Below, piece by piece: positions 1-59,943 of a stretch of 59,943 nt of DNA. A model generated the notes under the pieces. It was not told the DNA's origin and ran no database searches. It saw nothing but the letters and a program-made list of their open reading frames with translations. The translations under genes were made by a program, and so were the position numbers. The DNA is from Bacteroidota bacterium (GTDB lineage Bacteria > Bacteroidota > Ignavibacteria > Kapaibacteriales > UBA961): positions 1 through 59,943 of the forward strand of contig JBEEPK010000008.1 in assembly GCA_041191145.1 (NCBI GenBank), written 5' to 3'. Each line of letters opens with the position of its first letter. Within the stretch, counting starts at the first letter, position 1.

Positions 1-302
1 AATGGACCCAATACATTGATGGATGCACGCATCTGCTTCACATGCTCATAGGGAGCTTCAAATGAATTCACTCCCGATGAATCTATCATAAGATTCTCGC
101 CTTCAAGCAGGCAATGTGCTCCCATTGCCTCGAGGAGTCGAGACACAGTTTTAACATCTTTGATATTGGGAGTATTAGTGATGAGATTCTTTCCGGGCGC
201 AAGCAATGCCGCCGGAATCAAAGCCAATGCCGCATTTTTGGCACCGGAAATTCTGACAGTGCCTTCGAGGCGCTGTCCACCATGAATAATTAATTTGTCC
301 AT
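1..302 (-). CDS. murA: UDP-N-acetylglucosamine 1-carboxyvinyltransferase (5' part; runs off the window)
   Basis: Manual translation from ATG at 302: MDKLIIHGGQRLEGTVRISGAKNAAL...APYEHVKQMRASINVLGP, with the MurA GAKNA and MRAS motifs. Not in the ORF track. Confidence 0.95.
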   Translation of the reverse strand, partial: MDKLIIHGGQRLEGTVRISGAKNAALALIPAALLAPGKNLITNTPNIKDVKTVSRLLEAMGAHCLLEGENLMIDSSGVNSFEAPYEHVKQMRASINVLGP

Positions 303-358
303 ATTTCTCTCTATGCTGCAAAAGGGAGCCTGTTCTTCAAACTCCAATGGAGGGCTCA

Positions 359-366
359 CAAAAGTA
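359..366 (-). promoter_or_regulatory. Bacteroidota-type -7 promoter element (TACTTTTG) upstream of murA
   Basis: Matches TAnnTTTG, about 55 bp upstream of the start codon. Confidence 0.5.
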
Positions 367-425
367 CGATAATCATGACTCAAGCACAAATCAAGAAAGT
401 ACATCGCTTCCTCAGCTAATTTTCG

Positions 426-433
426 TATTTTTG
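426..433 (+). promoter_or_regulatory. Bacteroidota-type -7 promoter element (TATTTTTG) upstream of gatC
   Basis: Matches TAnnTTTG in the divergent intergenic region. Confidence 0.5.
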
Positions 434-494
434 CACCCCGTGTATTTTACGTGAAATATACTGTCCATGTCCAATATCATATTTTGCTCAAAAA

Positions 495-794
495 ATGAAC
501 TCAAATGGCGAAATAGACTCAAAAACGGTAAAAAGAATAGCCGAACTTTCTCGTTTGAGCTTCACTGACACCGAAATTGATGCTTTTACGCATGAATTTG
601 CCACTATTGTTCATGCAATCGAAGCAATCAATACTTTGGATTTGAATGGAGTAGAGCCAATGTCTCATGTTCTTGATCTTCCCAATGTGTTTCGCGATGA
701 TATATCAAGCGAATCCTTGAGTGTGAAGCAGGCGCTCGAAAATGCTCCAAACAAAAATGAAACATTTTTTAAAGTTCCGAAAGTGATGGAATAA
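495..794 (+). CDS. gatC: Asp/Glu-tRNA amidotransferase subunit C
   Basis: IAELSRL, VEPMSH, NVFRDD, NAP...FFKVPKV motifs; 99 aa. Confidence 0.95.
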
Positions 795-882
795 TAACGG
801 CTTATACAATATAGCCCGTTACAAATCGTTTTGGCCATACTTTCATATACTTGCGAATCATCGCAATTTTCAGGTGCTGCGA

Positions 883-1743
883 ATGAGAATTACGAAACAA
901 TATACCAATCGCGAAAGTCAATCGCTCGATAAATATCTTCAGGAAATCGGAAGAGTAGAACTTCTAACCGGAGATGATGAGATTGATCTCGCGAAATTGA
1001 TAAAAAAAGGCGGTTTTGATGGCGAACTTGCACTTGAGCGTTTGGTGAAAGCCAATCTTCGTTTTGTTGTGTCTGTTGCGAAGCAATATCAAAATCAAGG
1101 GTTATCCCTCGGTGATTTGATTAATGAAGGAAATCTTGGATTGATCAAAGCAGCAAAACGCTTCGATGAAACCCGTGGATTCAAATTCATTTCTTATGCC
1201 GTGTGGTGGATCAGACAATCCATTCTTCAAGCTCTCGCTGAACAATCCCGTATCGTTCGTCTCCCGCTCAATCGTGTTGGTGCATTGAATAAAATCGGTA
1301 AGAAATTCAGTGAACTTGAACAAGCATTTGAGCGCGAACCAACAGCATCAGAACTTGCCGAACAATTGGACATGAGCGTCGCGGAGATTTCTGAAACTAT
1401 TAAAATTTCCGGAAGACATCTCTCAGTGGATGCGCCATTCGTGCAAGGTGAGGACAATCGACTCCTCGATATTCTTCCGAATGATTTGCAACCACCACCG
1501 GATTCCGAATTGATGCGCGAATCCTTGCGCGTGGAAGTTCAACAAGTGTTGACCACGCTTTCACAAAGAGAAGCAGAAGTCATCAAATTGTATTTCGGAC
1601 TCGAAGGCGTAACCCTCACCCTCGAAGAAATTGGTGAAAAATTCAATCTTACGCGCGAACGCGTGAGACAAATCAAAGAAAAGGCAATACGCAGATTGCG
1701 ACATGCCTCACGATCAAAAGCACTCAGATCCTATCTTGGATAA
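883..1743 (+). CDS. rpoD: Primary RNA polymerase sigma factor, RpoD/SigA family, lacking region 1.1
   Basis: [71 protein letters not shown]. Start is ATG 883 or GTG 874. Confidence 0.93.
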
Positions 1744-1746
1744 ATC

Positions 1747-1775
1747 AAAGCCCGAAGAAATTCGGGCTTTTTTTT
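1747..1775 (+). terminator. Intrinsic terminator after rpoD
   Basis: AAAGCCCGAA-gaaa-TTCGGGCTTT followed by a T tract, between convergent genes. Confidence 0.85.
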
Positions 1776-2589
1776 ATCGGGGAATTCTGCGGCAAATAAG
1801 CAATTCGGTGGTTGGACTTTCCTTGAAAAAGGAAATGCAGAATAATTCAGGGAAATACAAAACGGATGCGTATATCATTCCCATGATTTCACTCTTTCGA
1901 ACCGGATACATGAACAAATTCCACAACTTTCCGGGCAAAGTGGACTTCACATCAACAGGGTATCCCATCAAGTAAAACATGGGCTTGCGCTCCATCACTT
2001 CAAATCCGGCATTCTTCAATAGAGCAAATACATCTTCCTTAGACCGATGAACGATATGCCTTTCCCTTTTTGTGCCATGTCTTGGCACATTGTCAGAATA
2101 CAAAAGAATGCCATCATCCTTCATGATTCTACCAATTTCATGTAATGCACTCGCATATTGTTGATCATCCGTCACATGAAACAGTACATCAAAAATCGAA
2201 ATCACATCTTGAGATTGATCCGGAATCACGCTCATTGAATCAGCATTCGTGATATCGGCATGATAGATCGAGAGATGCGGAAAACGCCGAGCACAGAATT
2301 CAACCGAAGCTTCTGTAAAATCAAGTCCGGAAAGAGATTTAGGACTAAGTCTATTCCACAAATTCAGATAAAATCCCGTTCCACTCCCGCAATCGAGAAT
2401 TGACTTTTCAGTGATATCCGGTAGATATTGCTGTCGAACAGCATTGAATACATGCCTTCTGATTGCATATAAAGCCCGATTGAATGCCTTGCCATACGCA
2501 AGATGTCCAACTCTGTGCAGGCCGATATCTTTTGTCAATCTCTCTTCCCAATATGCATGTGGATTGAAATCAGACATTGTACACTCCAT
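1774..2589 (-). CDS. Class I SAM-dependent methyltransferase
   Basis: ILDCGSGTG motif I, GLD, DVLFH. True start may be MSDF at 2577. Confidence 0.85.
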   Translation of the reverse strand: MECTMSDFNPHAYWEERLTKDIGLHRVGHLAYGKAFNRALYAIRRHVFNAVRQQYLPDITEKSILDCGSGTGFYLNLWNRLSPKSLSGLDFTEASVEFCARRFPHLSIYHADITNADSMSVIPDQSQDVISIFDVLFHVTDDQQYASALHEIGRIMKDDGILLYSDNVPRHGTKRERHIVHRSKEDVFALLKNAGFEVMERKPMFYLMGYPVDVKSTLPGKLWNLFMYPVRKSEIMGMIYASVLYFPELFCISFFKESPTTELLICRRIPR

Positions 2590-2622
2590 AAAAAAAGGCC
2601 AAGGAATATTCCCTTGACCTTT
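2590..2622 (-). terminator. Intrinsic terminator after the permease gene
   Basis: Minus strand reads AAAGGTCAAGGG-aatatt-CCTTGGCC-TTTTTTT. Confidence 0.65.
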
Positions 2623-2642
2623 GAAAATCTACGATACGTTTA

Positions 2643-4127
2643 TCAACCCATGGATGCTTTACGCAATTTCGAATGTTTCGCACCATAAGCAAAGTACAAA
2701 ACAAAACCGATTGCCATCCAAATGATGAGTCGAAGCCATGTATCAAATGGTAAAGAATACATCATATAGAAACATGTTGCAATTCCAAGAGCCGGAACCA
2801 ATGGTACAAGCGGGGTTTTGAATGCACGAGGAACATTAGGATGAGTTCTGCGCATCACAATAATTCCAAAAGAAACCAGAATAAATGCGAAGAGCGTACC
2901 GATACTTGTCATCTCACCCACAACCGTCACAGGCACAAATGCCGCGAAAAGGGATACAAATACCATGAAGAACAGATTCGATTTATACGGCGTGAGAAAT
3001 CTTGGATGTACAGCTGCAAAAAGACTAGGCAATAAACCATCCTTGCTCATGGAGAAGAATACACGTGACTGACCAAGCAACATCACCAAAATCACGGAAG
3101 AATATCCCGCAAGAATTGCAACGATGATGGCCGTTTGAAGCCATGTGTATGGAGTCTTCATAATTGCCAAAGCAACAGGAGCTGCCTCACCGGCGAAGTT
3201 TTTATAATTTTCAAGACCTGTCATCACATGTGCGAACAAAACATAGAGAATCGTACAAATCACAAGCGATCCCAATATCCCAATCGGCATGTCCCTTTGC
3301 GGATTTTTTGCTTCCTGAGCGGCAGTAGAAACAGCATCAAAACCAATAAAAGCAAAAAACACAACTGCGGCGCCGGTAACAATACCAGACCAACCAAAAT
3401 GCTGATAGACGCCTGTATTGTCAGGAATATATGGAGTATAGTTTGCAGGATCAATATATGCCCAGCCAAGACCAATAAACACAAGAACAACGGCAACTTT
3501 CAGGAATACAACAATTGCATTCATCTTTGCTGATTCTTCTGTTCCACGAATGAGAAGCAGAGACATCATAACGGTGATGAAGACTGCCGGTAAGTTGATT
3601 ATACCTGTAATGGCCATTCCATCCGGACCGATATAGGGTGGATCCCATGGCGACATCACGAGTTGATGAGGCAAACCAACTTCCATGATGCCAAGTAATT
3701 TCACGAGATATCTCGACCAACTAATGGCCACTGTAGCCGCTCCCACGGCATATTCCAATACCAAATCCCAACCGATCGTCCAAGCAAGCAATTCGCCCAT
3801 TGTTGCATAGGAATATGTATATGCAGATCCCGCAATTGGAATCATCGAAGCAAATTCAGCATAGCAAAGGCCAGCAAAAGCACAACCAATAGCCGCAACC
3901 ATAAAAGAAATTGTAACCGCAGGTCCCGCATTATTTGCGGCTGCAATACCTGTTAGAGAAAAAAGTCCAGCTCCAATGATGGCACCGATGCCAAGCAATA
4001 CCAAACTCAGCGGACCCAAAGTACGTTTGAGTGTATGACCCTCGCCATCACCACTTGCCTCTTTTTGCAATTGTTCTAAAGGTTTTGTCAAAAACAAAGG
4101 ATTCGAAGAAGCCATATTGTGGTCCAT
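2643..4127 (-). CDS. Amino acid permease (APC family, cationic amino acid transporter-like)
   Basis: GIGAIIGAGLF, AGLCYAEFASMIPIAGSAYTY, FFAFIGFDAVST; many TM helices. Confidence 0.92.
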   Translation of the reverse strand: MDHNMASSNPLFLTKPLEQLQKEASGDGEGHTLKRTLGPLSLVLLGIGAIIGAGLFSLTGIAAANNAGPAVTISFMVAAIGCAFAGLCYAEFASMIPIAGSAYTYSYATMGELLAWTIGWDLVLEYAVGAATVAISWSRYLVKLLGIMEVGLPHQLVMSPWDPPYIGPDGMAITGIINLPAVFITVMMSLLLIRGTEESAKMNAIVVFLKVAVVLVFIGLGWAYIDPANYTPYIPDNTGVYQHFGWSGIVTGAAVVFFAFIGFDAVSTAAQEAKNPQRDMPIGILGSLVICTILYVLFAHVMTGLENYKNFAGEAAPVALAIMKTPYTWLQTAIIVAILAGYSSVILVMLLGQSRVFFSMSKDGLLPSLFAAVHPRFLTPYKSNLFFMVFVSLFAAFVPVTVVGEMTSIGTLFAFILVSFGIIVMRRTHPNVPRAFKTPLVPLVPALGIATCFYMMYSLPFDTWLRLIIWMAIGFVLYFAYGAKHSKLRKASMG

Positions 4128-4177
4128 GAATGTTAAACATCTTCCGTATAATCAGCCAAAACTTGGCTTTGTGTGCG

Positions 4178-4296
4178 CAAAAATAGGAAGAGCCAAGCTT
4201 TCAACAATCTACTTTCCTATCTTTTCTGTTTTCAAGCCCTATCTTTTCCACATTGGTATTTCTGCTTGGTATTCCGAGCATACAATGGTATTTTTG
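4178..4296. promoter_or_regulatory. Divergent TAnnTTTG elements: 4178-4185 (-) for the permease and 4289-4296 (+) for tRNA-Cys/efp
   Basis: TATTTTTG on each strand, correctly oriented. Confidence 0.5.
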
Positions 4297-4335
4297 CAAT
4301 TCATCTTTTACGACCATATCGTTACTGATGAATCC

Positions 4336-4406
4336 GGTCTCGTCGCCTAGTGGCTGGGCAGGGCTCTGCAAAAGCCCCTACAGCGGTTCGAATCCGCTCG
4401 AGACCT
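4336..4406 (+). tRNA. tRNA-Cys (GCA); CCA end not encoded
   Basis: Acceptor stem GGTCTCG/CGAGACC, anticodon arm GGGCT-CTGCAAA-AGCCC, T arm AGCGG-TTCGAAT-CCGCT, U discriminator. Confidence 0.96.
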
Positions 4407-4452
4407 CACTTTTCAGGGAAATCCCTATACTTTCTCACAATTTGGATGGTTT

Positions 4453-5016
4453 ATGGCAACCACAGCCGATTTACGTGTTGGAGCTTTTTTGAAATACAAT
4501 GGCGAATTATGCCAAGTATTGGAAAGCGAGCATCGTACTCCCGGAAATCTCCGTGCATTTTATCAAGTGAAACTCCGTGTGCTTCGCAATGGAAAATTGC
4601 TTGAGAATCGCTATCGTTCCGGTGAAACCATTGAATTCGTGAGAGTTGAGCGCAATGATTTTCAATATTTGTATCGCGATGGCGAATCGTATGTATTCAT
4701 GGATGTGAATACCTATGATCAAATACCTGTGGATGCGAATATTGTTGGCAATGCAGCAAAATTAATGAAAGAAAATCAAGAGGTGCAGTTGACATCTGAT
4801 GAAACATCTGTTTTGTCCGTTGAATTGCCTCCACATGTGCACTTACGCGTTACGCAAACCGAACCAGGCGTGCGTGGCGATACTGCAACGAATGTTCTCA
4901 AGCCTGCAACTGTAGAAACAGGCGCAACCATTCAAGTTCCCATTTTCGTCAATGAGGGAGACATGCTTCGCATTGATACCCGCAATGGCGAATATGTTGA
5001 ACGCGTAAAAGAATAA
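4453..5016 (+). CDS. efp: Elongation factor P
   Basis: HRTPGNLRAF loop, YLYRDG, PGVRGDTA, KPATVETG, IDTRNGEY. Confidence 0.96.
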   Translation: MATTADLRVGAFLKYNGELCQVLESEHRTPGNLRAFYQVKLRVLRNGKLLENRYRSGETIEFVRVERNDFQYLYRDGESYVFMDVNTYDQIPVDANIVGNAAKLMKENQEVQLTSDETSVLSVELPPHVHLRVTQTEPGVRGDTATNVLKPATVETGATIQVPIFVNEGDMLRIDTRNGEYVERVKE

Positions 5017-5035
5017 TCATCAGACACTTCCCATG

Positions 5036-5073
5036 AAGCGTGTCTGCTGATTCTTTCAGTGACACGCTTTTTC
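5036..5073 (+). terminator. Hairpin/terminator between efp and accB
   Basis: AAGCGTGTC...GACACGCTT followed by TTTC. Confidence 0.65.
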
Positions 5074-5095
5074 ATTATCAACGGAGAAGAAAAAC

Positions 5096-5566
5096 ATGGA
5101 TTTACAATACTTGAAAGAATTATTGGCAATATTTGATGCCAGTTCAGCCACTGAACTCATGATTGAGGAAGAAGGCGCGTCCATATCCGTTTCAAAGCGT
5201 GGTCCGGATCAAGTTGTCACTCAAATGGCACCTGTCGCACATGCGCATGTACCCGCTCAAGGCGTGGATACACAACCTACACCAGTGCAAGCAATGCCTG
5301 CCAGCGCGCCTATAGTGGATGAAAATACTCATACGATTCTCTCCCCGATTGTCGGAACATATTATAGCTCACCTTCTCCGGATGCACCTGCTTTTGTGCA
5401 AGTTGGATCACGAGTGACTGCAGGTCAAACACTCTGTATCGTAGAAGCGATGAAACTCATGAATGAAATTGAAAGCGATGTTTCAGGCACCATTGTGAGC
5501 ATTCTTCCAAATAATGCCCAGCCGGTTGAGTATAATCAACCTTTGTTCATTGTTAAGCCTGATTAA
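5096..5566 (+). CDS. accB: Acetyl-CoA carboxylase biotin carboxyl carrier protein
   Basis: SPIVGTYY, EAMKLMNEI biotinylation motif. Confidence 0.96.
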   Translation: MDLQYLKELLAIFDASSATELMIEEEGASISVSKRGPDQVVTQMAPVAHAHVPAQGVDTQPTPVQAMPASAPIVDENTHTILSPIVGTYYSSPSPDAPAFVQVGSRVTAGQTLCIVEAMKLMNEIESDVSGTIVSILPNNAQPVEYNQPLFIVKPD

Positions 5567-5584
5567 GCATTCCATTCATTGGGA

Positions 5585-6922
5585 ATGTATTCTTCCACGA
5601 TACACTCCAATCGCGGCGAAATTGCATTGCGTGTTATTCGCGCATGTAAAGAATTAGGCATCAAAACGGTCGCAGTGTATTCTGTTGCCGACAAAACATC
5701 CCTGCATGTCCGATTCGCTGATGAAGCCGTTTGCATCGGTCCTGCATCGGGACGCGAAAGTTATCTCCACATTCCCGCCATCATCACCGCAGCACAAATT
5801 ACCGGAGCCGATGCCATTCACCCCGGCTATGGATTCCTAGCCGAGAATGATACCTTCGCAGAAATCTGCGCAGAAATCGGCATCACCTTCATTGGACCAA
5901 GCGCCCATGCGATTCGCAATATGGGTAATAAGTCTGTGGCTAAGGACACCATGAAAGCGGCCGGTGTACCTGTCATTCCCGGTTCTGCAGGCATTGTAGA
6001 AACCGTAGAAGAAGCCAAAGAAATTGCCGATGCAATGGGTTATCCGGTTATGATAAAGGCATCTGCCGGTGGAGGCGGAAAAGGCATGCGTTATGTGCCA
6101 AATGCCGATGAACTTGAAAATCTCTATAACATGGCTCGCAATGAAGCACAATCAGCATTCAATAATCCTGATGTCTATATCGAGAAATTCATTGAAGAAC
6201 CAAGACATATCGAATTCCAAATCTTCGCAGATAGATTCGGTACTGCCGTGCATCTCAATGAGCGTGAATGTTCCATTCAGCGCAGACATCAGAAATTGAT
6301 TGAAGAGACTCCTTCACCAATCATGACCGAAGCATTACGCAAGGAAATGGGCGATGCAGCCGTGAAAGCTGCTTTGGCGGTGGAGTATGAAGGTGCAGGA
6401 ACAATAGAATTTCTTGTTGACAAGCATAAGAATTTCTATTTCATGGAAATGAATACGCGCATTCAGGTGGAACATCCCGTCACGGAAGCTTCCCTTGGGA
6501 TTGATCTTGTGAAAGAACAATTACTTGTGGCTTCCGGTGAGAAACTTGGTCTTGTGCAAACAGCGCCAAAATTTCATTCCATTGAATGTCGCATCAATGC
6601 TGAAGACCCATTCCATGATTTCAGGCCTTCGCCGGGTGTGTTGAAGACGGTGAATTTTCCCGGCGGACATGGAGTGCGCGTTGACTCACATATGTATCAA
6701 GGATATGCCATTCCTCCCTATTATGATTCACTTCTTGCAAAACTGATTACTTTTGCGCCAACACGCAGAGAAGCAATTGCAAAGATGAAGCGTGCATTGG
6801 AGGAATTCATTATCGAAGGCGTGCATACAACCATTCCTTTTCATCGCGCAATGATGGATAATCCGGATTTCATTGCCGGTGATTTCGACACGAAATATCT
6901 CGATACCAAAGGTTGGCAATAA
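5585..6922 (+). CDS. accC: Biotin carboxylase (N-terminus anomalous)
   Basis: [42 protein letters not shown]. The usual MFKKILIA start is missing. Confidence 0.93.
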
Positions 6923-6950
6923 TACTCAAAACGATATCTAAGGAATCATC

Positions 6951-7328
6951 ATGAATTTCCCATCAGAACTCAAGTATACCAAAGATCATGAATGGATCAA
7001 GGTGGAAGGCAATATTGGAACCGTTGGCGTGACAGATCATGCACAAGGTGAACTTGGCGATGTTGTGTATTTAGACTTCAATGATAATGGCGCTGTATCC
7101 GCTGGTGATACATTCGGAACAGTAGAAGCCGTGAAAACAGTTGCAGATCTCTATGCACCTGTAAGCGGTACCATCATCGAATGCAATACCGGTCTGAATG
7201 ATGCCCCCGAGCAAGTAAATCAAGACCCCTATGGCAATGGCTGGCTCATGAAAATCGAACTCTCCAATCCATCAGAACTTGATGGCTTGATGGATGCAGA
7301 AGCGTATAAGGCATTAGTAGGCGCCTGA
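6951..7328 (+). CDS. gcvH: Glycine cleavage system H protein
   Basis: YTKDHEW, LGDVVY, VEAVKT lipoyl Lys, NQDPYGNGW. Confidence 0.96.
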
Positions 7329-7442
7329 ATCCCACGGCTTAAGCCGTAGTAGATCCGCCCCATCGTCGTATCAACCCATGGCTTAAGCCGTGGGTTAGAA
7401 CCACCACTACATCGTATTATCCCACGGCTTAAGCCGTGGATT
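7329..7442. repeat. Three REP-like palindromes CCCAYGGCTTAAGCCGTRG in tandem units of about 45 bp
   Basis: Copies at about 7331, 7375 and 7421; the linkers resemble each other. Confidence 0.85.
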
Positions 7443-7451
7443 AAACCCCCT

Positions 7452-7489
7452 AAAAAAAGCCCGCGATATTCATCATATCGCGGGCTTTT
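7452..7489. terminator. Bidirectional intrinsic terminator
   Basis: AAAAAAAGCCCGCGATAT-tcatc-ATATCGCGGGCTTTT between convergent genes. Confidence 0.88.
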
Positions 7490-7529
7490 CATTTATATAA
7501 TCACGAGGCATTACCTCAAATAGCCAATA

Positions 7530-8519
7530 TTATCTACCACGGATAATCCAATACACCGCCATATTGTCTGGACGATTTTCATTGCCTGCAGTTGGAGTAA
7601 TACCACCAACGCTATTTCCAGGATCGCCGGTAGTAAAAGTATGAGAGTGATTTCCATCAGCACTTATAGAGTGTCTATGTGAACCTGAATTTTCTGCTGC
7701 TGTACCTGAAGTTCCACCATCATCTGAAGTTCTTTGATAACCACCATCACCGGTTTCGCCACCATGATCATGCAATCCATTTGTACTTGTCGTCCCACTA
7801 TGCGTATGTTTTCTCATCGATTCGCCTTGTTGGCTTCGCACACCTGTTGTGCTTTCACCACCGGTTCTTGTGCCTGCATCATCATCCCATCCTCTACCTT
7901 CATCCAAACCACGCAAGAAATTTCCACGAAGATCTGGAAGATTTGAGCTATTACCGAGGATATTTTTCAAGGCTGTTTTTTCATCAGCAGATAAAGCTGA
8001 CAAGTTGTCAATTAATCTACCATCGCATTTAAACCAGCCATTTGTTTCCATACCAGCAACATTACCACTATTTCCTAGATAAGCGATTACGGACCCAATT
8101 GGATAAGAATCTTCAGAGATTTTAGCTTGAACTTTATAATTATATCTGCTTTCAACAATAGAAGGATCAGTAAGATCTACAGAAAAATTACCACTTGTAG
8201 CATTATAATTAATGTCATTATTAATATTCTTATCAATTGTAACTACGGACACTACAGGATTTTCCAATCTTGTAACTATAAAACGCACTGTTTGATTATT
8301 TTTCGCATATGGTTCATACTTTGTTGTTGTTACAGCTTGACTTGGAATAGTACTAAGAACATTCCCATTACAATCTTTTACTTCGATTGGAGCTGTATTA
8401 GTGGTACTTGTAACCTCTTTGCTGAGAGTACCAGATGCAGAAATTGTACCCGCATTTATTGATAGATTGGGCATACCAATCAATAATGCCAGAGTTAATG
8501 TTAAAATTATGTGTTTCAT
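7530..8519 (-). CDS. Secreted protein with phage tail-collar domain and HxH fibre-tip motifs
   Basis: Signal peptide MKHIILTLTLALL...SINA; collar motifs PIGSVIAY, GWFKCDG, LPDLRGNFLRG; HTH/HDH/HRH/HSH; C-terminal ENRPDNMAVYWII. Confidence 0.8.
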   Translation of the reverse strand: MKHIILTLTLALLIGMPNLSINAGTISASGTLSKEVTSTTNTAPIEVKDCNGNVLSTIPSQAVTTTKYEPYAKNNQTVRFIVTRLENPVVSVVTIDKNINNDINYNATSGNFSVDLTDPSIVESRYNYKVQAKISEDSYPIGSVIAYLGNSGNVAGMETNGWFKCDGRLIDNLSALSADEKTALKNILGNSSNLPDLRGNFLRGLDEGRGWDDDAGTRTGGESTTGVRSQQGESMRKHTHSGTTSTNGLHDHGGETGDGGYQRTSDDGGTSGTAAENSGSHRHSISADGNHSHTFTTGDPGNSVGGITPTAGNENRPDNMAVYWIIRGR

Positions 8520-8557
8520 GATAATTCTATGATTAGTTGAAAAAGCCAAATGTCTCA

Positions 8558-11500
8558 TCAATTCTTTGGTTTGCTTGCTTGATCTTTCGTCTGTGCTTCC
8601 AAAGCACTTTTATTGAGCATGCGATTGATATTTTGAAGCATTAGCTCTCTATATTTTGGATCTCTTTCCATGCGTGAGTAGAATGGATCTGTTTCGGGAT
8701 CTCCACCTGCATCGATGAATTTCTGACGAGCTTCTAAATAGCCTCTTTCAACTTCTTGTTCAGGAATAATTTGTACATCCATTTGATTAGGTGTTTGTTG
8801 CTCAGAAGCAATACCATCTTGCCTTTCGAGACTTTTCAACTTTCTGGCACTCACAACTTTCGGCTGATCAAAATCTAATCCTTTGAAGAGTTCAATCAAT
8901 GTACCATTTGACTCCAAACCACGAACTTCTTTATAAGTGGGCATTACGGTGATAAGTGCATTATTGATATTCTTGACTTCTTCTTGCATCTTATCCATTT
9001 CTTTTTCGAGGATCACGATGTGATTTGTTTGCTCTTCAATTACTTGTGCTGTTGTCTTATGATTCATACCAACTGCAACATTGATCACATTGAATCCTGC
9101 AGGAGAATCACCTGCACTCCATGCAACACCAACAACTTTGCGATATTCATATGGTGACAAATCTTTTGGCTTGCGAGCAATACCTAAACCATTGTTTTTA
9201 CCACTTGGCAAGATATAATCACCCAATTCAACTTTACCAATTACGCGAACAGGAACTTGACCCATAAATGCCACTTTTTCATATTCTTTTTCTTTACCTA
9301 CTTCAGGAGTATTTCCAAGCACAATTGGCTTTGTGGAAATAACCATGCAATGATCTGCATTTGTTGTATTCTTGGAAATCTTACCATCTTTGATACCTAC
9401 AATATCTGAAGCAACGAAAGTTTCACCTGGCAAAGTTTTGGGTAACCATTCTGCATAGTCAGCTGCACCGGATTCATAAGTAACACCTTGAGAAGAATAG
9501 CGATTACATGCCCAGTCTGATTTGACTTTATTAGCATCCGCTACACCTTGATTTGCTTCTGTAAAATTCAAAGTGTATTGAACAACATCAAGTGCCATTC
9601 TGACAATAGTAGCAACTTTAGCAACAGCAACTGCAATACCAGTTCCACCCAATGCTGTACATGGAATGGAGAATAATCCCCATCCGCAAGCAAAGCGACC
9701 ACCAACATCGGCCCATGCAACACCTACTTCCACGGCTTCAGCAACAGTCTTAGCAATACCAATCAACAAGTCTCTATATGCTACTGTCTTCTCATCTTCG
9801 GCAAGAGCAACTATATGATTATATAATGCCAATTCCCTTTGATAACTATCGCTAGTTGACCATCCCGCAGATGTTGTTGTTGGATTGTCTTTTGAAGCTA
9901 GTGGTACAACTTGGCCTTCAATTCTACCAATTGTTTGACCTAAAGAATTTGTAAAGCGAACGAAGTCATTTGAATTGGTAGGAGCTGACTGACTTGATAA
10001 TTTGATATTTATACCATTACCTGATGCGCTTGTATTGGTAAATGTTGCTGTGAACTGATTTTCTGCTGATTGAGAAGCATCACCATCACCGGTGAAATAG
10101 AAACCTTCTGAATACTTTGCATGATATTCATTCGCAGGTGCATTTGCGCCATTACCAAGTGCCATGGCATTTGCTGCAGCGGTATTATTATAGCCAATTG
10201 CAACACCTTGTGTACCATTCACTGTGTTCGAATTACCAATTGCAACACCATATGTTGCCGAAACCTGATTGGATGCACCAAATGCAACACCATTTGCACC
10301 GCCTGTTCCAATTGTATTGCTCACTCCGGAAGCTGTTCCATAGTTTGCAGAAACAGTATTGTCTCTACCACCTGCAATTGTAGAATATTCAGCACTATTT
10401 GTTATGTCATTATTATTCCCACCACCAACTGTACCATAATTTCCGGTAATAGAATTAATCTCACCACCACCTATGAAACTTGTTGATCCACTGACGGTAT
10501 TATCATTACCGCCAACAATGGCTGAATAATCACCGGTTACACCATTGGACCATCCTCCAACGACTGTTACATAATCATCATTGGTGCTTGTGGAATTTGA
10601 TGAACCACCACCAATAAATGAATATGTTGAAGAGGAACGGATGATATTCCCAGAACCTCCTCCAATTGTGGAGTAATTAGCACTCGCATTAATGTTATTA
10701 TCGTTACCACCACCAACAACTGCATAATCTGCATCTGCAATATCATTTAAATATCCGCCGACGATAGCAGAACGAATACCATTATTTGCAATATTATTGT
10801 CGATACCACCAACAATAACAGACTGCCAAGCACTAGTACCAATATCATTTGATTCACCTGAGCCAATAAATGAAGCAGTTGAACTTGCTCCAATATTATT
10901 ATCATTACCACCACCAACAAAAGCCCAGTCTGCATCTGCGATATTATTAATGGTTCCACCGACGATGGCTGATTGAACACTACCATTTGCGATATCATTG
11001 TCATTACCGCCAACAACAACTGATTGAGTGGCATTATTTCCAATGCTATTGCTGTTACCTGAGCCAATAAATGCATGTGTAGATGTAGTACCAATCGCAT
11101 TACTTTGTCCAGTACCTACGAATGAATAATCGGATCCGCTACCAATAGCATTAGATCTACCACCAGTAATAGCCGCATAATCACTAGTAGTGATTGTTCC
11201 TGTAAAGCCACCACCAATAGTAGAGTAGTCAGAACTTGTAGTAATAGTATTATGAGTACCACCAGCAACAATGGAATTACTACTACTTGTGACAGCATTA
11301 TAAGCACCACCACCGATAATACTTCGATTAGAACTGGTAATAGTGTTTTTATTACCACCATTAATAACTGAATTTGTGCTGGTTGATGAACCTGAATGTG
11401 TGATTTGATTTGTATCACCACCTGCAATAATGCTTCGATTAGAATTCAATGAAATCGAATTCATTACACCGCCGCCGACAACAGAAAATTGCGAGAATAT

Positions 11501-12721
11501 TCTATTGTCCTGTCCAGCAGATATTGCAGAGTAATGTGCCAAATTATCTAGTTGATTATTTCTACCACCGGAAATTATTGAGTATTCTGAAAGCAGAGTA
11601 TTCTGTGAACCACCAGCTACCACACCATTCACTCCGCTGGATCTATTCCTATCTCCACCTCCAACAATCGAAAATGTTCCGGTCGCAACATTATTTTGTC
11701 CAAATCCAATTCCGGAATTTACACCGCTTGCTGAATTTAATGAACCGCCACTTACCACGGAAAACTGACCATTGGCAGTATTTGAAACACCACCAGCAAT
11801 AGTAGATCCGATACCACTGGAATTATTATTCTGACCTCCACCTGTTGTGGCAAGAGACTGCATTGACCTATTATTCTGACCTCCACCAACAGTTGCAGCT
11901 TGTCCACTTACAATGTTTGATTGACCGCCTCCAATTGTACCATGATTTGATCCAACTTGATTACCTTGGCCACCGGAGATTGTTCCATAGTTTGAGGAAG
12001 AATTTGCAGTATTACTTCTACCACCAGTGACTACCGACCAACTTCCTTGTGCTCTATTTTCTTGACCGCCACCAACAAATGTCCAAGAACCTTGTGAACT
12101 ATTCCCCTGTCCACCGGCTACAGTTCCGAAAGCACCACTTACAGAGTTGGTATAGCCACCTAAAATTGATGCATAATTGGCTGATGTTCTATTTTCATCA
12201 CCGCCGGCTATTACTGCACGCAAACCACTTACATAATTGGCTAGTGCTTTTTCGCTGCCTTTTTTATCTTCTGGGAAGATCTTCTCACGAACAATTGGAG
12301 ACAATTGTTCTACACCGATTGCTTCATTCTCAACAGCACCAGCCATGAAGGCATAAGCGGCTGATTGCAATGGAATGCGCATATTCTGTTTTTCGCCATT
12401 CACTGAGATATCAATGAAATATGGCTTATCGAACTTGACTGTGCGTGGAAGACCTGTCATTCCACCAAGTGAAAACTGATACAATCCTGTTTCACCAACA
12501 AGTACTGTATCAATTTGCTCATGCAATGGAAGACCACCGAGAGGAGATTCATAAATCCCAACACGGAACACTTGCTTCCCTTTCAATGGCGTTGAGCCAA
12601 AAGAGGAAGTCAATACGCCTTGAATACTCAATGTACGAGGTATGCTCGTTTGAGCAACAGTGATGTTTAATGCGGTGATTGAAGCAATCATCAGCATTAA
12701 AATGCGGTACACATTTGTCAT
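8558..12721 (-). CDS. Large secreted fibre/adhesin-like protein: GG-N repeats, YadA-like head repeats, peptidase G2/IMC-type chaperone, coiled coil
   Basis: Signal peptide from MTNVYRIL; roughly 40 S-x-I-x-GG-x-x-N repeats; GVAIG repeats; GAADYAEWL...GDYILPSG...VVGVAW; C-terminal coiled coil. Confidence 0.75.
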   Translation of the reverse strand: MTNVYRILMLMIASITALNITVAQTSIPRTLSIQGVLTSSFGSTPLKGKQVFRVGIYESPLGGLPLHEQIDTVLVGETGLYQFSLGGMTGLPRTVKFDKPYFIDISVNGEKQNMRIPLQSAAYAFMAGAVENEAIGVEQLSPIVREKIFPEDKKGSEKALANYVSGLRAVIAGGDENRTSANYASILGGYTNSVSGAFGTVAGGQGNSSQGSWTFVGGGQENRAQGSWSVVTGGRSNTANSSSNYGTISGGQGNQVGSNHGTIGGGQSNIVSGQAATVGGGQNNRSMQSLATTGGGQNNNSSGIGSTIAGGVSNTANGQFSVVSGGSLNSASGVNSGIGFGQNNVATGTFSIVGGGDRNRSSGVNGVVAGGSQNTLLSEYSIISGGRNNQLDNLAHYSAISAGQDNRIFSQFSVVGGGVMNSISLNSNRSIIAGGDTNQITHSGSSTSTNSVINGGNKNTITSSNRSIIGGGAYNAVTSSSNSIVAGGTHNTITTSSDYSTIGGGFTGTITTSDYAAITGGRSNAIGSGSDYSFVGTGQSNAIGTTSTHAFIGSGNSNSIGNNATQSVVVGGNDNDIANGSVQSAIVGGTINNIADADWAFVGGGNDNNIGASSTASFIGSGESNDIGTSAWQSVIVGGIDNNIANNGIRSAIVGGYLNDIADADYAVVGGGNDNNINASANYSTIGGGSGNIIRSSSTYSFIGGGSSNSTSTNDDYVTVVGGWSNGVTGDYSAIVGGNDNTVSGSTSFIGGGEINSITGNYGTVGGGNNNDITNSAEYSTIAGGRDNTVSANYGTASGVSNTIGTGGANGVAFGASNQVSATYGVAIGNSNTVNGTQGVAIGYNNTAAANAMALGNGANAPANEYHAKYSEGFYFTGDGDASQSAENQFTATFTNTSASGNGINIKLSSQSAPTNSNDFVRFTNSLGQTIGRIEGQVVPLASKDNPTTTSAGWSTSDSYQRELALYNHIVALAEDEKTVAYRDLLIGIAKTVAEAVEVGVAWADVGGRFACGWGLFSIPCTALGGTGIAVAVAKVATIVRMALDVVQYTLNFTEANQGVADANKVKSDWACNRYSSQGVTYESGAADYAEWLPKTLPGETFVASDIVGIKDGKISKNTTNADHCMVISTKPIVLGNTPEVGKEKEYEKVAFMGQVPVRVIGKVELGDYILPSGKNNGLGIARKPKDLSPYEYRKVVGVAWSAGDSPAGFNVINVAVGMNHKTTAQVIEEQTNHIVILEKEMDKMQEEVKNINNALITVMPTYKEVRGLESNGTLIELFKGLDFDQPKVVSARKLKSLERQDGIASEQQTPNQMDVQIIPEQEVERGYLEARQKFIDAGGDPETDPFYSRMERDPKYRELMLQNINRMLNKSALEAQTKDQASKPKN

Positions 12722-12952
12722 AATGTTCACCTGAATATGTATTGAATAAATATATTTTTTTACAATAAATAGATAGTAATTGGACAGAATTGTGGACAAT
12801 TATGCCAATTACGAAATGCAACCTAAGAAAATTACAGTAAAAACAAGGCCTATGTGGTACAATTACAGAAAAATAACATACTTTCTTGAAGAATGGGATG
12901 AAGCACATGGATAGCCTTCCACAAAAAGCATACCCTTTTCATGATTACCTTT

Positions 12953-13906
12953 TTATTTTTTCATGGCATGAGCGAATTGATTTTCGCCATGTTTATCAAA
13001 AAACTCCATATACAATATTTCTGTTGTAATGGTAATTCCCATAAAACCACCATTTGTAGCTGAAAATAGGGTATTTGTTCCCCAAGAAGTATCTCTACTT
13101 CCTCCTCCCGCTCCGGAAATGGCTTGGAAGAATTTATCATCCGGATGTTTGATCAATTGCAAGTCATGATCATGACCAGATAAATAGATATCTATGGCAA
13201 ATTTGTCAAGTATTGGCTTGAGTTTCTTCATCATGAATTTTTGATCGCCATATACCCCATGCGAGCGAATCATATGATGTCCAACCACGATTTTCCATTT
13301 GGCCTTGGATTCTGACAATACTTTCTCGAGCCAAATCAGCATTTCCTCATCCTTTCCGGAAACCATCAAATTGGTGTCAATCATGAAGAAGTCGTATAAT
13401 TCATTATCCTTTTCTTTGGGTATCACATAATAGAAATCCGGAAATCTCCATCGTGGATTCTTTTGCGCATATTCAAGTTGAGCGGGTACATTCCCCAAAT
13501 AATCATGATTGCCAAATACGGGAAACCAATCCTTTTGAAGATGCTCACCGGTATAGATATTTTCGAACTTAGTCTTCCATTGCGGATCATCGACGCTCTT
13601 CACACCTTTGCCATAGATATTGTCACCCGTTGAAATGATGAAATCTATTGGATGCTTCCCGGCATTGTCATTCATTCCCTTTGCAACTTCTTTCTGCATT
13701 CCGGTGCCTGCTCCCCAATCACCAATAGCCAAAATACGAATGGGCTTTTCATCACCAAAGGAGTCGATTTTCGTAAATTGCGGTTTCTCTTTTGGTGCAT
13801 TCTTCACTTCAGAAGCAATGATATTTGCAATCCACTTTCCGATGCTTGCAAAACCTAGAATAACCGCAAAAAATGTTCTTCTTTTCATGACTTCCTTATT
13901 GCTCAA
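12953..13906 (-). CDS. Tat-exported metallophosphoesterase (purple/tartrate-resistant acid phosphatase-like)
   Basis: KRRTFF twin-arginine signal; GDWG, GDNIY, GNHD, VGHH, SGHDH. Confidence 0.9.
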   Translation of the reverse strand: MSNKEVMKRRTFFAVILGFASIGKWIANIIASEVKNAPKEKPQFTKIDSFGDEKPIRILAIGDWGAGTGMQKEVAKGMNDNAGKHPIDFIISTGDNIYGKGVKSVDDPQWKTKFENIYTGEHLQKDWFPVFGNHDYLGNVPAQLEYAQKNPRWRFPDFYYVIPKEKDNELYDFFMIDTNLMVSGKDEEMLIWLEKVLSESKAKWKIVVGHHMIRSHGVYGDQKFMMKKLKPILDKFAIDIYLSGHDHDLQLIKHPDDKFFQAISGAGGGSRDTSWGTNTLFSATNGGFMGITITTEILYMEFFDKHGENQFAHAMKK

Positions 13907-13915
13907 AGCAAAAAT

Positions 13916-16130
<2,215 letters not shown>

Positions 16131-16134
<4 letters not shown>

Positions 16135-17084
16135 GCTTTAGCTGTTGCTTTTTGACGATCAAATTCAATTTGCAAATCTTTGTGCTGAACCTTTTCCATG
16201 AACCAAACAACAAAAGAGCTTGCAATGTAAATTGATGAATATGCACCAGTCACGATACCAACAAGCATTGTGAATGCGAAACCTTGAAGCACTTCACCAC
16301 CTAGAAGTACCAAAGTGAGAAGTACCAAAACAACGGTCATAACTGTATTCACGGTTCTTGACAATGTTTCATTGATACTGAGATTCATCAATTTGATAAG
16401 ATTCATGCCTTTGTGCAATTCGCGATTTTCTCTGATACGGTCGAAAATAATCACGGTATCATTCACCGAGAAACCAACCACCGTCAAGAATGCGGCGATC
16501 ATTGCCTGATTGATTTCAAGATTGATGATGCCGAGTGAACTGAATACAGTCACCATTGCAAGCGTAACCAATACATCATGCAAAAGTGCAATCGCTGCAC
16601 CAACACCATAGAGGAATTCAAATCGGAATGCGATGTAAATCCCAATAGCAAGAACCGCAAGAATAACAGCAAGAACAGCTTTATTCCGTAATTCCTCACC
16701 AACCTTTGGACCAATCGAATCTTTCTTGAGAAGATTTACTGATTCACCGGGAATTGCCTTTTTAATTGCATCAACTACCGCTGGTGTTGGATCATTTGCA
16801 TAGGATGTTGCAGGAATACGAATCAAGTATTGATTGTCAGCACCATATGATTTTATCTCAGCACCTGTCAAATTAGCTTCTTCTATCGCTGTACGAATCT
16901 CACCAACTTTATTTGATGCATTTAATTGTACAGCAATCTCTGTTCCACCGGCAAAGTCAATCCCGAAACGCAAACCGAGTGCGAAAGGAGCAACAATACC
17001 GATTATGTTTAATACGAGCGAGAGCCACACCAATGTGCCACGCTTGCTCAAAAAATCAATATTTGTTTTTGAAAATAATTGCAT
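16131..17084 (-). CDS. secF: Protein translocase subunit SecF
   Basis: GIDFAGG, IGPKVGEEL, GFSVNDTVIIFDRIRE, TLSRT. Confidence 0.96.
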
Positions 17085-17100
17085 CGTTTTCTCCGATTCC

Positions 17101-19103
17101 TTAAGCCATGGTGGATGGTTGACCGAAATTTATTGACTTGCCATTTGAGATCATCAATTCAATCATGGCGCGTGATACGATAATCGCTGTGAAGAATGTT
17201 GTGAAGAAGGAATAAGATAAGACCTGTGAGGAATGTTGTCACATTGGAGTCCACAATCGCGGACAATGCTTTGCTAAATCCTTCATCAACGGCATTTCTA
17301 AAACCACGACCTTTCATCATTTCTTCACGAATACGCTCAAACACAAGAATATTCGCATCCACAGCCATACCAATTGTCAAGATAATACCAGCGATACCGG
17401 GCAATGTCAATGTACCACCACCTGCAATCACAAGTGGAGTCAAGATTGCGAGAATAAGCAACACATTGATGATAACGGCAAAATTTGCCACCATACCAGC
17501 TGTAGAGTAATATAATCCCATGAAGAGAACCACGAGCAAGAATGCTATACCCATGCCCATGAGACCACGACGAATGGAGTCTTCACCAAGTGAAGGACCA
17601 ACCAAGCGTTCTTCAACAATTTTCACAGGAGCTTTCAATGCACCGGCTTTGAGAACGATCTCGAGAAGTCTTGCTTCTTCAGGACTATCCATACCGGTGA
17701 TTTGTGAACTTCCACCAGCAATTTTGTTTTGAACAACAGGTGCTGAATACACTTGATCATCCAAAACGATCGCTACTTTCTTTTTGATATTCTTGCCTGT
17801 AACATCTGCCCATTTTTCAGCGCCTTCTTGATCCATTTCCATCATGACGACAGGAAGATTGGTCATTGGATCTGATGATGCACGAGCATCTGTTACATAT
17901 TCACCTGTTAATTCCGCTTGACGCAATACACACCACATTGCATATGTTGTGTCCTTCAAATCTTTGGAAACAAATTCAGGTTTTGCGGAACGAAGAAGTT
18001 GCAAGTCTGAAGGAATGAGTTTTTTCACATCTGGTCTATCAAGAATTGACATCAATTTAGGATAGATTTTGGATGGGATATACATCACATATTCAACTTC
18101 GGGTACTTGGCTTTCATTATAGAAATAAGAAGGTTGTCCATCTTTGCTGATGAAACGGCCTTCTTGATCCAATGGGAATATCTGAAGAAGTGTTGTTAGC
18201 TGATGATCTTTTTGATAACGCTTCCCTTTCTCTTCATCTTTGAGTCCTTTATACGGATCATCTGCTGTTGCAGTTTTTGCTGTATCTTTCTTGGTAGTAT
18301 CGGCTGCAATCGCTGAAGAATCGGCTTTCTTTTCTGTCTTAGCCGCAACTGCAGTCGTGTCTTTCTTTACAGTATCTTTTGCGGTGCTATCTGCATTTGC
18401 TATTGCGGTATCAGCAGCATTCTTATTGCCATTATTTTTGGCTAAATAGGCATCTATGCGATAAAGCGCTTTGACAATATCTGCAGAATTACGAACAAGT
18501 TTGAATTCGAGACGAGCCGTTGTGGAGAGCAATTGGCGCATCTCGCGTTCATTGTTCACGCCTGGAAGTTCAAGCACGATTCTACGAGATCCTTGCTTTG
18601 AAATATTTGGTTCGCTCACGCCGAATTTATCGATACGCTGACGAATAACTTCAAGAGCTTGATCAATCGCTCCATCAACATCTTCGCGCAAACGCTCTTT
18701 CACTTTTTCATCTGTGACATCCTGAACGCCGGGAACATCAAAATAGGAAATTAGAGACTTTCCTTTCGGGCGAGCTATGCGATCAAAGTTTGCATGAAAT
18801 GCATCAAGATAATCTTCACCTGAAGCTTCAGCTTGTGCATGAGTTGCTCTAATCACAGCTTCGAATGTTTCATCGAGAGTCTCGCGAGCCGCAGTTTCAC
18901 GAAGCAAAGTGTCAACTGCCACTTCCATCATGACATACATACCGCCACGGAGATCGAGTCCCAATTTCACACGGTTCATTTTTGCGGGCTTGCATTTCTT
19001 CCTGCTCCAACAAATACGCATCAACGGTTGGCCATAAAATCACGGCGGCCGCAACGAGCGGACCCAAGATCAATAACCAGCGTCTCAATTGTTTATTCTT
19101 CAA
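17101..19103 (-). CDS. secD: Protein translocase subunit SecD, broken by two frameshifting deletions (about 18980 and 17204)
   Basis: The N-terminal TM is in ORF 18912-19103 (TTG start, GGAGG RBS). Core motifs KLGLDLRGG and GMAVDANILVFERIREE are in ORF 17159-19024. The C-terminus TTFFTAIIVSRAMIELMISNGKSINFGQPSTMA* is in another frame ending at 17101. Confidence 0.9.
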
Positions 19104-19203
19104 CGCTATTCCTCCGACATTTCGGTATGGTTTGACTTCGGCAAAAGCCGATTACACAAAGAAGTGCGAAAATACAGTATCGATGGCAATTATACCAATG
19201 AAT

Positions 19204-20415
19204 TTAGTGAGAGGTCACTCTCTCAAGGATGATTGCGAGTCCTTGGCCCACTCCAATGCACAAAGATGCAATGCCATATTGCACATCATTTTTCTGCATG
19301 GTTCTGGCCAAATGTCCTGCAATGCGCCCTCCACTCATGCCAAGGGGATGCCCTATGGCGATAGCCCCACCATGAATATTCACTTTCTCAGAACTTATCC
19401 CCAATTCGCGAATGCAGGACAATGCCTGCGCCGCAAATGCCTCATTGAGTTCAAATAGTCCTATATCTTCTATATTCATCTGTGCTTGTTGCAATGCTTT
19501 GCGTATTGCATAGACAGGTCCGATACCCATTATTCTGGGATCCACACCAGCTGTTCCCGATGCCACATATCGAGCAATTGGCTTGAGACCGTATTTCTTG
19601 ACAGCATCACCGCTTGCGAGCATCATGGCTACGGCACCATCATTCAAAGATGAAGAATTTCCTGCAGTAACCGATCCTCCTTTTCTGAAGGCGGGAGACA
19701 ATTTTGCGAGTGATTCAATAGTTCCATCCTTTCTGGGTTGCTCATCCTTGGAAAGGATGAGTGGATCTCCCTTTTTCTTTGGAATGGCGATGGGCACGAT
19801 TTCATCGATGAATTGTCCTTCTTCATCCGCTTTTACGGCTCTTTTGTGAGATTCCAATGCAAAAGCATCTTGATCATCGCGGGAAATATTAAACTTTTCA
19901 ACTAGGTTTTCTGCTGTTTCTCCCATGGATTCAAGTGGGAACATTGATGCCATCGCAGGATTTGGATAGCGCCAGCCAAGTGCGGTGTCAAAGGCGGTGA
20001 GATTACCGAATATCGCTGAACCTGATGCATTTTTTGGCAAGGAATAGGGCGCGCGCGACATTGATTCCACGCCTCCGACAATCATGATACTTGCTTCACC
20101 GGACTTGATTGCTCTTGCTCCTTGAATGATTGCCTCAAGCGAAGATGCACAAAGTCTGTTCACTGTTACTCCGGGCACTGAATGCGGAAGGCCTGCCAGC
20201 AATGCCGACATTCTTGCGATATTTCTATTATCTTCCCCTGCTTGATTGGCACAACCAAAGATGACATCATCGATAGCTTCGGGATTGATGCCGGTTGCAT
20301 TCACGACTGCTTTGATTACATGAGCGCCCAAATCATCGGGTCTGATGGAAGACAAAGCTCCACCATATTTTCCAACAGGTGTTCTAAGTGGTTCTACGAT
20401 ATAGACTTCTTGCAT
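19204..20415 (-). CDS. Thiolase (acetyl-CoA C-acyltransferase)
   Basis: [29 protein letters not shown]. Confidence 0.95.
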
Positions 20416-20429
20416 GATTTTAACTCCGA

Positions 20430-20639
20430 TTAGGGTACTTCATCTATTCCGCCGGGATGCAATGGATGACATTTTCCGATGCGCTTAATGGCAAGCCATG
20501 AACCTTTCATTGCACCATATTTTTCAATTGCCTGCATTCCATAGACAGAACATGTGGGATGAAACCGGCAATTATTCCCTAAATACGGGGAAATTGCCTT
20601 GCGATAGAAGCGCAATAAAAGAAGCAATATGAATTTCAC
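20430..20639 (-). CDS. yidD: Membrane protein insertion efficiency factor
   Basis: [25 protein letters not shown]. Confidence 0.95.
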
Positions 20640-21052
20640 GGTAATATATCCTGCCTTCCGCTAAAATACTGCATTGCTTGATTCAACACTTCTTCAACTT
20701 GTGGTTTAATTTCTGTTGTTTGGGCTTCGGAATGATGCTTCATGGATTTTTGCCAGACAAAAGCCAATGTCATGAATGGCAATACCGGATGAGACTTCAT
20801 GAAAGTTCTTGCGGATTCTCTTACGATTCTCTTAATGCGATTGCGGGTAACGGCGAGAGGAACTTGTTTTTTACGGACAGCACAAATAATGAAGAGATCT
20901 TGATTTCCGCCTTCTGGAGCATCTTTTTCATTCGCATGCATTCTGGTTCTGCAATGTACTATCAAAGAATCGGATGCAAATTTCTTTCCTCGACGAAATG
21001 CCGAGGTAATTTGAGCTCTTCCTTTGAGTGCGCGGATCTTCATAGAATACAA
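20636..21052 (-). CDS. rnpA: Ribonuclease P protein component
   Basis: [13 protein letters not shown] (RNR motif); lies between rpmH and yidD. Confidence 0.9.
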
Positions 21053-21097
21053 AGAGGGCCTCTAGGGCCCTCAAAAAATAAGTCTATTTCAGGAAAA

Positions 21098-21238
21098 TCA
21101 ACCTGAAACGGTCAAACGATGGCGACCTTTCGCTCTTCTTCTTGCAAGAACTTTACGGCCATTTTTTGTTTTCATGCGCGCACGAAAACCATGCACATTC
21201 TTGCGCTTGCGTTTACTGGGTTGATAGGTTCTTTTCAT
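21098..21238 (-). CDS. rpmH: 50S ribosomal protein L34
   Basis: Manual translation: [46 protein letters not shown] (46 aa; not in the ORF track). Confidence 0.98.
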
Positions 21239-21324
21239 TGTATTATGCCGAATAAATCATTATCAAAGAGTTACGAAAGTACAAACTTGACTTGAAAAGC
21301 ACAAATGTTTTTTCGTATTGAAAT

Positions 21325-23250
21325 TCATGAAGCAAAGGATTGCGAAGCAAATTCATTCAAATTCGCCACTTTTTTGGCAATTCCATTCGCGTCAAGTCCG
21401 AGTTCAGCCAATAATTCTTCTTGGGTACCATGATCCACAAATTCATCGGAGATTCCGTGTAAAACAAGCTTCCCTTGAAATTGATTTTCAATAGCACATT
21501 CTGCGACCGCACTGCCAAAGCCACCCTGTATTTGTCCATCTTCAACAGTAATGATAATATCATGATTGCCAAATAAATCAGCGAAGAGTTCAGTATCGAG
21601 TGGTTTCACGAATCGGGCATTGACCACCGAAGCATGAATTCCCTGCTCTTCCAATAATGATGAAGCTTTCATGCATTCATTGACCATTTTTCCAATTCCG
21701 ACAAGCGCAATGCGATGACCGGTTTTGAGGATTTCACCTTTGCCAAGTGGCAAACTCTTCGGCTCACGAAGTTCCACGCCAAGTCCATTTCCTCGTGGAT
21801 AGCGAATGGCGGAAGGACCATTTGTATAATCTTTGACTGCTGAATAGAGCATATCCCGTAATTCTTGTTCATCTTTCGGTGCCATCACAATCATGCCTTG
21901 AATCAAACGGAGATAACCGAGATCGAGAACTCCATGATGCGTAGGACCATCTGCACCAACCAATCCTGAGCGATCAAGTGCAAATACAACATGCAAATGC
22001 TGAAGTGCGCAATCATGCACGATATTGTCAAAAGCTCTTTGCAAGAAGGAGGAATAAATCGCACAGACAGGCACGATTCCCTCGCAAGCCAATCCGGCGG
22101 CAAAAGTCACGGCATGACTTTCTGCAATTCCGACATCAATCACTCTTTCAGGAAATGTTTTTGCAAGGATGTCCAAACCTGTACCATCGGGCATCGCGGC
22201 TGTGATTCCAACAATGCGGTTGTCTGTCGCGCACAATTCCGTCATTGCTTCACCAAATACCTTCTGATACGATGGTGGAGCGGGCTTTGCGGGAGCGGCT
22301 GATGGAAAAGATTTTCCGGTGATTTTATCTACTTTTCCAATTGCATGAAGAAATTGCTTATCCGCTTCTGCTGGCGCATAGCCCTTCCCTTTTTGTGTGA
22401 TGACATGCAGAAGTGTTGGACCTTTCGCATCCTTAAGATTTTGGAGCATGGTCACGAGATTATTGATATTATGCCCATTAATCGGACCAAAATAATTGAA
22501 ACCCAAAGCTTCAAAAAGCATGCCCGGTGTGAGCAGGGCTTTGAGTCCATTATCTACTTGATGTGCAACTTTTCGAATGCGATCTCCGGCTGTATCTATT
22601 TTTCCGGCAATGTCCCAAATATGCGAGCGCAATTTTGTTCCGGTTGGCGAAGAGAAAATCTGGGAGAAATAATTGCTGAGTGCCCAAACATTTGGGGCTA
22701 TAGACATATTATTGTCATTCAATATCACAAGCAAATCACGATTCTGCACTCCGCAATTGTTCATTGCTTCATAGACCATCCCGCCAGTCATGGCTCCATC
22801 ACCGATTACAGCTGCAACGCGATAATTATCTCCTGTCAAGTCTCTGGCTGTTGCCAAACCAAGAGCCGCGGAAATGCTAGTGCTCGCATGCCCGGCACCA
22901 AAAACATCAAATTCAGATTCTTCTCTTTTGAGAAATCCTGAAAGACCATCCTTTTGTCGGATGGTGTAAAGTTCATCTTTTCTACCGGTAAGAATTTTAT
23001 GCGGATATCCTTGATGCCCGGTATCAATCACAATTTTGTCATGGGGAGTATTGAACACATAATGCAGTGCAACCGTCAATTCCACAACACCAAGTCCTGC
23101 CCCGAAATGTCCACCAACTTTTGTGATGGTATCCACCATATATTCCCGTACTTCATTGCTAACATCACGCAATGCACTTTCAGGCAGAGTCCGTAAATCA
23201 GCAGGAGTATTGATATTGGATAGATAGCGGTATTCAGAAGGAGCTGACAT
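21325..23250 (-). CDS. dxs: 1-deoxy-D-xylulose-5-phosphate synthase
   Basis: GGHFGAGLG, GHQGYPHK, GDGAMTGG, DVGIAESHA, ADGPTHHG, IRYPRG. Confidence 0.97.
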   Translation of the reverse strand: MSAPSEYRYLSNINTPADLRTLPESALRDVSNEVREYMVDTITKVGGHFGAGLGVVELTVALHYVFNTPHDKIVIDTGHQGYPHKILTGRKDELYTIRQKDGLSGFLKREESEFDVFGAGHASTSISAALGLATARDLTGDNYRVAAVIGDGAMTGGMVYEAMNNCGVQNRDLLVILNDNNMSIAPNVWALSNYFSQIFSSPTGTKLRSHIWDIAGKIDTAGDRIRKVAHQVDNGLKALLTPGMLFEALGFNYFGPINGHNINNLVTMLQNLKDAKGPTLLHVITQKGKGYAPAEADKQFLHAIGKVDKITGKSFPSAAPAKPAPPSYQKVFGEAMTELCATDNRIVGITAAMPDGTGLDILAKTFPERVIDVGIAESHAVTFAAGLACEGIVPVCAIYSSFLQRAFDNIVHDCALQHLHVVFALDRSGLVGADGPTHHGVLDLGYLRLIQGMIVMAPKDEQELRDMLYSAVKDYTNGPSAIRYPRGNGLGVELREPKSLPLGKGEILKTGHRIALVGIGKMVNECMKASSLLEEQGIHASVVNARFVKPLDTELFADLFGNHDIIITVEDGQIQGGFGSAVAECAIENQFQGKLVLHGISDEFVDHGTQEELLAELGLDANGIAKKVANLNEFASQSFAS

Positions 23251-23348
23251 AAATTTTCTAAAGGTGCGAGAAATCTGAATATAAAATTCAGTACATTATT
23301 TGTTCAATCAATGGACAATGTAACGCATTGCAAGCCGAAGGGGTTCCA

Positions 23349-24833
23349 TCAATGCAATTTCATGCCGAGCCAATCAGCACGGTCATAATATGGTACTTTG
23401 TGCTTCATTGCTTCGAGCACATCATCCACATATTCGGGCGTTCTTGCACCAATCAACACAGAACTGATACCTGCAACAGATCTTGTCGCATTGATTGCTG
23501 TCTGTGACAATGACAATCCTTTGAAACCACCAGAGAATGCTTTATTCACCACAGATCGGACATATTCATGTCTGCGATAATCGGCATTCTCTATTGTTGC
23601 ATAATATGAACTGATCATATTCACGATTTTTGATGTCAAAGAAGCCACCTGTAAGACCCAATCCAATACTTTTTCATTTCCAATTCGATTGATTCCGGTA
23701 AGAGCATAAGCCATTTTACCAAGAATGACATCTCTTTCTTTGTTCCAATCATCGATCGACTTATACGTATTCCAAGTCACCTGCAAAGCATTGATTGAAA
23801 TGATATGAGAAATGAGACTATTCTTCAATTCTTCATCTTCAATACCAAGGACATCAATATGTTCGGTGAAAGAATAAGCAGCATGTGAGATTCGTTCAAT
23901 CTCGCTTCTCAGCTCTTCGATATTGGGTAATTTTACATCATTTGCATCCGAAAGTCGGATAATTTGTCCGTGCCTTATGCCATTTAATGGTCGATTGACC
24001 AGAGCCACCAAATTGTTCTCTTCTGCAAATTCTATGAGCGTAAGACCCTCATCATCCTGATTTAATTCCGTTGCCGCCTCCGGTTCAACCAAATTGAATG
24101 GAAATTGAATCACTGAAAAATGATGATCTTTTTTGATGGACTTTGCAATTTCAAGACATCTTTCAGCCGAACAAAATTCGGGATGATCCGTGGCAAAGGG
24201 AAATGAATTCGAGGAAATCCCATAATAGCTAATCAATCCTTTGTTCACCATCTCTTCCATGCATTCAAAAGCCATTTTTATGCGAGCATAGAAAAGGTCT
24301 CTTTTATCTTGCAGAGATACTTCATTTGACAATCGGGGATCTTTGAAAAAGTATTCGGGATTATGAAGCAGAAGTCCATCAACATAATCAATGGACATTC
24401 TTTCCAAACTAAGTCTCAATTGCTCTTTCAAAAATTCGGGATGAATACAGTGATAGAGATCATCACTGATCTTCACCATATCGGGAATTGGATTTCCAAA
24501 GACTTCTCTTTGTTTTGCTTCATTGAGCAATGGACCTTGCAGATAGCCGATTTTGGTTATGATGACCAAATCAGATCTTTTGACTTGACTCTCGACTGTT
24601 TTGAGGACATTTCCGATCAGAGATTCACTGGCACCGAGCGCATAATTGGTAGAGGTATCAATAAGATTAATACCGCTTGTAATGGCTTTCATCAATGAGA
24701 ATGCATGACTCATGTCACCCAACTTGACGCGATAGGTACCGAATCCTGCCATCGAAACTGTTTGCCCTGAAGGCCAAATGGTATAGGGAACATTCGGATA
24801 TGCCGAAGAATATTCTTTTGTGGTGTCGTTCAT
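23349..24833 (-). CDS. Aldo/keto reductase family protein with a long C-terminal insertion
   Basis: GFGTYR, IDTSTNY, ITKIG, LLLHNP, GISSN, SVLIGAR. Confidence 0.8.
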   Translation of the reverse strand: MNDTTKEYSSAYPNVPYTIWPSGQTVSMAGFGTYRVKLGDMSHAFSLMKAITSGINLIDTSTNYALGASESLIGNVLKTVESQVKRSDLVIITKIGYLQGPLLNEAKQREVFGNPIPDMVKISDDLYHCIHPEFLKEQLRLSLERMSIDYVDGLLLHNPEYFFKDPRLSNEVSLQDKRDLFYARIKMAFECMEEMVNKGLISYYGISSNSFPFATDHPEFCSAERCLEIAKSIKKDHHFSVIQFPFNLVEPEAATELNQDDEGLTLIEFAEENNLVALVNRPLNGIRHGQIIRLSDANDVKLPNIEELRSEIERISHAAYSFTEHIDVLGIEDEELKNSLISHIISINALQVTWNTYKSIDDWNKERDVILGKMAYALTGINRIGNEKVLDWVLQVASLTSKIVNMISSYYATIENADYRRHEYVRSVVNKAFSGGFKGLSLSQTAINATRSVAGISSVLIGARTPEYVDDVLEAMKHKVPYYDRADWLGMKLH

Positions 24834-24867
24834 ATGTACTAAGTATGGAGAGGATATTGCCTATCGC

Positions 24868-25599
24868 TTAGAGGCGATATTGAACCAATACGGATGATGT
24901 TAAACCGCCAATGATCGATTCAACGGATTCCGTTAATGCCGATGGAGTAAATAATTCACCGCGCTCATTATTTCTTCCAAGTAGATTAAATGCAGTATAT
25001 CCAATGGAAATATTCACAGACCAGCGCTCTTCAACCAAACCTTCAATTCCGAGTTTAACTCCGGCCCCGAGTCTGGATGCACCGGATTTTCCGAAATAAC
25101 GAGTTGTATCGGGAAAATCAGGTTTTTCATAATTCAGTTTGACTTCCAATTCTGTTGGAGCAAGCATAGACATTCTCACATCAAAACCTGCATAGGCTTT
25201 AGCATTGGCAAGTGGAAGATCTGCAAATGCATATTCAAATCCGGCAAATATTGTAGGTATCTGAATTGTGTGTGTGGCCTGAATTGTATAAAAACGATCC
25301 GGTACTCTTTGCACACCGCTCATCACAAAATAATCCAAGCCAAATGGAATGCGAAGATCATTGTTTTTGTCAATGCCAACTGTACCTTTCAGCGTAATAC
25401 CCGACTGCCAATTCGGAAAACCTCCGCCTATGGCTCCTTCGCTTTCCTGTGGAAATATCTTCTGATTCGCAGGATTTGATCCATTGAGTAGGAATGTGGA
25501 CACCCCGAATGCCACGGTTGTGGTGCCATCGAATACACTTTGTGCCTTTGCCGGCAAAAGTGAACTAATGACAAGTACCAATCCTATAATGTATTTCAT
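24868..25599 (-). CDS. Putative small outer-membrane beta-barrel protein
   Basis: Signal peptide (AKA-Q), amphipathic strands, C-terminal VQYRL. Confidence 0.6.
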   Translation of the reverse strand: MKYIIGLVLVISSLLPAKAQSVFDGTTTVAFGVSTFLLNGSNPANQKIFPQESEGAIGGGFPNWQSGITLKGTVGIDKNNDLRIPFGLDYFVMSGVQRVPDRFYTIQATHTIQIPTIFAGFEYAFADLPLANAKAYAGFDVRMSMLAPTELEVKLNYEKPDFPDTTRYFGKSGASRLGAGVKLGIEGLVEERWSVNISIGYTAFNLLGRNNERGELFTPSALTESVESIIGGLTSSVLVQYRL

Positions 25600-25617
25600 G
25601 AGATTATCCTTTGTGAA

Positions 25618-26715
25618 TCAATCAAGCGTTTCGCGAACGCTATATGTTGTTTTTTCCAATGAATTCTTTACGACCAATTCACCAATCAATCCTGTGGAAA
25701 TGAGTTGTACGCCAACAATAATCATCGCGATTCCGAAGAGTGCGAGGGGTCTTTGACTCAGGAATGTCAATCCCATGGCCCATTCAACTGTGAGATAGAT
25801 ATTCGTTATCAAACCGGCCAATACCATGATTGATCCAATTGTACCGAATAAGTGTAATGGTCTTTTTACATACCGAGTTGTGAACATCACCGTCAGCAAA
25901 TCCAAGAATCCTTTGAAAAATCTGCTGAAGCCGAACTTGGAATAACCGAATTTTCTTGGATGATGGAGCACCGGCATTTCGGTTACACGAAAGCCTTCCC
26001 AATGCGCCAATGCAGGTAAATAGCGGTGCATTTCACCATATACTTGTAGTGTTTTGACCACTTCTCTACGATATGCTTTGAGTCCGCAATTGAAATCATG
26101 CAATGATATGCCACTCATGCGGGAAGTGACAAAATTGAAAAATCTTGATGGGATTGTTTTGTGCCATGGATCATGTCTTTTCTTCTTCCATCCCGAAACA
26201 AGATCATATCCTTGCTCAATCAATGCAAGCATGCCGGGCAATTCTTTAGGATCATCCTGCAAATCAGCATCCATAGTGAATACATACTTGCCTTTGGCGG
26301 CGGCAAAACCTACAGCCAATGCCGCAGATTTTCCACAATTTCTGCGAAATCGAATAGCTTTGTACCGAGGATTTTTTTCATGAATCTTGCGAATCACAGA
26401 GAATGAGGTATCAGTTGACCCATCATCAATGAAAAGGATTTCGTATTGACCATTACTCATTCCGGGTACGACTTCTTCCAATGCTTCATACAGAGGATAG
26501 AGTGATTCCTCCTCATTCAGCAGCGGAATCACAATACTCATGAATGGTTTGGGGCCATGAGGTCTTCTATGCTGTGGTCTTTCGGACTGATTTGGTTTAT
26601 CAATGGAATCAATCTCTCTGTCGATATTCTCGAGAGTCGGAGACGAATGCTTCACTGATCCTGCATCGGGTTTATTCCGATGTTTATGTCTTCTACGATG
26701 TTGTTGATGTTCCAC
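25618..26715 (-). CDS. Glycosyltransferase family 2 (ArnC/polyprenol-phosphate type)
   Basis: SIVIPLLNEE, IDDGSTD, MDADLQDDP, HDFNCGLK, two C-terminal TMs. Start uncertain. Confidence 0.92.
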   Translation of the reverse strand: MEHQQHRRRHKHRNKPDAGSVKHSSPTLENIDREIDSIDKPNQSERPQHRRPHGPKPFMSIVIPLLNEEESLYPLYEALEEVVPGMSNGQYEILFIDDGSTDTSFSVIRKIHEKNPRYKAIRFRRNCGKSAALAVGFAAAKGKYVFTMDADLQDDPKELPGMLALIEQGYDLVSGWKKKRHDPWHKTIPSRFFNFVTSRMSGISLHDFNCGLKAYRREVVKTLQVYGEMHRYLPALAHWEGFRVTEMPVLHHPRKFGYSKFGFSRFFKGFLDLLTVMFTTRYVKRPLHLFGTIGSIMVLAGLITNIYLTVEWAMGLTFLSQRPLALFGIAMIIVGVQLISTGLIGELVVKNSLEKTTYSVRETLD

Positions 26716-26822
26716 GGAAGATCAATGCGATTGGAAGAAAATCATGTTTACTATTCCAATACAAGTTTGGAATGCTGTCAAATTACCTTTTCTAGGGCTT
26801 AGAATCAACAAGTAATACGGTG

Positions 26823-27719
26823 TTAATTCAAGCCTTCTTCAAGCGCGATAATGAGTTGCGCAAAATTCTCATCGGTCAATGAATAGGTGGAACTGCAATA
26901 TTGACATACCAATTCTCTTTGACCTTCGGCTTTCATCGACATAATCTCTTGTTTTCCGAGCGTTAGCAATTTACTCATGAAGCGTTCAAGAGAGCATCTA
27001 CAGAAGAAGTCAACGGGTGTATTATTCACGATTTCAATTTCAAATGGCATTACTTGTCTTAGGATTTCTTCTGGTGAATAACCACTATCGAGCAATTCCT
27101 CCACTGGTGGCATTTCTTCAAGTGATCTCTGCACTTCCACTATTGATGCAAGGTCTGCCCCAGGCATGGCCTGCACAATGATTCCTCCGGAGTGCTCGAT
27201 TGCACCTTCATCATTGATGGTTACACCCAAGTTTACTGCCGTGATTATTTGTTCTGATTGTTCAAAATAATAGGATAGATCGGAAGCAATATCTCCGTGC
27301 AAGAGTTCCACTATACCAGTAACGGGTTCTTGTTTTTCATACAGTATTTTGGATACTTTCAGAAATCCTTTGCTCAAAGCATCCGACAGTGATTCAGGCA
27401 TGGGACGAGATTCGTCTGTTACCACAAATCCTCTCACTTCACCCACTTGCATGGCTTCGGTAAAAATGAGTTTTACTCTCCCTGTACCTTCTGCTTGAAC
27501 AATTACTCTTTCTTCGCCTTTCAAAAATGATGATAAAAGAACTGATGAAGTGAGAGTTTTTGCCAATAGATATGATAATAATGGGTCGAGACCATGCTTA
27601 ATCCTGGCTGTCTCTGTGGTATTTGTGGTTTTTGCAACCGCCACTCTAAACATCCCATTGCCCGACATTGCTCGAACTACTCGATCTCTGTGTTGATATG
27701 ATTTTTTTAACTCATTCAT
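26823..27719 (-). CDS. hslO: Hsp33 redox-regulated chaperone
   Basis: SEQI, GGIIVQAMPG, CRCS...CQYC zinc motif. Confidence 0.93.
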   Translation of the reverse strand: MNELKKSYQHRDRVVRAMSGNGMFRVAVAKTTNTTETARIKHGLDPLLSYLLAKTLTSSVLLSSFLKGEERVIVQAEGTGRVKLIFTEAMQVGEVRGFVVTDESRPMPESLSDALSKGFLKVSKILYEKQEPVTGIVELLHGDIASDLSYYFEQSEQIITAVNLGVTINDEGAIEHSGGIIVQAMPGADLASIVEVQRSLEEMPPVEELLDSGYSPEEILRQVMPFEIEIVNNTPVDFFCRCSLERFMSKLLTLGKQEIMSMKAEGQRELVCQYCSSTYSLTDENFAQLIIALEEGLN

Positions 27720-27769
27720 GAATTGTCATTGCTTACTGTGGAGAAAATTGGCATAATTCCTGTAATGAT

Positions 27770-28315
27770 ATGTTCATGCAATATGCTTCACATACAACAC
27801 GACATATAATCGGAATCTTCTTGGGATTTTGTCTGACGCTCTTTGTTTCTGGGTGTAGTTCATTATTGAAAACACCCACAAATGGCTTTGTCAAGAATAG
27901 CATGCCTCTTTATTCCATACCTGATTATCTTGAGCCTGAGCGCAAAATCGTAATGGAAGAGGCATTGAAATTCATAGGAACTCCATATTGCCATGGTGGG
28001 AAAACACCATTTTGTTCGGATTGTTCCGGCTTTGTCCTTCAGGTATATCGCAAAATCGGCATCAAAGCACCGAGAACTGCGCATGATCAATATCTATCCT
28101 ATGCTTCCGAAGATGTGATTCCTGAACCGGGAGATTTGATCTTCTTCCGCTATGCCGAACAAGGAAAAATCGCACATGTAGGAATTTATGCCGGCGAAGA
28201 TTATATAATCCATGCCTCCGAAAAGAAAGGTGTCATTCTCACTACCCTTGACTATATGAGGAAACACATAGTGGGTTATGGCAGAATGCCCATTCAGGAA
28301 TTCTCTTCAAAATAA
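27770..28315 (+). CDS. NlpC/P60 family lipoprotein
   Basis: Lipobox VSGC; GTPY, DCSG, PRTA, PGDLIFF, HVGIY. Confidence 0.92.
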   Translation: MFMQYASHTTRHIIGIFLGFCLTLFVSGCSSLLKTPTNGFVKNSMPLYSIPDYLEPERKIVMEEALKFIGTPYCHGGKTPFCSDCSGFVLQVYRKIGIKAPRTAHDQYLSYASEDVIPEPGDLIFFRYAEQGKIAHVGIYAGEDYIIHASEKKGVILTTLDYMRKHIVGYGRMPIQEFSSK

Positions 28316-29520
28316 CCGATCGAGCAGAAGCTAACTGCAGATGATGTATCGGGTTGATCCCACCATTGATATGCCAGCAATTGAGCATTTTTGGATTCTA
28401 TGCTCTTCATCAGTAAATAATTCGGGGCACATCCGCAAATACGGGAATGATCATGTGTATTGGCAATCTTTTTGAAGAATCCTTCCGCATCATGAGCACA
28501 CATCAATGCAATCACATCAGAATCATGCATCGTGATGTCTGTGACCAATGAATGAGCCGCCTCGGCATCACCGAATTTTCTACCTATATGAGAGAGATCA
28601 CCGCTTGAAACGAACAATACTCTTTGATTGGTTTCCTTCACATAATCATGAATGATGGAAAGGAATTCATCGATTCCTGCATCATTGATTTTGTCAAGTG
28701 AAGAAAATCTATCATGCATAGAATTCACCAAAACAGGAAGCAATGTGAATTGCTCGGCACCATATGCATATTGCAAAAGAAGCAGGACCATTTCAATTGA
28801 ATGATCATAACGATGCTGTTCATCATTTTTAGTCAATACTTGCTTCGATGATGCATGCAATACATTGATTAACTCAGTATTGGTTTTTGTTCTACCCAAT
28901 GGCGTGGAATAATCTTTCTCAGTCATGATAAAACGACCTTCACCTCCATAATGCGAAGTCCCGAACATGATCACAAGATCAGGTTTCGGACTCGCCTCAA
29001 GAGCGCGAATGGCAGAGGAATATGCATGCGTTCCTTCCGATAACTCAACATGCGGAATGATGATTCCGGAGAGTGGTGCACTTTCTCTTTTTTCGGTCAT
29101 TTCCTTGATTTCATCCAACATGGAAATTGCCGATTCTTTTGTTTCAGGATAAACGGTGCCAAGACAGAATGGTTCACGAATTTCAGCAATTCGGAATGCC
29201 GTATCCACATCTACTTTTCTTCTGAAATACTCTTCGTCCAGCAAAAAGCATCGTTCGCTTAACTGTAAAACGACATCCAAAATATCATGCGGATTAATCT
29301 CCCCATTATAGGTGGAATTGGAAATTTCAACACATGTCTGTTGATCTTCCCTACCCAATTTGTCGATCAATTGCAAACCGGATAATCCCAATATCACAGG
29401 CGCAGGAGAGTATCTCAATGGATCATAGATCAAGAGATATTCCTCTTTCATATGCACATGTTTCATCATGGCAATATCAGATCTGAGCCTTGGCAATACA
29501 GTTGTTATGGTATAGTTCAT
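28294..29520 (-). CDS. AmmeMemoRadiSam system protein B (MEMO1 family)
   Basis: IIIPH, GTSH, TPLG, HSIE, SGDLSH, RICG. Confidence 0.85.
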   Translation of the reverse strand: MNYTITTVLPRLRSDIAMMKHVHMKEEYLLIYDPLRYSPAPVILGLSGLQLIDKLGREDQQTCVEISNSTYNGEINPHDILDVVLQLSERCFLLDEEYFRRKVDVDTAFRIAEIREPFCLGTVYPETKESAISMLDEIKEMTEKRESAPLSGIIIPHVELSEGTHAYSSAIRALEASPKPDLVIMFGTSHYGGEGRFIMTEKDYSTPLGRTKTNTELINVLHASSKQVLTKNDEQHRYDHSIEMVLLLLQYAYGAEQFTLLPVLVNSMHDRFSSLDKINDAGIDEFLSIIHDYVKETNQRVLFVSSGDLSHIGRKFGDAEAAHSLVTDITMHDSDVIALMCAHDAEGFFKKIANTHDHSRICGCAPNYLLMKSIESKNAQLLAYQWWDQPDTSSAVSFCSIGYFEENS

Positions 29521-29533
29521 TTCATCCCCTCAA

Positions 29534-30979
29534 TTAGTTAATAGATTGAGTTTTCTTATACAATTTGGCTTCTTCAAGCCACTGTTCTTTATTGTCGAGT
29601 AATAATTGTTTCGCCGCTTGATAATCATTCGGAATAATTCCTTCCAAAATGGACTCTTCAATCATATGCTTGATATACCCAATCGCCGGCGATGGTTGCA
29701 ATGAGCATAATTCCATGATTTCTTCACCTCTGACGGGAGATTGGAATGCACGCAATTGATCGCGGTCACGAACATCAAGTATTTTTTGATAGACCTTTTC
29801 ATAATTCCTGAGATAGCGCTCCGCCTTTTTGGAATTTTTTGTCGTTATATCTGCTTTGCACAGAAGAAACAAATCATCCAATGAATCTCCAGCATGCACA
29901 GCAAGCCTGCGTATGGCTGAATCTGTCACGCCATCATCTACGAGCACCATTGGTCTTTGATGAAGTCTTACCAATGTTTCAACATATGACACATGCTCGA
30001 GTGGCAATTTCATTCTTCTGAAAATTCCCGCCTGCCATCTGGCACCCAATTCTTCATGGCCATGAAATGACCAACCGATGCCTTGGATGAACTTCTTTGT
30101 TTTCGGCTTGGCGATATCATGCATCAATGTAGCAAAACGAAGCCATACATTGTCAGTCATCTCACAGAGATTGTCAAGAACTTGTAATGTATGCAAAAAG
30201 ACATCTTTATGGGCATATCCATGCTCGCCAACTTGCATGAGTTCTATTCCGGAGAGTCTTTCGAGCTCCGGAAAAACATATGCCAATAATCCTGTTTCAT
30301 GCAATATCTTCAAACCGATGCTTGGCTTTTTGGCTTTGAGCAAACTAATGAATTCATCGCTGATACGCTCTTGCGAAATAATGGAAATTCTCTCAGCCAT
30401 TGATGACATTGCTTTTTTTGTTTCCGGTTCAATTTCGCATTCAAGTCTAGCTGAAAATCTAGCCGCACGCATCATGCGAAGCGGATCATCGCTGAAGGTT
30501 ATCATTGGATCAAGCGGTGTGCGAAGTATTTTATTCGCAAGATCAGTTTGACCATCGTGCAAATCAATGACTTCGCCGAACGATTCTTTTTTCAAAGAAA
30601 GAGCCATGCAATTAACGGTGAAATCACGACGATTGATATCATCTTCGAAGGATCCTTCCGTGACAATTGGCTTTCTTGAATGCTCAAGATATTCTTCTTT
30701 TCTGGTTCCCACAAATTCCAGAAGATAATCACCCACCGGAACAAGTGCAGTTCGAAAGCGCTCATAAATGACTGCTTTGGAATGTTTTGCCGCTGCAACC
30801 AAACGAGCGAATTCAAGCGCATCACCAACAACAGTAAAATCAATGTCTTTGGAATCAATACCCAAAATTCGATCGCGTACATATCCACCGACCACATAGA
30901 TGGTATATCCATGATATTCGGCCAAATCTGCCAAATCATGAATGATATCAGGGATATCGCCAATTATGAGCTTATTCAT
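29534..30979 (-). CDS. cca: CCA tRNA nucleotidyltransferase with HD domain
   Basis: VGGYVRD, DIDF, RRDFTVN, DDPLRMMRAARF, HDIAKP. Start MNKLII at 30979. Confidence 0.9.
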   Translation of the reverse strand: MNKLIIGDIPDIIHDLADLAEYHGYTIYVVGGYVRDRILGIDSKDIDFTVVGDALEFARLVAAAKHSKAVIYERFRTALVPVGDYLLEFVGTRKEEYLEHSRKPIVTEGSFEDDINRRDFTVNCMALSLKKESFGEVIDLHDGQTDLANKILRTPLDPMITFSDDPLRMMRAARFSARLECEIEPETKKAMSSMAERISIISQERISDEFISLLKAKKPSIGLKILHETGLLAYVFPELERLSGIELMQVGEHGYAHKDVFLHTLQVLDNLCEMTDNVWLRFATLMHDIAKPKTKKFIQGIGWSFHGHEELGARWQAGIFRRMKLPLEHVSYVETLVRLHQRPMVLVDDGVTDSAIRRLAVHAGDSLDDLFLLCKADITTKNSKKAERYLRNYEKVYQKILDVRDRDQLRAFQSPVRGEEIMELCSLQPSPAIGYIKHMIEESILEGIIPNDYQAAKQLLLDNKEQWLEEAKLYKKTQSIN

Positions 30980-30980
30980 T

Positions 30981-32150
30981 TTACCAAATCCATGAAGAAG
31001 CGGCTGAATAGGCCTCTTTTGCGGCTTCTTCCAGTGATGGTCCGCAAGTGGTGAGATGCCCCATTTTCCTGCCTTTTCTACATTCCTTTTTTCCATACAA
31101 ATGGACGATTGTATGGGGATGTTTGAGTGTGTCAACGGGACTATCAGGCACACCGGGACCGCTCCTCGTGCCGAGCAAATTAACCATAACAGCTGCTGGC
31201 ACCTTCATTTCTGGGGACCCCAAAGGCAGATTGAGTATGGCTCTTATGCCATTTTCAAATTGTGATGTATGGCAAGCCTCTATGGTATAATGTCCTGAAT
31301 TATGAGGTCTAGGTGCAATTTCATTGAATAATACTTCCCCATCCTTTGTGAGAAACATCTCAATTCCAAATACTCCGATGCCACTAATCGCTTCGATGCA
31401 TCGCTTTGCCATTTCTTTTGCTTTTGCGGCAATTTCTTCATCAATTCTGGCAGGAGCAAGCACATATCTGCAAATATGATTTTCTTGAATTGTTTCAACA
31501 CAAGGATAAACTGCAATTTCACCGCGTCTATTTCTTACAACCATCACTGCCAATTCTTTAGTGAAATGTACGAATGCTTCGCACATGATTTCTCGAGGAG
31601 CTTCAGGATCACGAAATGCATTCCAAGCATGTTCGATATCAGATGCTGATCGAATCGTTGCATTTCCATATCCATCATATCCAAGAGTGCGTGTTTTCAT
31701 GACAAATGGATAGCCATGCTTTTCGCCAAAAGCATGAACATCTTCCATTGCCTGACAAGCACCGAATGGCGTGATAGCTATACCGGCATTCTGCATGGTT
31801 TCTTTTTGGGTGAATTTATCTTGCACGAGTGCTATTGTTTCAGGCAAAGGAAAAACGGCTCTTTTCTCAGCAATATATTGGAGAATTTCAGGTGCAATGA
31901 ATTCATTTTCCAAAGTGATTATATCAGATGCTTCTATGAATGCATCCAAAGCTTCACGATCATTCCAACCATCCCCCCAAGACAATGATGTCATCATTCC
32001 GGCAGGAGAATCTTCTCCATGTTCGATAATTGCGGTACGCATGCCCATCTTGAACACTTCTTGTGAAAGCATTTTGGCAAGTTGTCCGCCACCAAGAATT
32101 CCAATGACATGTGGTCTTGGCTCATATTCCGCATAAAGCGATGGAAGCAT
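30981..32150 (-). CDS. purK: N5-carboxyaminoimidazole ribonucleotide synthase
   Basis: ILGGGQLA, GYDGYG, NEIAPRPHNSGH, GRKMGH. Confidence 0.96.
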   Translation of the reverse strand: MLPSLYAEYEPRPHVIGILGGGQLAKMLSQEVFKMGMRTAIIEHGEDSPAGMMTSLSWGDGWNDREALDAFIEASDIITLENEFIAPEILQYIAEKRAVFPLPETIALVQDKFTQKETMQNAGIAITPFGACQAMEDVHAFGEKHGYPFVMKTRTLGYDGYGNATIRSASDIEHAWNAFRDPEAPREIMCEAFVHFTKELAVMVVRNRRGEIAVYPCVETIQENHICRYVLAPARIDEEIAAKAKEMAKRCIEAISGIGVFGIEMFLTKDGEVLFNEIAPRPHNSGHYTIEACHTSQFENGIRAILNLPLGSPEMKVPAAVMVNLLGTRSGPGVPDSPVDTLKHPHTIVHLYGKKECRKGRKMGHLTTCGPSLEEAAKEAYSAASSWIW

Positions 32151-32173
32151 AGTCTCATCCGATTATTTGATTG

Positions 32174-32181
32174 CAAAGATA
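32174..32181 (-). promoter_or_regulatory. TAnnTTTG element (TATCTTTG) upstream of purK
   Basis: Consensus match about 24 bp upstream of the ATG. Confidence 0.5.
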
Positions 32182-32199
32182 CGGATTTGAATAAATAAT

Positions 32200-32233
32200 A
32201 ATCCGCCGTGAATCCTTGAACTCACGGCGGATT
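32200..32233 (-). terminator. Intrinsic terminator after the T9SS cargo gene
   Basis: AATCCGCCGTGA / TCACGGCGGATT 12-bp stem with an AT-rich tail. Confidence 0.8.
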
Positions 32234-32252
32234 ACATATGTAACTGACAGTA

Positions 32253-35200
32253 TTATCGATTGATTGTGAATGGTTTCACTTCTGTAAAGAGTCCTGCATT
32301 AATTCTACAGAAATAATTACCATTTGGAAGCGCATCCATTGGAATGGAAAGGCGATAATCACCTTTTTCCAATGTTTCATTCACCGCAAGTGATACTCTT
32401 TCACCTTGTGCATTATAGATTTCAATCGTAGTGTTCACTTTGAAACCTATGCTATAATCGATGGAAATATCACTGCTATGTACAGGATTCGGACTTACTC
32501 CTTTCAAGGCGAATGAGGATCCAGAGAATGAAATCAAACGACCATTAACAAAACATGCATCAATGCTCACTGTTGCATGCTTGGTTGAAATCGGTGTACA
32601 GATCTCGCGATCTTTGGTGGTTGCATCCGCGATATCAATGGTATATGTTGCCGAATCACTCAAGAGAATTTTGAATTTCGCATTGAACAAATCACCATTT
32701 ATAGGATTGGTCGTTCCAATTGCTTTCACAATAAGACCATCTGTGAATTCACTCGCTGTGACAGTCCAATTCGGAAGACCGGGTCCTGCACTGATTGAAC
32801 CTAGTTCATATGCCATCATGTCGCCATCATATTTGACTTTACATTCAATGGTTCGAACATTTGCATCAGACCATGAACCATTTGCAGTACCTTTGACCGC
32901 AAATTGTTGTATCGTGCCTGCCTTGACTTTTTCGACTTTGTTTGGAGATATTTCCAAAGTCAATGGAACCACAAAGCCATTACCTTTCAAATCAATTGTT
33001 GCTGTAATGATATTACCTTGAGCATCTTTGAGATTTGTTGGCGTGACAAGTACACCTGCACTGAATGCACGCACGGCATCAGGAGAGAATGTAACACCAA
33101 CAGTATATGTCTCATTCGGCTTGATTGTAATCGGATATGTTTGAGGATCAAGCGTAAACAAGCCTGCATCTGCTCCAATCAATTGCATATCACCAATGAT
33201 CAAATCATCTGTTCCGGGATTTGAAATGGTTGAGGTTAAACGCTTATCATCACAAGTAATCACATTACCATAATCAATCGGAGTTACTTTGATATCTGGA
33301 TAGCGAGTTTCAATACCTGTACCAATCACATCAACATTTGTCACGATGCGTGGTTCTTCAACTGTTCTTGTACCGGGTGCAGCATCATTCATGATATCTA
33401 CTGCAGTCATTCGGCGACCAATCGCAGTTGGCTTGAAGCGAACCGGAATTTTGATATCACCACCGATTGGAATGGAAATATTCGCCGGTAATGTAGCCGG
33501 TGATGTCCACTCAAAATCGGTTGCATTTGGTCCTGCTGCACTAAAATCAACGCTTTCGATGAACAATGCAGAACTTGTGCTTGTATTCTTGATGAGTACT
33601 TCACCATCTGTTGCTGCAAAGCTACCAACAAGTACTTGACCAGGGAATTCATAGCCGGTGGCTTGAATTTTTGGAAGGAAGCCATAGCCTTTCAATGTTC
33701 CTGTTGCAATGCCTGCATTATTAGCTGTTGCTATGATTGTTGTTGTATGATCGAATTCGCCTGTTGGTTCATATTCAATCTGTACGGTGACCTTATCGCC
33801 ATTATTGCGAAGAACAAATGGTGCTGCATCACTCACTGGTGGATTGATATTGATGATGCGGAAATTTGGATCAGCAGGTTGTGCGAGTTCCACTTTTGTC
33901 ACATTCGCAGGAGCTGATCCGGAATTTGTCACATATACTTCTTTTACCAACACTGTTCCTTGTCGACGCTTACCCCAATCTTGATCGGTTATTACCAATC
34001 CAGGCTGAATGCCTGTTCCATACCATGTTGAATTCGGGGAGCAATCATCTCCATATGAATCAGATTGGAATCCAATATTGATTGTATCTGAGCGCTCGGA
34101 TGTTGGATTGAAACAAACTGAATTAAAGAATAATGACTGCTTCGGTGCAATCTTAAATGGGAATACGGGATTTGTTGGATTCGAAACTGAGAACGGAGCC
34201 ACAACACCGGTGATTCCCGAAATGGTCAATGTATCTGTTCCATTATTCGATATTCTCAAACCAGGAGCACCACCTTGATCTTTGCAATATGTTTGATTGA
34301 TTGGAACGCGACCTGCATTCCATTCCGGCTCAACTGCAATGCAAGGACGAACGCCTTGACCACGAAGAGGCCAAGTGAATTCAGCACAATCTGTTTTTGC
34401 CATGAGTGAATCAATGTCGAATGTCTTTTCATCGGGGATCTCACGATCTGGTGTATATGCAATCGTGATTTCACGACTTTCACCAGCTTTCAATGGCGTG
34501 GTATCTGCATTGATGATTTTATACACCAAACCAAATCGTGTTTTGATTTCCTTAAGCGTGATTTCGTTCTTGCTTTCATTCTTGAGCTGCACTTTCATTT
34601 CTTTCGTTGTACCCAAGCGCACTTTCCCAAAGTTCACGGGATCAGGATTGAGTGCAAGTTTATCTACGACATATTTAACACTGTCGATGGTATAATTCCC
34701 TGCTCTGTCCATAACCACAAAGATTGCAAATGCATCTTTGGTTTTGTCTTTGACCTTGAACTCGAACTTGAATTCTTTGACTTTTGGATCTACGACAATT
34801 CTATCCGCTGTCAAAAATTTCAAATCATAATTATATGAAACAGAGTCTATCATCTCAATTGTTGATATACCTTGATCAACTTGCGCAGTATCTGGTGGTG
34901 GACCAAATGTGCGAACTTCGGTTGCAGTATATGTAAAGTCTCCACATTCCTCTTCGAATGTCAATACAGGTGGTAATGTATCGACTTCATCTAATTTTCT
35001 GATTGCCATAGCAGCCGGCCAACCATAAGAATCAAAAGAACTGAAGCCATAAATATACCCACCGAATCTAGTTTGACTCGTAACTCTATGTGGACCTGGA
35101 TTCACATTCACATTTTGCCAATAAAGATTGGTTCCCGGTATTCGATTAGAAAGAAATGTAGGCTTCGTCACCCAGATTGGTTTGCCATCCAATGCTACTG

Positions 35201-36509
35201 ATTTCAATTTCTTTTGTTCTGGATCATTTGGATCGCCTTCAGCTATGACATTAAACCAATTCGTACTGAATGCACTATTCGCAGGGGATTGGAAAACTGT
35301 AGCCTGAATATATTGTTCTTGAGGAGTTACAATGATCATGAAAGGATCAAAAATATCACCCTTGTCCCAATTAGCTGAGTAAGAATACTGCATGACAAAA
35401 ATTGGTTTATCAGCTTCCCACACTGAAGTGCCACGGAAACCTTCAACTAATCCTCTTCCAACATATTGATTGAAATCCTCAAAGAATTCTCCAGCATTTA
35501 AGACGCCTTCTCTTTGTCCAAGCAAGACTCCTGTGACTTTATCATAGTACTTCATCTTCCAACGCGTTTGATTCTGAGATGCAACTACTCTGAAGAAATC
35601 TCCCATATCATCACGCTTATACTCAACTGTGACATACCGTTTACCCCATGCCTGAACGGGAGGTATCATTTCACAAATATGGTCTCTTCCATTCACATTT
35701 GTCGCTGGGATCATAACGCGTTCAACATAGGAAACCAAACCAATCGGTTTATTCGAAGTGATCTTTGTGCCTGTCATATCGAATACACCACGAGTGGTGG
35801 CTTCACCTTTCACATTGAAAACTTGTCCTTTCATCAAAGTGGCTTTGATGGTTTTACCTAAGCGATTACCCTTAACGGTTTTTGCACCTGGACTATTACC
35901 ACCTCTTCCTCTTAGGAGTATCGTGATTTCAGTATCATCTTCAGAAGCAACTACAGTAAAGCCGGTTGCCCATTTACCGAATTCCAAAAAGTCATAATAA
36001 CTACAATGAATATACTCAGTACCCCAAACACTTGTGGGCAATGCAAGATATCCTTCAGAAGTTACGGGTTTTGCATTAAGCACATAGACAGATATTGGAG
36101 CATCTGCAAAAACATGAATACCCATATTATCAGGAATCTCACTGGAAGTAAGCTCCCAACCAGAAGAGACAGATCCATCTCTTGTGCTGAATGTAACTAC
36201 ATCAAGTGCTTTCAATGTTTTTTTGCGACTGAAACCTTGACCTGGTACTTCCAATGTGACTACGGTATTCGAACTACCGGTCACATATATTTCAATAGCA
36301 TTCAGCGGTGCTGATGCATTATCATTCATCGGGATTGCAAACCAGAAGTCTTTTCCTTGAGCGGAATTATTCAATACTGCTTCAGGAGCAGGAAATTTCT
36401 TGGCAACTTCGGGGAAGTTTTGTCTGTGAGATTGCGCATTTGCACCAAACACATGTAATGCTAAGCCAATCAGCAAGACGAGAATTCGTATACCACTATT
36501 CATTCTCAT
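32253..36509 (-). CDS. Large T9SS cargo protein: IgGFc-binding N-terminal domain, Ig-like (choice-of-anchor D/ASH) repeats, C-terminal sorting domain
   Basis: Signal peptide; GKDFWFAIP, YLALPTSVWGTEY, PVQAWGKRY; repeated FG...N.G...L...G.G modules; SPNP...IEIYNAQGE...LPNGNYF C-terminal domain. Confidence 0.8.
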   Translation of the reverse strand: MRMNSGIRILVLLIGLALHVFGANAQSHRQNFPEVAKKFPAPEAVLNNSAQGKDFWFAIPMNDNASAPLNAIEIYVTGSSNTVVTLEVPGQGFSRKKTLKALDVVTFSTRDGSVSSGWELTSSEIPDNMGIHVFADAPISVYVLNAKPVTSEGYLALPTSVWGTEYIHCSYYDFLEFGKWATGFTVVASEDDTEITILLRGRGGNSPGAKTVKGNRLGKTIKATLMKGQVFNVKGEATTRGVFDMTGTKITSNKPIGLVSYVERVMIPATNVNGRDHICEMIPPVQAWGKRYVTVEYKRDDMGDFFRVVASQNQTRWKMKYYDKVTGVLLGQREGVLNAGEFFEDFNQYVGRGLVEGFRGTSVWEADKPIFVMQYSYSANWDKGDIFDPFMIIVTPQEQYIQATVFQSPANSAFSTNWFNVIAEGDPNDPEQKKLKSVALDGKPIWVTKPTFLSNRIPGTNLYWQNVNVNPGPHRVTSQTRFGGYIYGFSSFDSYGWPAAMAIRKLDEVDTLPPVLTFEEECGDFTYTATEVRTFGPPPDTAQVDQGISTIEMIDSVSYNYDLKFLTADRIVVDPKVKEFKFEFKVKDKTKDAFAIFVVMDRAGNYTIDSVKYVVDKLALNPDPVNFGKVRLGTTKEMKVQLKNESKNEITLKEIKTRFGLVYKIINADTTPLKAGESREITIAYTPDREIPDEKTFDIDSLMAKTDCAEFTWPLRGQGVRPCIAVEPEWNAGRVPINQTYCKDQGGAPGLRISNNGTDTLTISGITGVVAPFSVSNPTNPVFPFKIAPKQSLFFNSVCFNPTSERSDTINIGFQSDSYGDDCSPNSTWYGTGIQPGLVITDQDWGKRRQGTVLVKEVYVTNSGSAPANVTKVELAQPADPNFRIININPPVSDAAPFVLRNNGDKVTVQIEYEPTGEFDHTTTIIATANNAGIATGTLKGYGFLPKIQATGYEFPGQVLVGSFAATDGEVLIKNTSTSSALFIESVDFSAAGPNATDFEWTSPATLPANISIPIGGDIKIPVRFKPTAIGRRMTAVDIMNDAAPGTRTVEEPRIVTNVDVIGTGIETRYPDIKVTPIDYGNVITCDDKRLTSTISNPGTDDLIIGDMQLIGADAGLFTLDPQTYPITIKPNETYTVGVTFSPDAVRAFSAGVLVTPTNLKDAQGNIITATIDLKGNGFVVPLTLEISPNKVEKVKAGTIQQFAVKGTANGSWSDANVRTIECKVKYDGDMMAYELGSISAGPGLPNWTVTASEFTDGLIVKAIGTTNPINGDLFNAKFKILLSDSATYTIDIADATTKDREICTPISTKHATVSIDACFVNGRLISFSGSSFALKGVSPNPVHSSDISIDYSIGFKVNTTIEIYNAQGERVSLAVNETLEKGDYRLSIPMDALPNGNYFCRINAGLFTEVKPFTINR

Positions 36510-36625
36510 CGCTCTCCATATATAGATTTTATTAATATTCGAGATAATACAGGCTTCAAAATACCGTAAAAAGTTAAGCAGTCCAATATGCCTGTGGAAA
36601 TGTGGATATCTCTTTGCTTAATTCA

Positions 36626-37489
36626 CTAACTCTTTGAAAGACAAAGTATATTATCTATCAATCGAGTCTTCCCTAGAGACCCTGCAATCAATAATACTAA
36701 GTCTTTGTTTTTATTGAAGATATCAGGAGTCTCAAGTGCCTCGGCCTCTGCAACTGAGGCATATTGTATGGTAAAATCCGGACAAGTAGCAAGAATATCC
36801 TTCATTACTTGTTCAACTTCCGCTCTAACTCTTGTGCCGGTTTGTATTTTGGAATGACCCGCCATGAGCGCACTATGTAACACAAGTGCTTGTTTTTTTT
36901 CTTCATCGCTGAGATACACATTCCTCGAACTCATCGCAAGTCCGCTTGATTCGCGGAGAGTTGGTACGATAGAGATTGTGATCCCCATATTGAGATCTTT
37001 CACCATTTGCTTTATGATGAGAGTTTGCTGATAATCTTTTTGTCCAAAAAATGCGGTATGTGGTTTTGTGGCACCAAACAGCTTTGCCACAACTGTTGCC
37101 ACGCCCTCAAAATGCCCTGGCCGAAATGCACCTTCAAATCTTTTGCTTATGTTCGAAACGGAAATAGTGGTTTGATAATTCGGGGGATACATTTCATCAA
37201 CCGAAGGATAATATACGATGCTTCCACCGGATGCTTCGATGATTGCCATATCTCTTTCGGGGTCACGGGGATAGCGCTCAAAATCTTCATTCGGACCAAA
37301 TTGCATTGGGTTCACAAAAATTGTTGTGATTACTTCATCATGATGTTTGGCTGCTTCTTTGATGAGTGAAGCATGTCCATCATGCAGATATCCCATGGTT
37401 GGAACACATGCTATTGTACTCCCTTTCATGCGAAGCGAATCCGACAAAGTCTGCATTTCCTGCACTGTATGAATAATTGTTAGGGGCAT
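36626..37489 (-). CDS. panC: Pantoate-beta-alanine ligase
   Basis: VPTMGYLHDGH, FVNPMQF, RPGHFEGV, FGQKD, AMSSRN, RLIDN. Confidence 0.97.
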   Translation of the reverse strand: MPLTIIHTVQEMQTLSDSLRMKGSTIACVPTMGYLHDGHASLIKEAAKHHDEVITTIFVNPMQFGPNEDFERYPRDPERDMAIIEASGGSIVYYPSVDEMYPPNYQTTISVSNISKRFEGAFRPGHFEGVATVVAKLFGATKPHTAFFGQKDYQQTLIIKQMVKDLNMGITISIVPTLRESSGLAMSSRNVYLSDEEKKQALVLHSALMAGHSKIQTGTRVRAEVEQVMKDILATCPDFTIQYASVAEAEALETPDIFNKNKDLVLLIAGSLGKTRLIDNILCLSKS

Positions 37490-37492
37490 ATC

Positions 37493-38275
37493 ATGAAAAG
37501 AAAAATTGGAATTCTATTCTGCTGTGTATTCTTCTTGCTTGGGAAAATTTCAGCCCAAAAGACACGCAAATATACCACCAAAAAGGACATTCAACATCCG
37601 GCATTTGACAGCATCGTAAAGCATTCATTCAAGAATAAGATATTGATTGCTTCCTTATGTGATACTTCGATGATTATTGCGGAAATGACCGCATTCAAGA
37701 AGTCAATTGAACTCAATGACAAAGATCCTATCCAATTGATTTGCGATTTGGGGAATTTCTATCATGCGTGGATGATATTGACATTATGCAGGAATCAATC
37801 ACTCATTCGCACCGGAAATGATGATGAGTTCTATTTCCGCGATACAATATTGATCGATAAAGTGCAATATACCCTGAAGTCACTTCGCGAGTCTATTATC
37901 AGACTTGGCTTGAAATCAAAACTTCTATTAGCTTTTTCACTATGGAATGGCACAAAATCAGGAGCAAATCCACCCAAAAAATCTTGGTCCAAACAATCAT
38001 TAAAAACAATGATACTATCAGCCGGGAAAGCATTCTTTAAAAATGCCGACGATGAATTCACGGCGGATCTTGCAGTGAATACACTCTGTATTTCTGAACA
38101 AATCATACAAGAACTGGATATGAGTCCTTCGAAGAATGGCATTGACATCAATGAATTATTACCCACTATTTCCCAATATCTCCCTGATCATATATCTGCA
38201 TACTGTGCATTGAATAAAGCAAAGATAAAAATGAGAGTCATTCCCGTCTCCGATATACTCGCGCGAAGTCCGTGA
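37493..38275 (+). CDS. Secreted hypothetical protein, possibly a divergent DUF547 family member
   Basis: Signal peptide; NFYHAW, YTLKSLRESIIR and AFSLWNGTKSG loosely resemble DUF547 motifs. Confidence 0.4.
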   Translation: MKRKIGILFCCVFFLLGKISAQKTRKYTTKKDIQHPAFDSIVKHSFKNKILIASLCDTSMIIAEMTAFKKSIELNDKDPIQLICDLGNFYHAWMILTLCRNQSLIRTGNDDEFYFRDTILIDKVQYTLKSLRESIIRLGLKSKLLLAFSLWNGTKSGANPPKKSWSKQSLKTMILSAGKAFFKNADDEFTADLAVNTLCISEQIIQELDMSPSKNGIDINELLPTISQYLPDHISAYCALNKAKIKMRVIPVSDILARSP

Positions 38276-38279
38276 AAGT

Positions 38280-39218
38280 TCATTCAATGAGATAAATGCT
38301 TTGTTCCAATCCGGCTGCAATGGCTTCTTTTTTGAGATATACATATTGCATTGCAGTTGATTTCCACTTGAGTCGCATTCTCTGCATGATGTGTTCTTCA
38401 TCAAATCCCGCGATTGCAAGAAGGCAACCTCCTGTATGTCGCAAAGTATATGCAGAGAGCAATTTTCTCCTTTCTTGTGAGATTGCGACTTTTGATATTC
38501 TCTGATGTATTGCATTACGGAAGCCACGCATGCTCATCGCTTGTCCATTTGTTCTATTGCTATTACTTTCAAACAATGGAGTTTCTGGTTGTGGGATCGA
38601 CTCACCAAAACGCATTTGAATATACGATTGCATGGTTTGATGAACGCATTGTGGAATATAGAGTGAATCACCATTTTTCAGGATAAATTGTCCATTCTCC
38701 GAGATATCCTTCACCTGAGCTTCATGCATTTCTTTCTCGGTCAAAAAGCAAGAAAGAAGCAGATACATGATCATGGTATCACGGAGATCTGTCACTGTTG
38801 GTTCTTTTCCGGGATATAGTAAACTCTCTAATTCATCATGTGTGAAATATGCAGGAAGTTTCTTGGAATTACTTATTCCTTTAATTCGCTTTGCAGGATT
38901 TCTTGGTAATTCTTTACATTCAACCAGATACTGACAAAATCTACGAAGCGCTGTGAGATAAGTAGAAACTGTGGCTGGACTCAATTGTTTTTTTTGACCC
39001 AAATAAGCAGCATATCGTTCGATATCAGTGAGTCTGAACTTGAAATTTCTATCAATCAGAATAAAAGAAAGGAAACTTTGAAGTGCCATTGAATAGGTCT
39101 TCACAGTTTCCTTTGCATAATGTTTCATTTGATATGTAATGAACACCTTGATATGTTCATCCATTGCGGCATTTGGAATTGTCACCGGTTGGAACAGATC
39201 CTCATTCAGCCGCGGCAT
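38280..39218 (-). CDS. Tyrosine recombinase/integrase family protein (XerC/D-like) with a degenerate catalytic box
   Basis: SAM-like N-terminus (TVKTY, SPATVSTYLTALRRFCQYL, NPA); LRD; YTLRHT; KWKSTAMQY. Confidence 0.8.
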   Translation of the reverse strand: MPRLNEDLFQPVTIPNAAMDEHIKVFITYQMKHYAKETVKTYSMALQSFLSFILIDRNFKFRLTDIERYAAYLGQKKQLSPATVSTYLTALRRFCQYLVECKELPRNPAKRIKGISNSKKLPAYFTHDELESLLYPGKEPTVTDLRDTMIMYLLLSCFLTEKEMHEAQVKDISENGQFILKNGDSLYIPQCVHQTMQSYIQMRFGESIPQPETPLFESNSNRTNGQAMSMRGFRNAIHQRISKVAISQERRKLLSAYTLRHTGGCLLAIAGFDEEHIMQRMRLKWKSTAMQYVYLKKEAIAAGLEQSIYLIE

Positions 39219-39220
39219 CT

Positions 39221-40540
39221 TTATTTCCCAATTATGATGACTTCAGTCCTTCGATTGAGCCTTCTGCCAAAATCAGTTGCATTGCTTGCAATCGGCTTGG
39301 AATCTCCCAATCCGGCTGACTCGAGTCTGCTTTGATCAACCCCCTTTTTGATAAGATATTGCCTTACGGCTTCGGCTCGCAGAACAGATAATTTTCTATT
39401 CAAAACTTTGCTTCCTCTCGAATCGGTATGTCCTTCAATACGAACGGAAACTTTGGGTCGATTCATGAGGAATTCTTTCAATAATTCCAATTCATAGACT
39501 GAGTCCGGAAGTGTTGAACTATTCGTAGGAAAGAGCAAGTTCTCAATGATCAACTTTCTTCCCAATTCAACGATTGGAATGATCTTTTTGACAATTTCTC
39601 TCTTTTGCTCATCAATAATTCCAACACTAAGTGAGTCAGGTATTGCTGTTTTGTCAGAACGATATGTAATGGCAAAAAGATTGGTCAATTGCGTTGAATA
39701 ATCATCAAGAATAGTGGCGAATGGTCTGGAAATATCAAACATCGAGCCACGAGTACCTTCTGTTACAGTACGATAATCTTGCAAAACGGGTGGGACTATT
39801 GAAAACAAGCGTATAGAGTTGTCTTTCATTGTTTGAATGATTGACTCGGTAGTATGCATTGTTCGACCTTGACCTCTTTCCCCTTTCTGATGATAAGGCG
39901 CATCGGTTATGATGATTGCTACTTTATTTGCGGCTTGTCTGAATTTCATTTTGGACATATCGGATAATGCCTCAAGTGCATTTTCTTTGTCATCACCACC
40001 ACCGGTTGCATAGACACCCGTTAGCCATTTATTGAAATCCTTTACATTATCAGTCGGATTATACACTTTCTCTACAACATCTGAAAAAAGCACAAGACCA
40101 ACTCTATAGTCAATACCTTTTGCGGTCACATTCCCAACGAATTTTTCAATATTGTTTCTAATGGCATTAATATAAGAGCCCATGGTTGCAGTTACATCAA
40201 GAACGAAGACAAAATCTATTGGAATGCTCTCTTTAAAGGATATTTTTTCAATAGAAATAACTCTCTTTGTAACTCCATTTTCGACTACTGAAAACTCTTT
40301 AGGATTTAAAGTATCCAATACTGTTCCATTGGCTTTCACAGCTTCAACAATCAATTTGACTTCAGGAAATCGAGTGACATCGATATTCTGAATAGCCATT
40401 CGTACATTTCCCTCGCCCATTTTCAATCGAGCCGATTCAGCGGCTTGTTTGGCTTGGGCTTTCACGGAATCTGTTTGCGCCTCAAGAGTATTGACCCAAA
40501 AGAGGAGAAAAAGTGATATGGTGAATGTAAGTATTCTCAT
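39221..40540 (-). CDS. Periplasmic VWA + OmpA-like peptidoglycan-binding protein
   Basis: Signal peptide; FVLDVTATM (MIDAS-like), GGDDKEN, IIITDA; IEGHTDSRG, LSVLRA, GRRLNRRTE. Confidence 0.88.
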   Translation of the reverse strand: MRILTFTISLFLLFWVNTLEAQTDSVKAQAKQAAESARLKMGEGNVRMAIQNIDVTRFPEVKLIVEAVKANGTVLDTLNPKEFSVVENGVTKRVISIEKISFKESIPIDFVFVLDVTATMGSYINAIRNNIEKFVGNVTAKGIDYRVGLVLFSDVVEKVYNPTDNVKDFNKWLTGVYATGGGDDKENALEALSDMSKMKFRQAANKVAIIITDAPYHQKGERGQGRTMHTTESIIQTMKDNSIRLFSIVPPVLQDYRTVTEGTRGSMFDISRPFATILDDYSTQLTNLFAITYRSDKTAIPDSLSVGIIDEQKREIVKKIIPIVELGRKLIIENLLFPTNSSTLPDSVYELELLKEFLMNRPKVSVRIEGHTDSRGSKVLNRKLSVLRAEAVRQYLIKKGVDQSRLESAGLGDSKPIASNATDFGRRLNRRTEVIIIGK

Positions 40541-40558
40541 AGATTGGAATGTACTTGC

Positions 40559-40600
40559 AAAAGAAACCCCCTGACAAGAAGCACCTGCACAGGGGGAAAA
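40559..40600 (-). terminator. Possible terminator between the barrel gene and the VWA-OmpA gene
   Basis: CCCCCTG...CAGGGGG stem followed by TTTCTTTT on the minus strand. Confidence 0.55.
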
Positions 40601-40619
40601 CTGTTTTTGTTATTACAAC

Positions 40620-42017
40620 TTAGATATTGAGTCGCAATACAGGTGATACCATGAATACGGACTGATCAAATGGTCTCGATTCACTTCTCAAAGGAATTGA
40701 ATAACGAGCATCCAAATACAACCATTGTCCAAGGAGCGGCAGATATAATCTTCCCAAGAAAATTTGATTGGAGAACTGTGCACTCAAACCAAATGGGAAT
40801 GTTGATTGATTACGATATTCAACTTTTGCATATAACCAATCCAAAAACTCAGTTGGATGGAAGAAACGCAAACCTTCTGTTTTATCATTCAATGTGAATG
40901 GTCCGGAACTACCACCCAAACGATTGACAGCCACTTCTCTTACTTCAGTGTAATTCACTCCAAGATCAAAGCGGACATAATTCTCTGGATTTTCAGGATC
41001 CAACCACCAATTGTAGAATATACCAGTATTACCGGTAATTCTAAGGAGTGGAGCCACCACCAAAGGATCGCGTGGGCTCAGCGGATTATCTCTGAAATAT
41101 GCTGCATAGGTAGCACGCTCAATTGTTTTGAGTGTGTCTATACCTTGCAATGGGACTTCAACATGGAATGTCACGCCAAAATTTGGTTCAAACGGAGCAT
41201 GGAAATCAAAACCAAAAATTCCTTTTCCACCATATCCGGCATTCATGCGACGCTGTGGTAGGAAATTCAAGGCACCATTTGAAGTGTCTTGTAATCTATA
41301 TCCCATTCCAATATGGAAATGAAGCAAATTCGGTATCGCTTTACGAGTTGCGGGATCCTCATTCACATATAATGGATGCTGTACCATTACCTTGGCTTCA
41401 CCGGAAGAAACAAATGGCATACCGGCGCCTTCTGTTCCAATCTGTGAACGAATCCAATATCCATCTTCTTTACCGATCTTGAGCGTTTGCTCAAATGCTG
41501 ACAAAGAGTATGAATGTGTCGTATTAGTTGGCATCTCCAAATAATTCGTGATTGCTTCAATTTGTGCCTGGGATGGAGCAGAAGCTACCGGAACATCTTG
41601 ATAGCAATATGGTCTTTTAGGATTGATCAATAATGGAACCAAAGATTTTAGTTTGGATTCCACTTGATCTGCGGTCATTTTTTCTTTGCCGCATTCCACA
41701 AGCAAGATATTGAATTCAGGATTCTTGGGGTCTTTGATTGGTGCAGATGTAATCTGAATATTTCGCATATCAAGATTATCTGCAGATCTACCATCCAATT
41801 TGAATACTTGAAATATCTGCAATTGCAAATTCGGCTCGCATACACTCCAACGAGGGAAATAAGGCAATAGACCGGGATCGACGGATTTCAAATTCGCAAG
41901 TGCAAGCGAATCACTTGTTTGCGCTTGAAGAGTCATGAATCCAAATCCGCTCATCATAAAGATGGCCAGAAGGAAGTTATGCAAGTATCGTTGTTTGATC
42001 ATGGTTTTCATCACCAT
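40620..42017 (-). CDS. Hypothetical secreted protein, predicted outer-membrane beta-barrel (paralog of 42076-43869)
   Basis: Signal peptide (LQA-Q); amphipathic beta strands; C-terminal VLRLNI. Confidence 0.6.
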   Translation of the reverse strand: MVMKTMIKQRYLHNFLLAIFMMSGFGFMTLQAQTSDSLALANLKSVDPGLLPYFPRWSVCEPNLQLQIFQVFKLDGRSADNLDMRNIQITSAPIKDPKNPEFNILLVECGKEKMTADQVESKLKSLVPLLINPKRPYCYQDVPVASAPSQAQIEAITNYLEMPTNTTHSYSLSAFEQTLKIGKEDGYWIRSQIGTEGAGMPFVSSGEAKVMVQHPLYVNEDPATRKAIPNLLHFHIGMGYRLQDTSNGALNFLPQRRMNAGYGGKGIFGFDFHAPFEPNFGVTFHVEVPLQGIDTLKTIERATYAAYFRDNPLSPRDPLVVAPLLRITGNTGIFYNWWLDPENPENYVRFDLGVNYTEVREVAVNRLGGSSGPFTLNDKTEGLRFFHPTEFLDWLYAKVEYRNQSTFPFGLSAQFSNQIFLGRLYLPLLGQWLYLDARYSIPLRSESRPFDQSVFMVSPVLRLNI

Positions 42018-42075
42018 TTATATCGTAAGTTATCACTCAAATTAACAATGGCAATTACCATTGCTTCGCACTGAA

Positions 42076-43869
42076 TTAGAAATTGAACAACATCTGTAAT
42101 GATGGCTGTACAATTGTTTGCTCTTCCCATGGCTTAGGATCGCGTAAAGCAACCTGAAAATATTGTGCCATAATTCTTAAATCGAAACCATTAACAACTG
42201 GAACCTGTGCCCATACATCTCCGGAAATAGATCCATCGAAGAATTGCATGGAAGCTCCCCAGGGTACAGTGCGTGATCTATTCATGAATTCAATGCGTCC
42301 TGAGAGACCTGCAACAACTTCTGAACCCTGAAGACCATTCATTGCAGCAATCTTCAATTGATCGAAACGATTCAATGTTGAGAGATCATCATATGAATAT
42401 TGATCGATCTGACGATTCTTCTTCTCATAAATAGGACGGCCATTTTCATCATTGCCATTTTGCTGTTCTAATTCAGCAAAGCGCTGAATGACATACATTG
42501 TCGCGCCAAGTTTGAAGCGGAAGAATGCGGTTCTATCAATGTCAACGGCAAATGAATAATGTGCTTGTGCATGGAAACGAGGTAAATAGCTCAAGTCAAG
42601 TGAACGATATGAAGCTGAGTCTGATTGACCGCTTGTATTACGACCGGCAAACATGAATTGTGTCGAAACGGGATTAGTTGCCGCTGGACCAAATACATAG
42701 CTACCATTGAAGTTAAACACTCCGCCTTGATTCACAAGCTTGATCGGGAAATCCAATGATCCATAAATTCCGAGACCAGCATGTGTCAATTTACGCTGAG
42801 CGCTAAACACATCTGTTGCAAGTGATGACCAACCGTTTGTTGGAAGAACAATACCAAACTTATTGGATTGCCACATCACATTAAGGGTCATGCGCTCGCT
42901 CCATAAAGAAGGATAGTTAATCTCTGGCATGCCATAGCGCAATTCAACTCCATAGAGAGGTAGATTCTTATTATAAATTCTTTTTACGGAAGAATCACCT
43001 TCTGCCTCATCCGGAATGAGATTTCCCTCTTCATCAAATTCATCCAATTTTCCATAATGGCGGAAGCGAATCAAATCGAATAAACCGATTGTCAATTCAT
43101 TTGGTGAATCATATTCTTGGGGCTGTCCATCAGTAATGCGAAGATATTGTTGAATATCATCTTCATTGATTGGATAGGTTGTACCATATTTCTGTGGAAG
43201 AAATGTTGCATCCTCACCAATGCCTTGTGCTTCTGCAGTTACATTTTCAGCATCATTTTGAAGAATCTTTCTTTCAAGATATTCATATAATGTCTTTGCA
43301 ATTCCTAAAGTGTCGGGCGAACCTACTCTTTGTAAATCATTTGCAAGAAAGATGCCCTTTGGAGGATCGATATTTTCATCAATCTTGGACACCATTTCTT
43401 TATTACCGGAAGTCAATAAACCGATAATCTCAAATGGCTCTCCAGTGCGAAATCGAGTTGTAACGATATATGCACGGCTGAACAATTCATCTTGCCACTT
43501 TGTATAAAGACGATAGTACTTTTCATATTCTCTATCATCATTATTCATGTTCCCGCCACCATTTGTCTTCAAATAGCCGGCAACATCAACTTCGCCTTCA
43601 TCGATGGCTTCCTGAACTTGATCTTTCTTCTTTGATCTATTGGCAGCAGCATTCATCTTGGGTTCTGGAACACCCAATAATGGATTGATGGCTGAAACTG
43701 TTCCATCATCCACTTGGAATAGGAACACATTTGAGTATCGATAACTCTTGAATTTTCCGAGGATTGATCGGATCTGTGCAGTTTGCTGCGATTGCAACTG
43801 AACTGCAGTGATGACCAACATAAACAGTAAGGGAAGTACTGTCATAGGTCTAACAAATCTTGAACTCAT
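42076..43869 (-). CDS. Hypothetical secreted protein, predicted outer-membrane beta-barrel
   Basis: Signal peptide; amphipathic strands; C-terminal LQMLFNF beta-signal. Confidence 0.62.
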   Translation of the reverse strand: MSSRFVRPMTVLPLLFMLVITAVQLQSQQTAQIRSILGKFKSYRYSNVFLFQVDDGTVSAINPLLGVPEPKMNAAANRSKKKDQVQEAIDEGEVDVAGYLKTNGGGNMNNDDREYEKYYRLYTKWQDELFSRAYIVTTRFRTGEPFEIIGLLTSGNKEMVSKIDENIDPPKGIFLANDLQRVGSPDTLGIAKTLYEYLERKILQNDAENVTAEAQGIGEDATFLPQKYGTTYPINEDDIQQYLRITDGQPQEYDSPNELTIGLFDLIRFRHYGKLDEFDEEGNLIPDEAEGDSSVKRIYNKNLPLYGVELRYGMPEINYPSLWSERMTLNVMWQSNKFGIVLPTNGWSSLATDVFSAQRKLTHAGLGIYGSLDFPIKLVNQGGVFNFNGSYVFGPAATNPVSTQFMFAGRNTSGQSDSASYRSLDLSYLPRFHAQAHYSFAVDIDRTAFFRFKLGATMYVIQRFAELEQQNGNDENGRPIYEKKNRQIDQYSYDDLSTLNRFDQLKIAAMNGLQGSEVVAGLSGRIEFMNRSRTVPWGASMQFFDGSISGDVWAQVPVVNGFDLRIMAQYFQVALRDPKPWEEQTIVQPSLQMLFNF

Positions 43870-43913
43870 TATCTGCTTTCTCCGGGATTACGTGGGGGAT
43901 AGCATGAAAAAAA

Positions 43914-46115
43914 TTAAAATACAATATTGAACTTGCAAGACTTCGTTGCTTCAGGAGATGTTTCTCCATTTGGCAACTGAGCAGCAGCCTTTGCAGTTAT
44001 TTTGATGGATCCACCTGTACCTCTTGGAACAGGAATCTTGCCATCGAGTTTATAACTTTGTGTCCATTTGCCGGCTGATAGTTTCGGTTCACCAACAGGA
44101 ACAACTTTATAGCCTTTCACATTTTGTTCCTTCAATTCAAATTTCACACCTTTGATAGTTGGGGTGATATCTGGATATGAAGGTGCTTTTATCTCAACAT
44201 TCACAAAGAATACAGGGGTTTTAGCATCTGTGATTCGGGATGCATCTCCACAAACAATACGAGGACGCTTTGGACCTGGTTGTGTCTCAACAGCATTCGA
44301 TCCGTCTGTTGGGAAAATTTGAACTTGGATGGCTTGATCCTTTGGATCTTGCCATACAATCCTCACACTAACTTTGTCTGCATCTAGTGGGACATTATAA
44401 CCATCATTCGAACCAACTTGCAAGCCTATCACGGGTGATTTCTTGGCAGTTCCTTCAATGATTGTTCTAAACTGGCTTCCTGGTATTGTGCTTCCTGAAG
44501 TGGGTACAGCAGTAAATTCAAGAGCATCACCCTTGGATAGGGATTTCACCAATCCTGTGATTTCCTCTTCATTCCGAACATCTTGTCCGTCTTCTGTTTT
44601 GACAGTTGCTAATCCTGTAGAGAAAACTTTAAGGTTCAATTCTTCCACAACAGTTTTACCTGCAGAGGCAAGTGATGCCGTCATTTTATATTCACCAGGA
44701 GCAAGATCTCTGTTTACTTCAACTTTATAACGACCTGCTTTTCCATTTCCACTCGTTGGACCTACTTTGGTGATTGTCACACCTGAGTTTGAACCATTGA
44801 ATTGAATAGATGGAGTTGCTTTGTCATAAAGATTTGCAACAAATGTTGCGACATATTTTCCAGCTTTGTCAAATGAGTAGATCTGACCATTGTCATCCCA
44901 TGTGATGATGGGATCTTCTTGTTCGATCTCAGGTTGCTGAACAAAAATATCAATCTCGATACTACCTTTGTTCTGATCGAATGTGGTGTATCTACCGGGT
45001 GACAACAACTTTGCGATATATCCAAATAAGTCAATGCGGCTTGCACTCTGACTGGATTTTTCACCATCGCCACTTTTCGTGACTTTTTCTTTTGCTTTTT
45101 CTAATCCATCATTGAATTTGTCTACGTCAAGTGTACCATTCGCAAATGCATCTGCAGAAGGAATTCCGGTACCTGCCAATTGCTCAGCCAACTGGCGCTG
45201 AACACTTTTCAAATCTTTCACCTTCAATTGAACCGTACCAATATTCACCTTCTGATCATCCTTCAATGAATTGAATTTTTGATCAGCGGAAATACCCATG
45301 ATACGATTAGTCTGAGAACTAAAACGAAGCTTATACCAACCAGGTTTGCTCGGTGGTTGGAAATTACATACAAATGCACGCTTCGTAAGTTTTTGATTGT
45401 TTGATGTACGAAGTCTTTCAGTCTTTTCTACGGAATAGCCAAATATGCGATTGACTCTTGCAGAATCCGGAGGTGCAAATTGGACGATGTCACCGGTTTT
45501 AACAGTTGCCTCTGAGTAAACGGGTTCTTTATAATCCTTCATTGAACTCGTATTCAATTCCAATTTACGCGTTGCCTGCAATTCCCAAGATTCAGGTGAT
45601 GTGGCATTTGGTGGATTCGCAAGCTTCATCCCGGCTTGGGGCGATGACTGAACTTTTTTAAATTCAGAAGGTGCAGGTGATGGGGGAACATCGACCTCTT
45701 TGCTTGGATTATAATACACCTCATATTGAAGCTCCTGCACATTGGCGAGCTTCTTCAATGTTTCAATTTTCTCTTTCTTTTGCGCATCATCCATTCCTTC
45801 CATATTCAATGCTGAAGCAACATCTGTCACACCAACTTCGATATAATATGTACGGAATTTCTTGAAGAACTTCTGCTGTTCAGCCGGGAGCTTTTCAGAT
45901 AGAACAATGGCATCCTGAGGTCTTGTATTAATCCCCTCGGTTCCTGCACCTGACTGCAATTGAGTCAAAATGCTTTCCACGATGCGCATGGATTCCTGCT
46001 GTTTCTTCATCAAATGCTCCTCAGCTTCATCGCGTTCAACGATGATGATGAGAAGTTCGAGAATAACTGCAAGATAGAGAACGAAATAAACCTTGCCGGC
46101 GCCGCCTTTTGACAT
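43914..46115 (-). CDS. Single-pass inner-membrane protein with a large periplasmic region, GldM/PorM-like
   Basis: MSKGGAGKVYFVLYLAVILELLIIIVERD N-terminal TM, then a helical segment and multiple beta-rich Ig-like modules. Confidence 0.5.
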   Translation of the reverse strand: MSKGGAGKVYFVLYLAVILELLIIIVERDEAEEHLMKKQQESMRIVESILTQLQSGAGTEGINTRPQDAIVLSEKLPAEQQKFFKKFRTYYIEVGVTDVASALNMEGMDDAQKKEKIETLKKLANVQELQYEVYYNPSKEVDVPPSPAPSEFKKVQSSPQAGMKLANPPNATSPESWELQATRKLELNTSSMKDYKEPVYSEATVKTGDIVQFAPPDSARVNRIFGYSVEKTERLRTSNNQKLTKRAFVCNFQPPSKPGWYKLRFSSQTNRIMGISADQKFNSLKDDQKVNIGTVQLKVKDLKSVQRQLAEQLAGTGIPSADAFANGTLDVDKFNDGLEKAKEKVTKSGDGEKSSQSASRIDLFGYIAKLLSPGRYTTFDQNKGSIEIDIFVQQPEIEQEDPIITWDDNGQIYSFDKAGKYVATFVANLYDKATPSIQFNGSNSGVTITKVGPTSGNGKAGRYKVEVNRDLAPGEYKMTASLASAGKTVVEELNLKVFSTGLATVKTEDGQDVRNEEEITGLVKSLSKGDALEFTAVPTSGSTIPGSQFRTIIEGTAKKSPVIGLQVGSNDGYNVPLDADKVSVRIVWQDPKDQAIQVQIFPTDGSNAVETQPGPKRPRIVCGDASRITDAKTPVFFVNVEIKAPSYPDITPTIKGVKFELKEQNVKGYKVVPVGEPKLSAGKWTQSYKLDGKIPVPRGTGGSIKITAKAAAQLPNGETSPEATKSCKFNIVF

Positions 46116-46210
46116 ATCTTGACTCCGCTTGAAGACCTAAGACAGTAATGCAATGTGGACTAATGCAAAATCTGCATTAAATCCATGTTTTATTGTAATT
46201 ATTGATATCA

Positions 46211-46238
46211 TAAGCCTTGTGAAAAATCACAAGGCTTA
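46211..46238. terminator. Perfect 12-bp hairpin upstream of the GldM-like gene
   Basis: TAAGCCTTGTGA-aaaa-TCACAAGGCTTA. Confidence 0.55.
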
Positions 46239-46249
46239 CCTATTTCATT

Positions 46250-46606
46250 CCACGGATTAATCTGTGGTTTGGACGCGTAGTTCGGACTGTGGTCTGAGCC
46301 TACCGAGCCCGACATATGTACCACGGATGACCTGTGCACAGCACCTGAACTATGAACCACGGATGACCTGTGTACCACGGATAAATCCGTGGTTTGTATA
46401 CTCGTGGTATGGGCCGTGGTCTGAGCCTACCGCGGATGACCTGTGTACCACGGATAAATCCGTGGTTTGTATACTCGTGGTCTGGGCCGCTCGTGGTTTT
46501 GCCCATGGATTAATCCATGGGTTATTAGCTCAGTGTTTTGCCCATGGATTAATCCATGGGTTATTAGCTCAGTGTTTTGCCCATGGATTAATCCATGAGT
46601 TATTAG
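46250..46606. repeat. Composite REP-like array: CCACGGATWAATCYGTGG palindromes plus three 39-bp tandem units containing CCCATGGATTAATCCATGGG
   Basis: Palindromes at about 46250, 46375, 46448, 46502, 46541 and 46580, plus half-sites CCACGGATGACCTGTG. Confidence 0.88.
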
Positions 46607-46836
46607 TTTTTAGGAGCTACTTCTTTTTTTGCATTGTCTGCAGAAGTTTTTGAGCAATTGTCGCCTTTGGCTTCTTTAGAGCTCATTTTCTTCTTGCAGC
46701 ATGCCATACCGTCTTCTTTGGATGCTTCTTTTGAGCATTCTGCTTTTGTCTTTGTTCCGCAGTCTGCTGTCATCATTACAGGAGCAGCAATGAATGCGCT
46801 CAAAACAAATGCCATGATCATGTTTTTCGATTTCAT
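46603..46836 (-). CDS. Small secreted Cys/Lys-rich protein
   Basis: MKSKNMIMAFVLSAFIAAPVMMTA signal peptide; 5 Cys in a roughly 53-aa mature part. Confidence 0.65.
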   Translation of the reverse strand: MKSKNMIMAFVLSAFIAAPVMMTADCGTKTKAECSKEASKEDGMACCKKKMSSKEAKGDNCSKTSADNAKKEVAPKN

Positions 46837-46857
46837 GGTACACTCCATAGTATTAAG

Positions 46858-47128
46858 TGTGGATAATTTCATCAAATGAACAAAGGGTTCTTTGTCACCG
46901 AAACGCAATATATTGATTAACAACCCTATGGACAAAGAATTTTTCCATTGTTTGGGGTTTATATTTCCCCTTGTACATAGTTAGACAATGTATAACCTAA
47001 ATTCCTGACCATGATTTCACAAAAAGTTATCAACATCAATTAATTCCTTGAAAGTACTGATTCTAGGAGATTTTCCACATAATTCCATACTTTTGCAGGC
47101 AATAACCACTGTGAATAAGTTATCCACA
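46858..47128. promoter_or_regulatory. DnaA-box cluster, candidate oriC
   Basis: TGTGGATAA 46858, TTATCAACA 47027, TTTTCCACA 47071, TGTGAATAA 47110, TTATCCACA 47120 in an AT-rich intergenic region. Confidence 0.65.
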
Positions 47129-47140
47129 TTTGTACATTCC

Positions 47141-48271
47141 ATGATATATTTAGATAATTCAGCCACTACTCAAATTGATGAAGAAATTTTAGAGGCAATG
47201 TTGCCTTGGATGAAAGGAAATTTTGGCAATGCTTCATCAGCTTATGGTTTAGGTAGACAAGCAAGAGTAGCAATTGAAGAAGCAAGAGAAGAAATTGCTT
47301 CCTCAATCAATGCTCATCCGGCAGAAATTATCTTCACAAGCGGTGGCACTGAATCAAATAATGCCATCCTAAAAAGTGTATGCATCGAATCCGATCTGGT
47401 GGATTCTCTCCTCATCTCTTCAATAGAACATCATGCCGTCGAATATCCTGCGGAATGGCTTAAAAGCCAAGGGTTTAGCACCGCCATTGCTCCTGTGGAT
47501 ACTTTGGGAAGAGTACTTCCCGATTGGCAAAAACTCATGCCAAGCGCACGATGTTTGGTCAGTTTTATGCATGCTAATAATGAAATTGGGACAATTCAAG
47601 ATATCGCTTCAGTACAATCACTTCTTCCGGAAACCTCATATGTTCACTCAGATGCAGTTCAGAGTTATGGGAAGATTCCGATCGATATCGATGAAATGCA
47701 TGTTGATTTTTTGTCCATGTCTGCCCACAAAATCCATGGTCCCAAAGGAATTGGCGCCATGTTCATCCGCAAAGGCATTGATTTTAAGTCGCATCAACAA
47801 GGCGGTGGACAAGAAAGAAATCGTCGGGCAGGTACAGAATCACCAGCTCTCATCGTGGGTTTTCAAATGGCAGCTAGAAAGGCGATGAACAACATGGAAG
47901 CTCGAGATAAACATATGCGCGCTTTGCAATCACAGATGCGGTCTATGATTTCTCAGCATATCCCACAGGCGAGAATCAATACTCCCATGGATGATGCCAT
48001 CACATTGCCAAGCATTCTTAATATCTCTTTCTCAAAGATTTCTGATGGAGAATCCATTCTTCAATTGATGGATATGGTCGGTATTGCTGTTTCAAATGGC
48101 TCGGCTTGCGTTTCAGGAAGCCAGCAACCTTCGCATGTACTTCAAGCAATTGGACTTAGCGACAAAGAAGCAAAAGCGGCAGTTCGTTTTTCTTTTTGTA
48201 AAGATAATACAATCGAAGAAGTTGAAATGGCCGTGATGCAACTGAAAACTATCATTGATTCGATGTCTTAA
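47141..48271 (+). CDS. Cysteine desulfurase (IscS/NifS type)
   Basis: MIYLDNSATT, FTSGGTESNN, SAHKIHGPKG, SNGSAC. TACTTTTG promoter element at 47088. Confidence 0.93.
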   Translation: MIYLDNSATTQIDEEILEAMLPWMKGNFGNASSAYGLGRQARVAIEEAREEIASSINAHPAEIIFTSGGTESNNAILKSVCIESDLVDSLLISSIEHHAVEYPAEWLKSQGFSTAIAPVDTLGRVLPDWQKLMPSARCLVSFMHANNEIGTIQDIASVQSLLPETSYVHSDAVQSYGKIPIDIDEMHVDFLSMSAHKIHGPKGIGAMFIRKGIDFKSHQQGGGQERNRRAGTESPALIVGFQMAARKAMNNMEARDKHMRALQSQMRSMISQHIPQARINTPMDDAITLPSILNISFSKISDGESILQLMDMVGIAVSNGSACVSGSQQPSHVLQAIGLSDKEAKAAVRFSFCKDNTIEEVEMAVMQLKTIIDSMS

Positions 48272-48797
48272 CGGACTTCTTCCCAACTTTGAGCCATTGT
48301 TTCATCTTTTCATATTTTTTCTCGCCAATCCCCTTCACATTCATGATGTCTTCAATAGTCATGAATGCTTGCTCTTTTCTATATTCCATAATCTTCTCTG
48401 CAGTGGAGGGACCAATACCGGGTATATTCATCAAAGCTGATTTAGAGGCAGTATTTAAATCAATGATTGCTGGAGTTTTTGCTTCTTTCTTTGGAAATTG
48501 AACACCTATATCTTTATCCAATAATGAAGGCATGGAGTCATGAATCATGCTGCCCGCCAGCACTGAATCAACTCTTGCATCTTCAGCTTTGAGAATGCTA
48601 TCAATGATGTGATTTGCCCTTTGAATTCCCTCTTGCGTCCTCAATCCGGCAAGTGAAATTGTACCCGTTCTTCGCACAATCATACCGGTTATTCCACCAC
48701 ACAGAAAGATCAAGAGAATGATTACTTCCTGTTTTGTAAAACCAAATGCTGTTTGCAAGAACAAATGAAATTGTTCTTTTCTTGATAACTTCTGCAT
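48252..48797 (-). CDS. ComEA-like helix-hairpin-helix DNA-binding membrane protein
   Basis: N-terminal TM; IDLNTAS, IPGIGPSTA, VKGIGEK. Confidence 0.88.
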   Translation of the reverse strand: MQKLSRKEQFHLFLQTAFGFTKQEVIILLIFLCGGITGMIVRRTGTISLAGLRTQEGIQRANHIIDSILKAEDARVDSVLAGSMIHDSMPSLLDKDIGVQFPKKEAKTPAIIDLNTASKSALMNIPGIGPSTAEKIMEYRKEQAFMTIEDIMNVKGIGEKKYEKMKQWLKVGKKSVKTSNQ

Positions 48798-48825
48798 GTA
48801 ATTTCCCCTGAATCAACAATTTAAT

Positions 48826-50010
48826 TTACCCTGAAAATGCTCCCTTCATTTTATCGAAAAACGCCGATTTCTTTACTGATTCTGAATGATCATCGCCAAA
48901 ATCTCTCACAGGATTGATGTGATCAGACAGTGCAAGATCCTTGAGCATCTTCTTCTCTTCTGAATTCAGAGAAGTTGGAACATGCACATTGACATGAACA
49001 TGTTGATGTCCTCTTCCACTCGACTGCAAATGTTTGATGCCTTTTTCTCGAAGTGTAATCACTGTACCGGGTTGGGTACCTGCTCTGATGCTAATTTCTT
49101 CAAACCCATAGAGTGTTGGCACTTCAACTTTAGCTCCTAGTGCTGCTTCCGGATAGCTCACCACCAATTCAAAGAGTATGTCATCTTGTTCACGAATAAA
49201 ATGCGAATGTTCTTTTTCTTCAATCATGATCAGCACATCACCTGCATCGCCACCTCTTCTGCCGGCATTGCCTCTACCTCGCAGAGGGATATAATTACCT
49301 TCACTCACGCCAGCGGGAACATCAACGGTTTCAGTGCTTTCACCCGCAATTCTACCTTCGCCATTGCAAGTATTGCATAAATCCTTAATGATTTTACCTG
49401 AGCCAGAACAATTTGCACAAGGAGCTATATTCACGAATTGACCAAACATTGAGCGTGAGATTTGTCTGACCTCGCCTGCACCATTACATGCCGAACATGT
49501 GGTATATCCGGATCCACCCTTTGCACCCGTTCCGGAACATGTTTCACAAGTACAGAATTTCTTGATTTTCAGAGTCTTTGATACACCTTTTGCAATTTCT
49601 TCTAGTGTCAATTGCATGCGAACACGCATGTCTTGTCCGGGTTGTCCCATGGAAGGTGATCTTCTTTGCTGTCCCCCACCGAAAAATTCATCGAATATGG
49701 ACCCACCTGCGGCCCCACCAAAGAATTGATTAAATACACTGAACACATCATTCATATTTTGTGATGAGTGGAAGTCTTGTCCACTCTTCATTCCATCATG
49801 ACCAAAACGATCATATCGAGCGCGTTTATTGTCATCGCTCAATACCTCAAATGCCTCGGTGGCTTCTTTGAATTTATCTTCCGCTTCTTTATTGTCCGGA
49901 TTGCGATCAGGATGATATTGCAGTGCAAGTTTGCGATATGCCGACTTAATTTCATCAGCTCCTGCTTGCTTGCCTAATCCAAGCACTTCATAATAATCTC
50001 TTTTGCTCAT
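48826..50010 (-). CDS. dnaJ: Chaperone DnaJ
   Basis: HPD motif, G/F region, four CxxCxGxG repeats. Confidence 0.98.
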
Positions 50011-50027
50011 GTTGGTCTTCTATATGA

Positions 50028-50567
50028 TTATTCGGGATTACCCGCTGATGTGACAACTTTCGTGTGGCGGATCACTTTTTCACGCAACTTATATCCGCGC
50101 TGTATTTCCTGAAGAACATGTCCTTCCGGTGCATCATTAGATGGCATATGTGCCAAAGCTTCATGCATTTCAACATTAAATGGTTCACCGGGAGCTGTTT
50201 CAATCGGAAATACACCGGCATCTTCAAAAATCTTGATTGCTTTGGTGTAAATCATTTCAACGCCTTTCAAAAAGCCCGCAGAATCAGAAGATTTTTTAGC
50301 AGCTTCCAATGCAGTATGTAAATCATCAACAACAGGAAGCATTTTTATGATCAAATGCTCATTGGCAAATTCAATCAAGTCCTGCTTTTCTTTCATTGTT
50401 CTTCTGCGATAATTCTCGAATTCCGCAGATTTTCTCAGCAATTGATCCCGAAAATCATCTCTTTCTTGCTCCACTCTTTCGATATCACTCAATTCATCAC
50501 CTGAATATTCCATGGATTCCTCATTGATGGATTGCTGCTCCATTTCTTCATCATGTTCTTGATTCAT
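50028..50567 (-). CDS. grpE: Nucleotide exchange factor GrpE
   Basis: AEFENYRRR, LPVVDD, FNVEMHEA, GYKL. Confidence 0.97.
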   Translation of the reverse strand: MNQEHDEEMEQQSINEESMEYSGDELSDIERVEQERDDFRDQLLRKSAEFENYRRRTMKEKQDLIEFANEHLIIKMLPVVDDLHTALEAAKKSSDSAGFLKGVEMIYTKAIKIFEDAGVFPIETAPGEPFNVEMHEALAHMPSNDAPEGHVLQEIQRGYKLREKVIRHTKVVTSAGNPE

Positions 50568-50610
50568 TGTTTTATACCTCTGTATTAACTCTCTTTTGGC
50601 TTTTTTTCAA

Positions 50611-50743
50611 CAAATTTACGCTTATTTATGTCTAAAAACAGGCCGAATTGACGATAATTTTCATCATTCATTTTATTTCGGTGGCTTTTTCCGAGATTTC
50701 ATTTGGATATTGGACTTTCATTGTCGAATTTTAAGTAAATTTG
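50611..50743. promoter_or_regulatory. Divergent TAAATTTG elements: 50611-50618 (-) for grpE and 50736-50743 (+) for RNase E/G
   Basis: TAnnTTTG consensus on each strand; no CIRCE seen. Confidence 0.5.
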
Positions 50744-50797
50744 CCATAGACAATAATGTCTCAGGCAATTGCCATAATGGGCACTAGAAAGGAATGA

Positions 50798-52639
50798 ATG
50801 AATAAAGAAATTTTAATATCCTCCACATTGAATGAAACAAGAATCGCAATCACAGAGCAAGGTGAATTGGCTGAATTGTTTGTTGAGGTGCCAGATAAAG
50901 AGCGCTATGTGGGGAATGTCTATATGGGTCGTGTTGAGAAGATCATTCAAGGGATGAATGCGGCATTTGTTGATATCGGTTTGAATCAAGGTGCATTTCT
51001 ACATTTCTCCGATGTTGATTCCTCGCTTGAAGAATCATTCAGCACCGATGATGAAGATGATGATGAAATTCCAAAGCAACATGCAAAGCACATTGAGAAA
51101 CCCGATAAGGGATTTATTCGCATGGATTTTGCGCCTCCTCATGGAGTGCATATTCCTCCTTCAGATATCGTCGAAGCAGACATTCAAGAAATGATTGCGG
51201 AAATGCTAGATAAACCAACGGTTGGCAAACCATTGGGTTTCAAGGCATTTATTGAATCCATGAAAGTGTCGCAAACTGCTCCTGTGATAGAAGAAAAACC
51301 TATAATTTCTGATTCCGCGGCAATTGCTTTACGCATCAAAAAGATGCCAGAGAAACAAGGCAATGCAAAGCCACTTCCAACATTCAGCACAAAGAGAAGC
51401 GGAACAATAAGCATCAATTTGCAGCCGAAGCAAACAATCATCGTACAAGTGGTGCGTGAGGGTTATTCCTCAAAAGGCGTACGAGTCACCACAAAAATCG
51501 GTCTTCCCGGTAGATACATGGTGCTTCTTCCATTCGAACAATTGGTTGGTGTTTCTAAAAAGATCCCTTCATTGAAAGAACGCAAAAGACTTCGTTCCAT
51601 CGCAAAAGGATTCGTTCCCGAAGGTATCGGTTGCATCATTCGAACTGCCGCTGAGGACAGATCTGACATTGAACTTCAAAGAGATTGGGCATTACTCATG
51701 GAGCAATGGCGCGAAATGGAAGCAAATGTCATGAAGGCAAAAGCTCCTTCGCTTCTCTATCGTGACAAGAGTTTGGCGGGCAGCGTTATAAGAGATTTAT
51801 TCTCCGAAGATGTGCAAAGAGTCGTATTCGATTCCATGCATCAGCATAAAGAAACAATGAATTATCTCGGTATCGCAGATCCGGATTTACAGGCAAAAAT
51901 CGCATTATATCAAGGCAAGAAGCCATTGTTTGACTATTTCGGAATTGAAAAATCTATTCGCGAAACCTATGAGCGCACAGTCAAATTACCGAATGGTGGT
52001 TCCATAGTGTTAGATCAGACCGAAGCATTGCATGTAATAGATGTCAATAGCGGTCGATCCTCAGCCGGCGAGGCAGAACAAGAAAAGATTGCATTCAAAA
52101 CCAATATGGAAGCACTCAAAGTGGCTGCCAGACAATTGCGATTGCGAGATATCGGCGGAATGATCATTATCGATTTTATCGATATGCAATTAGAAGAAAA
52201 TCGCAAAAAGATTTACAATGAAATGAAACGGGAATTATCGCGAGACAGAGCCAAGACCGTGGTATATCCCATTACGCAACTCGGACTCTTGCAGATCACA
52301 AGACAAAGGATTCGTCAGGCGATTTCAGAAAGACTTTCCGATACATGTCCTACATGCGATGGTGCAGGACGCATTCATTCTCGATCACTCATTTTCCAAG
52401 AAATCGAACATTGGATACGCATATTCCGTGCCCAGCAATTGGATTTTGGCATAGAATTGCATGTGCATCCTGATATGGCGGCCTATCTCACCAAGGGTCC
52501 TATTTCCAGATTGTCCAAACTCATGATCAAATATCTTATTCGCATACGCTTAAATATAGATGAACGATTGAACCCGGATGATTTCCGTTTTTATTCGATG
52601 AAAACTTTTACCGATATTACCGCTGATTATTTGTTGTAA
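50798..52639 (+). CDS. Ribonuclease E/G family
   Basis: GNVYMGRV, AAFVDIG, IIRT, IDVNSG, LRLRDIGGMIIIDFIDM, CPTCDG. Confidence 0.95.
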   Translation: MNKEILISSTLNETRIAITEQGELAELFVEVPDKERYVGNVYMGRVEKIIQGMNAAFVDIGLNQGAFLHFSDVDSSLEESFSTDDEDDDEIPKQHAKHIEKPDKGFIRMDFAPPHGVHIPPSDIVEADIQEMIAEMLDKPTVGKPLGFKAFIESMKVSQTAPVIEEKPIISDSAAIALRIKKMPEKQGNAKPLPTFSTKRSGTISINLQPKQTIIVQVVREGYSSKGVRVTTKIGLPGRYMVLLPFEQLVGVSKKIPSLKERKRLRSIAKGFVPEGIGCIIRTAAEDRSDIELQRDWALLMEQWREMEANVMKAKAPSLLYRDKSLAGSVIRDLFSEDVQRVVFDSMHQHKETMNYLGIADPDLQAKIALYQGKKPLFDYFGIEKSIRETYERTVKLPNGGSIVLDQTEALHVIDVNSGRSSAGEAEQEKIAFKTNMEALKVAARQLRLRDIGGMIIIDFIDMQLEENRKKIYNEMKRELSRDRAKTVVYPITQLGLLQITRQRIRQAISERLSDTCPTCDGAGRIHSRSLIFQEIEHWIRIFRAQQLDFGIELHVHPDMAAYLTKGPISRLSKLMIKYLIRIRLNIDERLNPDDFRFYSMKTFTDITADYLL

Positions 52640-52649
52640 GAGGTATAGC

Positions 52650-52910
52650 ATGGCAACAGAACATTATCAGGAATTGCTCAAGCTCGTACAGAGCTTTGAA
52701 AAGGACTTCGACAAGTTCTATAATGCACGCAATAAAGAGGCAGGCGTTCGACTCCGCAAGCACATGCAAACATTGCGCGAAGCTGCTCGAACTATTCGTG
52801 ATGATGTGCAGAATGCGAAATCATCATTCCCAATTAAAAGAGAAGATCTTTCGCTTCGTAATGCACAGCGCAATCCTGCTTCAAAAAATCCTGATCAAGA
52901 ACAGGAATGA
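52650..52910 (+). CDS. Histone H1-like (Hc1 family) nucleoid protein
   Basis: DFDKFY...NKEAGVRLRK...IRDDVQ motif. Confidence 0.75.
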   Translation: MATEHYQELLKLVQSFEKDFDKFYNARNKEAGVRLRKHMQTLREAARTIRDDVQNAKSSFPIKREDLSLRNAQRNPASKNPDQEQE

Positions 52911-52968
52911 TTTCTTTCATTTGCTTTTCAGAAAGCAATGAATCATGGTGAATTGAAGATTAAAGAAC

Positions 52969-53811
52969 ATGGACTTACGGCTTATACTGATCCTGATAGG
53001 GATTATTGTCAGTTTTCTCACTCTCGCTTTGATCGTAACATTACAAGTTCGAAGAAGCGTGAAGAAAGGCATTCGCAATCTACGCGAAATGTCTATCGGC
53101 AGTACCTCTCATGTGACTATCGAAGGGGCGATTCAATCATGTCCTGAGCCGGTAAAGCAGTATCTCCGTAAAGCAATCGGAGAAAATAAACGCATGATTC
53201 ATTTTGCAAACATCAAACAGAATGGGGAATTCCGCACTTCGCCAGACGGTGATTGGTCACCTTCCAGAGCAGATGGACATTATCTTGCAACAAAACCCGG
53301 ATTCATTTGGAAAGCTCGTTTTGGAGGCAGCATCATCCCATCCAAAATTGCATGGCTTGAACTCCTTGATGGAAAAGGATTTGGATCTGTGAAATTTTTG
53401 GGATTATTCACACTATTGAATCCCTCAGGACATGAAGCAGATACCTCATTGCTAACGCGTTATCTCATGGAAGCTATCTGGTTTCCAACTGCTCTCATTC
53501 CAACAAATCTTCTTACTTGGCGAGAACTTGATTCGCATAGAGCCGAAGCCGTCTTGCATTATGGTTCTATTCATGTTACAGCCATCTTTGTGTTTAATGA
53601 TGAATACGATATCATTGAAATCATCACAGAAGACAAATACCGCGATTTCCGCAGCTCATTCGAAAAATCAAAATTCACTCTAAAATGCTCTTCCCATGCC
53701 ATTATTGAAGGAATGCGCATTCCAATGTCGGTTGAATTTGTATGGAATCTCTCTTCAGGTGATTTCTCCTATGGAAAATACAATATCACGAAGATTCACT
53801 ATGAGTTTTGA
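52969..53811 (+). CDS. Conserved membrane-anchored hypothetical protein (DUF6544/DUF6920-like)
   Basis: N-terminal TM; PEPVKQYL, QNGEFR, PGFIWKA, RYLMEAIWFPTAL. Confidence 0.6.
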   Translation: MDLRLILILIGIIVSFLTLALIVTLQVRRSVKKGIRNLREMSIGSTSHVTIEGAIQSCPEPVKQYLRKAIGENKRMIHFANIKQNGEFRTSPDGDWSPSRADGHYLATKPGFIWKARFGGSIIPSKIAWLELLDGKGFGSVKFLGLFTLLNPSGHEADTSLLTRYLMEAIWFPTALIPTNLLTWRELDSHRAEAVLHYGSIHVTAIFVFNDEYDIIEIITEDKYRDFRSSFEKSKFTLKCSSHAIIEGMRIPMSVEFVWNLSSGDFSYGKYNITKIHYEF

Positions 53812-53916
53812 TGAAACTTTTTTCCTTGCTTAAGACTTATCCTCATGGGCATTTGCTCCGCAAAAAACACTATATTTGCCCATGTTTTTTCAATGAAGTT
53901 TGAAGGCCGATAATTC

Positions 53917-55248
53917 ATGTATACTATTCCTCATCTTGTTCTTCCTCAGGTCAAAGATCTGCACAGGATCGATGTGTACACAGCCAATGGCGGATATGAT
54001 CAAATCCGCAAAGCACTCTCCGGGATGTCACCCGATGATGTCATCAATGAAGTGAAGGCCTCCGGCTTGCGCGGTCGCGGTGGAGCTTGTTTCTCCACAG
54101 GTATGAAATGGAGTTTCATGCCCAAGTCCAATGACAAACCAAAATATCTTGCGATTAATGGTGATGAATCCGAACCGGGATCATTCAAAGACAGACAAAT
54201 TCTAGAATATAATCCGCATCAATTGATTGAAGGGATTCTCATTGCTGGATATGCAATGGGCATCACAAAAGCATTCATTTATATTCGCGGTGAATACCAT
54301 AAATGGGTTCGTTGTGCTGAAGTTGCTGTGAAAGAAGCATATGCCAAGGGATTTATTGGTGAAGGAATGAAGTCAACCTTCAATACTTCATTCAGCATGG
54401 ACATCGTTGTACATAAAGGCGCTGGTGCTTATGTATGCGGAGAAGAAACCTCACTGATGAATTCCATTGAAGGCGAAAGAGCTTATCCGCGCTTCAAACC
54501 ACCATTTCCGGCGAATAAAGGTCTTTGGGGTTGCCCGACGACAATCAATAATGTTGAAACACTCGCAACAGTACCACCTATTTTGGCGATCGGTTCTGAT
54601 GCTTATAGCAAAATCGGTGCAGCAAAGCATCCCGGAACATTGCTTTTTGGTTTATCCGGTCATATCAATAAACCGGGTGTGTATGAATTACCGACCGGCA
54701 TTCCACTCAAAGATGTTATTTATGATATCGGTGGCGGAATTCCAGGTGGCAAGAAAATCAAAGCAATCATTCCCGGCGGAAGCTCCATGCCTCCAATCCA
54801 TCCGGATGAAGTTGACAGAGTATTGATGGACAATGAATCACTCAAAGAATTTGGATCTTATATCGGTACTGCAGGCGTGATGGTGATGGATGAGGATACA
54901 GATCTTGTGAAAGTACTGCTCAGACTCGCACATTTTTACCATCATGAATCTTGCGGACAATGTACACCATGCCGTGAAGGTTGTGGTTGGATGGAAAAGA
55001 TTTTGAAGCGCATGGTTAAAGGTGATGCCACGACACATGATGTGGACTTGCTTTTCAGTGTCGCATCCAATATCGAAGGTAATACAATTTGTGCATTGGG
55101 CGAAGGCGCAGCATGGCCTGTGAAAGGTTTCTTGAAAAAATTCAGAAGTGAATTTGAAAGCAGAGTAAAACCAAGTCGCGAGTTCTTCTCACTCAATGTC
55201 GTTCACGGCAAAGAGTCAACACGCAATCAATTGATCTTGACTCAATAA
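53917..55248 (+). CDS. nuoF: NADH-quinone oxidoreductase subunit F
   Basis: SGLRGRGGA, DESEPG, GAGAYVCGEET, ESCGQCTPCREG, TICALG. TATATTTG element at 53871. Confidence 0.96.
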   Translation: MYTIPHLVLPQVKDLHRIDVYTANGGYDQIRKALSGMSPDDVINEVKASGLRGRGGACFSTGMKWSFMPKSNDKPKYLAINGDESEPGSFKDRQILEYNPHQLIEGILIAGYAMGITKAFIYIRGEYHKWVRCAEVAVKEAYAKGFIGEGMKSTFNTSFSMDIVVHKGAGAYVCGEETSLMNSIEGERAYPRFKPPFPANKGLWGCPTTINNVETLATVPPILAIGSDAYSKIGAAKHPGTLLFGLSGHINKPGVYELPTGIPLKDVIYDIGGGIPGGKKIKAIIPGGSSMPPIHPDEVDRVLMDNESLKEFGSYIGTAGVMVMDEDTDLVKVLLRLAHFYHHESCGQCTPCREGCGWMEKILKRMVKGDATTHDVDLLFSVASNIEGNTICALGEGAAWPVKGFLKKFRSEFESRVKPSREFFSLNVVHGKESTRNQLILTQ

Positions 55249-55260
55249 ATTTATTTCTCG

Positions 55261-55890
55261 ATGAATATAAAGGATGTTTCGATTGCGAGACATCCTTTTT
55301 CCATATCTTCCAAAGCAGCAGAGGAAACAATGGTAGAACATCATTCAACGGTATTGGTATTTATAGCATCCGGCGTCGAAGAAATGGAAGCCGTGACTGT
55401 TTGCGACATTCTTCGTAGAGGCGGACTCAATGTGATTGTTGCCGGTGAGAGTGAAATCATCACTGCATCGAGAGGTATGAAATTTCTGCCTGATGTCACT
55501 TTCGAACATATCGCCGATGATGAAGAATATCTTGCCATCGTTTTGCCGGGTGGTTCCAGAGCCGCAGATACATTCTCCAATCATCCACATATTGAGCGCA
55601 TTCTACGCGCACATGTAAAACGCAATTCCATCATCGGAGCAATGTGTGCAAGCCCAAGTGTATTGGTCGCTTATGATTTATTGCCCCAAGGTACGCCCAT
55701 GACTTCGCATAAAGGGGTAAGACATCTTATCGAACCACGATATGAATATATTGATGAGAAAATTGTGATTAATGAGAATGTGATAACATGTCAGGGAGCG
55801 GGTTGTAGCATCGACTTTGCATTGAATCTCCTTTCAATGCTCGCGGGTGAGGATATGTCAAGACATATAGCAAAAGAAATCGTGTATTGA
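55261..55890 (+). CDS. DJ-1/PfpI (YajL/ThiJ) family protein
   Basis: GVEEMEA, DILRRG, VLPGG, GAMCASP. Start may be 55330. Confidence 0.9.
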   Translation: MNIKDVSIARHPFSISSKAAEETMVEHHSTVLVFIASGVEEMEAVTVCDILRRGGLNVIVAGESEIITASRGMKFLPDVTFEHIADDEEYLAIVLPGGSRAADTFSNHPHIERILRAHVKRNSIIGAMCASPSVLVAYDLLPQGTPMTSHKGVRHLIEPRYEYIDEKIVINENVITCQGAGCSIDFALNLLSMLAGEDMSRHIAKEIVY

Positions 55891-55892
55891 TT

Positions 55893-56507
55893 TTACATTT
55901 TCTTTGCGATGATGATGCAATGTTTCAGGGGAAATTGATCAAGCTCGAGATGTCTTAAGTGACATTTATTTTTTGAGAGAATATCAAGATTCTTTTCAAT
56001 CCCGAGTGAGCTATAATAAAATAAGCGATCATGCCAATCAGAGATATGTTCACCGATTTCATCACCGATCGTGTAAATGAGTATTCCATCCTGCTTCAGC
56101 ATATCGCAAATAGAATTCAATACATCTTCCTGCTTATCAAAGGGTACATGAAAGATACTGTCCCAAGCAAGTATCAAATCATATCGTTCACTTGTTTTCC
56201 AATGCATGATATCGCCATGAAGCCATGTTCCTGCAGGATGTTGCTCATGCGCAATCGCGAGCATCTTTTCTGAGCAATCGAGTCCTGTCACTTGAAATGC
56301 ATGTCCTTCCAGCAATCGAACCATTCTACCACCAGAACCGCAACCGATGTCCAATGCATTTCTGCGTTTATGTTCCGTGCCACACATAGTGATTGCTCGC
56401 ATCAGCGCTTCCGTCCCATAGGAGGAATCCTTTTGTTCGGCATCCCATAATGCAGCAATTGCATCATAGTGAACTGCGATTTCCGATGCATGATCTCTGC
56501 AATTCAT
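55893..56507 (-). CDS. Class I SAM-dependent methyltransferase
   Basis: ALDIGCGSG, GLDCS, AWDSIFH. Confidence 0.88.
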   Translation of the reverse strand: MNCRDHASEIAVHYDAIAALWDAEQKDSSYGTEALMRAITMCGTEHKRRNALDIGCGSGGRMVRLLEGHAFQVTGLDCSEKMLAIAHEQHPAGTWLHGDIMHWKTSERYDLILAWDSIFHVPFDKQEDVLNSICDMLKQDGILIYTIGDEIGEHISDWHDRLFYYSSLGIEKNLDILSKNKCHLRHLELDQFPLKHCIIIAKKM

Positions 56508-56509
56508 GA

Positions 56510-57508
56510 TTATTCCTGTGACTTATCAGAGTGTTTCTGCAATGCCTGATCACTCAACTCATAAGCATGGATGATATCGGCAACAAGGCGATGTCGAACA
56601 ACATCTGCTTTATCAAAATACACGAATTCAATACCAGGAATTGATTGCAGGATTTTCTCAACATCAACCAAACCCGAATCTTTCTTATAAGGCAAATCAA
56701 TCTGAGTGATATCACCTGTTACGATGCATTTTGAATTTCTACCGAGTCGAGTCAAAAACATTTTCATCTGTGTGCGTGTGGCATTCTGCGCTTCATCAAG
56801 AATGATGAATGAATTATTCAATGTTCTTCCACGCATATAGGCAAGAGGCACGATCTCAATAATCCGTTTTTCGCTCATGCTACGAAACTTCTCAGCCGAA
56901 ACCATATCAGTGATTGCATCAAGAAGGGGTCTCAAATACGGATCCACTTTTTCTGATAAATCACCCGGCAAAAAACCCAATGATTCACCTGCTTCAACGG
57001 CAGGACGAGAGAGTACGATTCGAGTGACTTCATTATTCTTCAATGCGGCAAGTGCAAGTGCTACTGCAAGATATGTTTTACCCGTTCCCGCAGGACCAAT
57101 TGCAAAGCACAGATCATTATTCATCACTTTGGAAACCATTTCTGCCTGATGCTTATTTCTCGGCTTAATGGTCTCTCTTTTGCCGGACAAGACAATGGTA
57201 TTGAGTGAAATTTCATTGGGTTTTGTCTGACCTTCCTGTGGCATTGTCGAATCTGCAAATTGCAATACAGAGCTAACATCATCTTGTGTCAGAATTCCTT
57301 TTCTACCAAGTATATATTGCAATTCACTTAATGTTTTTTCAATCATCTTCACTTCAGCTGGTTCGCCACGAATGATAACAGTATCACCTCGAACTGAGAT
57401 GCTAGATTGAAATCGTGATTCAAGCATGGTGAGATAGAGATCATTATACCCCAAAAGTGCAGAGAGATCGGTTTCTCCAATCTTGACTTTCTTTTCGATG
57501 CTATCCAT
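56510..57508 (-). CDS. phoH: PhoH family ATPase (PhoL/YbeZ type)
   Basis: GPAGTGKT, RPAVEAGE, YMRGRT, DEAQN, GDITQID. Confidence 0.93.
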   Translation of the reverse strand: MDSIEKKVKIGETDLSALLGYNDLYLTMLESRFQSSISVRGDTVIIRGEPAEVKMIEKTLSELQYILGRKGILTQDDVSSVLQFADSTMPQEGQTKPNEISLNTIVLSGKRETIKPRNKHQAEMVSKVMNNDLCFAIGPAGTGKTYLAVALALAALKNNEVTRIVLSRPAVEAGESLGFLPGDLSEKVDPYLRPLLDAITDMVSAEKFRSMSEKRIIEIVPLAYMRGRTLNNSFIILDEAQNATRTQMKMFLTRLGRNSKCIVTGDITQIDLPYKKDSGLVDVEKILQSIPGIEFVYFDKADVVRHRLVADIIHAYELSDQALQKHSDKSQE

Positions 57509-57530
57509 GTATTGGTGATTAAGTGGAAAT

Positions 57531-57560
57531 AAAAAACCCCTCACGAGCATTCGCGAGGGG
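57531..57560 (-). terminator. Intrinsic terminator upstream of phoH
   Basis: Minus strand reads CCCCTCGCGA-atgc-TCGTGAGGGG-TTTTTT. Confidence 0.8.
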
Positions 57561-57610
57561 CACAATTATTCAATGCACAAGCATGTGAGTTGCATTTCTG
57601 CAAGTAGGCA

Positions 57611-58450
57611 TTACTTGACTGTTCCGGGATTTTGCGTATTTGATTGCTCAACAGCTCTTTGAGCAGCAGCTGCAGCAGAACGCTTTTTCTTCCAATATGC
57701 ACGCTCAGCTTTCATCTCATCAGATGTTTTTGGAGCAGCCGCAGGAAGTGTCAAACGCTGACCGGGGAAAATGACATCAGGATTACGAATAATTTCGGTA
57801 TTTGATTGCCATACTTTTGGCCACAAGAGAGCATCATTGTAAATCTCTGCCTTGCCTGCTATATTCCACAAACAGTCACGATCATCAGCCCATGTACCAA
57901 CGACATAGTCTTTTGTAGGCTTGGTTCTGTACAATGAACGGATATCACGAGCAAGATCAATGATGCGATTGAAATAAGAAGGATATAATGCGATTTTTTC
58001 GCCACGCATTTTATTTAGTTCATTTTCAAGTGAACTCACATCATCGTATTTCTCGGACAATTGTGCATCATTCATGCCTTTCATTGAGCGAGTTTTGCCT
58101 TCCAGAACACCAAGTCTTTGACCAAATTCTTCGATTTGTCTTTGTGTTGCATTGAGCAATTGCGCGATTTCATTATTGCTTGTCTGCAATGATGTATTTG
58201 CATCACTGAGATTTTGATTCAATGAACCAATGGAAGTATTGAGCGCATTCAAGCGATCTTGCAACTCTTTTACTTTTTGTTCCCATTCCTTGATGCAAAT
58301 ATCACCTTGATCTTTGGTGTATTTATTCGCTTTCATTTGCGCTTCAGTTGAATTGCAATCGGGCGGTGGGTCTTGAGCAAATATTGGTGTTGCCACAGTT
58401 AAGGCGACAAGCACAAGTATTGAATACATATATTTCATTTCAGTCTCCAA
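57611..58450 (-). CDS. Secreted coiled-coil + LysM peptidoglycan-binding protein
   Basis: Signal peptide; heptads; YVV...DCLWNIA...IRNPDVIFPGQRL. Confidence 0.85.
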   Translation of the reverse strand: METEMKYMYSILVLVALTVATPIFAQDPPPDCNSTEAQMKANKYTKDQGDICIKEWEQKVKELQDRLNALNTSIGSLNQNLSDANTSLQTSNNEIAQLLNATQRQIEEFGQRLGVLEGKTRSMKGMNDAQLSEKYDDVSSLENELNKMRGEKIALYPSYFNRIIDLARDIRSLYRTKPTKDYVVGTWADDRDCLWNIAGKAEIYNDALLWPKVWQSNTEIIRNPDVIFPGQRLTLPAAAPKTSDEMKAERAYWKKKRSAAAAAQRAVEQSNTQNPGTVK

Positions 58451-58470
58451 ATTCAGAATTCATGGATGGA

Positions 58471-58836
58471 TTATTTTTTGCCTTTCTTCTTTTTAACCTC
58501 AGGTGCAGGTGTTGTTTCAATAACACCCTCGGTTGAAGGAGGAACAAAGTCAGGCCATGAATTCGGCCATGTTTGAAGTTTTTGTTGAATGAACTCTTTA
58601 TTCTGCTGAGACTGCTTTGCTTCAGCTTGGCGAGCGGAAACCTCTTTTTCAAGAGCTGATTTTTCAGCTTCTTTCTTTTTAATATCAGTTTCCAAACGGG
58701 CTGCTTGCTCCTTGAGTTCACGGAGTTTCAGTAATTGTTCATCGGTGACTTTGGGTGTACAACCAGTATTGGTCAATGCGAATGCAATGACAAATATGCC
58801 AAGAATCAACGAAGTCATATTCCACGATGTGCGCAT
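58471..58836 (-). CDS. Small coiled-coil lipoprotein
   Basis: Hydrophobic segment ending NTGC (lipobox-like), then heptads. Start uncertain. Confidence 0.65.
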   Translation of the reverse strand: MRTSWNMTSLILGIFVIAFALTNTGCTPKVTDEQLLKLRELKEQAARLETDIKKKEAEKSALEKEVSARQAEAKQSQQNKEFIQQKLQTWPNSWPDFVPPSTEGVIETTPAPEVKKKKGKK

Positions 58837-58947
58837 ATAGCTCCTTGCATAGAAGTGGAAAACAAAATGGTATATTTCTATTATTGCTAATTTACGGCTT
58901 GGAAAGGCGATAGACAAAGAAATTTTCCGTAATCTTCACCATAAACA

Positions 58948-59943
58948 ATGAATAGTTCACCTCTTGGCGAAAATAGAAGAAAAGTAATCCACATCTTGCT
59001 TGTAATGAGCTTATTACTGCGTTATTACACCCTACCACTGAATGGCAAAGAATATGTGGCTAAAATTGACCAGGACGTCAAAGATAGAGTCATTTCTTTG
59101 CTTCAAGAGAAGAAGATTACTGTCCGCTTCCCATTTGAAAGCATATCCATATCATCAAATGATAAAGGGGAAAAAGTCTTGTCCCCCAAGAGCAAAAGCG
59201 CTCTTGAGTCTCTCAAGCATTTCCTCATTATTGATTCTGAAAGTGAATTAGATATCCTGAAATTGAATATTCCGGGACTCATTGTGTATGGTCCGATGAT
59301 CTCCTATGCACTAGATGAGCAAGCTCCGAATGATTCTTTGTGGTCTAGACAATGGGCATTGCAAGAATTGAATATCACAAAAGCATGGGATATTGCTCGC
59401 GGGGATAATGTGCTCGTATCCGTGATCGACACGGGTTGTGAAATCGAGCATCCTGATCTCAAGCGAAATATCTATATCAATCCAAAAGAAGACATCAATC
59501 AAAATGGTCGTTTTGATACTTGGCCATCGACCGAAATCCGCGATGGGATAGCGGGTGATATCAATGGCATCGATGAAGACGGCAATGGTTGGACCGATGA
59601 TGTGACGGGCTATGATTTTGTCGATCAATCTTTTACCAATATCGGTGATGATCGAATTCCGGACCCGATTGTGATTGATGAACAAGGACATGGTACAAGT
59701 GTCGCTGGTATCATCGGCGCACAAATGAATAATGCAATCGGTATAGCGGGAATTGCTCCGAATTGCAAACTCATGACTGTCCGAGCATTTGATGCAACGG
59801 GCAATGCAGAGGAAGATGATGTAGCTCTCGCAATTGTATATTCTGCTCTGGCAGGCGCGCGCGTGATTTGCATGAGCTTTGGCGATGCGGTATACTCACC
59901 CATGACAAAAGCGGCGATTGATGTGGCACATTCACTGAATTGT
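58948..59943 (+). CDS. Subtilisin-like S8 serine peptidase (5' part; runs off the window)
   Basis: Manual translation from ATG 58948: PNDSLWSRQW, AWD, VSVIDTG (catalytic Asp), HPDL, GHGTSVAGIIGA (catalytic His). Not in the ORF track. Confidence 0.9.
   Translation, partial: MNSSPLGENRRKVIHILLVMSLLLRYYTLPLNGKEYVAKIDQDVKDRVISLLQEKKITVRFPFESISISSNDKGEKVLSPKSKSALESLKHFLIIDSESELDILKLNIPGLIVYGPMISYALDEQAPNDSLWSRQWALQELNITKAWDIARGDNVLVSVIDTGCEIEHPDLKRNIYINPKEDINQNGRFDTWPSTEIRDGIAGDINGIDEDGNGWTDDVTGYDFVDQSFTNIGDDRIPDPIVIDEQGHGTSVAGIIGAQMNNAIGIAGIAPNCKLMTVRAFDATGNAEEDDVALAIVYSALAGARVICMSFGDAVYSPMTKAAIDVAHSLNC

Follow-up and report, generated by a model that had tools for sequence, protein, structure and literature searches.

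What is new here is a Cys-stapled helical hairpin that stands directly before a chaperone of the Peptidase_G2 (G2) type in a large unannotated family of cellular fibre proteins. The gene lies in the window, the 59,943-nucleotide stretch of DNA analysed here, at 8558..12799 on the minus strand, where the ORF list gives an open reading frame of 1413 amino acids from a TTG. The true start is likely M27 at 12721; the database copy of the protein (P0003) is 1387 amino acids long and the Atlas copy starts at residue 27. The anatomy of the protein and of its C-terminal module is strongly supported: it would be a Sec-exported trimeric beta-roll fibre, in which the C-terminal module would run in the order GRIEG unit, Cys-closed hairpin, GVTYESGAA, DYAE with the G2 domain, coiled coil and helical tail.

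Residues 27-50 (MTNVYRILMLMIASITALNITVAQ; 12650..12721, minus strand) are a probable Sec signal peptide, an assignment made from the sequence and its hydropathy, which peaks at residues 26-53. Inspection of the signal peptide revealed no lipobox Cys. Pfam and NCBIfam searches of the fibre found neither a T9SS C-terminal sorting domain (Por_Secre_tail) nor a YadA_anchor beta-barrel at the C-terminus, and in the AlphaFold2 model the last 300 residues are the G2 beta domain and helices. Scans of the whole protein with both libraries gave nothing useful, and a weak G2 match appeared only with the C-terminal fragment. The gene is chromosomal, located amid housekeeping genes, and single-copy in its own genome, in which no paralogues were found.

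Most of the protein is a Gly/Ser/Asn-rich beta-roll shaft resembling the heads of UspA1 and YadA (residues about 190-905; 10085..12232, minus strand), identified by PDB sequence matches and by composition. Composition and repeat spacing give a repeat length of about 14-17 residues. In the PDB sequence search the UspA1 structure 3pr7 matches residues 220-508 (E 2e-15) and the UspA1 structure 3ntn residues 766-911 (E 8e-4). A last conserved beta unit ending in G-R-I-E-G, found in the alignments and as AlphaFold2 strands, occupies residues about 927-962 (9914..10021, minus strand). Its R, I, E and G are invariant or nearly so in alignments A1 and A2, and AlphaFold2 models the unit as strands with a pLDDT of about 57.

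The antiparallel helical hairpin comprises residues 984-1102 and has C1038-x8-C1047 at its tip. AlphaFold2 models a helix at 984-1040, a low-confidence loop at 1041-1052 and a second helix at 1053-1102 (residue n of the modelled fragment is residue n+893 of the protein). Arm 1, residues 984-1037 (9689..9850, minus strand), was delimited by the helix at fragment 91-147, by column statistics and by a polarity gradient: its base is polar, and its tip-side half is apolar with an acidic residue at each seventh position. The bracketed loop, C1038-GWGLFSIP-C1047 (9659..9688, minus strand), is defined by the translation and by conservation of the Cys pair. Arm 2, residues 1048-1102 (9494..9658, minus strand), was assigned from the helix at fragment 160-209 and from the co-variation of the arm lengths.

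Conservation was followed in 120 sequences, the query and 119 listed homologues, and every one of the 120 carries a Cys pair at the tip of the hairpin. The loop between the two measures 3-8 residues in 116 sequences, is reduced to C-G-A-C in three and reaches 15 residues in one; the spacing is C-x5-C in 54, C-x7-C in 35 and C-x8-C in 21. Cys residues are concentrated in the hairpin region (244/13200 residues) compared with the regions upstream (109/70826) and downstream (50/36742). In the MAFFT alignment the column of C1047 holds Cys in 101 of 104 sequences, and the column of C1038 Cys in 14 and Ser in 82 of 104. The low count at C1038 arises because the variable loop length shifts the alignment; the pair itself is conserved. 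In a separate subfamily (P0214, P0231, P0232, P0250, P0251) the turn is acidic and lacks Cys (GVDDFDAA), and the arms are charged and amphipathic.

The lengths of the two arms, measured from GRIEG to the first Cys and from the second Cys to DYAE, co-vary across 283 distinct sequences (Spearman 0.84), and the values fall into groups near 39/41, 46/50, 53/57, 60/64, 70/73, 76/78 and 82/85 residues, which are heptad steps. The arms range from about 39 to 82 residues, about two-fold, and such a range leaves no fixed membrane-thickness constraint. In the alignment of 104 sequences Ala is present in 65-70 at columns 1021, 1028 and 1035, and acidic or polar residues recur at 1017, 1024 and 1031 and at 1071, 1078 and 1085. 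Judged from the alignment columns, this spacing is a heptad pattern typical of packed helices.

In the main clade both arms are apolar on all sides over the 28 residues nearest the tip, of which 13% are polar. All absolute figures on the hydropathy, translocon and Eisenberg scales are approximate. With this reservation, the tip-side arms have an Eisenberg mean H of 0.42 and 0.51 with a moment of about 0.2, the KD-19 maxima of the homologues have a median of 1.93, and the best 19-residue window gives a summed translocon dG with medians of +7.3 kcal/mol for arm 1 and +5.2 kcal/mol for arm 2. The dG is below zero for arm 1 in one of the 120 sequences and for arm 2 in none. The tip-side halves are Ala/Gly-rich and, by these approximate values, not hydrophobic enough for a Sec stop-transfer. 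The hairpin of the query is less apolar than the family norm, and its arm 1 is 20-25% polar throughout.

The hairpin leads into a pre-cleavage strand, GVTYESGAA, followed by DYAE (together 9449..9493, minus strand), recognised by the invariant D, Y, A and E and by profile alignment. D1114-Y-A-E is encoded at 9449-9460 and the predicted scissile bond joins A1113 and D1114, between bases 9461 and 9460. C1098 and C1151 lie on either side of this bond and might form a bridge across it. Each of the 120 sequences contains a single DY[AS]E, typically 270-300 residues before the C-terminus, and alignments A1 and A3 show DYAE without variation. The family profile A3 matches the phi29 gp12 fragment 3gqh (E 4.7e-4), aligning the family's sgagDYAEWL with ntwSDFAEYF of gp12, so that the family D falls on gp12 D692, after S691. 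From the chain numbering of 3gqh, we take D692 to be the first residue of the released gp12 fragment. The Asp and Glu of the D-x-x-E motif have catalytic roles in Peptidase_G2.

Residues 1114-1244 (9068..9460, minus strand) are modelled with a pLDDT above 90 as a Peptidase_G2-like autochaperone beta domain, an assignment shared by VIA and Foldseek. VIA superposes model residues 221..351 on residues 692..854 of 3gqh (Z 12.8, rmsd 2.6 Å, 115 aligned residues, 22% identity); against full-length gp12, 3suc, it aligns only model residues 218-351 (Z 12.7). Foldseek returns 3suc and 3gqh with a probability of 1.0 and E about 6e-4. With Pfam PF11962 the query scores 17.7-20.9 bits against a gathering cutoff of 25; at the level of the family, 54 of 55 members match it at E<=0.01, the best at 4e-9, and three of 18 full-length homologues reach at least 25 bits. 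Neither the 520-aa nor the 314-aa C-terminal fragment gave a Pfam S74 match at E<=10. Among viral structures, BFVD yielded 25 matches at E<=1e-3; 19 of the top 20 cover no more than 135-146 alignment columns, roughly the extent of the G2 domain. Beyond the G2 domain AlphaFold2 places a charged coiled coil (residues 1247-1306; helices at fragment 354-413; 8882..9061, minus strand), a disordered linker and a C-terminal helical domain (residues 1347-1409; 8573..8761, minus strand), for which Pfam and NCBIfam gave no family match. Profile A1, built from the whole C-terminal alignment, matched nothing in the PDB but HA2 (E about 0.1); these matches are non-significant, lie in the coiled-coil tail of the released part and were rejected as coiled-coil noise.

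The hairpin precedes the predicted scissile bond and so falls outside the chaperone that would be released; if the protein cleaves as gp12 does, the hairpin probably stays on the mature fibre. The first-pass annotation had described a Cys-bracketed helical hairpin upstream of DYAE, had read DYAE as the mark of a phi29 gp12-type chaperone and had placed the hairpin outside the released part; the minus-strand translation of 9440-9850, the AlphaFold2 model, the Cys pairs and the gp12 and Pfam matches agree with it on these points. The Cys pair and the apolar character on which it relied are indeed conserved in the homologues.

Its proposal of a membrane-inserting tip gained no support from the tests. 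For the hairpin, no homology to fusion proteins or pore-forming toxins was found, and VIA returned only generic helical-hairpin matches with Z 9-11, where the caution level of the tool for helical folds is about 13. The TcdA1 channel and IpaB are among these matches (Z about 9.4-9.7), alongside the unrelated YscO, FliJ and PI3K iSH2. Confidence in the predicted trimer is limited to the chaperone. ESMFold2 predicts a homotrimer with an ipSAE of 0.80 compared with 0.00 for the best control, at a mark that was reached in calibration by 20 of 30 solved pairs and one of 23 single chains; the runs share at least 57% of contacts, with a partner pLDDT of 56 or more. Contacts modelled with confidence occur only at fragment 210-379, including the pre-cleavage strand (210-222) and the coiled coil (351-379); fragment residue 67, in the GRIEG motif, also counts among them. 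The chaperone would thus form a homotrimer in this model, a result that may itself stem from likeness to the solved gp12. None of the confident contacts falls in the hairpin (fragment 85-209), which has no confident placement, and the exposure of a tip is not supported.

A hairpin-only profile (A2) matches 527 protein clusters (50% identity) at E<=1e-3. DYAE follows downstream in 133 of the 141 proteins newly listed with it; the remaining eight break off within or just after the hairpin, and are fragments or frameshifts. By sequence, hairpin and G2 chaperone form one unit, and the hairpin without the DYAE module is seen only in these eight broken-off proteins. Relatives are encoded in 565 stretches of species-representative genomes, and the family is widespread in Bacteroidota, Ignavibacteria and Kapaibacteria. 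An IMG/VR scan gave 12 pattern matches, none of them a relative, and tblastn against 50,697 phage records gave no match at E<=1e-3, so that neither search yielded a phage copy of the module. A search of the literature at the level of abstracts found no paper on this bacterial fibre family, and passages on the P22 needle in PMC3741392 carry no mention of a hairpin. Two homologues bear database labels of other kinds: P0107 is called a Peptidase S74 domain protein by UniRef, and P0099 is called ATP synthase subunit c by JGI, presumably from a composition like that of a membrane hairpin.

The gene downstream, which overlaps the fibre gene (7530..8561, minus strand), encodes a secreted phage-tail-collar-like protein with His-rich repeats. 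Its likeness to tail collars comes from a PHROG match (tail collar fibre, E 5.5e-18) and from a Pfam match that stays under the cutoff (Collar, E 1.6e-4). Homologues lie directly 3' of the fibre gene as 24 ORFs in 23 loci, the window included, and the gene is a conserved partner in the clade of the query. In Bacteroidota relatives the T9SS C-terminal sorting domain occurs in flanking genes, and in other clades a T9SS-tagged protein of about 170 amino acids is encoded upstream. Fibre genes share conserved operons with genes for T9SS cargo or for tail-collar-like proteins. Among the flanking gene families that are conserved, none was found to resemble a toxin or an immunity protein.

By homology, the chaperone would trimerise, nucleate folding of the fibre from its C-terminal end and cut itself off between A1113 and D1114. 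Three hairpins would be left as the C-terminal end of the mature fibre. Their Ala/Gly-rich tip halves would pack on each other or on a partner encoded in the operon, and the trimer of disulfide-stapled hairpins would cap and lock the mature trimer or join it to the next component. We infer, tentatively and with slightly less than even confidence, that the hairpins are a structural, assembly or docking element and not a free membrane-penetrating device. The heptad register, the Cys-free acidic subfamily, the positive translocon dG and the conserved partner genes all point this way. The geometry leaves room for other readings. A two-helix hairpin, or even the exterior of a six-helix bundle, would leave much of the apolar surface exposed, for which lipid or some partner would be equally natural. 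In the precursor, shaft and chaperone trimer would both lie on the three-fold axis and flank the base of the hairpin, which would make an on-axis six-helix bundle hard to form there. The coiled coil after G2 is highly charged and hence unlikely to shield the hairpins in the precursor; a packing of the hairpins around it was judged unlikely on the same ground.

One such reading is that the stapled apolar tips enter or cross a lipid layer once the chaperone leaves, as a foot or anchor; the layer could be the producer's own outer membrane or its vesicles, and the hairpins would tether an otherwise anchorless fibre. The lack of lipobox Cys, T9SS sorting domain and YadA-type barrel makes such a role attractive, as do the tip halves of about 28 residues, which are apolar all round with a low hydrophobic moment and the KD-19 median given above, and the ATP synthase subunit c label of P0099. 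Even the positive translocon dG could be accommodated, if the segment passes Sec and partitions into a membrane later. We nevertheless regard this as unlikely. Both ends of the hairpin lie on one side of a membrane, so that a hairpin inserted from the periplasm would keep the long shaft there; flanking basic residues are absent, and a Cys-closed tip would be unfit for an inner-membrane hairpin with a cytoplasmic loop. The conserved acidic stripes along arm 1, the two-fold variation in arm length, the subfamily with the Cys-free acidic turn and the more polar hairpin of the query (20-25% in arm 1) also argue against it. That the hairpin is mainly a spacer or clamp of the folding device, which keeps the three chains in register, brings the scissile strand to the G2 active site and has no mature function, would suit the observations that it has been seen only together with the G2 module, that its base joins the GRIEG and pre-cleavage strands, both with confident trimer contacts, and that the arm lengths keep register. 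Such a role is rather improbable, as the phage G2 proteins fold and cleave without a hairpin, the viral matches extend over about the G2 length, and a pure spacer needs neither a conserved Cys staple nor a tip that is apolar all round.

Two further readings would bring the hairpins to a membrane as an active device. G2 might be a safety cap that, while on the three-fold axis, holds the three stapled, all-round apolar hairpins apart, its cleavage and departure letting them collapse into a trimer-of-hairpins spike that inserts into a target or into the producer's outer membrane; we consider this quite improbable. To the proposal of the first-pass annotation, that autocleavage unmasks a distal, target-directed membrane-inserting hairpin on a penetrating, toxic or fusogenic fibre, we assign the lowest probability of the readings weighed here. 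The hairpin does lie on the mature side of the predicted scissile bond, its Cys-bracketed loop of Gly, aromatic and aliphatic residues is conserved, and its Ala/Gly-rich composition may resemble that of viral fusion peptides. Phage fibres that have an intramolecular chaperone at the C-terminus carry this terminus at their distal end, which would also suit a target-directed tip. The generic likeness to the TcdA1 channel and IpaB could be added, but those Z scores fall below the caution level and amid unrelated hairpins, and the searches turned up no fusion protein or toxin related to the hairpin in sequence. The conserved flanking families without toxin- or immunity-like members and the Cys-free acidic subfamily likewise speak against a weapon of this kind.

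A structural, assembly or docking element thus remains our preferred reading. The fibres have no recognised anchor or secretion tag and yet stand in conserved operons, which makes the hairpin the obvious candidate for attaching, joining or arming them. Working out its role would explain a common surface structure of environmental and gut Bacteroidota and could uncover a novel mechanism by which a trimeric fibre is anchored or triggered. If the improbable safety-cap spike were true, the class I viral fusion machinery, which is primed by proteolysis, would have a bacterial counterpart borne on a fibre and present in hundreds of lineages of Bacteroidota, Ignavibacteria and Kapaibacteria.

Phage tail spikes and fibres provide most of the known examples of self-cleaving intramolecular chaperones. 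The closest known system is the D4 autochaperone of phi29 gp12 (MEROPS G2, PF11962; 3gqh, 3suc), which shares the fold after DYAE and a comparable site (S/DFAE in gp12, A/DYAE here) and likewise forms the C-terminal end of a trimeric beta fibre, the trimer being a prediction in our case. Gp12 is a virion protein, whereas the protein described here is cellular, chromosomally encoded and probably Sec-exported. It also differs in having a stapled hairpin of about 120 residues directly before the predicted scissile bond, where the 3suc alignment stops short of the hairpin, in the additional 170 residues of coiled coil and helical tail after G2, and in a Pfam score below the cutoff. The hairpin is thus the element that the compared phage proteins do not show in the aligned part.

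Viral glycoproteins have disulfide-bracketed internal fusion loops, and colicins, the T domain of diphtheria toxin and the TcA channel have hydrophobic helical hairpins. The apolar, Cys-closed loop of Gly, Ala and aromatic residues and the apolar hairpin tip recall both; in contrast to these, the arms are rich in Ala and not in Leu/Ile, carry acidic stripes and span a two-fold range of lengths. The shielding amphipathic helices of the toxin hairpins are absent here and no homology was detected. S74 chaperones are of the Ser-Lys type, and by fold and motif the chaperone described here is a G2 domain with no Pfam S74 match. It would nevertheless follow the same logic as the Peptidase S74 or ICA domains of endosialidase, T5 pb1 and MYRF, described in passages of PMC8326128 as C-terminal trimerising chaperones that cut themselves off a beta-helical fibre. 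With the trimeric autotransporter adhesins YadA and UspA1 the protein shares the Gly/Asn-rich beta-roll repeats of the head and the plan of a secreted trimeric fibre, and one homologue matches YadA_head. Unlike these adhesins it does not end in a C-terminal barrel anchor; a G2-type chaperone and the hairpin would trimerise and terminate the fibre instead.

The fibre is encoded on the minus strand at 8558-12799 of the window (1413 amino acids counted from TTG); the database entry begins at M27 and is 1387 residues long. Its N-terminus, MTNVYRILMLMIASITALNITVAQ, reads as a signal peptide. The shaft (approximately residues 190-905) consists of Gly/Ser/Asn-rich repeats with significant similarity to the UspA1 head (PDB 3pr7, E 2e-15). 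Because the surrounding genes are housekeeping genes (EF-P-like, AccB/AccC-like, adenylosuccinate synthetase, SecDF, thiolase and DXP synthase), the fibre gene is a bacterial chromosomal gene and not part of a prophage. The closest named relatives come from MAGs labelled Kapaibacteria, Ignavibacteria or Bacteroidota. Pfam and NCBIfam scans of the whole protein were blank, and scans of the protein and its C-terminal fragment against both revealed no recognisable anchor. All ESM Atlas neighbours are "hypothetical proteins", and at the level of titles and abstracts no paper on this bacterial fibre family was found.

The first-pass annotation had taken the DYAE motif (9449-9460, minus strand) as the mark of a phi29 gp12-type chaperone, and at the family level Pfam, profile and fold bear this out. 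The query's C-terminal fragment alone matches Peptidase_G2 with 17.7-20.9 bits, below the cutoff of 25, which is reached by 3 of 18 full-length homologues. Among the G2-domain segments of relatives, 54 of 55 reach E<=0.01 against PF11962, the lowest value being 4e-9. The profile built from these segments finds the gp12 C-terminal fragment 3gqh with an E-value of 4.7e-4, aligning the family's sgagDYAEWL with ntwSDFAEYF of gp12 and placing the D of DYAE on gp12 residue 692, the first residue of 3gqh. In an AlphaFold2 model of the C-terminal fragment (mean pLDDT 71.9; model residue n is protein residue n+893) the chaperone domain scores above 90. Model residues 221-351 superimpose on 3gqh residues 692-854 (Z 12.8, rmsd 2.6 Å over 115 residues, 22% identity), and Foldseek matches the chaperone domain to 3gqh with probability 1.0. 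Profile and modelled fold thus identify the chaperone as a gp12/Peptidase_G2 member at the family level, with A1113|D1114 as the scissile bond predicted by homology.

A three-copy model gave an ipSAE of 0.80 (best of three controls 0.00). In calibration, 20 of 30 solved pairs reached the pass mark, as did 1 of 23 single chains; contact agreement between runs was at least 57% and partner pLDDT at least 56. Confident contacts are restricted to fragment residues 210-379, which take in the strand before the predicted cleavage site, the G2 domain and the coiled coil after it, and the hairpins were placed without confidence. Resemblance to the solved gp12 trimer may account for the model's pass. Past the gp12-like domain the released part carries an extension of 170 residues (residues 1247-1409; 8573-9061, minus strand), in which a charged coiled coil leads through a disordered linker to a conserved helical domain. 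It has no family match, and its weak similarity to the long helix of influenza HA2 (E approximately 0.1) is not significant.

Translation of the minus strand at 9440-9850 reproduced the helical peptide reported earlier, with the loop C1038-GWGLFSIP-C1047 encoded at 9659-9688. AlphaFold2 predicts a helix from 984 to 1040, a low-confidence loop and a helix from 1053 to 1102. Two independent lines of evidence from the sequences, the Cys pair and the arm lengths, say that the hairpin is a real, in-register antiparallel coiled coil. The query and 119 listed homologues were surveyed for conservation of the Cys pair, and two tip cysteines are present in all 120; the loop between them has 3-8 residues in 116, is C-G-A-C in three and has 15 residues in one. 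Cysteines are about twelve times as dense in the hairpin region as elsewhere in the same proteins. The MAFFT column of C1038 holds Cys in only 14 of 104 sequences, a seeming non-conservation that is an artefact because the loop length varies. The commonest tips read C-[AV]-G-[LF]-G-x-C and continue as x-T-A-P-I-P-S-L-I; tips in the query's clade are of the C-x8-C type. Across 283 distinct sequences the lengths of the two arms co-vary (Spearman 0.84) and cluster at about 39/41, 46/50, 53/57, 60/64, 70/73, 76/78 and 82/85 residues, which are heptad steps.

Between the GRIEG end of the last beta unit and the hairpin, the query carries a 12-residue insertion, PLASKDNPTTTS (residues 966-977; 9857-9901 with flanks, minus strand), seen as alignment gaps: 11 of its 12 columns are gapped in 103 of 104 aligned sequences and the last in 100, a count that leaves out near-identical relatives, a similar insertion being present in at least one relative's locus (L002). 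Two further cysteines, C1098 (9506-9508) and C1151 (9347-9349), both on the minus strand, lie 16 residues before and 37 after the predicted scissile bond. Only three of the 87 rows of the C-terminal family alignment have both, all of them from the query's closest clade (the query itself, P0017 and P0018); another six rows have the upstream one without C1151. If bonded, C1098 and C1151 would keep the cleaved chaperone tethered to the fibre.

Hairpin and chaperone are one cellular module. A profile of the hairpin and the preceding beta unit found 527 clusters at E<=1e-3 among 1.84 billion representatives. Of 141 newly listed proteins, 120 combine DYAE with the Cys pair and 13 show DYAE but no C-x(2-17)-C pair; the eight lacking DYAE all break off within or just past the hairpin. 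In a Cys-free subfamily (P0214, P0231, P0232, P0250 and P0251) an acidic turn, G-V-D-D-F-D-A-A, still lies upstream of DYAE, and the arms are charged, Trp-containing and amphipathic. A scan of species-representative genomes yielded at least 565 stretches encoding relatives, in Chitinophagaceae, Saprospiraceae, Flavobacteriales, Cytophagales, Bacteroidales, Rikenellaceae, Ignavibacteria, Kapaibacteria and Chlorobiota-labelled MAGs. Nearly every ORF examined there has two cysteines at the tip, except for L039 with one, L067 with none, L073 with no motif and two contig-truncated ORFs. IMG/VR and 50,697 phage records contained no relative of the module. Viral structure matches at E<=1e-3 number 25; of the best 20, 19 extend over just 135-146 alignment columns, roughly one G2 domain in length. 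With full-length pre-mature gp12 (3suc), the VIA alignment is confined to model residues 218-351. Since these searches and alignments leave the hairpin out, it is, as far as they reach, a lineage-specific insertion directly upstream of the scissile bond; no relative of it was detectable outside this fibre family.

The fibre gene has candidate partners. A secreted tail-collar-like protein (7530-8561, minus strand; PHROG tail collar fibre E 5.5e-18; Pfam Collar E 1.6e-4, below cutoff) with His-rich H-x-H repeats near its C-terminus is encoded by a gene overlapping the fibre stop by 4 nt. In the query's clade its homologue directly follows the fibre gene for 24 ORFs at 23 loci, the window included, and it is likely a partner of the fibre. 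The tips found alongside this neighbour are C-x7/8-C in 18 cases and C-x3-C in one, and in two further ORFs no Cys pair was detected; at the loci examined it never accompanies a C-x5/6-C tip. Phylogeny confounds this association. Fibre genes of Chitinophagaceae, Saprospiraceae and similar loci often form tandem triplets. The triplets at L020, L024, L041, L047 and L070 have a hairpin and DYAE module in each copy, which suggests a variable surface-protein array. Chitinophagaceae, Saprospiraceae and Flavobacteriales loci have T9SS cargo on both sides, a protein of about 170 amino acids with a C-terminal sorting domain upstream and a PKD/fn3 protein of about 1700 with the same domain downstream (L036:4074-4568, L036:7405-12495, L028:7402-12699 and approximately 20 further loci); the fibre itself lacks this domain. 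Bacteroidales and Rikenellaceae loci encode short, 645-residue fibres with a different neighbour pair (L049:4492-5145, L043:6935-8797): upstream a 218-residue protein with a signal peptide and no Pfam match, which gives the impression of a small outer-membrane barrel, and downstream a 621-residue Fib_succ_major/fn3 protein.

A membrane-inserting, fusogenic tip had been proposed for the hairpin. Its position N-terminal to the predicted scissile bond, outside the released chaperone, is strongly supported, and if cleavage proceeds as in gp12 the mature fibre would end eleven residues past arm 2. The expected hydrophobicity holds for the main clade of the family, where polar residues make up 31-43% of the base and 13% of the 28 tip-side residues of each arm, the latter with a low hydrophobic moment; the heptad adjoining the Cys is 1-8% polar in the two shorter-arm groups. 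The query's own hairpin exceeds the family norm in both length and polarity. Since AGST make up 43-51% of the residues (large aliphatic or aromatic ones 31-39%), the apolarity stems largely from small residues. One homologue, P0099, is labelled "F0F1-type ATP synthase membrane subunit c" by JGI, probably a mis-annotation driven by its Ala/Gly-rich hairpin.

Our best reading, to which we give somewhat less than an even chance, is that the hairpin is a structural, assembly or docking element. Ala recurs at heptad spacing (columns 1021, 1028 and 1035), as do Asp/Glu/Asn (1017, 1024 and 1031; 1071, 1078 and 1085), which is typical of tightly packed helices; arm length varies two-fold, the Cys-free subfamily manages with an acidic turn and ordinary amphipathic arms, and the genes adjacent to the fibre gene are conserved. 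A membrane-engaging anchor appears rather unlikely, and target-directed membrane insertion decidedly improbable. Both draw on a tip half that is apolar all round, beyond what a solvent-exposed bundle would tolerate, on the lack of any other recognisable anchor, and on the chaperone's coiled coil, which seems too charged to shield the hairpins. Against a hairpin in the inner membrane, the translocon-scale total for the best 19-residue windows is about +5 to +7 kcal/mol (approximate scale values), so these segments should pass Sec and not arrest there, which would be compatible with a secreted protein; moreover, the turn lacks basic residues and the tip is closed by Cys. Topology speaks against an anchor that enters the outer membrane from the periplasmic side, since the two ends of the hairpin are on the same side. 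That the hairpin is purely a folding aid is improbable, since phage G2 proteins manage without it.

The hairpin resembles disulfide-bracketed fusion loops, toxin hairpins and ATP-synthase subunit c in composition, not by homology. The fibre as a whole resembles the trimeric autotransporter adhesins in its shaft, but is without the barrel anchor that defines them.
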